Assembly (NCBI GenBank): GCA_963514005.1
Contig: OY740790.1
Location: forward strand, 44,268,001-44,332,000
DNA length: 64,000 bases
Direction of reading: 5' to 3'
DNA from: Raja brachyura
Lineage: Eukaryota
This document shows, piece after piece, positions 1-64,000 of this stretch. The notes under the pieces are model-generated. The model saw nothing but the letters and a program-made list of their open reading frames with translations, was not told where the DNA came from and made no database searches. Positions within the stretch are counted from its first letter, which is position 1; every line of letters starts with the position of its first letter. Made by a program: the position numbers and the translations under genes.

Positions 1-663
1 GGTATGTTAGCTTGTTAGCTTTCATAGCAAAAGGATTTGAGTATAGGAGCAGGGAGGTTCTACTTCAGTTGTATAGGGTCTTGGTGAGGCCACACCTGGA
101 GTATTGCGTACAGTTCTGGTCTCCAAATCTGAGGAAGGACATTATTGCCATAGAGGGAATGCAGAGAAGGTTCAGCAGACTGATTCCTGGGATGTCAGGA
201 CTGTCTTATGAAGAAAGACTGGATAGACTCGGTTTATACTCTCTAGAATATAGGAGATTGAGAGGGGATCTTATAGAAACTTACAAAATTCTTAAGGGGT
301 TGGACAGGCTAGATGTAGGAAGATTGTTCCCGATGTTGGGGAGGTCCAGGACAAGGGGTCACAGCTTAAGGATAAGGGGGAAATCCTTTAGGACCGAGAT
401 GAGAAGGACTTTTTTTCACACAGAGAGTGGTGGGTCTCTGGAACTCTCTGCCACAGAGGGTAGTTGAGGCCAGTTCATTGGCTATATTTAAGAGGGAGTT
501 AGATGTGGCCCTTGTGGCTAAGGGGATCAGAGGGTATGGAGAGAAGACAGGTACGGGATACTGAGTTGGATGATCAGCCATGATCATATTGAATAGCGGT
601 GCAGGCTCGAAGGGCCGAATGGACCTACTCCTGCACCTAATTTCTATGTTTCTATGTTTCTAT
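1..663 (+). mobile_element. CR1-clade LINE, 3' fragment
   Basis: ORF 12-467 has CR1 ORF2 C-terminal motifs (LYRVLVRPHLEYCVQFWSP, RRLRGDLIETYKI, RTRGH); the 3' UTR ends in a (TTTCTATG)n tail at ~641-663. Confidence 0.92.
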
Positions 664-772
664 TAAATGCAGTTCCACTTGTGATACGATAACCTGGGTT
701 TTAGTCTACTGTTATCATCGTACATGTATTCTTCTTTTTGCATTCTAAGTTATACCGTGATCTTTTTTGTAG

Positions 773-939
773 ATTGGATATTTGGACCACCTTCAGATGA
801 CAGCAGCAATAAAAGTGAAATAAAAAGTATTTCCAGCAGCTTGAATGACATAGACAGCAAGCACCAGGGAGTTGGTGGCAAACCAGATGAACTGGCAATT
901 TTTATAGAAGATAATTTATATGTGCCACAAGCGACATGA
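773..939 (+). CDS. Probable terminal coding exon of an unidentified upstream gene
   Basis: Pyrimidine tract and TTTTTTGTAG acceptor ending at 772; open frame (D)WIFGPPSDDSS...FIEDNLYVPQAT-stop; followed by ~1.9 kb of unique AT-rich UTR-like sequence with AATAAA near 2006, 2103 and 2443. Protein not recognised. Confidence 0.5.
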
Positions 940-2890
940 AAATGACCAACTGCAGGCTGGGGACACAATGAAATGTGAATGCAGAAGGTTCTTCTTTAAT
1001 TAATTAAAAACTAATGAGTAGCTGAATACAGCATTTGCTCGCAGTCCTTTCTTACATACAGACTAAAGATGAATATGGTTAAGAAGAGAAAAATATTGCC
1101 AATTTCTTCTTAGCTGTCACAAGAGTGGCAATTTGAATGATGATAACCATAACTTTGGAATGATGAACGGTGGAAATTGTTTAAAAAACAAACATCATTT
1201 ATTCTATTTCCCCTTTCGACCCTACACTTGAGCACACATATGTACATATCATAACCTTAATTTTCCTAAAATTCAAGTGGATTAGGTCTGTAGATATTTT
1301 TTGCAGTCTGATGCCCCTTTAAAGTATCATATTGAGAATTAACTAACCATTGAAAGCTATTTAAAGAAATCCAGGGACTAAAATGTTAATGGTGTTTCAA
1401 AGGGAGATGGAATGCACTGTACTATTTTTGATTTGCATCATTTTATAGGATATATTTTCAATAATTTGAACTGGCTGAATTAATTTTGAAATGTAAATGA
1501 TGAGATAACTGAAAATAACATTTTTTAAAAAGTGTGAATATGAAATACACTATTATTGGATATACTGGACAAGATTGTCATTCAACTGTCTTTTTAAAAT
1601 CCAATTGTAATCATGCCTTTCATCGTGTTACTTGTTTCTCATGTTTGTCACTAGATTACAAAAATACTTCACAAAATTGTGTACCCACCTTACTGAGAAG
1701 TGAGAGCTTGCTGTAAGAATGTACCTGTGATTTAGATGTGAAAAGCATCTATGTACTGATGAATGTAATATTGTGATTACAAACTCAACTAATTACAGCT
1801 GCCTGTTCCCTTTTGTTGGTCCCTCAGTCAAGGAGATGTGTCATGGAATATATCAGTGGCAATCACATTGATCAGTATTGTGAAATCAGGAGGAAAGGAA
1901 TGGTGTTTGTCATTTGCTTGGAGGGAAGATGGCCGCAAGGGTTTGGTGGGTTTTGTTGCATAATTTTTCTCTTATTACAATATGGCTTTCAGTTTATTGG
2001 GCATCAATAAAATCATCAAGACATTTGGACTGGACATCTCTGACAGCCAACAAGCCCGGTAGTAAGACAAACTAATTATGATTGACTAAACGTTTACTGC
2101 AGAATAAAATTAAGTTTGCAATTTACACAGGATAGAAGTTTTAATATCATAAACAATTTTGCAACAATTCATCATTTCATCAGTAATTTTAACATAAATT
2201 TTAACATAAAATTGCAGTAAAACTCATTTTACCTTATTCAACAAATCTCATTCAACATTTTTAGTGAGAATATATATTATAATGTATACTGTATGTGTTA
2301 CTGTATATTACATGTTGTATGAATAATAATACAAGTTTTGGTCTAGTTTATTCTATTATCATTCCACTGTAAATTCCAAGCCATTGTAATTTATAATTCT
2401 GCATAACATATCTAACATGTTGCCGATGCGAATTCTGTGTTGAATAAATCAAGAAAATCTGAACACAAAAAGGCCTAATGGCAAACATATTTTGTTTGTT
2501 ATGGAGTTGCTTCAATGCTTTCTTAGCTTCAACATTTCACAATAGTTTGCTCTGTTAGACTGTGCAATGAATGATTGTATTAGCTGTGCAATTGCAAAGT
2601 AGCAAATCATGATGATGAATTAAAGTACATTGAGCATTCTAGTTCCTTCCCACAAAAGGCATCTTTCTAGAAAAAGTGCAGACCTTCAGATTAAATATTG
2701 CATCTTAACTGTAATTTCCTCATATACAAATAGGATTAATTTAATCAAAAAGATAAATTATTTCCTTGTGAAGGCTAAATTGAGCAGTTCAATAACTGAC
2801 ACATTCCTGAGCTACAGTTGCACATCTAGTCTCAAGAGTATGCAAAATAGGAATCATGGAAATGTGATTCAAGTATTATTGTCTGCTATA

Positions 2891-4496
2891 TAGTGGCTTG
2901 TAAAAGTATTCATACCCCTTGAACTTTTCCACATTTTGTCACGTTACAACCACAAACGTAAATGTATTTATTGGGATTTTATGTGATAGACCAACACAAA
3001 GTGGCGCATAATTGTGAAGTGGAATGAAAATGATACATGGTTTTCAATTTTTTTTTACAAATAAAAAACTGAAAAGTGTGGCGTGCAAAAGTATTCAGCC
3101 CCCTTTACTCTGATACCCCTAAATAAAATCCAGTGCAACCAATTGCCTTCAGAAGTCACCTAATTAATAGAGTCCACTTGTGTGTAATCTAATTTCAGTT
3201 TAAATACAGCTGTTCTGTGAAGGCCTCAGAGGTTTGTTAGAGAACATTAATGAACAAACAGCATCATGAAGCCCAATGACAGGTCAGGGATAAAGTTGTG
3301 GAGAAGTTTAAAGCAGGGTTAGGTAATAAAAAAATATCCCAAGCTTTGAACATCTCACGGAGCACTGTTCAATCCATCATCCGAAAATGGAAAGAGTATG
3401 GCACAACTGCAAACCTACCAAGACATGGCCGTCCACCTAAACTGACAGGCCAAACAAGGAGAACATTGATCAGAGAAGCAGCCAAGAGGCCCATGGTAAC
3501 TTTGGAGGAGCTGCAGAGATCCACAGCTCGGGTGGGAGAATCTGTCCACAGGACAACTATTGTGGAGTTGTGCACTCCACAAATCGGGCCTTTATGGAAG
3601 AGTGGCAAGAAGAAAGCCATTGTTGAAACAAAGCCATAAGAAGTCCCGTTTGCAGTTTGCCACAAGCCATGTGGGGACACAGAAAACATGTGGAGGACGG
3701 AGCTCTGATCTGATGAGACCAAAATGGAATTTTTTGTCCTAAATGCAAAATGTTATGTGTGACGGAAAACTAACACTGCACATCACCCTGAACACACCAT
3801 TCCCACTGTGAAACATGGCAGTAGCAGCATCATGCTGTGGGGATGCTTTTCTTCAGCAGGGACAGGGAAGCTGGTCATAGTTGATGGGAAGATGGAAGGA
3901 GCCAAATACAGGGCAATCTTAGAAGAAAACCTGTTAGAGCCTGAAAAACACTTGAGACTGGGGCGGAGGTTCACCTTCCAGCAGGACAACGACCCTAAAT
4001 ATACAGCCAGAGCTACAATGGAATGGTTTGGATCAAAGCATATTCATGTGTTAGTATGGCCCAGTCAAAGTCCACACCTAAATCCAATTGAGAATCTCTG
4101 GCAAGACTTGAAAATTGCTGTTCACAGACGCTCTCCATTCAATCTCATTGAACTTGAGCTATTTTGCAAAGAAGAATGGGCAAAAATGTCAGTCTCTAGA
4201 TGTGCAAAGCTGGTAGTGACATACCCCAAAAGACTTGCAGCTGTAATTGCAACTAAAGGTGGTTCTACAAAGTATTGACTCAAGGAGGCTGAATACCTTT
4301 GCACGCCACCCTTTTCAGTTTTTTATTTGTAATAAAATTTGGAAACCATGTATCATTTTCGGTCCACTTCACAATTATGCATCACTTTGTGTTGGTCTAT
4401 CACATAAAATTCCAATAAAATACATTTACGTTTGTGGTTGTAACGTGACAAAATGTGGAAAAGTTCAAGGGGTATGAATACTTTTGCAAGCCACTG
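2891..4496 (+). mobile_element. Full-length Tc1 (DD34E, IR/DR-type) DNA transposon with frameshifted transposase
   Basis: ~210-bp TIRs (tAGTGGCTTGTAAAAGTATTCATACCCC...GGGGTATGAATACTTTTGCAAGCCACTG), TA on both sides; transposase 3266-4278 in pieces with HTH, GRPPK, QQDNDPKY and SPHLNPIENLW (34 residues between second D and E). Confidence 0.96.
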
Positions 4497-5687
4497 TATA
4501 TTGCACAATGCAGATTTCCTGTATATTGTAATAGATTAATATGTTCATAATGAAGTGTCCAACCTCCCACTCTGCTACATTGTTAAATTTCCAGGCCAAA
4601 AGCTTTATGCATGTCCAAATCTGATCTCACCAGTACTCCATACAGTTAAGAAAAGTCTCTTTACAATGCAATTGATTCTTAATGAAGACTAAATTGCATC
4701 CTTTAATTACATGTTTACCATACACAAGAAATTCCAGGTTCCTCCGAATACTAGCATTTTTTGGCCTTTCACCAATTCAAATAAAATGTGTTGTTCTATT
4801 TTGTTGACTTAAATTTCACATTTCTCTGCATTATTGTTCTTTTGTCCCACTCCTGATATCAGGCTAACTTTCCCTCCATTCTTCATTTGTAGGGTTATGC
4901 TAGTTTCCTTCTGAAACTAAATTCGACTGACTGAATCATTGTAGATTCAATGCAGAGGGAAGTTTCTCTTGAGGCTGCGCGAACCATTTTTCTCCAAGTT
5001 GGTATTCGCCAAGGAAAAGGGCCCTGTGAAACATTTATTCCACTGGTTCATTCATTATCTCCTTAAAACTTGTTGGCTGGTTTAGCATTCTATATTTTCA
5101 CCCTTTAAACTGCTTAGCTAAACTTTCTTAGCTCATAGAGTCAGACTTATATAGCGTGGAAACAGGCCCTTTGGCCCAACTCATCCCCATCTAAGCTAGT
5201 CACATTTGCCTGTGTTTGGCCCATATTCCAGTTCATTCCTTATGATTTTGTAATTCCACCCTCACCGGGTGAACCATCAGTAATGTCATCTCAGACTGTT
5301 GCCATACCATTTTCCTTAATCAATCTTAATTTTAAAATGCCAGTCCTTTCCCTTCCTTATCCAGGTTTCTGTAATAACTATATCATCTCAGTCACACGTA
5401 CTTATCCATGCCCCAAGTTCATCTGCCTCACCCATCAGGTCTCTCGCATAGAAAAAAATGCAACTTAAACCAAACGTTCTATCTAGTCCCCACTGTGCTT
5501 CTCTCTATCCTCTCTACTGAACTTTCAGACTCTCATCGTTACATGGATAGGACAGATTTGGAGGGATATGGACCAAAGGCAGGCAGGTGGGACTAGTGTA
5601 GCTGGGACTTGTTGGCTGGTGTGAGCAAGTTGGGCTCAAGGGTTTGTTTCCACACTGCATAACTCTATGACTATGACTATCATCTCA

Positions 5688-6790
5688 CTCCTGCATTGGA
5701 TTCCATCCCTCTACCAATGTAGTCTGCCTGCCAGGATATTGGTCCCCCGGTTCAGATGCAACCGATCACTCTTGTACAGGTCACCTCTTTCCCAGAAGAG
5801 ATCCAAATGGACCAAAGATCAGAATTCCTGCCCCTTCATCAGCCACCAATTCACCAGTCTTACCTTCCTGTTTTAACACTCACGAGCACCTGGCTCTGGG
5901 AGTAATCTAGAGATTACTACCCTGGAGGTCCTGCTTTTTAATCTTTTGCCTAACTCCCTGTTTTTATTCTGTAGAATCTCATCTCTGTTCGTACCCAAGT
6001 CATTTGTGCCAATGTGCACACCAACTTCCAGCTGCTCGCCCTCCCTCTTGAGTATGTTGTGCACCCGCTACAAGATATCTTGAACCCTGGTTCCAGAGAG
6101 GCAACACACCATTCTTGAGTCCATTTTGCTTCCACGCAATCTCCCGTCTGTCCCCCCAACTAACAAGCCTCCTATGGGTCTGCCTGCATTCACCCTTCCT
6201 AGCTGTGCCTCAGAGCCAGACCCAATGCTTCAGACCTGACTGCTGGTCTTCCCTTCCATCTCCTCCCGACAGTATCCTAAGGGGCATACCTGTTTTCAAG
6301 GGGAATGGCCACAGAGAATTGCTGCACTCTCTGCCCACTCCCTTTCCTGGTGGGATCCATCGACTTTCTGCCCATAGCCTAGGCATATGCCACCTCACTG
6401 TAACTTCTATCTATGACCTCCTCAGTCTTCTGGATGATCCAGAGGTCATCCAGTTGCTGCTACAGTTCCATGCTATGATCTGCAAGGAGCTGCAGTGGAT
6501 GCACCTGACACAGGTGTAGTCCTCGGGGACATTGGAAGTCTCCCTGACTTCCTACATCCTGCTGGAGGATCACACCACTGTCCTACCTGTCAGGTTTTCT
6601 GCAATGGAGAACAATAAATTATCAAAAGAAAAAAGACTGTACTTTATCCTACCATGTCCCTCCAAGTCACAGCCTCTAGAGCCAAAGCCTCACGCTTACC
6701 CTCCACAAGGCCAGTCCACTTGTATCTGCCTTCCTTTTTACTCACCTTCTCCAGGATGCTGCTTTCAGTTAGAACAGCTATATGTGCTTA
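5688..6790 (-). mobile_element. CR1 LINE ORF1 (SGNH esterase) fragment, degraded
   Basis: Minus-strand ORF 5873-6064 reads VHIGTNDLG...RELGKRLKSRTSRVVISRLLP, typical of the CR1 ORF1 esterase domain. Boundaries approximate. Confidence 0.8.
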
Positions 6791-7087
6791 GGCGGCACCT
6801 TGGCGCAGCGGTAGAGTTACTGCCTTACAGTGCCAGAGACCCAAGTTCGATCCTGACAATGGGTGCTGTTTGTATGAAGTTTGCACGTTCTCCCTGTGAC
6901 TGTGTGGGTTTTCTCCAGGTGCTCTAGTTCCCTCCCACATCCCAAAGACGTGAGTGTTTGTAGGTTATTGGCTTCTGTAAATTGTCCCCAGTGTGTAGGA
7001 TAGTGCTAGTGTATGGGTGATTGCTGGTCGATGTGCTCGATGGGCCGAAGGGCTTGTTTCCACGCTGTATCTCTAAACTAAACTAAA
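6791..7087 (+). mobile_element. HE1-like tRNA-derived SINE
   Basis: Pol III A box TGGCGCAGCGG and B box GTTCGATCC, central TTTGCACGTTCTCCC core, CR1-like 3' end and (CTAAA)n tail. Confidence 0.88.
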
Positions 7088-7794
7088 ATATGTGGCTGAC
7101 TTAAAAATACCACTCCACTATTCCTGTTGTCAGTTGCTCATTGAATATGAGCTTCCGACCTGACCTTTTAATATTCTGATCTGCTCCTTTCAGTTGCAAA
7201 AAACCTCCTGAGAAAGGTCTTTGGCACCTCATCAAGAAAATGTTCAAAACCAATCAACTGGGAAAATATTGATTATAGCTCGTTGTAATATGCAGAATAT
7301 CTCTGGCAGAAAATACAAGACAGGTGTGTAAAGGTATGAAAATTGGTCCTGGCAATTATACATTCCTGACTCGTGCCTGTATTTGTTCCCATCTATCTCT
7401 GGGTACCTGACCATCTAGGTCAGGACTAATTATCTGCTCATTGTGATTGCTGTAATAGCTTTTTTCTCTTTTGCTTTGTTTGTATTCTTCTAAGTTTTAG
7501 AACGTACTTAATAAATAGAGAGATGTATATGAGTGTAGAATGTCCTCCAAAATTTGCAAAAAAATTCTTCTCCCTTTACTGGTTATTTTCTTTGTGTTTT
7601 AAAATTCTGTTTCTGCTGTTTAATTTCTCCACTTCACCCTGTCATTGATCTTGCCTGTTGTTTTCTATTCCCTCTTCTGCTTTCTCTGCATCTTCATCTT
7701 TTACTGTTCCAAGTTATGGTGGAAAGACAGCAACCTGAAACATTGACTCTATTTCTCTCGCCACAAAGGATTCCTGATCTGCTGTTTATTTACA

Positions 7795-8065
7795 GAAAGC
7801 CATTTAGAACGGAGAAGAGGAAACATTTCTTCACACAGAGAGTTGTGAGTCTGTGGAATTCTCTGCCTCAGAGGTCCGGTTCTCTGGATACTTTCAAGAG
7901 AGAGCTAGATAGGGCTCTTAAAGATAGTGGAGTCAGGGGATATGGGGAGGAGGCAGGAACAGGGTACTGATTGGGGAGGATCAGCCATGATCACATTGAA
8001 TGGCGGTGCTGGTTCGAAGGGCCGAATGGCCTACTCCTGCACATATTGTCTATTCTGTTTCTATA
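7795..8065 (+). mobile_element. CR1 LINE 3' end fragment
   Basis: FRTEKRKHFFTQRVVSLWNSLP and the same 3' UTR as the element at 1-663. Confidence 0.85.
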
Positions 8066-8668
8066 TCTGATTTTCATCATCTGCGAGTTTTGATTTAATC
8101 CAGCTATGAGTTCATCCAAAACTCTGTGACACTAGCTCACAATAAGTTTCATTCACCCACCACCCTTGTGCTTGTTGACCCAGTACAGCTTCAGGGAAAA
8201 AAGCCTCATATTAAAAATTCTTGCCTTTGTTTTCAAATTCCTCCTTAGTTCCCCTGGTCTGTAAAATTCTTCTGCCCCATAACCCTCTGAAATATCTGCA
8301 ATCATCCAACTCTGGCTTCCGTGATGTCTCCAGATTTAACCACCACATTGGTAACGGTGCCCTCAGTTGCCAAGGTCCTTAGCTCTGGAACCATTAATCC
8401 TGCACCTCTCCATCTAACCATTTATTTTTCTCTTCTCCCAAAGACCAAAGTTAACTTTACTTCAGAGTCATGTGAGTGACTATGTGAAGAAGCCCGCCAG
8501 CCTGCATGCGCGTCAATTATGTCTAACGCATGGTGCAACCACAGGCTGGCTGGCGCGTCGCTCCTCCAGCGGTAAGTTTAAAAACCCTACAGGTAAGTGT
8601 TAAAACTTATTCTGAGGTAGTTTTTTGTTCGGTAATTCTTGATTGCAGAGTTTCAAGTGTGAACTATT

Positions 8669-9862
8669 ATGGAGAAATCCAGGGTGAAGTCCAGACGGGC
8701 CGCGGGGAAACCAGCTACAGAAGACCGCGGGAGTACGGGTAGCGGGCGGCCATCGAGTCGCTGGCGGTGTGGCCAGCGGCTTCAGACTTGGTGCCTGTTG
8801 AAAGTACCCAGGCAACCACGCTAGGAGGGAAAGCCAAGAGAAAGTCTGTGAGGCCTGTTGACTCGGACGAGTCAGGCGAGGAGGGTTCCCCTACTACAAT
8901 GGATAGCGTCTTCGGGCGTTTATCCCGGATGGAGCACTTGATGGAAAGGATGCTCCAGGGAATGGGGTTATATAAGCGCGGGTTTCCTCGGAGGCCCGCG
9001 GTGGCGCCTGGTTCAGGGCTGCACAATGTTTCCCTCTCTGAGGAGGGGAGCATTTGGGGTCAGGTTTGGACTGACTCGGAGTTCGGAGGTATGTCCGGAG
9101 AGCATACCACGATGCACGAGGTGCGAGAAGCAGATTTGCCTGCTATGGCATCGACGCTTGAGATACCATTGCAAATAGGGGAGCCGTTGGATGAGGAATT
9201 GGCTACGAGCATCAATTACCTTTCATCACACCAGCTCCAAGAACAGGTAATGGCAGAAACTTCTATGAAGTACCACACACCTGCTAATTGTGCTTCGCCA
9301 AACGTGGCGGCTGTTAACAGCTCTATCTGGGGTTACATCGGAGGGGGCATCAGAGCCCAGGAGGTGAAGCTCCAGAGAATCCTAAGGTTGCTGGCTTCAG
9401 GCATCACTGCCTTGCCAGGTCTGTGGATGGGGGTCCCCTGTCTGATGTGTAACAGGATGCCCTGGCATTAATATGCAATGCACATTTTGAAATTAACTGT
9501 TTACGTAAAAATGCCATCCGACCTGCCCTGAACCCCAAGTTTGCGGGACTGTGCAGGGCCAGCAACATATAGCCGCCAAATTTTTTGTTCGGAGAAGATC
9601 TGCCTAAGCAGGTCAAGGATCTGGACGAACAAGTGAAAGCTGTCGGGCTAATGAAGTTCGCATCGACAAGCAAAGCTTCATCGTCCGGCGGCAGCACCCC
9701 TACGCTCCCTTCAACAGCAAAAAGTTTGCCGAAGCTGGTGGCAGCTTGAAAGCCGAACACTCTGGGCAGAGGTCTTTTTTAAGCCCAAGCTGGTCCTCGT
9801 CAAAGATGCGCAGTTGGCACACTCCATCAGTCCTACTCCCCAAACCTCGGGGGCGGAAATAA
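8669..9862 (+). pseudogene. DIRS gag-like ORF1, frameshifted
   Basis: ORF 8767-9471 and continuations (P.NC..PNV..VNSSIW, EVKLQRI, LFGEDL) lie between the left ITR and pol. Start and end approximate. Confidence 0.65.
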
Positions 9863-10376
9863 AAAACATTCATTGACCGGTAACCATGGAGGTAGATGGG
9901 TCTGGTTCTTTCCGAAACATAGGGTGTGTGGATCAGTTGCAAGTTGGTGGGAGATTGCACTTGTTTTTGAATGAATGGCATTGGATAACATTCGATCCGT
10001 TTATACTGCACAGTATACAAGGGTTCCAAATCTAATTTGTTCCTAATTTGTTTCCACCCACACAGCATATACCAAACCGGATATTTGTTCAATCTCAACA
10101 GGAAAGTTTGGATGTACAAGCTGAAATTCAATTATAATACACAAAAGGGGTAATTGGGAAGTCATATCATGAACCTCGGGGGCGGAAATAAAAAACATTC
10201 ATTGACCGGTAACCATGGAGGTAGATGGGTCTGGTTCTTTCCGAAACATAGGGTGTGTGGATCAGTTGCAAGTTGGTGGGAGATTGCACTTGTTTTTGAA
10301 TGAATGGCATTGGATAACATTCGATCCGTTTATACTGCACAGTATACAAGGGTTCCAAATCTAATTTGTCCCTAAT

Positions 10377-11468
10377 TTGTTTCCACCCACACAGCATATA
10401 CCAAACCGGATATTTGTTCAATCTCAACAGGAAAGTTTGGATGTACAAGCTGAAATTCAAGTATTATACACAAAAGGGGTAATTGGGAAGTCATGTCATG
10501 AACCTCACCAATTTGTTTCTAATATATTTACAAGGGAAAAGAAGGATGGAGGATGCCGAATAATCCTTGATTTGACTCGACTTAACTCCTCTGTGCAGTA
10601 TAAACATTTCAAAATGGAAAACTTTGTTACTGCCAATCAACTGGTTTCCAAAGGATGTTATATGGCATGCATTGATCTCAAAGATGCATACTATTCGGTA
10701 CCCATTCACTGGGATCGCTGGAGATATTTGAAGTTTAGCTGGATGGGGCAACAATGGCAGTTTAAAGCATTGCCTAATGGGTTAACCTCAGCCCCCACAT
10801 TATTTACAAAATTATTGAAACCAGTACTGGGGCTACGTCGAGCTCAAAAGCATATTGTGATGGCATACTTGGATGATATCCTAATCATAGGGAAAACTCT
10901 GAAATTAGCTAAATTGGCTGTTTCAGCCACCAAACTCATGTTTAAGAGATTGGGGTTTCTCATCCATCCAGTTAAATCCAAGTTGATACCTTCTAGAGTT
11001 ATTGATTATTTGGGATTTACCATTAACTCTATTCACACGTCTGTGACTCTGCCTTGGGGCAAGAGATTAGAATTAATAGAAGCCTGTAACAATCTTATTA
11101 TTAAGGAGCAACCTTCTATTCGACATGTAGCCAGTATAATTGGCAAATTAGTTGCTGCCTTTCCAGCTGCACAGTTTGGGCCTTTGCATTATCAAAATTT
11201 ACAACGTGTAAAGGAGCAGGCACTCAAATTCCATGCCGGTCACTTCAGTAGACCTATGCGATTGCCAACTGAATCCATTTCTGAGTTACAATGGTGGATG
11301 ACTAATATTCGGCATTGTTCCAGTAAAATTTTGGTCAACAAACTTTCAGTTATATTACAAAGAGATGCTAGTGCTCTAAGGTGCGGAGCTACTAATACCA
11401 TCTCTAGCTGCGGTGGCAGATGGAATGTGCATGAGTCATCAATTCTTCAGTTACATGGTATTAACTAA
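10377..11468 (+). pseudogene. DIRS reverse transcriptase and start of RNase H
   Basis: KKDGGCRIILDL, FKME, IDLKDAYYSVPI, QFKALPNGL.SAP..FTK, YLDD, LGF motifs; premature stop at 11466-11468 after RNase H DAS motif. Confidence 0.93.
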
Positions 11469-12149
11469 TTAGAATTACTGGGAGCACTCTATTGGTTGAA
11501 GGCTTATTGTGTGAATATGCATAATTTGCATGTTCAACTTCAGATTGACAACACTACAGTGGTGGCATACATTAATCACATGGGTGGAATCAAGTCAGTA
11601 TCCAGTGATAAATTGGCTAACCTTATTTGGCACTGGTGTATTACAAGAAACATTTGGATTTCAGTTACCTACTTACCAGGTAGGTTCAACATGGTGGCGG
11701 ACACCAGGTCATGGAAATTCAATGACAACACAGAATGGATGTTGAATCATAAAGTGTTTAACGACATTGTCGCTCTGTATGGAATACCGGATATCAATTT
11801 GTTTGCATCCAGACTCAATCACCAGTTACCAAAGTATGTTGCATGGGAAGCAGACCCAGGGGCAGTGGCGGTAGATGCATTCTCGCTACGCTGGGGTGGA
11901 ATGATCTTTTATGCATTCCCCCCATTTTGCCTCATCAGTAGGTGCCTGCTTAAGATCCAGCAAGACTCCGCCTCAGGCATTTTGGTAGTGTCTGACTGGC
12001 CTACACAGCCATGGTTCCCACTCATACTGGGAATGATAACAGAGCCTTTTATGGCTGTTCCCAAACGCAGAAATCTGCTGGTTCACCCTGTGACTGGGGA
12101 GAACCATTCACTGCATGATCGAATCAATTTGTTGGTTTGCAGACTCTGA
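11469..12149 (+). pseudogene. DIRS RNase H C-terminus plus Dam-like methyltransferase domain
   Basis: IDNTTVVAYINHMGG and YLPGRFNMVAD (RNase H), then INLFASRLN, DAFSLRW, YAFPPF and WPTQPWFP (DIRS methyltransferase-like domain). Confidence 0.88.
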
Positions 12150-13118
12150 GAAGACTATTCCTGGGGCTCGGACTGTCAGATTGTACGGTGGACATGCTCA
12201 CTGCAGCCTAGAGAGATAGTACCAAGAAACAGTACATCTCCTATATCAAGAAATGGGAAGTGTTCTGTTTACAGTCCAACATCTCTTATGACACGGCACG
12301 TATAACAGATGTGTTGGAATTCCTCTCAAAACTATATTTTGATGAAAGACTGAGTTATAGTGCCATAAATTGTGCCAGATGTGCCTTATCATCATACTTG
12401 TTGCTGGGATTGGGACACCACTCTGTTGGATCTCACCATTTGATATCCAGGTTCATCTAGGGTGTCTTCAACTCAAATCCCCCCAGGCCCAGGTACTCGG
12501 AGATATGGGATGTGAACATGGTGCTGATGCTGCTTCGCCGGTGGGCTCCAGCTACATCCCTGTCCTTGGCCAAACTCACTTACAAAGTGGTCATGCTCAT
12601 GGCGCTGGTGTCAGCGCAACGGGTCCAGTCATTGCATAAGCTGCGACTGGACAGGATGGTTACATCTGCAAATAGTATAACATTTTATGTATGACTTAGT
12701 CAAGCAGAGCAGACCAGGGGTGTCAGGTCTCAAACTAGTTTTCATGGCATACCCCATGGACCTTCGGTTGTGTGTGGTCACACATCTACAATAGTACATC
12801 AAGGTCACCAAGAGCCTTAGAGGCTCTGAACTAGCAATGTTTGTTAGTTACATAAAACCTCATAAGAGGGTATCAGTACAGACCATCTCCAGGTGGTTAA
12901 AACGGATTCTGGCTTGTGCAGGAGTGGACACTGACGTTTTCAAATCTCACTCCACCAGGGCTGCAACAACGTCAGCAGCGAGGGTTATGGACGTTCCGCT
13001 GGACCACAACCTAGCGGCTGTAGGATGGTCAAACGAACTAACTTTCCAAATGTTTTATAACAAACCCATTGCCAGACTGGGGGTATTTGTCAATTCTATT
13101 TTAAGTTCTGTTTTATAG
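12150..13118 (+). pseudogene. DIRS tyrosine recombinase, interrupted by stops
   Basis: LSYSAIN.ARCALS, LMALVSAQRVQSL (catalytic R), TISRWLK, FKSHSTRAA (HxxR), GWS...TFQMFY (catalytic Y). Confidence 0.9.
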
Positions 13119-13734
13119 TTTCCCCCCTGGATGAGAGGTGTCACTATTATTTTAATTTGCTCATTTAAAAGCATCAGCATGTTTTAAATCTATGTCATGT
13201 CTGAATGCATTATTAATTTTCACTCATCCTTGGTCAACTGATGCAGTGTGACGCATGGACTCGTGTTCACGGCATGAAATCACAGAGCTTTGAAATCTTC
13301 ACGTAGTCACTCACGTGACTCCGAAGTAAAATAGTATGATTAAATGAGAATTTACCAGTTTGAAGTTTGATCTTTATTTTATGAGGAGTTACGATGAGGG
13401 ATTACTTGCCCTTCGCTCCCAACCCTCTCTCATAAAGGTCAGTTCTAGTTTCTCGAATCTTCCTATATTCAGTTCAACATCTCTTATCTGTGATTTCACA
13501 CCGCTGCTTTGAAGGTTGACGCGCATGTGGGCTGGTGGGCTTCTTCACGTAATCCCTCATCGTAACTCCTCATAAAATAAAGATCAAACATCAAACTGGT
13601 AAGTTCTCGTTTAATCTTACTATTATTTGACCAAACCTTTCATCACGGTTGGCTGAGAGGTTAGAATTAATCAGTGCCATGAAGTCCTTTGAGCAACTGA
13701 TCAAGCCATACATCAGGTCCAGACTTCCCAGACA

Positions 13735-13994
13735 GGGCAGTACAGTGGTGCAGCGATAGAACTGCTGTCTTACAGTGACAGGTTCAATCCTGACTACGGG
13801 TGCTGTCTGTATGGAGTTTGAACGTTCTCCTTGTGACTACGTGGGTTTTCTCCGAGGAGAGGAGAGAGACTGAGTGAAAGACATACAGGTTTGTAGGTTA
13901 ATTGGCGTTGGTAAAACAAATTGTAAATTGTCCCCAATGTGTAGAACAGTGCTAACATGGGGTGCAAGTTATTTTAAGCTAAACTAAAACTAAA
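13735..13994 (+). mobile_element. HE1-like SINE
   Basis: Similar to 6791-7087: TGGTGCAGCG, GTTCAATCC, same core and CTAAA tail. Confidence 0.82.
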
Positions 13995-14462
13995 CACCAT
14001 TGATCCACTGCAATCCACCTACTGCCACAACAGGTTCACAGCAGATGCTATCTCCCTCCTCACTTACTGCTGGAAATCTGGACAACAAGCACACCCAAAT
14101 CAGATTCCTATTTATTGACTACAGCTCCACCTTCAACACCATCATCCCCATCTAAACTTATCTCCAAACTCCTGGACCTAGGACTCAGTACTGCCCCTCT
14201 GTAACTGGATCCTTGAATTCCCGACCCACAGCCTGCAATTGGTAATAATAGGTGTCTAAACATCCTCCATGATGATTCGCAACACTGGTGGCCTGCGAGG
14301 GTGTGTTATCAGTCCATTACTACACAATCATGTGCGGCCAAGTTCTGCTCTAACTCTATTTGCAAGATTGCAGGTGACGCCACTGTCATAGGCGAGAACA
14401 TGATCTACGATGAGACAGGAATGTGATAGAGAGCTCAGTAAAACAATGTCAGGGAATCAACC

Positions 14463-16181
14463 ATTCCATTCCCCAGGCCCCTATCCTCTCATCTTCACCA
14501 TGGACGTCCAGTCACTATACACCTCCATCCCCCACCAGGATGGTCTCAAAGCCCTCCGGTACTTCCTCAACCAGAGGAGCAACCCATACCCATCCACTGA
14601 CGCCCTCCTCCGCCTAGCGGAGTTGGTCCTTACCCTCAACAACTTCTCTTTTGACTCTTCCCATTTCCTCCAAACACAAGGCGTAGCTATGGGCACACGC
14701 ATGGGCCCTAGCTACGCCTGCCTCTTTGTCGGGCACGTCGAACAATCTTTGTTTTTGGCGTACCAAGGCCCCACCCCCGACCTTTACCTTTGTTACATTG
14801 ACGACTGCTTTGCTGTCACCTCCTGCACCCACACACAACTGACTGACTTCATCCATTTCACCACCAACTTCCATCCGGCACTGAAATACACTTGGACCAT
14901 TTCCGACATTTCCCTACCATTCCTTGACCTCACCATCTCTATTGCAGGTGATACACTCCTGACCGACATCCACTACAAACCAACTGACTCCCACAGCTAC
15001 CTGGACTACTCTTCCTCCCACCCTGCTTCCTGTAAGGACTCCATCCCCTATTCCCAATTCCTCCCTCCCAGCCGCATCTGCTCCCAGGATGACCTGTTCC
15101 ACACCAGGTCATCACAAATGTCCTCGTTCTTCAGAGAACGGGGTTTCCCCTCCCCCACTATAGATAAGGCTCGCACCAGGATCTCCTCCATACCCCGCAA
15201 CACTGCCCTCTCTCCCCATTCCCCCACTCACAACAAGGGCAGAGTCCCCCTGGTCCTCACCTTTCACCCCACCAGCCGGCGCATACAACAAATAGTCCTC
15301 CGTCAGTTTCGCCACCTCCAACATGACCCCTCCACTCGCCACATCTTCCCATCTCCCCCCCGTCTGCCTTCCGCAAAGATCGCTCCCTCCGCAACTCCCT
15401 TGCCAATTCTTCCCTTCCCTCCCGCTCCACCCCTTCCCCGGGCACTTTCCCTTGCAACTGCAAGAGATGCTATACTTGTCCCTTCACCTCCCCCATCCAC
15501 TCCTTTCAGGGACCCAAGCAGTCATTCCAAGTCCGACAGAGGTTCACCTGCCCCTCCTCATCTACTGCATCTGTTGCTCCAAATGCCAGCTAATCTACAT
15601 CGGTGAGACCAAGCGGAGGCTGGGCGATCGTTTCGCTGAACACCTCCGCTCGGTCTGCAATAACCAACCCGACCTCCCAGTGGCTCAGCACTTCAACTCC
15701 CCCTCCCATTCCGTATCCGACCTCTCGGTCCTGGGCCTCCTCCACGGCCAGAGTGAGCAACACCGCAAGTTGGAGGAACAGCACCTCATATTCCGCTTGG
15801 GGAGTCTGCATCCTCTGGGCTTAAACATTGAATTTTCTCAATTCTGTTAACCCAGACTGCCTCCTCCTCCTCCCCACCTCTCCCTCAGCCCTTGGGCCCT
15901 GACATTCCTTCTCTATCTCCCCCCCCCACCCACTCAAGTCGCACTAGCTTCTCATTTTCACACTACAAACAGCTTACAATGGCCTGTTTCCTTTATCATC
16001 AATACTTTTTTGCATATCTTTCATTCATTGTTCTTTATCTCTCCACATCACTGTCTATATCTCTCGTTTCCCTGATCCCTGACCAGTCTGAAGAAGGGTC
16101 TCGACCCGAAACGTCGCCTATCTCCTTCACTCCTTAGATGCTGCTGCACCCGCTGAGTTTCTCCAGCTTTTTGTGTAACCC
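14463..16181 (+). mobile_element. 5'-truncated Penelope-like retroelement (RT + GIY-YIG, probably Neptune type) with 3' terminal repeat
   Basis: RT motifs MDVQSLYTSIPH, GVAMGTRMGPSYA, YIDD; Cys-rich linker; GIY-YIG LIYCICC..C.LIYIGETKRRL..RF.EH...GLN; exact 14-bp TSD TCAGGGAATCAACC at 14449-14462 and 16182-16195. Confidence 0.94.
16085..16118 (+). ncRNA. Minimal type I hammerhead ribozyme motif in the Penelope terminal repeat
   Basis: CTGAAGA (16088-16094), extra A, stem II GGGT-CTCG-ACCC, GAAA (16108-16111), palindromic ACGT stem III, GTC triplet ending at 16115. Stem I is only ~2 bp. Confidence 0.7.
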
Positions 16182-16732
16182 TCAGGGAATCAACCTCTCC
16201 CTCACTGTCAGCAAAACAAAAGAGCTAGTTATTGACTTCAGGAAATGGGATGGTGTACAAGGCCCAGTCAGCCTCAATGGTGCTGAAGTGGAAATGGTCG
16301 AGAGATTCAATTTCATAAGCATAAATATCACTAACAATTTGTTCTGGCACTACGGCCATTAATGCCTCTACTTCCTCAAAAGACTAAGGAAATTCAGCAT
16401 GTCTCCAATGACTCCTACCAATTACCATAGATGCACCATAGAAACCATTGTGTTGGGATTCATCGCTTCTTCGTTTGGCAACTGCTCTGCCCAAGATCAC
16501 AAAAAAAGCAGAGTTGTGGATGCAGCACGGTATGTCACACAAACCAGCCTCCCTCCATGGATTCCATCGGACGAAGTTATAGGAGCGTGAAAACTGTAAC
16601 GTCTAGGGTCAGGAGCAGCTTCTTCCCTACAACAATCAGGCTATTAAACACTACAACTTCCAAATAAGCTTGAACTACATAGACTTGGGGGCATCATTGT
16701 TGTCTTTGCACTATTATTGTTTTTGTATTGTA

Positions 16733-16839
16733 AGCCCACAACACCCTGGAATTGGTGGGGAGGTGGAATATTGCATTGGGGGACCAGCCCTCCTATGTGA
16801 AGCTGGGACCCAAAGGACCCATATATATATGCGTGTGTG

Positions 16840-16878
<39 letters not shown>

Positions 16879-17002
16879 GTGTGTGTGTGTATTATATATA
16901 TATAGGACTAAGTGAGACCCTTTGGGTCCTAGCTTCACATGGGAGGGCTGGTCCCCCAATGCAATATTCCACCTCTCCACCAATTCCAGGGTGTTGTGGG
17001 CT
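16733..17002. repeat. 84-bp inverted repeat around a (TA)n/(TG)n spacer
   Basis: 16733-16816 is the reverse complement of 16919-17002 with 3 mismatches; 102-bp microsatellite-rich spacer. Confidence 0.92.
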
Positions 17003-17128
17003 GAAGGGACTGGTTTCCAGAGGGTTAGTATGGACATTGTGGGCCGAATGGATTCTTGGGCTGGTGGCTCAGTCACTCAAGGCTGGTGGGCTGGCAGTTG
17101 ACTCACGGCTTTATCCTTGAAATTCCAT

Positions 17129-17478
17129 TTCAGGCAGGGTGCAAGGCCACCAAACTCAAGTGCAGTTTCATGCCGCTTCAGGCAATGTGCAAGGCCACCA
17201 AACGCAAGTGCAGTTTCATGCCATTTCAGGCAGGATGCAAGGCCACCAAACTCAAGTGCAGTTTCACGCCACTTCAGGCAGGGTGCGCGGCCACCAAACT
17301 CAAGTGCAGTTGCATGCCACTTCAGGCAGGGTGCAAGGCCACCAAACTCAAGTGCAGGTGCATGCCACTTCAGGCAGGGTGCGAGGCCACCAAACTCAAG
17401 TGCAGGTGCATGCCACTTCAGGCAGGGTGCAAGGCCACCAAACTCAAGTGCAGTTGCACACCATTTCAAGTAAGGTGC
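17129..17478. repeat. 48-bp minisatellite, ~7 copies
   Basis: Unit TTCAGGCAGGGTGCAAGGCCACCAAACTCAAGTGCAGTTTCATGCCAC starting at 17129, 17177, 17225 and onward. Confidence 0.95.
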
Positions 17479-17483
17479 ACACC

Positions 17484-17872
17484 ACATTTTCAAACCAACC
17501 ACATTGTTAAAGCAACCACATTTACAAAGCAACCACCATTTTCATTTTCAAAGCACCCACACTTTCAAAACAACCACCATTTTCATTTTCAAAGCAACCA
17601 TCATTTTTATTTTCAAAGCAACCACTATTTTCATTTTCAATGAGCCAAAACAGCTTTTGCATTTTCAATAAGCCAAAAACAGCCTTTTTCATTTTCAAAC
17701 CAATAAACACTTTTGCATTTTCAAACCAAAAAACACTTTTGCAGTTTCAAACCAAAAAACTCTTTCGCATTTTCAAACCAAAAAACACTTTTGCATTTTC
17801 AAACCAAAAACAGCTTCTGTATTTTCAAACCAAAAAACACTTTAACATTTTCAAACTACATTTTCAAACCAC
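17484..17872. repeat. Degenerate ~22-27-bp minisatellite
   Basis: Repeated CATTTTCAAA(G/C)CAA... units drifting from a CAACCACCATTTT form to a CCAAAAAACACTTTTG form. Confidence 0.85.
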
Positions 17873-18276
17873 ATTAAGGGCACTGACAGGTCAGTAAAAC
17901 CATTCACAGTTTAGTAGACATGTGTTCAGTGTTATTCACAGCTCAGACTGAGAGTTGTGACCTCTCGCTCCCCCATCTTGCAGAGAACTGAGGCATCTCC
18001 ACACTTCTGGGTTTTAAAGTCCCTCCCCCTCCCACCAGAATCACGCCTTCATGGCATGATTGACAGGAGAGAGAATCTCAACATTTTATAAACATTAATA
18101 AGTCTTATTTTCGTCGATGGGAAAAATCCTCTTGTCCTGCGCAGCGGAGGGGGACTCTGAAGAAGATGGCCAAAAATCATAGCCGTAAGTGATAGCATTT
18201 TTTCAAAAATCAATATGCAGTGCAAACTGGAAGTGGTCAATATCAGAGTTTTAATTATATAATTTATATGTTTAAT

Positions 18277-18282
<6 letters not shown>

Positions 18283-18354
<72 letters not shown>
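18283..18354. repeat. (TG)n microsatellite
   Basis: Uninterrupted TG run. Confidence 0.97.
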
Positions 18355-18355
<1 letters not shown>

Positions 18356-19211
18356 CACACAAATATTTATAAGTATCTGTTGTGTTGTTGTTTAGATATC
18401 TTTTGTGCTCCCGCAATAAATAATTTTATTGTTTTGTTTTCAGGACATATGGCAATAAAGCGCTCTTGATGCTTGACTTGACTGTTGAGTTTGTCCGGTG
18501 CCTGCAAGCAGAGGCCATGCATGTAAAGCATCGCCGGCCAGATGGGCACAACCTACAGCTTTTATCATGCTCATGGACCTGGCACAGGTACTCTTTGAGA
18601 TTGTGAGAGGGAGAGCAGGGCCTGAGGGTAGAGCTGGCAGACATGCCCCAGCCTCAGTCTTGTCTAACTGCATGATCTTCAAATAGATCAGCTGCTGTTG
18701 ACTTGTGGAACTGCGGATAGACATGGCCACCGTGATCACCATGGACAGGCTGTTGCTGTGGTTACAATACTTTGCTCAACCCATTGAGGCGGTCTCTTCC
18801 TCAACTCTGGATAATAGTCAGTGAAGTGTGTATAAACACTTGCTTTCTGAAGTAATATTTGATCAAGGGTGCCATCTTGTGGAAGAAATCAGTTCCTTCC
18901 TGAACAGCTCACTGGAGGTCAGCATTGTATTGTTGAAGTCAAACCTGTATTTTGTAAGGTGGTATGCACAGTTAGCAGCACCAAAAATATCCAAAGATGC
19001 AATTATTTTTCAGGATCTCATTTTTATTTTAATCAACATTTTGATAGACTAATTGTACATTCAGAAATAGTCTATTTTGGATCTGATAAAATACAATGTA
19101 TGTAAAATACCTATAAATACTCTTACTGATCTCTTGTCAAACTGTTCTTGGGGAAAATAAATTGAACAACAGCAACAACATTGTGTGAATAAATGAGTAA
19201 ATGTGGTTAAC

Positions 19212-19876
19212 CAGATGAGAGTAGGAGTAAACGGGTCGTTTTCAGAATGGCAGGCAGTGACTAGTGCGGTACCGCAAGGCTCAGTGCTGGGACCGAGCTA
19301 TTTACAATATATATTAATTATCTGGATGAGGGAATTGAATGCAACATCTCCAAGTTTGCGGATGACACGAAGCTGGGAGGCAGTGTTAGCTGTGAGGAGA
19401 ATGCTAGGAGGCTGCAAGGTGACTTGGATAGGTTGGGGGAGTGGGCAAATGCATGGCAGATGCAGTATAATGTGGATAAATGTGAGGTTATACACTTTGG
19501 CGGCAAAAACAGGAAGGTAGACTATTATCTGAACGGTGGCCGATTAGGAAAGGGGGAGATGCAACGAGACCTGGGTGTCATGGGACACCAGTCATTGAAA
19601 GCAGGCATGCAGGTGCAGCAGGCAGTGAAGAAAGCGAATGGTATGTTAGCATTCATAGCGAAAGGATTTGAGTATAGGAGCAGGGAGGTTCTACTGCAGT
19701 TGTACAGGGTCTTGGTGAGGCCACACCTGGAGTATTGCGTACAGTTTTGGTCTCCTAATCTGAGACATTCTTGCCATAGAGGGAGTACAGAGAAGGTTCA
19801 CCAGACTGATTCCTGGGATGTCAGGACTTCCATATGAAGAAAGACTGGATAGACTTGGCTTGTACTCGCTGGAATG
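19212..19876 (+). mobile_element. CR1 LINE RT fragment
   Basis: VPQGSVLGP, KFADDTKLG, WQMQYNVDKCEVIHFG, LVRPHLEYCVQFWSP; same family as 1-663; ends abruptly at the GA tract. Confidence 0.92.
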
Positions 19877-19879
19877 ATC

Positions 19880-20659
19880 GGGGAGAGGAGGGGGAGGGGA
19901 GGGGGGAGGGGAGAGGAGGGGGAGGAGAGAGGAGGGGGAGGTGAGAGGAGGGGGAGGAGAGAGGGGGGGAGGAGAGAGGGGGGGCGGAGAGAGGAGGGGG
20001 AGGAGAGAGGAGGGGGAGGAGAGAGGAGGGGGAGGAGAGAGGAGGGGGAGGAGAGAGGAGCGGGAGGAGAGGGGGGGGAGGAGAGGGGGGGGAGGAGGGG
20101 GGGGGAGGAGAGGGGGGGAGGAGAGGGGGGGAGGAGAGGGGGGGGAGGAGAGGGGGGGAGGAGAGAGGGGGGGAGGAGAGAGGGGGGAGGAGAGAGGGGG
20201 GGAGGAGAGAGGGGGGGAGGAGAGGGGGGGAGGAGAGAGGGGGGGAGAAGAGAGGGGGGGAGGAGAGAGGGGGGGAGGAGAGAGGGGGGGAGGAGAGAGG
20301 GGGGAGGAGAGAGGGGGGGAGGAGAAGGGGGGGAGGAGAGGGGGGGAGGAGAGGGGGGAGGAGAGGGGGGGGAGGAGAGGGGGGGAGGAGAGGGGGGGAG
20401 GAGAGGGGGGGAGGAGAGGGGGGGGAGGAGAGGGGGGAGGAGAGGGGGGAGGAGAGGGGGAGGAGAGGGGGGAGGAGAGGGGGGAGGAGAGGGGGGAGGA
20501 GAGGGGGGAGGAGAGGGGGGAGGAGAGGGGGGAGGAGAGGGGGGGAAGAGAGAGGGGGGGAGGAGACAGGAAGGGGGAGGAGACAGAAAGGGGAGGAGGA
20601 GAGAGGACCGGGAGAGGGGGGGAGAGGGGGGGAGAGGGGGGGAGGAGGGGGAGGAGAGA
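19880..20659. repeat. ~780-bp G/A-only low-complexity tract
   Basis: Almost pure purine strand built of GGAGAG(A)G(n) units. Confidence 0.97.
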
Positions 20660-22514
20660 CACACACATTAGAGGCAAGCAGAATAACGTGTAAATTAATT
20701 CCTTCTTTTAGCATTATCAACGTCATTGTAAAGCTATGATACAGCAGGGATGATGCATCAATTAATTAGCCTACAGTAGTCTAGAGGGGATGTACAGACA
20801 ACAATATTCATTTTAAGGCAGTCTGTTTTATAAAGTACAGGGTGTGGAATATATTGGATGTTACTGAGTTGACATCAACATGCAATCCTACCAGCAATCA
20901 GCTCCATTAAATCAGCGTGAGATCAGTGGCTTCTCAACCTGGCAACAGAATTGAACATTTTCATCATCTTAATGGGAAAAAAAAATTGTCTATTTGGACT
21001 TTGGTTTTAGTCAAATTTGCTGTCTTGAGCAATAAGCTGCCGTAAAAAACCCACTCGTCCCATAGCCAGACGTCAAAGAAGATGACATTTTGTTGCAAAA
21101 AAGGAAAGAGATTATAATCACAAACTAGTCATCGGGCAATAAATGCCTCGGTGAAAAATTACTGAAGAACTCCAATAAAACGTGTACACCAAACTGCACA
21201 GCTTAGATTTTTGAAGTACAGGCAGTAGAATAATGTGCCAGCTGCTATTTTTAAGTTAGAAATATGTTAGCACTTGGGTCATATGCCCCAACATCAGGTA
21301 AATTAAATTATTTTTTTAATATGGTCATATAGCGTGGAAAAAGGCCCTTCGGCCCAACTTCCCCACACCGACCAACATGTCCGCCCCATCTGCCCTAGTC
21401 CCACCTGCCTGCGTTCGGCCTATATCTCTCTCAAGCAATCCTATCCAAGTTCATGTCTAAATGTTTCTTAAATGTTGCGATAGTACCTGCATAATAGTTG
21501 GGATTTTGATCATTTTGACAAGTGTTGATTGAGGTTATGGTGGCATTGCTGCTTCTGAATCAAATATCTCGAAAAAGTAACATTGAACATAGAAAGATAC
21601 AGCACGGGAACATGTCCTTTAGCACTGTCTGTGCTAAACATGATGCCAACATAAACTAATCTCATTTGCCTGCATACAATCCATACCCCTACATTCCCTG
21701 CATGTCCATGTACCATGTGCCAGCGCCCATACAAACACCATAACAGGATCCTGCACGGGTACCTGTTTCAGGCTGAACCTGAGGGTTTCAACCTCAGCAT
21801 TCGCCCCCCTCTTCCCTTTGGGATTGCAATTTAAGGCAAGTTGTAGTTACTGTTCCAGTGTAATTCAGGTACTCCCAAGAGTGCTCAGCTTCTTACTGCC
21901 GTTCTCAATGTTGCTCATCTCTGCACCTGCTTCAGTTTAGCTCCAGTTGAAGCCTTGATGCTTTGGTGTTATTTGGTAACATTCCTGCCTCTGAGTCACA
22001 AGGTGGTGGATTCAAGTGTTGTAAGATACTCTGGTGCAGCAGAGAGAAAGAGAAGAGAGAGAGACTCAAAACCAAGAATGCTAACCACTGAACTGCAGAT
22101 AACAGTAATTGAATATAAGGAGTGACCTTAGTAATCAGAATAGCCATGACAATTCCCAGGCCTTCTGGTTTACATGTTTCCAGAAGACAGAATGGCCTTG
22201 AATTTTAGCTGGGCCTCATTGTTTTATTCCATCTCTGCTACGAAGATCTTATGTGGTGGGTAGTGAGTGGAAGGAGGGTGGCTCCTTGTTCTTGTCAAAG
22301 CTGTAAATGTGATTTGACAGAAATAACCGATAGTCATTTAAAATATATTACAGAGTGCATTTGGTATTGTGTTACAGGGTGCTTAGCTTTAAGCTTGCTA
22401 CTATGTTAAGTGTCTTGGATCAAATGCTCTTTGGGTAGTGGCCAGTTTTTGTAGAGACTTGCCAAACCAATCTGGGGAGGCAAAGGTGAGACAATGGAAA
22501 TAACGATAACCTAA

Positions 22515-22702
22515 CAACGGGAAACACTGGATATACTCAGCAGGTCAGGCAGCATCTGTGGAGGGAATAATCAAGGTTATGTTCCAGGATAATTACCTTC
22601 TGATGAAAGCTCAAATGATCTGAAGAGTTAGCTCTGTTTTTCTCTCTCTGCAGATGCTGCCTAATTGGCTAACTATCTCCAGCATTGTCAGTTTTTATTT
22701 CA
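22515..22702. mobile_element. Old fold-back Penelope-terminal-repeat derivative
   Basis: CTGGA.ATACTCAGCAGGTCAGGCAGCATCTG arm and inverted CAGATGCTGCCT...CTCCAG arm around a decayed CTGATGA core near 22600. Confidence 0.65.
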
Positions 22703-22852
22703 AACTAGAGCCCCTTGTGGAAGAGATGATCATTTTGTATTGAGCTCCTGAGCTCAAAGTCTGTCTAGTTTCTCACTCACACTAAAGAACTCAGGGACTA
22801 CACCACACCAAAGTACGTTACTTTCTAGTTGAAATTGTAAATTTGTTTAAAA

Positions 22853-23889
22853 AGTAGCAATGTTACAAAATTCTGAGATTTAAAAAATCAAGTCTGCAAT
22901 TTATCCCATCAGATAAAGCATAAAAATAAGTTTAATTTGACACCAAATTCACTTTCATATCTTCAGTATTAAGAAAGTTATGACCATTTTCATACTCGGA
23001 AATTAGCATCTTGTTCCCCATTGCCTTAACTCAAAAGCTGTGATCTAGAACTGTTAAAAGCCCATAACTTACTTAAAAATTAAGAGAACTCAATGAAATT
23101 TTCAGTTATTGTGGATTGAAGCATTCTGAAACATATTTGTTTCATATTTGAAACAATCTTACTTGGATGACCTGAAATTAAAGCATATAATTAGTTAGTT
23201 ATCTAATTGTAGCTAATTATAAAATTCAATGAGTAGATCTAAACATCTATCCATTTCTTAAGAAAAGATAAACATTTTTTAAATTGCCTAAGTGTCCAAA
23301 TAACATTCACACAATAATCCACAATATAACATAATTTTTAAATCTCATTTTCATGAATTTCTGGGCCAAATGGAAGGAATTTAGTGTTTACTGCCTGGAA
23401 ATTAATGGCCATTTAAATCAACTAGCGAGTGGGTTTTAGCGGAATGCGGTGGATTGGAACGTTGCGGTTTGCGGTGAAGTCGGGAGGAAAAATACTGTTG
23501 GTTCATACTTTTTGTTTGGACCCCATTTCGCAACATGAAAATATGATTAAAGCCTCCATAAAAAACAACTTTTAATATAAAAATAAACTGTGTACCTTTT
23601 TTTCTCCCCTACGCAAAATCCTTCCCGTTGTCGGCGCTCACGGCTTTTGAAGGTGATTTTTAAATTACTCTAGTTAATAAATAATCTAGCGTAATTTAAA
23701 AATACCTTCATGAATGAAATGTCAGAGCGATTTTTCTTCCGCAACGAAATCGCCCGACATGGATTGATTTGCCCAGTCTGTAGAAAAACGGCACTTTAAG
23801 CCCGCCACCCTCTGAAAGGCGCCAAAGTCACGCACACGGGGAGCGGCAGAACTGCAGCGCTGCTCAAGGTAAGTTTTGTAACATACCTA
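22853..23889. mobile_element. Non-autonomous DNA transposon with short imperfect TIRs
   Basis: Left TAGCAATGTTACAAAA versus right TTTTGTAACATACCTA; no ORF; GC/CpG-richer right half. Superfamily not established. Confidence 0.6.
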
Positions 23890-24889
23890 TAAAAAGGCAT
23901 TTACACCATATCCCAGAACACCGATCAATGTATCGGAACAATAGAGGCTGAATCATTAACTTTTTTATACTCAGCCATGAGTTGTCGTTGGGCTGAAACA
24001 AACCAATGGAAACTGATGGCTTTGTATAAAAATAATATGGAAATATCACCCCTCTGACATGTTAAATAACCCAATCATCCAGTGGGACTCAGTGACCCTG
24101 GGCTCTCTATATTCAGTTCAGGTAGTCCTTTCAGACAAGGAGGCTCAGAGGCGTAGCAGTAGGGTGGCCCATTGTAGGCTAGTTGGCTCCTGCGGTAGGA
24201 GAATCAGAGAGGATTATATGGGTGTTATCTGATAATGCAAGTGGTTCAATCTTTTATAATAAAACATGAAACGATAAAAATATAATATTTTTAAAATCCT
24301 ATTAATAACTGCGCTATTGGTGTCATTTTCAAATTGATACTATGGCAGTCACTCCACTACATTAGACTGAAGGCAAAAGAAAGGAAGCAGAGGTGAATTA
24401 TTTTTGCGGAGCAAAACAATGATATATATATAGCTGTGAAGGTATTAAAGCAGTGAATTGTCTCCAGTTTAAAATGCTGCTCAAGCCTTGGAAGATTTTC
24501 CATGCCAAAGGCATTTTATAACAAAATAGTGGAATATCTGGAATAATGCCTTGCACAGCAGCCAGAGTCTTCATAAGAGTGAGTGAGAAAATGTAAATAC
24601 AACGTTTTAAAAATACTAATCCTGTCAGAGGAAGCCAAAACAATTCCAAGCCTATATCAGTCCCTAAACCCATCCGTTTCCTGTCATTTGACACAAATCT
24701 CCATGGTAAACCTAGACGACTGTTATACAGCAGGAAAGCTTTCGGCTGTAACCCATCTCAGGGACATTCGAGCAGTTTAAAACCAAAAAATATGTCCAGT
24801 ATTTCTATGCTCTCAGCTCAGGACCACCCAGTTCCCAGTAGATGGGCAGTTTTCTGCATTTTGATTGATGATTTATTCTGTACTGCTCG

Positions 24890-25453
24890 GCCTGAACTAT
24901 CACCCAAAACGGGAGTGTCCCGGGAAGCTGCGCAGGCCCAATTCACCTGCCGAACGACCGCGCACCCACTGATGACCGAAGACCGGAATGCGCCCCGGTA
25001 GGCCAGTCTCGCCCCACAGATCTCCCAGGGGACTGCGGTGAAGCCAGGCGGCGAGGCCTGTCTGGGCCGAAGGAGCCTCAGAAGTAGTGGCGATGGGAAC
25101 CTCGGCAGTGGCGGCGGGAGCCTAGGTGGGGTGGGGCCTTGCAGTCGATGAGGGGGTGGGGGAAAGACATTGGGGATCCAGCATGGGGGACGGTGGGAGA
25201 ACAAAAGGGACCTGGTGTGGGGGAGGGGGGGGCACTTTAGTTTATAATCCTCTGCCCAGGGAATAACTTTGTGTTGTTTGTTTGTTCATTTGTTCCGTTG
25301 AAGGTGCTGTGCACACGGCAGCCAGCCAACAGTCTTTTGCCTTTTTCTTTTTTATATCACTTTTAATTTCATGTTTTTGTGTACATTGTGTGTTGTGACT
25401 GTCGGCAGACCAATTTCCCTCTGGGGATGAATAAAGTTTTATCGTATCGTATC
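24890..25453 (+). mobile_element. GC-rich retroposon (SINE or LINE 3' end) with (TATCG)n tail
   Basis: CpG-rich body, terminal hairpin TTTCCCTCTGGGGATG, AATAAAG, then TATCGTATCGTATC tail, as in Rex1/L2-type 3' ends. Left boundary approximate. Confidence 0.55.
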
Positions 25454-26202
25454 AGGTAATTATATTGCAGAGATGGTATTAAATAATAGAGAAGTATAAC
25501 GCTTATTGAGAAATTGGTCAGAGCCTGGCCTGTCAGTGGTTTGACTGGTAAGCCAGTGAGAGCAGTGGCTCTTGCAGCGTGCCATCGAATAGGCCTCACA
25601 CACTCAAGGCCGTTATCCACATCTCTGCAAAGCAGAAGGTAAGGATGGGACCTTGTTAGGCCTGGAGATCTCAGGGGAGTGTAGTGTAAAGGGCAAGGGC
25701 TTATTGATGCCAATTGATGGGTTGAGAGAGAGGGAGCAGGGAAGGTGTTAGCAGCCGGGGACTAGATCACTAATCAGGGGTTTGGTACCTTGGTGGATGT
25801 GGGAGTAGGATGGTAGGGTTGGGGACAGTGGGCTCAGAAGTCAGGAAGTAGTTTAGGTAGTGTGGAGTTAGTAGGCTTGGGAATCAGGTGGTAATGTCAG
25901 TAGTTGAGGGTGTCGGAATGGTAAGAAGTAATCAAGGCTCATTAATGTTGATAGTCGTGACAAGGGGTTTGTTCCTCCAGGGGTTATGGTTGGAGGGACG
26001 CCAGCAGTGCTCGGTTAGTAACTCCCTAAGAGGGGACCTGTGCAAGTCAGGTGTCCAGGGCCATCCTGAGATCTGATCAGATGAGCTTCATTCATTGTAT
26101 GACAGGGCAGGGTCCTCCAGGCACTGTGAACATCTGCCTCTGCATGAGTGGCCCGAGCAGGGTCTGCATCTTCCAGGGCAGCCCCAGCAGGCTTGAAAGC
26201 CA

Positions 26203-26499
26203 GGACAGCACAGTGGTGCAGTGGTAGAGTTGTTGCCTTACCATGCCTGAAACCCCAGGTTCAATCCTGTCTGTCTGTATAGAGTTTGTACATTTTCTCT
26301 GTGATCACATGGGCTTCTCTGGGTGCTCTGGTTTCTTCCCACACTCCAAAGGTGTACAGGTTTGTAGGTAAATTGGCTTCTGCAATTTTAATATATCTCA
26401 GGTGTGGATGATAGTGCTAGTGTACAAGGGATCACTGGTATGGACTCAATGGGCCGAAGGGTCTGTTTTCATGCAGTATCTCTCAAGTCTAAAGTCTAG
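26203..26499 (+). mobile_element. HE1-like SINE
   Basis: TGGTGCAGTGG A box, GTTCAATCC B box, same core, (AAGTCTA)n tail. Confidence 0.82.
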
Positions 26500-27620
26500 A
26501 CATTCTATCACATCACACAACATACTGTTACCTTTATGAAGCTTGTGAGCTTGTTTGCAGGCCCTCTCAACATAAGGTGCCCTCATGTATTGCACAGGGA
26601 CACCAGGCCAACTACGGTCCTTCCAATGGGATGCAATAAATGATTGAAGACTATCATATAGTCATACAGTATGGAAACAGACCCTTCAGCCCTACTTGTC
26701 TGTGCCAACAAAGATGCTCCATTTAAGCTAGCTCCAATTAAGCTCACCCCATATGCCCACATTTGGCCCATACCACTCTAAATCTTTCTTAGGAACATCA
26801 TTCACACGCGCATGGCAATGGAAAGCAATAGGCACATATGCAAAAATAGTCCTTACACAGACAGTGAGGTGTGCAATGGCAATGCTTAAAGGGGATTACT
26901 TTGAAAAGATTCAAGGCTGTGATGTACTGCATTTGAAACCTCCTACCTGTACCTGTTTTTACGGTGGTGCATGGTTCAATGGTTCAGTGGTTTCTTTATT
27001 GTTATGTGTACCAGGTACAGTGAAATACATTTTTTTTGCAGACAGCTCAGCAAGACTATCCCTGTACATTAGCACAATGCCCCAGGTAGTACAGAATGTA
27101 CAGAACAGCCCACTAACTCCATAATCAAGAGGTGTCATTGCCACGCCATTTTACAGTCCTAGCTGCAGCTGGCCACAAAGGCCCGTGTTTAAAATTCTTC
27201 AAAAGGAACTATTTCAACATTTCACACCCACCACCACATCTCAACTCTGACCTTGATTATTCACCATTCCATTAGCAACCCAAACACTCCCACACAGCTG
27301 CTGATCATACATTCTTCAACGTTGCAGTTTAATAAAAGCAAGTAGGTTGGATGCAGCTTTGAACCAAATATCCGTTCTTCTTCTTGTTGCGTATAGTGTG
27401 CACAGCCTAAAGTTGGAGGTCAACTTGTTGTATTTGATCTAATAGTTTGTGCACGTCGGGTTGATTACATTAGGCGAAACAGGGTGGACCACTTGAAGGT
27501 TGCAATCCCTCACCCCACCAAATATCCATTAATGAAAGCAGATCACACTCAACCAACAGTAGTGGTTAATACAACAATGTATCAAAGGTCACACCATCTG
27601 GTGTACATAATATTTAAAGG

Positions 27621-27621
<1 letters not shown>

Positions 27622-27672
<51 letters not shown>
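27622..27672. repeat. (TA)n microsatellite
   Basis: Pure TA run. Confidence 0.97.
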
Positions 27673-27676
<4 letters not shown>

Positions 27677-27895
27677 AATATTTCCAACATTGATTTACTC
27701 TGAAAAGGAACAAATCCATATTAAGTAGCAATCTCCTCATAATTATATCAATTATCTATTTCATAAATATATTTAAATGGTGGATATTTATATATAAATT
27801 CTTAGTCAACCACTGTAAGATTTAATCAATCTTCAGGATTATTTAACCTGTGACGTAATTCAATGCAAGAGTGTTTTGTTACTGCCAAGGATTTA

Positions 27896-28190
27896 CAGTG
27901 CCCCCCATAATGTTTGGGACAAAGGTACATCATTTATTTATATGGCTTTGTAATCCACAATTTGAGATTTGTAAGAGAAAAAAACACATGTGGTTAAAGT
28001 GCACATTGTCAGATTTTAATAAAGCAATTTTTATACATTTTGGTTTCACCATGTAGAAATTAGCAGTGTTTATACATAGTCCCCCCCATTTCAGGGCACC
28101 ATAATGTTTGGGACACAGCAATATCATGTAAATGAAAGTAGTCATGTTTAGAACGTTGTTGTATATCCTTTGCATGCAATGACTGCTTGG
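27896..28190 (+). mobile_element. Single end of a second Tc1-type IR/DR family
   Basis: TA|CAGTG start; direct repeat CCATAATGTTTGGGACA near 27905 and 28099; no partner TIR seen. Confidence 0.65.
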
Positions 28191-28254
28191 TCTGCAATTC
28201 AATGGTGTTATCTGAATGGCACTGCACATGGTGCAATCATCAATGAACATATTT

Positions 28255-28785
28255 ATTTCAGTATTGTGTTCAGTTCTGGGCACCATGTTATAGGAAAGAT
28301 GTTGTCAAGATGTTGTCAAGCTGAAAAGGGTACAGATTTATGAGGATGTTGCCAGGACTAGAGGGTCTGAGCTATAGGGAGAGGTTGAGTAGGCTGGAGC
28401 TCTATTCCTTGGAGTGCAAGAGGATGAGGGATGAACATTTAGAGGTGTATAAAATCACGAGAGGAATAGATCGGGTAGATGCACAGAGTCTCTTGCCCAG
28501 AGTGGGTGAATCGAGGACCAGAGGTCATAGGTTTAAGGTGAAGGGGAAAAGATTTAATAGGAATCCGAGGGGTAACTTTTTCATACAAAGGATGGTGGGT
28601 GTATGGAACAAGCTCTCAGAGGAGGCAGTTAAGGCTGGGACTATCCTAACGTTTAAGAAACAGTTAGACAGGTTTGGAGGAATATGGACCAAACATGGGC
28701 AGGTCGGACTAGTGTAGCTGGGACATGTGGGCAAGTTGGGCTGAAGAGCCCGTTTCCCCACTGTATCACTCTATGACTCTATGAC
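28255..28785 (+). mobile_element. CR1/HER1 LINE 3' fragment
   Basis: MLPGLEGLSYRERL, RTRGHRFK, FFIQRMVGVWNKL; (ACTCTATG)n tail. Confidence 0.88.
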
Positions 28786-29436
28786 CTTACACTTGGAGGA
28801 ACAGCTGAAGTTTGTTGGAACTAGGAAAGCCTGGGGATGAGGAGGACTTTCCTTAGCCAGAGGGTGGTGAATCTGCAGAATTCCTTGCCAAAGGTGGCCG
28901 TGGAGGCCAAGAGATTGGCTAGAGATTGGGTGGGTCAGAGATTGAAAGGTTCTTGATTAGTAACTGTGTCAAACGTTGTGGGGAGAGGGCAGGATAATGG
29001 GGTTGAGAGGTAAAAATCGATTAGCCATGATTGTATGGCAGAGTAGACTCGATGGGCCAAATGGCTTAATTCTCTTCCTACCTTCACTGACAAACATCTT
29101 CCATTGGGCAAGGTATAATTTCAGCCAGTGGAGGGCTTTCCTCTGATTCCCAATGAATTCAGATTTGCCGGGGCTCATTGATGCCTTACTTTATCAAATG
29201 CTGCTTTGGTGCTAAGGGCACTTACTCTCACTTCATCTGAGTTCAGCTTATATTCACTTTTGGACCAATGTATAATGTCAGGAGCTGAGTGACATTTGAC
29301 GGATTCCAAACTTGGCTTATGTGTGGAAGTGCACTTTACTGATGATGAAGACTAAAATAATGGGGCAATAATTGGCCTGGTTGGATTTGGCCTAACTGAT
29401 ATACTGTTTCCTGTTTTATCTCACCCTCCTTTCTTA

Positions 29437-29985
29437 TATAGAACATAGAAGACAGAAAAGTACAACAAAGGAACAGGTCCTTCAGTCCACAATGTCTGTG
29501 CCGAACATGATGCCAAGATTAAGTAATCTCATCTGCCTGCATATAATCAATTTCTCTCAGTGTCCTGCATATCCATGTCTATCTAAAAGCTTCTTCAAAG
29601 CAACTATCGCATCCGCCTCCACCACCACCCCTGGCAGCAAGTTCCAAGCACCTATCACCCTCTGTGCAAAAACCCTGCCGCACATTTTTCCTTTAAAATT
29701 TGCCCCTTCATCTTAAAGCTATGCCCTCTAGTACTTAACACTTCCGCCCTGAGAAAAAGATTCTGTGTACCCATGCCTCTCATCATTTTATATACCTATC
29801 AGGTCTCCCCTCAACCTCCGTGATTCCACAGAAAACAACTCTCTCCTTGCAGCTATTACCGTCTGATCCAGACATTGTTCTTTTCAATCTTTTCTGCACC
29901 TGCTCCAAAGCCTCCACATCCTTTCTGCAATGTAATACTTCAAATGCAGCCAAAACACAAATCTTATTAAGTTGCATCATGACTC
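29437..29985 (-). mobile_element. Degraded CR1 3' fragment
   Basis: KDVEALEQVQKR on the minus strand; ATAGAAC tail at the left. Confidence 0.7.
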
Positions 29986-30069
29986 TTATACTCAATATGT
30001 GGTGGTTATATTTGTTACTATCCAACCTGTGACCTTACCTTGGCCACACTAGATTCTATAAAGAAGAAA

Positions 30070-31620
30070 ATAAAGGATCAGGCAGCATCTCTGGAAAACG
30101 TGGATAGATGAATTTTGGGATTGGGAACGTTCTTCAGATTGTTCGTGAGGGGTGAGGAGGAAGAAAGCTGGAAGAGAAGAAGGGTAAGACAAAGCATGGC
30201 AGGTAATAGATGAACACAGATGAGGGAGGGTTTTGATAGGCAGATGGTTTGACAAAGACTGGAGATGAAAAAACAGATGGTGTGAAACAAAGAGATCTGA
30301 AGAATTGTGAATTGTGGAGCCAGAGGAATATCAGTGGATGTGGATGGGAGAAATAGGTGCGAGACCAGATGGGGCAAGGGGTAGGAAAAGAAAAGAGGGC
30401 ATGGGGGAGAAAGGAGAGGGGAAGCAAGGAGTTGTCAGAGGTGACTTAAAATCGGAGAATTCAATGCTTATACTTCTGGGTTGTAAGCTATCCAACTAAA
30501 ATATGAGGTGCTCTTCCTCCAGCTTGCATGTGGCCTCACTCTGGCAATAGAGGAGGCCTAGGACAGAAAAGCCAGTATTAGAATGGGGGAGTTAAAATGG
30601 TTAGCAACTAGGTGATCCAGTAGGCCTTGATGGACCGAGTGCAAGTGTTTGACGAAATGGTCGCTATGTCCAAGCTTGGCCTCACTGATGTATAGGAGGC
30701 CACATCGGGAAAACTGGATGTAGTTGATGAGGTTTGAGGAGGTGCACATGAACCTGTGTCTCACTTGGAAGGTCTGGTGGGAGCCCTGGATGCAGATGAG
30801 GGAGGAGGATTAGGGATCGGTTTTACATCTGCTTTTGTAGGAGAATGTACCTGGCAAGGGGATGGTGTGGGTGCGAAGACATGTGAACCAAAGATCAAAG
30901 AGTTGCGGAGGGAGCAGTCTACAGAAAGCGGAAAGGTGTTGAGATGGTAAGATGCTAGTGGTGGCGGGATCAAATTGGAAGTGACGGAAATATTGGACAC
31001 AAAATGCTGGAGTAACTCAGCGGGACAAACAACATCTCTGGAGAGAAGGAATGAGTGATGTTTCAGGTTGAGACCCTTCTTCAGACTGATCAAGGGGAGG
31101 ATGATATGTTGGATGCAGAGGCTGGTGGGATGTAAGGTGAGGATCAGAGGAACTCTATCCTTGTTTTGTCTAGGGGGGGTGGGAGTGTGAGTGAGAGAAC
31201 TACAGGACAGAGAGGATATGTGGGTGAGGGATCCATCCATGACAGCAGGAGGGAAACCATGTCTACTAAAGAAAGCATATCTTGGATGTCTAGAATTTAA
31301 AGCCTCATCTTAGGAGCAGATGCGGCAGAGGCAGTCGAATTGAGAGAAGGAGATAGTGTATTTGCAGGAGGCAGAGTGGGAGGAAGTGTGGTTCAGATAA
31401 CCAGGAGTTGTTAGGCTTATAGTAGATGTCAGTTGATAGTCCGTCCCCTGTGATAGAGACAGAGCATCAAGAAAGGGAAGAGATGTGTCAGAGATAGTCC
31501 AGGGGAATTTGAGGACAGGTTGGAAATTAGTGATTAAGTTGTGCAGGAGGCAGCCCCAATGCAGTTGTTGATGCAGCAAGGAAACAGTTGGGGGACAATG
31601 CCAATGTACATTTCAAAAGT
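30070..31620 (-). mobile_element. Degraded Penelope-like element with terminal repeats
   Basis: Minus-strand WTISDTSLPFLD, NKDRVPLILT.HP, LINYIQFSRCGLLYI.E and VANHFNS, homologous to 14463-16181; hammerhead-type repeats at ~30080-30140 and ~30995-31090. Confidence 0.85.
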
Positions 31621-33017
31621 GAACTTGTTGAGGGTAAGGACAAATTCAGTCAGGTAGGGGAAGCATTAGGACACAACCAGAGGGCCTTGAGACCTTCCTG
31701 GTGGGGGATGGAGGTTTAAAGGGACTGACAGGTTGATGGGAAGAATGAGGCAATGGGCGTCTTAAAATCTGAAAAATAGTGGGGCTTAAAGAATCTATCA
31801 AATTGTCGAAGATGACACCCAGAACGCCCATTATTTCCACAGTTACTACCTTCAAACCCCCTAGCATGCAGTTGATTAAGTCGAAGGGTTTTATTATATT
31901 TCATTTCTATTAATCTCTCCAATGTTGATCTTTAGCTAATTTTTTTCAGTTTCTCTTTCTTCAGTAAGTGGAGTTATTAGGATGTGCACATGAGTTTTTA
32001 CTATGATTAGTCACTCTAGAGGAACATTGATCTTATATGAGTCATATTAAATCTGCAGAAAATGGCTGTTCAATTCTTTAAAATGACATTTATTGCAGAC
32101 TGTAATGTACATCACGCTTGAGAAAACATAGAACTTCCATTTCATTCCAAATAATTGTCATGTTCCAATGCATTACAATAACTCTTCACATCATAAAGGA
32201 AATCAGACCTGCAGAAACATTAAAGTTCTTCCGTTCAGCTTATTTAACCAAAGAATTGCTTTAATTTAAAAAAAAATGTAAACAATTTTATTATAAGGTA
32301 ACCAAGAAATCAGTCATCTTACCAAATCTACAATTTTAAATTGAAGGAATTAAATATAAACAATTCTAACTAGCACATCCCTCAATGATTTCTGCATCAT
32401 GAACCAAACCTCGCTCCAGAGAGCCATCTAGCATGGAAACAAACGCTTTGCCCCAAATTGTCCATGCCGACCAAGTGCTCATCTAATCTGGTCCCATTTG
32501 CCTGTGTTTGACCCATGTCTCTTGAAACAAATGTATTTTAATTATTATTATTGTGCATGTCTCAACCACTCGTTTGATATAACCACCATCTGCTGTGTGG
32601 AAAAAGTTGCCCCACAATTTTGATTAAATCTTTCCCCTCTCACCTTAAACCTAAGCCCTCTAGTTCTTGATCCCCAAACCCTGGGAAATCTCAATGTAAC
32701 CCATTACAGCTATTTGATATGACTCCCAGTTCCACACAATTCGTAAAATACAGTCTTATCTTAATAGCCTTCTACTCTCAACACCCAATACCTGGAAAGA
32801 TGTAATTAGTGGTTGGGATTCTATGTTCTAAATAATCAAGATTGGTCGAGTTAACTGTATACCTCCTTAATAAAAGCAGTATGTAATGAATGCTTCAGGG
32901 CAATAAAGTTGCTTTCATGTGTAGACACAGCTGGCATATTGTCCCACAAAAAAACAACATGAGAAACATTTTTGATAAGATGAATATTGTCCAGGAGACA
33001 AAGTAACAATTCCTCAG

Positions 33018-33178
33018 ATAGACAGAAAAAGCTGGAGTAACTCAGTGGGCCAGGCAGCATCTCTGGAGAGAAGGAATGAAGACGGTTGAAGAAGGGTTTT
33101 GACCTGAAACGTCACCCATTCCTTCTCTTCAGAGATGCTGCCTGCCTCGCTTAGTTACTCCAGCTTTTTGTGCCTATC
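33018..33178. mobile_element. Fold-back Penelope-terminal-repeat mini-element
   Basis: ~60-bp inverted arms (33018-33078 and 33117-33178) flank TTGAAGAAGGGTTTTGACCTGAAACGTC. Confidence 0.85.
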
Positions 33179-33289
33179 TTCATAGTATCTTTGATATAAA
33201 CCAGCATGTGTATGACTGTATGTGAAAGATAATTTTGTTGTCTCTTAATTGAAGACAATGACAATAAATTAAATCAAATCAAAATGTAT

Positions 33290-34720
33290 TTTTAAAAAAA
33301 AATCTTTTTATTGGTTTTGTTTACAAATGAAAAAAAACAGCCAAAAAAATAGTGATAAACATAACAATGATATTGATACATAGGGATCAAGATACATAGG
33401 GATCTATTACATTAATAACAGGTATAACCTGATATGAGACCAATGTCAAAATAATCATTGAGTATAGACTATGTAAATATAGTTAAATCTTTAAAAGAAA
33501 ACATAAATGTAGAAAAAAATACAAAAAGAAAAAGATAAAAAGAAAAAGAAAAAATGAAAAAGCAAAAACCCCCTAAACTAAAAAAATTAATAATAAATAT
33601 AACTAAAAATAAAATAAATAAAAACTAAACAAAGCAAAACAAAATCTGAACTAAAAGTTTCAACAATTCAAGTCTGTATGGCGTCCGTTCCACCATATAA
33701 AAGTAAAATCGTTTTTATTACGGTTAAAGAGGGAGCAATTTATGTTGTTTGAAAGTGTTTAATAAATTTTCCCCAAGTCTTATCAAATTTAACCAAGGAT
33801 TCAACAATGTCACTCCTAATTTTTTCTAAATTTAAACATGATATCATTTCAGAATACCACTGGAGTGTGGTCGGAGGGTTGGAGTCCTTCCATTTAAATA
33901 AAATAGACCTTCTGGCGATTAATGTGGTAAAAGCAATCAACCGATCTGCGGAGCGAGACAAATTAATAAAATCTAACATTGGTAGCCCAAAAATTGCAGT
34001 AATAGGATGAGGTTGTAAAGCAATACCTAAGACTACAGAAATAGTATCAAAAATGTCTTTCCAATATTTTTCCAAAAGTGGGCAGGACCAAAACATATGG
34101 GTCAGAGAGGCCACTTCAGAGTTACATCTGTCACATGTAGGGTTTATATGACCATAAAAATGAGCCAACTTACCTTTTGACATATGAGCTCTGGGAACCA
34201 CCTTGAATTGTATTGCACACATTGCAGAGGTATTGACTAATTGAAGAATCCTCTCCCATTTCTCTATAGATAAAGAAGTTTGGAGTTCTCTTTCCCAGTC
34301 ATTCTTAATTTTATCAAATGTATCTATTTGTAATTTCAAAATCAACTCATAAATAGTCATTATTAATCCTTTCTGATACGGGTTCAGCTGTAAAAAAAAT
34401 CCAAAATTTCGGTTTGATGTGGTAGCAGAAAAAGGGAGCCTTCAAAAAGTGTCTAATTTGTAAATATCTAAAAAAGTGTGAATTAGGTAAGTTACATATA
34501 TTGGAGAGTTGTTCGAAAGACATAAAACAACCCTGCAAAAACAAATCACGAAAAGCTACTAAACCCTTCCTCTTCCATAACAAAAAGACTTGATCAGTAC
34601 TAGATGGTTGGAAGAGAAAATTGGATAAAATTGGATAAAATAGGACTCAATAAGATAAAATCATTTAGTCCAAAAAACTTACGAAATTGAAACCATATTC
34701 GGAGCGTATGTCTTATTATT
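33290..34720 (-). mobile_element. L1-clade LINE 3' fragment
   Basis: ORF2 C-terminus with CDRC...SLTHMFWSC zinc knuckle, NLPNSHFFRYLQIR, LEKI and W..F; T-rich 3' UTR and AATAAA; same family as 58173-62885. Confidence 0.9.
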
Positions 34721-34859
34721 GGGTTGCAGAAGGGTTTCGACCCTTTCCTTCCTCCATAGATGCTGCCTCACCCGCTGAGTTTCTCCAGCATTTTTCTCTA
34801 CCTTACGTTTTTCCAGCATCTGCAGTTCCTTCTTAAACATCTGCAGTTCCTTCTGCTTC

Positions 34860-35640
34860 CTGGCGTCCTCTAGGTGTGAAAGCCGGCACTTATGAGAGTG
34901 GCAGAGGGAGGGGAAGGGAGGGGCAGGAGGTTCAAGGAGGTTCAAGGGGGTTCAAGGGCCTGCTGCCGGGTGACGGGCATGGTTCGTTGCCGGGAGTGGT
35001 GTGTTTAGGTGCAGTACGGTAGAGAGGGGCGGAGGCTGTGGCGGTGCCGTTTTCGCCGCACTGTCTCGTTCATTCATTCATGGCTGCAGGTGGAAGTGAG
35101 GAGGTGCGGGCGGGCGGGCGGTAGAAGGGAATGATGCGGGCAGCCCCCTGAGCTGGCTTGAACTCGCACCGTTTAGACACCCACCGGCGATCGCTTGCTG
35201 TGCCATGGAGGAGAGTGCGAGCGAGGCGCTGCCCGAGCTGAAGGATCTGGAGCACAAGGTGGGACGGAAGACGCCCGACGGCTTGCTGCGCTGGCTGCGG
35301 GAGGACTCGGCACCGGCGCCCGGGGACAAGGCGGATTCTGCTGGCCCCGGGAGCAGCGGCGAGCCGGTGTCCGCTCCGGACACACGCCAGTCTCAGGGGC
35401 TGGCGGAGAAGATCCGAGTGCTGAGGCTGGAAATGGTGAGGCGGGGAGGAGGGAGGTGCACGATCGCTGATCCGGTTGTTATCCTGCCCCCACCCCACTG
35501 TCGCTCGGACCGTCCGATCTTCAAGCCCCGGGGCTGCCCCGACTGTAACCTCCCACTTGTCACAGGGAAGTGTCTGCCCCATCAGCTGTGTCCCTTCACC
35601 CGGCTTGTTGGATTCGCACAGTCGGGGGGATTGGGACCCG
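34860..35640 (+). promoter_or_regulatory. CpG island / promoter of LURAP1
   Basis: Sharp rise in GC and CpG, GGGGCGG box near 35026, spanning the first coding exon. Confidence 0.75.
35205..35435 (+). CDS. LURAP1: LURAP1 (leucine-rich adaptor protein 1) exon 1
   Basis: GCCATGG Kozak; LPELKDLEHKVGRKTPDGLLRWLR...LAEKIRVLRLEM resembles the LURAP1 N-terminus as recalled; phase-0 donor ATG|GTGAGG at 35436. Confidence 0.92.
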
Positions 35641-48939: not shown

Positions 48940-50345
48940 TTTCTTCTTCAATGAAGGATCCATGAAGCATTGGAGAGGCTGTTGCACAAGCCCTGCTCCC
49001 GAGTATTGAGTGGCGACAGGTTCTAGACTGTAGTCCTTCCTCACAGAGCTTTTGGGATGGCTGCACTGAACTTCACTGCATTCCTCAACACAGTTCATGA
49101 ACTCTGGAAACTGCCTTTTAGCTACATTTTCTTGCAGACATCTCCTTGCACTGGAAGATCACCAATTTCAGACAGACCAAAATGTTGTCTCGCTGAGTTG
49201 TTGATCTTGCAATGACAATTGGTGTTTAACTCGGTATGTGTTCCTGGGAAAGGTCCATGGGTCACAGAGTCCCTTATGGTGCAACTGTTTTGGATGGATC
49301 TTGGCACAAACCACAGCATCAATTTCGAGACCTGGTTGGTGAATGCACGGTCCACAAGGAGGTGGATGATAGGCCCATCCATGTCACGGTCATCCCGAGG
49401 GTAGCATGTGGTGAGATTGAGTCCCCTAATGCATGTCATGTACCTGAGCAGGGAGGGTTCCTCTCAATACCAACCCAGCGACGTTTAGTTTAGAGATACA
49501 GTGCGGAAACAGGCCTTCGGCCCACTCCGACCAGCGATCCCTGCACATTAACACTATCCTACACCCATTAGGGACTATTTCTGCACATCCACCAAGCCAA
49601 TTAACCTACAAACATGTATGTCTTTGGAGTGAGAGGAAACCGAAGATCTCATAGAAAACCCAAGTGGTCATGGGTAAAACGTACAAACTCCGTATAGACA
49701 GCAGCCGTAGTCGGGGCCCAATCCGGGTCTCCGGCGGTACAAGGCAGCAACTCTACCACTGCATCACCGTACCGTCTTGGTGCTTGTTTGTGAGTTCTGG
49801 CGTTCTGCATTCTGCGAGAGATCCACTAACACAGAGCTTCCACAGAGGTTACAGGACAATCCAGGCTGGCCACTGGCTGATGAATGGGGCCGAACGCATT
49901 TTTCCCCAGGAACTTTTCCACGAAAGGCATGTAGTGTGTAAAGTCAGCTGAACAGAACATCATACGGCAACATGGCCAGGCCCATCCTTAGTGAGACCTG
50001 GGCAGCTAGAACGTCCGCACGTAGCAACTCTTGGTGTTTCCGTTCTCTGGCTCTGTGCAGAATGTGTCAGCCGCACATACATACTTTATTCATAAAGCAA
50101 ACATTAAATGTAATGGGGATATGTCCTTCATGGCAGTCATCATACCAACCTTTCAATACATTCTCTTAATGCATTGACCTCCGTCACGTTTCCTCTTCAA
50201 TGGATTCATGAAATGTTTGAGAGTCTGTCTAACAACAGGGCTCGGTCTCTCATGTCTAGTGGCAGCAAGATCGTAGACTGGGTTGAGGCTGCAAGTCACA
50301 GAAGGAGCCATGACCAAACTATCAAAGGACTGTCCTGCCACACGG
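48940..50345 (-). mobile_element. Degraded Tx1-like (L1 group) LINE fragment
   Basis: Minus-strand remnants LRMGLA, MPFVEKFL, IIHLLVD.AF and DSV.HG.FPGTHTE resemble the Tx1 ORF2 C-terminal region as recalled; interrupted by a SINE. Confidence 0.62.
49484..49776 (-). mobile_element. HE1-like SINE
   Basis: Reverse complement of the family at 6791-7087, with TTTAG tail at the left. Confidence 0.85.
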
Positions 50346-50349
50346 CAGA

Positions 50350-50875
50350 AGTATAGTCGGAACATGGCTGCATTTGGAATATTGCGTGTAGTTCTGGTCG
50401 CCCCATTACAGGAAGGATGTGAAGGGTTTGGAGAGGGTGTAAAAGAGTACTGCTTGGATCTGGGGTATTAGCTACAAGGAGTGCTTGTACTTGGATTGCT
50501 TTCTCTGGACTGTCGGAGACAGGAAAGATCTGATATAAGCACATAAAATTATGAGAGGTACAGATAGGAGAGACTGTCAGAACCTTTTTCTCAGGGTGGA
50601 AATGTCAAAGATTAGAGGGCATAGTTTTAATGTCAGAAAGTTTAAAGGAGATGTGTGGGGCAGAGCACAGCACCTGTAATGTACTGCCAAGAGTAGTGGT
50701 GAAAGTAGATATGAAAGTGGAGTTTAAGAAGCTCCAAGATAGGCTCATGGATATCCAAGGAATGGAGTTATATGAATCATGTGCATGCTGAGGAGAAGAA
50801 TTGAACTTGGCCTCATGTTTAGCACATATATTGTGGGCTGAAGGGCCTGCTCCAGTGTTGTACTGTTCTATATTC
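50350..50875 (+). mobile_element. Degraded CR1 3' fragment
   Basis: HLEYCV.FWSPHYRKDV and a CR1-type 3' UTR. Confidence 0.75.
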
Positions 50876-51615
50876 TGTGTAAGTAAGCATCTTAAAGTAA
50901 TGGCTACGATGGAAATTGTGTTTTTGGACTATGGGAAAGATTACATAATGGAAAATTTCACCGTTGTTTATCCTAATCTGATTCATTTCCTGTTTTTCTA
51001 TATATTAATGTATTAATGAGAAAATGGGCCACTCTGTGTTTTGTGTGCTTCTGCAATCAAACTGTGAATGAGCTATGCTTGCAAATTTATAATTAAACCA
51101 CAAAGGAAATCAGTTTAAATGAGAACAATATTAAATTATTCCCTATTTCTGGAGGCTGCAGAATTCTAATCTCAAGGTATAATTGAAGCATAATATTGAA
51201 GCACATATTAAAATTGTGTCTGATTAATTGCATCAAATAATTATCCTTGCCCTGATCTTCTTTTAAGGAACCATGTAATAATTAACTTTTATTTATGCCT
51301 CTTTGACCTTGGAAACCTTGGCAACCTCCTTGCTGCTTGTCCAAGGAAAGTACAGGAACTCCGTGCATTGCAAATATTCTGCCCTACGAAAAATTTTTTA
51401 TACATGCTTATCTCTAAACTAAACCAATGCCACTATGAACTTTCTACTTTTTATAATCATGAATCCAAATAAGTTTATTTTCAATAGGAAATGCAAAGTC
51501 TATTGCAATGCAATTCCAAAACAACTCTGACTGCAGATGATGGAATCTGGAGCAAGCGCTGCACGAATTTAGTGGGTCAAGATGCATCTGTGGAGGGAAA
51601 AGGTGTTAGTTGATA

Positions 51616-52266
51616 CAGTGGCTTGCAAAAGTATTCATACCCCTTGAATGTTTCCACATTTTGTCACATTACAACCACAAACGTAAATGTATTTTATTGG
51701 GATTTTATGTGATAGACCAACACAAAGTGGCGCATAATTGTGAAGTGGAAGGAAAATGATACATGTTTTTCAATTTTTTTACAAATAAAAAACTGAAAGG
51801 TGTGGCGTGCAAAAGTATTCAGCCCCCTTTACTCTGATACTCCTAAATAAATTCCAGTGCAACCAATTGCCTTCAGAAGTCACCTAATTAGTAAATAGAG
51901 TCCACTTGTGTGTAATCTAATCTCAGTATAAATACAACTGTTCTGTGAAGGCCTCAGAGGTTTGTTAGAGAACATTAGTGAACAAACATCATCATGAAGC
52001 CCAAGGAACACACTAGGCAGGTCAGGGATAAAGTTGTGGAGAAGTTTGAAGCAGGGTTAGATTATAAAGAAAATATCCCAAGCTTTGAACATCTCACGGA
52101 GCACTGTTCAATCCATCATCTGAAAATGGAAAGAGTATGGCACAACTGCAAACCTACCAAGACATGGCCGTCCACCTAAACTAACAGGCCGGGCAAGGAG
52201 AGCATTGATCAGAGAAGCAGCCAAGAGGCCCGTGGTAACTCTAGAGGAGCTGCAGAGATCCACAGC
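51616..52266 (+). mobile_element. Tc1 left half, same family as 2891-4496
   Basis: TA|CAGTGGCTTGCAAAAGTATTC, complete left TIR, MKPKEHTRQVRDKVVEKF start at 51994, truncated after EELQRST. Confidence 0.95.
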
Positions 52267-52554
52267 ATGCTTTCCACCCCTATTGTGTTAGATGCTGGGA
52301 TGTTAGGAATCTTGGCAAAATCAATTAAAAAAAAGAATAATATAGAAAAGGCATAAACGGTTTATTAAGACTATTTTACTGATCAACAAGTCCCACAGAA
52401 TCCAACTTAATTGAAATTATAAAAATAAATATTTGTCTGCAAAAATGGGGGAATTTCCCTTTTTTAAAATGTGTTCATCCTATTTCAGAATATTGGTTGC
52501 TTTATTCCTTATGCAACGTAGCTTGCACGGAATTTCAGGTGAATGCATGGTTGA

Positions 52555-53005
52555 ACATGTGTATGAAGGAACTGCAGATGCTGGTTTAAACTGAAGATAG
52601 ACACAAAATCTGGAGTATCTCTGCAGGACAAGCAGCATCTTTGGAGAGAAGGAATAATGTGACCTTTCGGGTCAAGTCTCTTCTTCAGACATGTCAGGGG
52701 AGAGGGAGATACATGGATAAGGAAGTGGAAGGTGTGAAAATAGGACAAAGGGAATAGAGATGATGGAAAATGTTAGCTGGGAGAAGGTAACATTGTTAGC
52801 GGGGAGAAGGTAACAACAAAGCAAACATAGATAAAACGTAGTCGGAGATAATAAGACTGGTCGGTGAACTGGGAAGGGGGAGTGATTCAGAGAGAGGAAA
52901 AGCAAGGGTTACTTGAAGTTAGAGAGGTCAATGTTCATACCACTGGGGTGTAAGCTGCCCAAGTGAAATATGAGGTGCTGTTCCTTCAATTTGCATTGGG
53001 CCTCT
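52555..53005 (-). mobile_element. Penelope-like 3' end (GIY-YIG tail plus terminal repeat)
   Basis: Minus-strand KLKEQHLIFHLGSL.P.GMNID; hammerhead-like CTGAAGAAGAGACTTGACCCGAAAGGTC at ~52660-52688. Confidence 0.82.
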
Positions 53006-53399
53006 CTGGATTGAACATGTTGGGCAAAGGGGTGAAGGCGAGGACGGCTAGAATTAGAGGAAGACCAGAATTAGAGGAAGATTGCAGAACTGCAGAAGAT
53101 TGGGTAGAGATGAATCCACCAGGGAAGAAACATGTGACTGTGACGTGCAAGATTTAAAAGACGAAAGATAACATAGAAGGTTGGTGGGGAATGCAATGTA
53201 GATAGCATTTTGTTTTGAATTCTACGGAAGGTGAAGAATTAGGATCTGATTAGAATAGTTGTTTGGAACAGAGAAAGAGTTGGATAAGTATTGCAGCAGT
53301 TATGAGACATTAAAATATGATGAACAAATTATTTTACCCAAGTTGCTGCACTATACCCAAGCACCTGATTCCCTGAATACAATCCATAACTGTTTTGAA

Positions 53400-53810
53400 A
53401 AATCCCGCGCGGCAACGGCTTGTCGGCTCGCAGTCGCCGCGACATTTACACACCGCCCGGACATCGTGCCTCCGTTAAACTATTGGTAAGTGCCTCCGTG
53501 ACCCTCTATGTGTGTGGCTCCGTGGCCCTGTATGTGTGTGTGTCTCGGTGCCCCTCTCTGTGTGCCCCTCTAAGTCCTGGCGAACTTACCTTGGACTTGC
53601 TTCAAGTTCGCCTCGCTTTGCGTCGCGTTGCGCCACTCACCCAACCTCCGCGCGGCCCCTGCTGCCAGTTTAGTTGCGCTTGCCGCATGCAGGCGCATGC
53701 TGGTGGGACCGGCCCTGTACAGGGGATCACCCGACCTCCGCACGGCCCCCGCTGCCGGTTTGATCGCGTTCATCGCATATAGTTGCGTGCTGGTGGGACA
53801 GGCCCTTTAG
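53400..53810 (+). promoter_or_regulatory. CpG island with probable non-coding first exon
   Basis: CpG-dense patch in AT-rich surroundings; consensus donor TTG|GTAAGT at 53486; diverged 90-bp tandem duplication from 53641. Confidence 0.6.
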
Positions 53811-54724
53811 CAACTGAACTTCCACAACTCTCTAAAGCAGGGAAATTCAAACCTATTCCATCCTGTGATCAGAATAGTCAACTCTTTATTTTGAGACTTC
53901 TCATATCCCAACTAGGGAAAATAATATCTGCACACCTCAGTCAACCCCCTTATAAACATTGTGCATTTTAATGCGATAACTGTCCATCCTTCTAAACCAA
54001 AGAACGTAGACCCAGTCCACTTAAATTCTCCTCATCACAGAATTAATTGTGGATCACTCTTCCTTTGGTTAGAAAATCAGGTCTGTATCCAATATTCCAG
54101 ATATGCTCTTATCAGGGATCTGGGTGGGAGATTGCAATCTTCACATGGTCCACCCTGTTTCGACGAATGCAATCAACCTGGCATGCACAAACAGAGGATC
54201 AATCAGAACAAGTTGTCAGAACAATCAGAACAAGAAGAAGAACATTAGGGATCTGTACAGCTGAAACAAAGTATCTATGAACTCAAAATCTTCTCACAAA
54301 AAAAGGTAATTTCTCTTCCTAATAACTTGCTGCATTTGTAGTCTTTCTGCCAGTGATCTGTGGCAAGAACAAACCAATTTTTATTCTCAGCTCCGATCAG
54401 GTTTCAATCCCTCACCATTAAAAAAATACTGTTTTCTAATTTTCTCACTGCCAAAGTAATGGCCCCAAATTTTTCTATGTATTTTTCCATTGTCTATCTC
54501 CTCAGGTACGCATGTAACCTGAAGTCTCTCTGCATACTCCACACAGCCCATATATTGATGTAAATTGTGAAATCGGGATCTTAGCTATGATCACAGGAGG
54601 ACCTCACACGTTCCAATCTAAAAAAAAAAGTCCATTTATTCCCTTGTTTCCTATTCATTTATTAACTCTCCGTCCATGCCAATAAATTATCCCTAATACT
54701 GTGAACATGAATTTTAGTTAATAA

Positions 54725-55964
54725 CTAGACTGAGTGGGACCCGTTGGGCCCCGTTCCCCCAACGGAATATTCCATCACTCACCCATAGCCACCAACTGCG
54801 CAGGCGCGGCTCATTTCCCCTCATCCCCCAGCATTTCCTCCCCCTCCTCTTCATCCTCCCTCTTCTTTCCCCTCTCCTCTTCCGCTCCCCACTCCCTCCC
54901 TCACCACTCCCTCCCTTTCTCCTACCCTCAGCCATTCCCTCCTTCCCTCCCTCCATAAGCCCTCTCCCCTCACTACCCCCCTCTCTACATCTATCACCCT
55001 GCTCCCCCATTCCTCAACTCTCCCTTATCTCACTCTCCCACTGAACACAATGTTTAAATAACATTTCCCCCCCCTCCCCCCTCCCCCCCTCCAGTGCATC
55101 CTGGAGACAATCAATTGACCCCATGATCGGGGGGGGGGGGGGGCGGCGGCGTCCCCAGAGCCAATCAATGAACTCCATGTTGGGCCGGTGGTGGCGCTTA
55201 CTCCCCCCCCCCCCCATCCCTCCCCCCACAATGAAAATCTCAAATTCTTTTGTAAATGAAACCTCTCCCCTATTCCAACCCCTACAATGAAAATCACAAT
55301 TTTTTTTGTAAATGAAACCTCATGTTGGGGGCGGTGTTGGCGCTCCATGGAGCCAATCAATCGTCTCCACGTTGGCGGGGGGGGGGGGGGGTGTGGCGGT
55401 AGTGGGGTGGCAGTAGGGGGGTGGCATTGGTGCTCACCTCCCCCACCATCCCAGCACACCACAAGGAAATTCTGGATTTTCTTTGTAAATGAAACCTCTC
55501 CCGTATTCCCCCACCCCCACCACAATGAAAACTGCGATTATTTCTGTAAATGAAACCCCCCCCCCCCAAGAATTTGATTTAAACTGATTTTTTTTTAAAT
55601 GTCATTGTGGGTTAAAACACTGCTTATTGGCAGTTTATGTAAATGAAATCCCATTGTGATGTCATTGTTGGGTTAAGCACTGTTCACAGGCAGTTTATGT
55701 AAATGAGATCCCATTGTGGTGCAGATAAAAGGATTTTTTCTCAATGTGGGATTTTGTAAAGTTAAAAATGTGAATAACTTGTAAAATATATCATCAATCT
55801 GAATGAAACTTTGAAACACCACACCACACCACAGAACAATGGTGAGTAAGGTGGTCCAAAAATTGTAATGCTATCGTGTACCTTTGTGTATTGTAATTCA
55901 GGGCATAAATCACACGCAGACAGACTCACTAACAAACAAGATGATTGTTTTAGTAATATGTAGA
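54725..55964 (-). mobile_element. Non-autonomous Helitron
   Basis: On the minus strand starts A|TCTACATATTACTAAAAC and ends GGGGCCCAACGGGTCCC-ACTCAGTCTAG|T: 5' TC, subterminal GC hairpin, 3' CTAG, A/T target, no TSD. Confidence 0.85.
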
Positions 55965-57867
55965 TTTCTTGTGTGGTAAGAAATCAAAGATATCCAATAT
56001 CCATATACACACCACTTGCCTCTGTTTTGCTAGTTGCAATCTCATTTTTATTTAGTGTATTTATCAATCTTTATTTCTAAGGTAGGATCTAGATAGAACA
56101 GACATATAGATAATGTTGTTCTGAAGTTGAAACTGTAAGATCTTTCACATGGGAAGTATCAAATTTTCAACTGAGCTACATAGAATGTCACGGTTTAGAT
56201 AGAAATAGTGGGTGGCGAGGAGAATGAAATCAGGGGCAAGTTCACGAAGGTTTATCTCAGCAAATGAAGCTAATAACTTGGTATTTAATCTGAGTGTTTA
56301 TGTGGAAAGAATTGTGACACAGAGTGGTTATCTGGCAAGATCTGATAATATCCTTTGGACCCACACGGTTCCTTGCATGATAACTGGTGTAAACATTAGT
56401 ATGGGCCATTAAATTGATAATATTATTTAAGCATGTTCCTTTTGCAGCTGGTGACCCTGATTTCACAATGTTATGAGTCATGATGTTTTTGAACAGGTGT
56501 GGTTTGTTGCAAAATGTGAAGGTTGGAACCAGTGTCATTTGGGGAAGGAAGTGGGGATAGAGCAGCTGAGTAGTTGCTGAAATTACACAGCTGTAGCCAG
56601 ATGCCTCTGCCACATCTTCACCATTATCTTCATCACTGGTGCCTATCACTTATTCCAGTTTAACAACATTCTTCCTATAACAGGGTGACCAAAAGTTAAC
56701 ACAATACTTCAAGTGGGGAATCACCCGCTCTTATACAACTGTGACACAATGTACCAACTACTATACTCCATTCTCTTTCGTGTTTTGGTGACCATTGCTG
56801 GGACATATTAAAAGTCAAGGGTCCCAACCATCTGTGGTGTTCGTCAATAGAAACATGTTGCCTGCCAACATCTATGGCCTCTGCTCACATTGTTGAGTTT
56901 GTGCACGAAAAAATTTGGGAAAAGCAAACCTTTACAGAAATTGATTCATTTTGCTGTTACAATCCAAGACTGTAATAAGAAATCTATTTGCTTTTAAGCT
57001 AAGGATCTAATGGAAGTTTAGAAAAGAAAGATAACAATGTGGCTGTGTATCAAATATGTAATTCTGCTCATGCCAGTTTTTTTCATTGTTGTCTTTAAAA
57101 TATGCTACTTCTGTGTAAGGCATATTTTTTGTTTCACCTACTTAATAATATCACTGTATCACATTTTGCAACATTTCTGAGATTATAGTCAAGTGATATG
57201 CAATCACGTGTCATCTTGCATTTTTCTCTCTTTATTTTTGGGCTATTTTTATTCTATTATTCACCCATTTAACATTGCAGGATTAATCTACTGGCAGATT
57301 AAATATTATGTACAGTAAAACAAGATACATAATTGCCCCAACTGGTAATCTGCAAACTGATTGATAAGCAAGCCCTGTATAAAACAGTGCCCCTCACAAT
57401 GTGTATTAGGTTTCAGTGAGTTTCATAGTTGTGGGAGTTTTGGCGTTTCCTGTTTGAAAAATTATTCTCGTTCAAGCGAAAATTTCTTTTGTGTTAACAA
57501 GTAAAGGAATTTTTGGAAAAAGAAATCTAAAGAATTATTTTCAGTTGCCATGCACATATTTTCTATTCATTTGTCATGTTGAGTTCAATAGATCTATTCA
57601 TCTAATTTCTTGATAATTAGTAAAGTACAAATGTCCTTTGTAAAGATGTGAATTCATTATTTTGTTTCTCATTCAAAATCATTTTTAATTGACACTCTTT
57701 GTATAAATCTCTTTTCAGTATTTGGAATTTGCATTATCTTTGGAACAATGACCATATTTAGACAAAATGATCGAGCCCATTTCATTGCATGTTTATCCTT
57801 TGAGTTTTGTTAAACATTAAAGCTATACTTTTGTAAGTTTGAAATCATAATAATCATTAATTTCCCT

Positions 57868-58172
57868 CCATTCCCTGCATATCCATGTGCCTATCTAAAA
57901 GCCTCTTAAATGCCACTATTGTACCTGCCCCCACCACCATCCCTGAGCAACAGTGTATTCCAGGCACCTACCACTCTTATGTGTAATAAAACCTGCCGCG
58001 CACATCTCCTTTAAATCTTTTCCCTCTCATGTTAAATTCATATCGTTGGTCCTTTACACTTCCAACCTGGGGGAAAGGTTCTGACTGTCTCCCCTATCCA
58101 TGCCTCTCACCATTTTAATATACTTCTATCGGGTCCCCCCTCAGACTCCAGTGCTTTAGAGAAAATAATCCA
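57868..58172 (-). mobile_element. CR1 3' fragment, left part (split by the L1)
   Basis: CR1 3' region on the minus strand; continues at 62886 after the L1. Confidence 0.75.
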
Positions 58173-60549
58173 GACTCTTTCCTAGTGGCTGCATGCTGTA
58201 AAGGTTGTAATTTTGTTTGCTTTGTAAACTTTTAACTTCTTGCTTACTACACTTTCAAAGTTGCTTGTTATTACTTGATTTCAAGGCACGGTCTAACCTT
58301 TCTTAAAGTGTTGATAACACTTTTATAGGTTTCAATCATGTAAAGGATGGAGACACGAGGGTAAAGAGCTTCTCCAAGAAAGGACCATGGGGAAGGCGCA
58401 GCTTCTGACTCTGGTATCTTAGAAGCAATATTGAAAATGAAAGATGAAATGAAAAATGAAATGATAACAAGATTTTGCAGTTTGGAAGAAATGATGAAAG
58501 GAATTTCGAGCAAATTGAAGGAATTTCAAGACAAGCTGATTATGTTACATGATGAATCTCGTGAACAGAAGGAACAAATTGATAACTTGCGAACCTTGGG
58601 CCAGGAAAGAGATTTGAAGATTGAAAAACTGGAACGAAAAATGAATGAAAATACTCGGGCGCTCCAGCAATACAAGATTAAAAATATGGATCTGAAAAAC
58701 AGAAGGTCAAGAAGGGGGTAATGTTATAAAATATGCCTCTAAAATGATAATGGAGACTTTCAACACCGAGCACTATGAAAATCTTCCAATTTTGCATAAC
58801 GCACACAGGAGCGAGAAGAAATCTGGCCTCCAAGATAAACCGAGACATTTGATCATTCGGTTTCACTTCTTGCAGATGATGGAGAATATCCTCCAAGCAC
58901 CAAAAAAGTTGGGCATGTTTGAATATGAAGGATGCAAGTTTCGGTTTGTTCCTGATTACTGCTGTGAGCTTTTGGAATTGAGAAAGTCTTTCCATAATGT
59001 AATGTCTGAGTTGTTTAAGAAACAGTTGCACCCCGCCTTGCTTTATCCAGCTAGACTGTGTATACGACTCTTTAATGATAACAATCGATTTTTTAACAAT
59101 CCTCAAGACGCTTCCAGCTTTCTGGAGGCTTATGGGGGTGAAGCCGTGACGGGGAACTACTGATAGTTGATTAAGTTACAATTGGAGATTTATTGTTCCC
59201 TTGTGACAATATATCATTTTGTAAATGATTAAGAATTTAATTGGATGAGTTGTTCTTTAATTACTTTTTAGAATTTGAGTATGATGGTATAAAACAACTT
59301 TTACCTACTCTAAGATACTGTTAATTTATGTAATGGTATTATATATTAATTTTTAAGATCTTCTTTGTTAACTTTTCTATTTTTTAAATCAAAGGAATTT
59401 TTCCCTGTCTTTAGACAAATAAAATGAATGCAGTTCTTGTTTTTCATATTTTGACCTTGGATAAATAATATGAAGTAGCTCTTGTCTTCCACAGTTAACA
59501 TGAATTTCTTAACCATAACATTAATTTTGTTTTTGGCTATTAAGTGGTAAATATGATAAAAATAAAACTTTTTACATTGGGTGCTGTCATTAGGAGAGAT
59601 GGGAGTAGGGAAGGGATTAAGTAGCGTACTGACTGTCTATTGGTCAGTTTCGGGCCTTGCATGGGAGGGTGGGGGTGGGGGGGGGGGGTCTTTCGCTTTT
59701 AGCTTAGTTTTTTTCTATCTGGGCAGAATTTGAACTACAAAAATGTCTGAAATGTCATCACTTCTGGCTCCGCCTTAGATTCTTCTCCTTCCGGTATCAT
59801 GAACTGTTATGCTTTAAGAAATTAACCCTTTATGTTCCATATGATTTTTACAAACAATATGGATAAAGTTATTAACTTCCATTCATGGAGTGTGAATGGT
59901 TTGAGCCATCCCATTAAGAGAATTTTTTTTTAAGTTCTTCATAGACTAAATACTCAGATTATCTTTGTTCAGGAAATTCATGTAAGGAAAGATGACAATC
60001 AACGATTTTTTAAGTTTTGGAGAGGACAGCAGTTTCATTCGAATTTACAGGCTAAGGTGAAAGGAGTCTCTATTTTTATTGACTCCTCAATTTTGTTTGT
60101 ACATTATGAAACGATTTCTGATCCATATAGTAGATTTGTGATGATTACTGGTGTTCTTCATCACCAAAAAGTTGTTATGGTGAATGTTTATGCACCTAAT
60201 ATTGATCACCCTAAGATTTTCAAACAGTTAATCGCATCCTTTCCTAATTTAAATCAACATCTTTTAATAATGGGTGGAGATTTTAACTGTTGTTTGAACC
60301 CCTCGATGAACCCCTCAATCTGCATCTGATCATGTGCTTCCAAATAAATCAGCTAATTCTTTTTTACTTGACTCTGGAATGTTTGAAGTCTGGCGATTTC
60401 TACACCCAAATGACAAAGAGTTTTCTTTTTTCTCTCATATATGTCATAGTTACTCTAGGATTGACTACTTTATAATAGATTCTCGGCTAGTTTCATCGGT
60501 CACTGTGTGTGAGTATGATGCAATTGCTATTTCTGATCATGCACCATTG

Positions 60550-60723
60550 AAGAGGGCGTTAGATGTGGCACTTGGGGCTAAAGGGATCAGGGGGTATGGA
60601 GAGAAGGCAGGTACGGGATACTGAGTTGGATGATCAGCCATGATCACATTGAATGGCGGTGCAGGCTCGAAGGGCCGAATGGCCTACTCCTGCACCTATT
60701 TTTCTATGTTCTATGTTTCTATG
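60550..60723 (+). mobile_element. CR1 3' end inserted in the L1 endonuclease
   Basis: Near-identical to ~490-663 including the TTTCTATG tail; interrupts L1 just after SDHAPLK. Confidence 0.9.
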
Positions 60724-61924
60724 AAACTATCAATTAAATTACCTGATTCCAAGTTTAGTGCTAAACAATGGCGATTTAATACTACTTTGCTTCAAGATCT
60801 AAATTTTGTTAATTTTATTAAAGCTCAGATCACTTTTTTCTTCTTAACAAATTCTACTGAAGAAATATCCAATGGTGTAGTCTGGGATGCTTGTAAGGCA
60901 TATTTTCATGGACAAATTATTTCATACTCCACGGGATAAATAAAACAAACTCAAAATGAAATACGTATATTGACTGATGAGATTAAATAAATTGATAAAA
61001 AATATTAAAAAGCTCCTAGTCTAGAGCTCCATAAGAATATTGAACTTCAATTGAGACATGATTTGTTATTAGTATCACCGATTGAGAATCAGTTACTGAA
61101 AACCAAAAGTCAATTTTATATATATGGTGATAAATCTGGTAAATTACTCGCTAATCAATTGAAAACTGTGTCAGCCAAATGTCAGATGACTAAAATGAGT
61201 AAACGGGATGGTATATTGACTGTAGACCATGATGAAATTAATAAATCCTTTCAGGAATTGTATACCTCTCTATACCAATCAGAATTTCCTACTGATTCCA
61301 ATATAATGCAAGAGTTTTTAAAGAAACTGAACTTGCCAAATGTACCACATAATGAATCTCTGTTGCTAGATTAACCCATCATGGAGGAAGAAATACAGAA
61401 AGCAATCCTTTCAATGAATTCTGGTAAAGCTCCTGGTTTAGATGGGTTTACAGTGGAATTTTTAAAGTATTTCTCAAGTTTACTGTCTCCCTGGCTATGC
61501 AAGGTTTTTAAAGAAGCCTTTTTAATGAATAGATTACCACAATCCTTTTATGAAGCATCTATTTCTTTAATTCTTAAAAAAGATAAAGTTCCTACTGGAG
61601 TGACATCATATCTCATAATCTACCCAACTCACATTTCTTTAGAATTTACAAATTAGATATTTGTTGAGGGCTACTCAACCCTTTTTTTCCGTTACCACAT
61701 CAAACCGAAATCTTGGAAAACATTTTACATTTGAACCCTTATCAGAAGGCTCAATAACATTGAGTTGATTTTTAAATTAAAAAAAGATACATTTGATAAA
61801 ATTAAGAATGATTGGGAAAGAGAACTTCAAATTTCTCTATCTATAGAGAAATGGGAGAGAATCGTCAATCTTCAATTAGTTAATACTTCCTCAATGTGTG
61901 CATGCCACGCTTTGATACAATTTG

Positions 61925-62132
61925 AGGAAGGACATTCTTGCTATTGAGGGAGTGCAGCGTAGGTTTACAAGGTTAATTCCTGGGATGGTGGGACTGAGAG
62001 AATGGAGCAGCTGGGCTTGTACACTTTGGAGTTTAGAAGGATGAGAGGGGATCTCATTGAAACATATAAGATTATTAAGGGTTTGGACATGCTAGAGGCA
62101 GGAAACATGTTCCCGATGTTGGGCGAGTCCAG
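61925..62132 (+). mobile_element. CR1 internal fragment inside the L1
   Basis: [20 protein letters not shown] and RRMRGDLIETYKI. Confidence 0.85.
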
Positions 62133-62147
62133 ATGTTAGAATCTATT

Positions 62148-62243
62148 GGGGGTTACACAAAAAGCTGGAGAAACTCAGTGGGTGCAGCAGCATCTAAGGA
62201 GCGAAGGAGATAGGCGACATTTCGGGTCGAGACCCTTCTTCCT
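62148..62243 (-). mobile_element. Solo Penelope terminal repeat
   Basis: Reverse complement nearly identical to 16090-16181, ending at the same GTGTAACCC. Confidence 0.88.
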
Positions 62244-62885
62244 TCAGATTCTATTTATCTGTCCCGTTCCACTCATCGGCTGATTGCTTTTACCACATTA
62301 ATTGCCAGATGATCTATTTTATTTAAATGGAAAGACTCTAATCCTCCGACCACATTCCATTGGTACTCTGAAATGATATCATGTTTAAATTTAGAAAAAA
62401 TTATGAGTGACATTGTTCAACCCTTGGTTAAATTTGATAGGACTTGGGGAAGATGTATTCGACATTTTCATACGACATAAATTGTCCCCTCTCCAACTGT
62501 TATAATAATTCTTTTACCTTTATACAGTGCAACAGATCTGACGACAAACAGGGACTTAAATTGTTGGAATTCTTTGCAGCGCAGATTCTGTTTTGCTTTT
62601 TTTTAGTTTAGGGGGGTTTTACTTTTTCATTTTTTCTCATTTTTTCTTTTTTTTCTTTTTATCTTTTTGTTTTTATACGTATGTTCTCTTTTAAACACAA
62701 CTATATTTACATAGAGACAGGGAGTTCTATATTCCATGTGTATTTTGACACTGGACTCACATTTAGGTTATACCTGTTATTAATGTAACCTCATCCCTTT
62801 GTATCAATATCATTGTTATGTTCATCATTATTTTTTTGTTGTCTTGTTTTTGCTTTTGAAAATAACTAATAAAAAGGTTTTAAAG

Positions 62886-63135
62886 GAGAAAATGATCCAC
62901 GTTTATCCAAGCTCCTTAGAAATACCATAGCCTCTAATCCAGGGGTGCATTTTGGTAAACCTCCTCTGCACCCTCACCAAAGCCTCTACATCCATTCTGT
63001 AATGGGACATCCAGAACTGCACACGATGCTCCAAATGCGGCCTGAACAAAATCCTATTAAACTCAACATGACTCCCTGACTCCTATTCAATGCCCCGACT
63101 GATGAAGGCAAGCATACTATTCACTTTATCACTCT
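62886..63135 (-). mobile_element. CR1 fragment, right part
   Basis: Minus-strand RPHLEHRVQFW; collinear with 57868-58172. Confidence 0.75.
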
Positions 63136-63978
63136 GTCTTCTTGGACTTGGACGCTAGATTTTATGTGAAGAAAATTCTGTGCCCTCCAAAAAATGATGA
63201 TAATATAAACCTAAGGGTGTTTTAAATTATTTAAATGATTTATCAATATATGTTTGGTCACATGTTCAGGGAAATGACTAAAAAAGAAAGCTCCCATTAA
63301 ATAACAACAATTTGTTTAATTGAGCAACAGTGGCGTTAATTAATTGTAATTGTAATTAATTTATTAGCCAAGTATGTAAAAACATACAAAGATAGCATAC
63401 ATACACATAAGAGAGCATTTTAAAAGTTTACATTTGAAAGGATTGAAATAAATGCTTTACATTTAAGGAAGTTGGGACATAATGATTGTGGATTTTTTTT
63501 AGGGTCTATTAATGCCCTAAAGATGCATATATAATGCAGTAATATGTCTGGAAAGTATTGTGGAACCAGAATGCCACCAGCATTGTTTGCTGCTGCCATA
63601 AATGTAGTGGTAAAATAGTTGAATGACTGTTTTTAAATTATCAATTAGAAAGATGTGAATGATCAAAATGCAAGGTTCTTGGGATAAATTATACCAATGT
63701 ATCTCCTGGGATTTGGACAACACAGTGAGGTAAAAAAGAATCCTCAAAACAGATGTGTAATGGTACATGGTGATGATAATGTATGAGCTCTTCAAGGTAT
63801 CAGGTTGAATTAATTAAACGTTCTGATTCAGTATCAATCTTATGAATGTCAAAATTGGGATTATCTCAGTGAACTTGCGTGGTAGGTTTTTTTTTGTCCT
63901 AGGTCATTGCTTTGGTTCCTGTCTCTTCTGTTTTTGATGAATTGGGTAACAACAACGGATTTTCTTCTCTTCATTTAG

Positions 63979-63997
63979 GAGGAGGAAGAATAGGATG
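63979..63997 (+). other. Candidate 19-nt exon ending in a start codon (ATG|GT), possibly RAD54L
   Basis: Strong acceptor TTTTCTTCTCTTCATTTAG ending at 63978, ATG at 63995-63997, then GTG at the window edge. Gene identity is inferred from synteny only. Confidence 0.45.
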
Positions 63998-64000
63998 GTG

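Follow-up and report, generated by a model that had tools for sequence, protein, structure and literature searches.

A high-copy minimal hammerhead motif in a Penelope-like element of Raja brachyura and its likely place at the element RNA's 5' end

Minimal hammerhead ribozymes have been described in the terminal repeats of Penelope-like elements (PLEs), where dimers showed weak activity in vitro (PMC4209133). In a PLE of an anole, reverse transcription starts internally at two sites that bound the tail, with priming on both strands; cutting by the ribozyme requires the protein, and the principal substrate is uncut RNA (PMC11167929). The Neptune and Nematis PLEs are defined by a CX2-5CxxC linker, and the role of PLE hammerheads was called unclear in the same source (PMC8557442). 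Transcription of Drosophila Penelope starts 46 nt before a 75-nt intron. This intron ends at helix I (PMC4209133). An additional G is the mark of capped full-length ends in L1 (PMC11702581). Literature searches of open-access work, mostly by title and opening lines of the abstract, listed no paper on the present family among cartilaginous fish, nor one on the 5' boundary of its copies.

The hammerhead motif and its host element

The window, a 64,000-nt stretch of the R. brachyura contig OY740790.1, contains at 16085-16118 a motif that a preliminary description had presented as a hammerhead core with an extra A, a palindromic stem III and a stem I of about 2 bp. The sequence proved to be as described. 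In order, it consists of AGT, the CTGAAGA core (16088-16094), the extra A (16095), stem II with its loop (GGGT/CTCG/ACCC), GAA, the palindrome ACGT (16111-16114), the scissile C17 (16115, with the predicted cut 3' of it) and GCC. Numbering takes C3 (16088) as +1 and the preceding base as -1, so that the predicted cut falls directly 3' of +28 (16115). The features of this region, all on the forward strand, were as follows.

14449-14462 (+): left copy of a 14-bp target-site duplication (TSD)
14462-16183 (+): 5'-truncated PLE, unit positions 2343-4067, 93.8% identical to the natural full-length copy L098
14462-15606 (+): reverse transcriptase (RT) part of the ORF (RVT_1, E=1.3e-5), with indels relative to L098 near 15361 and 15555
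15556-15850 (+): Cys-rich linker region and GIY-YIG endonuclease (EN) part of the ORF (E=5.8e-4)
15851-16083 (+): pyrimidine-rich 3' UTR or upstream pseudo-LTR (pLTR) part
16084-16087 (+): positions -4 to -1, 5' strand of stem I (2 bp), also the start zone of short copies; putative RNA 5' end
16088-16115 (+): minimal type I hammerhead with CUGAAGA core, an extra A, a stem II of 4 bp and its 4-nt loop, GAA, the palindrome ACGU and C17
16116-16183 (+): tail 3' of the cut site that terminates within the first 3'-end cluster (+87 to +97); putative start sites of reverse transcription
16182-16195 (+): right copy of the 14-bp TSD

The core at 16088 contains CUGANGA...GAAA...UH and a paired stem II closed by G10.1-C11.1. 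The sequence CCAGTCT around -4 to -1 resembles an initiator consensus. Stem I comprises 2 bp (U.G and G-C), as it does in 125 of the 168 distinct copies with an intact core, and a G/A change at stem I position 1.1 still pairs with U. A longer stem I in other subfamilies was sought among these 168 copies and was absent, the seven cases of 4 bp involving flanking or added bases. The motif fits the consensus CUGANGAH...GAAAN-palindrome-NUH of PMC4209133. An Rfam scan of the window returned no hammerhead model at E<=5; its miRNA matches were fold-back repeats.

The hammerhead occupies the 3' end of the PLE at 14462-16183. Two overlapping frames cover the coding part, 14404-15606 (RVT_1) and 15296-15850 (GIY-YIG), the first opening upstream of the element boundary, and both Pfam matches fall below the curated cut-offs. 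The genome was searched with the RT; 150 of 39,392 candidate places were scored, and 20 stretches around those with long frames were examined. The full unit measured 3,965-3,971 bp and was composed of a hammerhead, the tail, an ORF from +163, about 230 bp of 3' UTR and the next hammerhead. Two copies, L095 and L098, are partial tandems that carry the hammerhead in both terminal repeats, 3,971 bp apart, with a frame of 1,203-1,204 codons between. The L098 protein (1,192 aa) is encoded by a single ORF in the order RT then EN, with DKG at 597, YIDD at 838 and a GIY-YIG-type motif at 1096. The start codon of this ORF (L098 ~2800-2812) lies within AAG|GTATG, which resembles a splice donor. The assembled contigs of four runs, whose RNA origin is uncertain and one of which is probably DNA, gave no start or end sites and no clear splice joints.

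Between RT and EN, the L098 ORF contains a CX2-5CxxC linker (aa 1058-1066). Based on the protein sequence, this linker provisionally places the element with Neptune/Nematis as defined in PMC8557442. Partial tandems, inverted copies and a tail of 30-40 bp, as expected of EN+ PLEs, were also found.

Abundance, conservation and predicted folding

Across the 2.70-Gb genome, the 28-mer had 52,217 exact matches and the reversed pattern had none. In 600 kb of genome sequence (60 evenly spaced samples on 8 contigs), 34 strict descriptor matches were found, 33 of them in this PLE family, compared to 0-3 in ten shuffles. Based on these two comparisons, the motif is not a product of chance. Extrapolation from the 600 kb gives about 150,000 intact cores and about 900,000 tail copies of all ages. 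Exact genome-wide matches numbered 64,092 for a 21-mer of the tail and 8,618 for a 49-mer reaching -11. The claim of a minimal hammerhead in a PLE terminal repeat at very high copy number was borne out by the RT and GIY-YIG matches, the units with two repeats and the 28-mer count.

Within the window, a profile scan gave 15 matches at E<=1, including the focal copy. The ten additional sites listed in the preliminary description were all real and mostly decayed, that at 7731 being weak, and four copies were added (22601-, 33078-, 45580+ and 51599-). Only the copies at 16088 and 31084(-) passed the strict descriptor, the second with its stem III palindrome lost. All copies in the window are single or head-to-head and most have broken cores. 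The stubs listed here are short copies that begin near the core.

7731-7789 (+): very old remnant (E=0.035)
22520-22691: head-to-head pair of an old divergent subfamily (profile scan)
30075-30138 (-): decayed stub
30500-31727 (-): rearranged old PLE fragments, ~67% identity, around the hammerhead copy at 30995-31087
33018-33177: head-to-head pair of older stubs, C3 lost (profile scan)
34725-34840 (+): stub with an internal deletion spanning the cut site
38305-38384 (+): decayed stub
45493-45674: head-to-head stub pair, core broken (45493-45636 in the profile scan)
51553-51599 (-): tail-only remnant (E=4.7e-4)
52557-52707 (-): older copy that retains part of the upstream UTR and has a damaged stem II
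62152-62241 (-): young short stub starting at +3, 97.8% identical to the unit

Other features were recorded in the window. An RT-bearing element occupies 8743-13620; it has two ORFs, 10365-11468 (RVT_1, E=9e-20) and 11469-12149, as well as inverted repeats near 13330-13620, and looks DIRS-like. An exon with a LURAP domain (E=2e-47) lies at 44179-44883 (+). The frame at 35100-35840 (+), without a Pfam match, may by resemblance be the first LURAP exon; the stub at 38305 would then be intronic. A 230-bp inverted repeat surrounds a (TA)n/(TG)n tract at 16753-16983, and a tandem repeat with a period of ~47 bp occupies 17100-17480. A fragment of a DDE_3 transposase and the remains of several LINE-type RT/endonuclease sequences were located at 3763-4278, 41296-43367(-), 58696-61374 and 19265-19837. 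The tRNA-like match at 38917-38989 (-), with 36 bits and mispairs, is probably a pseudogene or a SINE head.

To compare subfamilies, 375 near-complete copies were clustered on the tail alone and the majority lines of the 8 clusters with at least 5 members were examined. The core varied at 3 of 28 positions, two of these by CpG decay, compared to about 11 of the next 22 (counted by eye), a contrast biased by the use of a core-seeded profile to gather the copies. Tail blocks farther downstream were as constant as the core. The expectation of a core more constant across subfamilies than its flanks held, within this biased collection, against the adjacent 22 nt. Covariation in stem II, one of the checks that had been proposed, did not emerge within the genome: stem II was identical in 146 of 168 intact-core copies, the remainder included wobble variants, and a compensatory change (A-U for G-C) was seen in one copy only.

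Predicted energies were -6.7 kcal/mol for the double hammerhead, -9.6 for a pair of separate monomers and -19.7 for a competing duplex. The 99-nt hammerhead region folded no better than shuffles (z=0.29), and its predicted minimum-energy structure buries the core. With a double hammerhead of lower predicted stability, no unusual fold in the 99-nt region and a stem I mostly of 2 bp, spontaneous cutting appears unlikely from these models.

Ends and joints of the copies

The ends of insertions were determined for 113 distinct young copies (tail anchor with at most 1 mismatch), drawn from the 60 spaced samples together with 70 loci at the beginning of C1, matches close to locus edges being dropped; about half of them derive from the initial 2.7 Mb of a single chromosome. 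The 3' ends fell into two clusters, with 76 at +87 to +97, 34 at +121 to +132 and 3 elsewhere. Of the 5' ends, 28 lay at -75 or farther upstream, 50 fell between -7 and +1, and 33 were at +3 to +38; the other 2, an inverted pair, lay at -25/-22. Within the range -7 to +1, the commonest positions were -3 (13 copies), +1 (10), -2 (9) and -4 (7). Almost no young copies had their 5' end just upstream of this range, and only two began at +29.

Most young copies are therefore short stubs with a 5' end just before the core, a point that the preliminary description had missed. The stubs (83 of 113) measured 60-135 bp, mostly started at -4 to +1, often after an extra G, and had the tail sequence and both 3'-end clusters in common with the long copies. 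An inverted upstream partner accompanied 32 of the 113, and about one third of the stubs were head-to-head. In stubs led by GG before the core (L121, L191, L215 and others), a third stem I pair can be formed with the conserved C at +31. A splice acceptor at CAG|T, as in Drosophila, was considered as the cause of the boundary and was rejected because 48 copies starting at -3 had no common upstream exon.

Genome-wide, with one common 3' anchor, visible starts numbered 4,464 at -3, 7,033 at -2, 3,308 at +1 and 1,094 at +8. No accumulation of 5' ends was seen genome-wide at the cleavage site, where purine-led starts numbered 375 compared to 333 at the +32 control (p=0.12). Cleavage as a routine step was thus not supported, with no pile-up of 5' ends at the scissile site and a dimer predicted to be unstable.

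The base preceding the copies was then inspected. A G preceded 2,356 of the 4,464 starts at -3 (53%, compared to a background of 34%) and 63 of the first 100 listed starts at -2. For +1, the count was 14 of the first 100 listed (Fisher p=3e-9 against -3). At +8 it was 43 of the first 100 listed, a value inflated by A-to-G mutation of intact copies. Among 29 inspected G-led copies, four were non-inverted with a TSD of at least 7 bp, and three of these had exactly one extra G; a single extra base was found in none of eight comparable non-G copies (non-inverted, with TSD). Judged from these genomic ends, the extra G suggests that RT ran off a physical end of the RNA at -4 to -2. It may be a non-templated addition rather than a copy of the cap, as an extra G was also found at junctions at +29, where no cap is expected.

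These junctions were found in head-to-tail arrays. In two TSD-flanked insertions on C1, every unit spanned +29 to +90 and the units were joined by 1-3 purines ending in G; in a third array, +29 to +88 was repeated after an intact first unit. The arrays with units from the predicted cut site were located at C1:74835257-74835576 (L236-L240), C1:117724506-117724729 (L243-L246) and C2:55272484-55272640 (L250). Genome-wide, same-strand jumps from +90 that landed at +25 to +29 numbered nine at five loci, all at +29 or possibly +28, and a sixth array was found beyond these loci. Landings at -6 to -2 numbered 12 at 12 loci, seven of them with G directly before CAGT or AGT. No jumps landed at +17 to +21 genome-wide, and five at four loci, mostly with microhomology, landed at +33 to +37. 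Given the count in this last control window, the excess at +29 is weak; the arrays hint only weakly at rare cleaved templates and are not clearly above background.

The repeated units of the four short arrays inspected lacked a full core. A further array at L053:7630-8130, with a unit of ~66 bp (+20 to +86), belongs to an older subfamily without the first half of the core and lies beside an assembly gap. A much larger array on C18 (L091-L092, 46.36-46.38 Mb) contained four full units and a partial one with a period of 3,965 bp, five hammerheads, a split ORF (325 + 1,033 codons) shared by the units and an apparent 15-bp flanking duplication. Units 1-3 were identical and unit 4 had seven differences confined to its end. 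A rolling-circle origin was not supported for this array, since the pattern of differences fits DNA-level expansion better; assembly effects are possible.

Proposed origin of the copies and comparison with known systems

On balance it is likely that the hammerhead lies at the extreme 5' end of the element RNA and is copied into DNA mostly uncut. Transcription would start at -4 to -2, just before the core. The element protein would prime at a DNA nick and begin copying inside the tail. When reverse transcription starts in the 5' copy of the tail, it would run off the RNA end after ~100-130 nt and leave a stub; when it starts in the 3' copy, long 5'-truncated copies such as that at 14462-16183 would result. 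Priming on both strands would produce head-to-head pairs. Cutting would require a second hammerhead and help from protein, and would be rare at most. A start at -3 or -2 would explain the limitation of stem I to 2-3 bp. The genomic stubs are likely inert, and a head-to-head pair cannot form a double hammerhead because its motifs are on opposite strands. The start known for Drosophila Penelope counts against this model, as 46 nt and the 75-nt intron separate it from the ribozyme.

The best-surviving alternative is the active cycle of Cervera and De la Pena, in which the 5' and 3' hammerheads pair and cut and a ligated circle becomes the template of long and partial-tandem copies, stubs arising from uncut RNA. 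We regard this as unlikely. The constancy of the core across subfamilies agrees with it, as do the nine +29 junctions at five loci with the sixth array, set against none at +17 to +21. The repeats within partial tandems differed at only 3/874 and 13/1495 positions, compared to 46/882 between insertions, and a ligated circle would restore the junction, making long copies compatible. On the other side, the +33 to +37 control also holds five junctions at four loci, mostly with microhomology, simple ends show no peak at +29, the double hammerhead is predicted to be unstable, and the C18 array is better explained by expansion at the DNA level than by a single rolling-circle run.

An RT normally stalls when it enters a hairpin and not after traversing it, which argues against the boundary being a site of RT stalling or joining at the 5' foot of the structure. 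Such a boundary, or one set by SINE-like short masters, in either case with a non-templated G, seems improbable. Folding of the region is unremarkable (z=0.29), and the stubs have the tail sequence and both 3'-end clusters of the long copies. That the G excess is present at -3 and -2 and absent at +1 also speaks against a boundary other than a transcription start, even though the extra G recurs at the +29 junctions and the ends spread over -4 to +1 and trail to +38. Non-autonomous pLTR derivatives, as short masters would be, have been described (bioRxiv 2026.07.22.740005).

Least probable of the three alternatives is a motif that no longer cuts and is kept as a protein-binding site or as an internal promoter just 3' of the start site: internal promoters have been shown for Penelope, stem I has only 2 bp, stem II lacks covariation (146/168 with one stem II) and the predicted minimum-energy fold buries the core, but all catalytic positions, the extra nucleotide and the palindrome agree with a consensus maintained in different animal phyla, the ribozyme of the anole element cuts when helped by protein, and the +29 arrays exist.

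Returning to the RNA 5'-end model, an extension of it is speculative and more doubtful than the model itself. The hammerhead could serve as a cap-proximal self-decapping switch, in which the protein pairs two copies, the cap and ~30 nt are cut off and the RNA leaves translation; a start 2-4 nt upstream would limit stem I to 2-3 bp. If this were true, the hundreds of thousands of stubs would form a fossil library of 5' ends, capped and uncut or cut, for each lineage, and the +29 arrays would be genomic evidence of cutting by a Penelope hammerhead in the germ line. The model itself predicts exactly where transcription starts (-4 to -2) and exactly where the RNA is, on rare occasions, cut (+28/+29). 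The genome is a large natural record in which tens of thousands of young insertions map the end of the template to a few bases. Solo minimal hammerheads in many animal genomes would have a simple origin as run-off copies from RNA 5' ends.

In the non-LTR retrozymes (Li et al., bioRxiv 2026.07.22.740005), non-coding pLTR derivatives also bear hammerheads, and one chondrichthyan is reported there. Retrozymes are tandem units each with a full hammerhead, whereas the present copies are single or head-to-head and the array units lack the core. Short tandem units with a complete hammerhead each were found neither among the window copies nor in the four inspected arrays.

The element resembles the Neptune/Nematis EN+ PLEs (Craig et al. 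2021, PMC8557442) in its RT, CX2-5CxxC linker and GIY-YIG domain, and in its partial tandems, inverted truncated copies and tail. It differs from their microsatellite bias, as several copies have clear 10-16-bp TSDs in ordinary sequence. With Poseidon PAc of Anolis (Frangieh et al. 2024, PMC11167929), it has in common two clusters of 3' ends 35-40 nt apart, in the tail 3' of the ribozyme. As in PAc, uncut RNA would be the template here, and the priming of both strands would account for the head-to-head pairs. The PAc ORF begins inside the ribozyme, compared to +163 here, and the available text on PAc does not address where short copies begin at their 5' end.

The closest likeness is to the PLE hammerheads of PMC4209133, with the same CUGANGAH core, extra nucleotide, G10.1-C11.1 pair, loopless palindromic CG stem III and terminal-repeat location, and with mostly single dispersed copies and some close inverted pairs. 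The vertebrate examples listed there have a stem I of 3-6 bp, compared to 2 bp here and in Drosophila and Culex, and stem II, at only 4 bp, also differs from those examples. The searchable text of its supplement makes no mention of shark, skate, Callorhinchus or Leucoraja. The 52,217 exact copies compare to ~4,000 descriptor matches in coelacanth and ~9,000 in Xenopus, obtained by different methods. The hammerhead class with its extra A and its palindromic stem III had thus already been published (PMC4209133). The genome-wide counts, the G signal, the lack of a pile-up at the cut site and the arrays starting at +29 come from the present analysis and were not listed in the literature searches of the scope given above.
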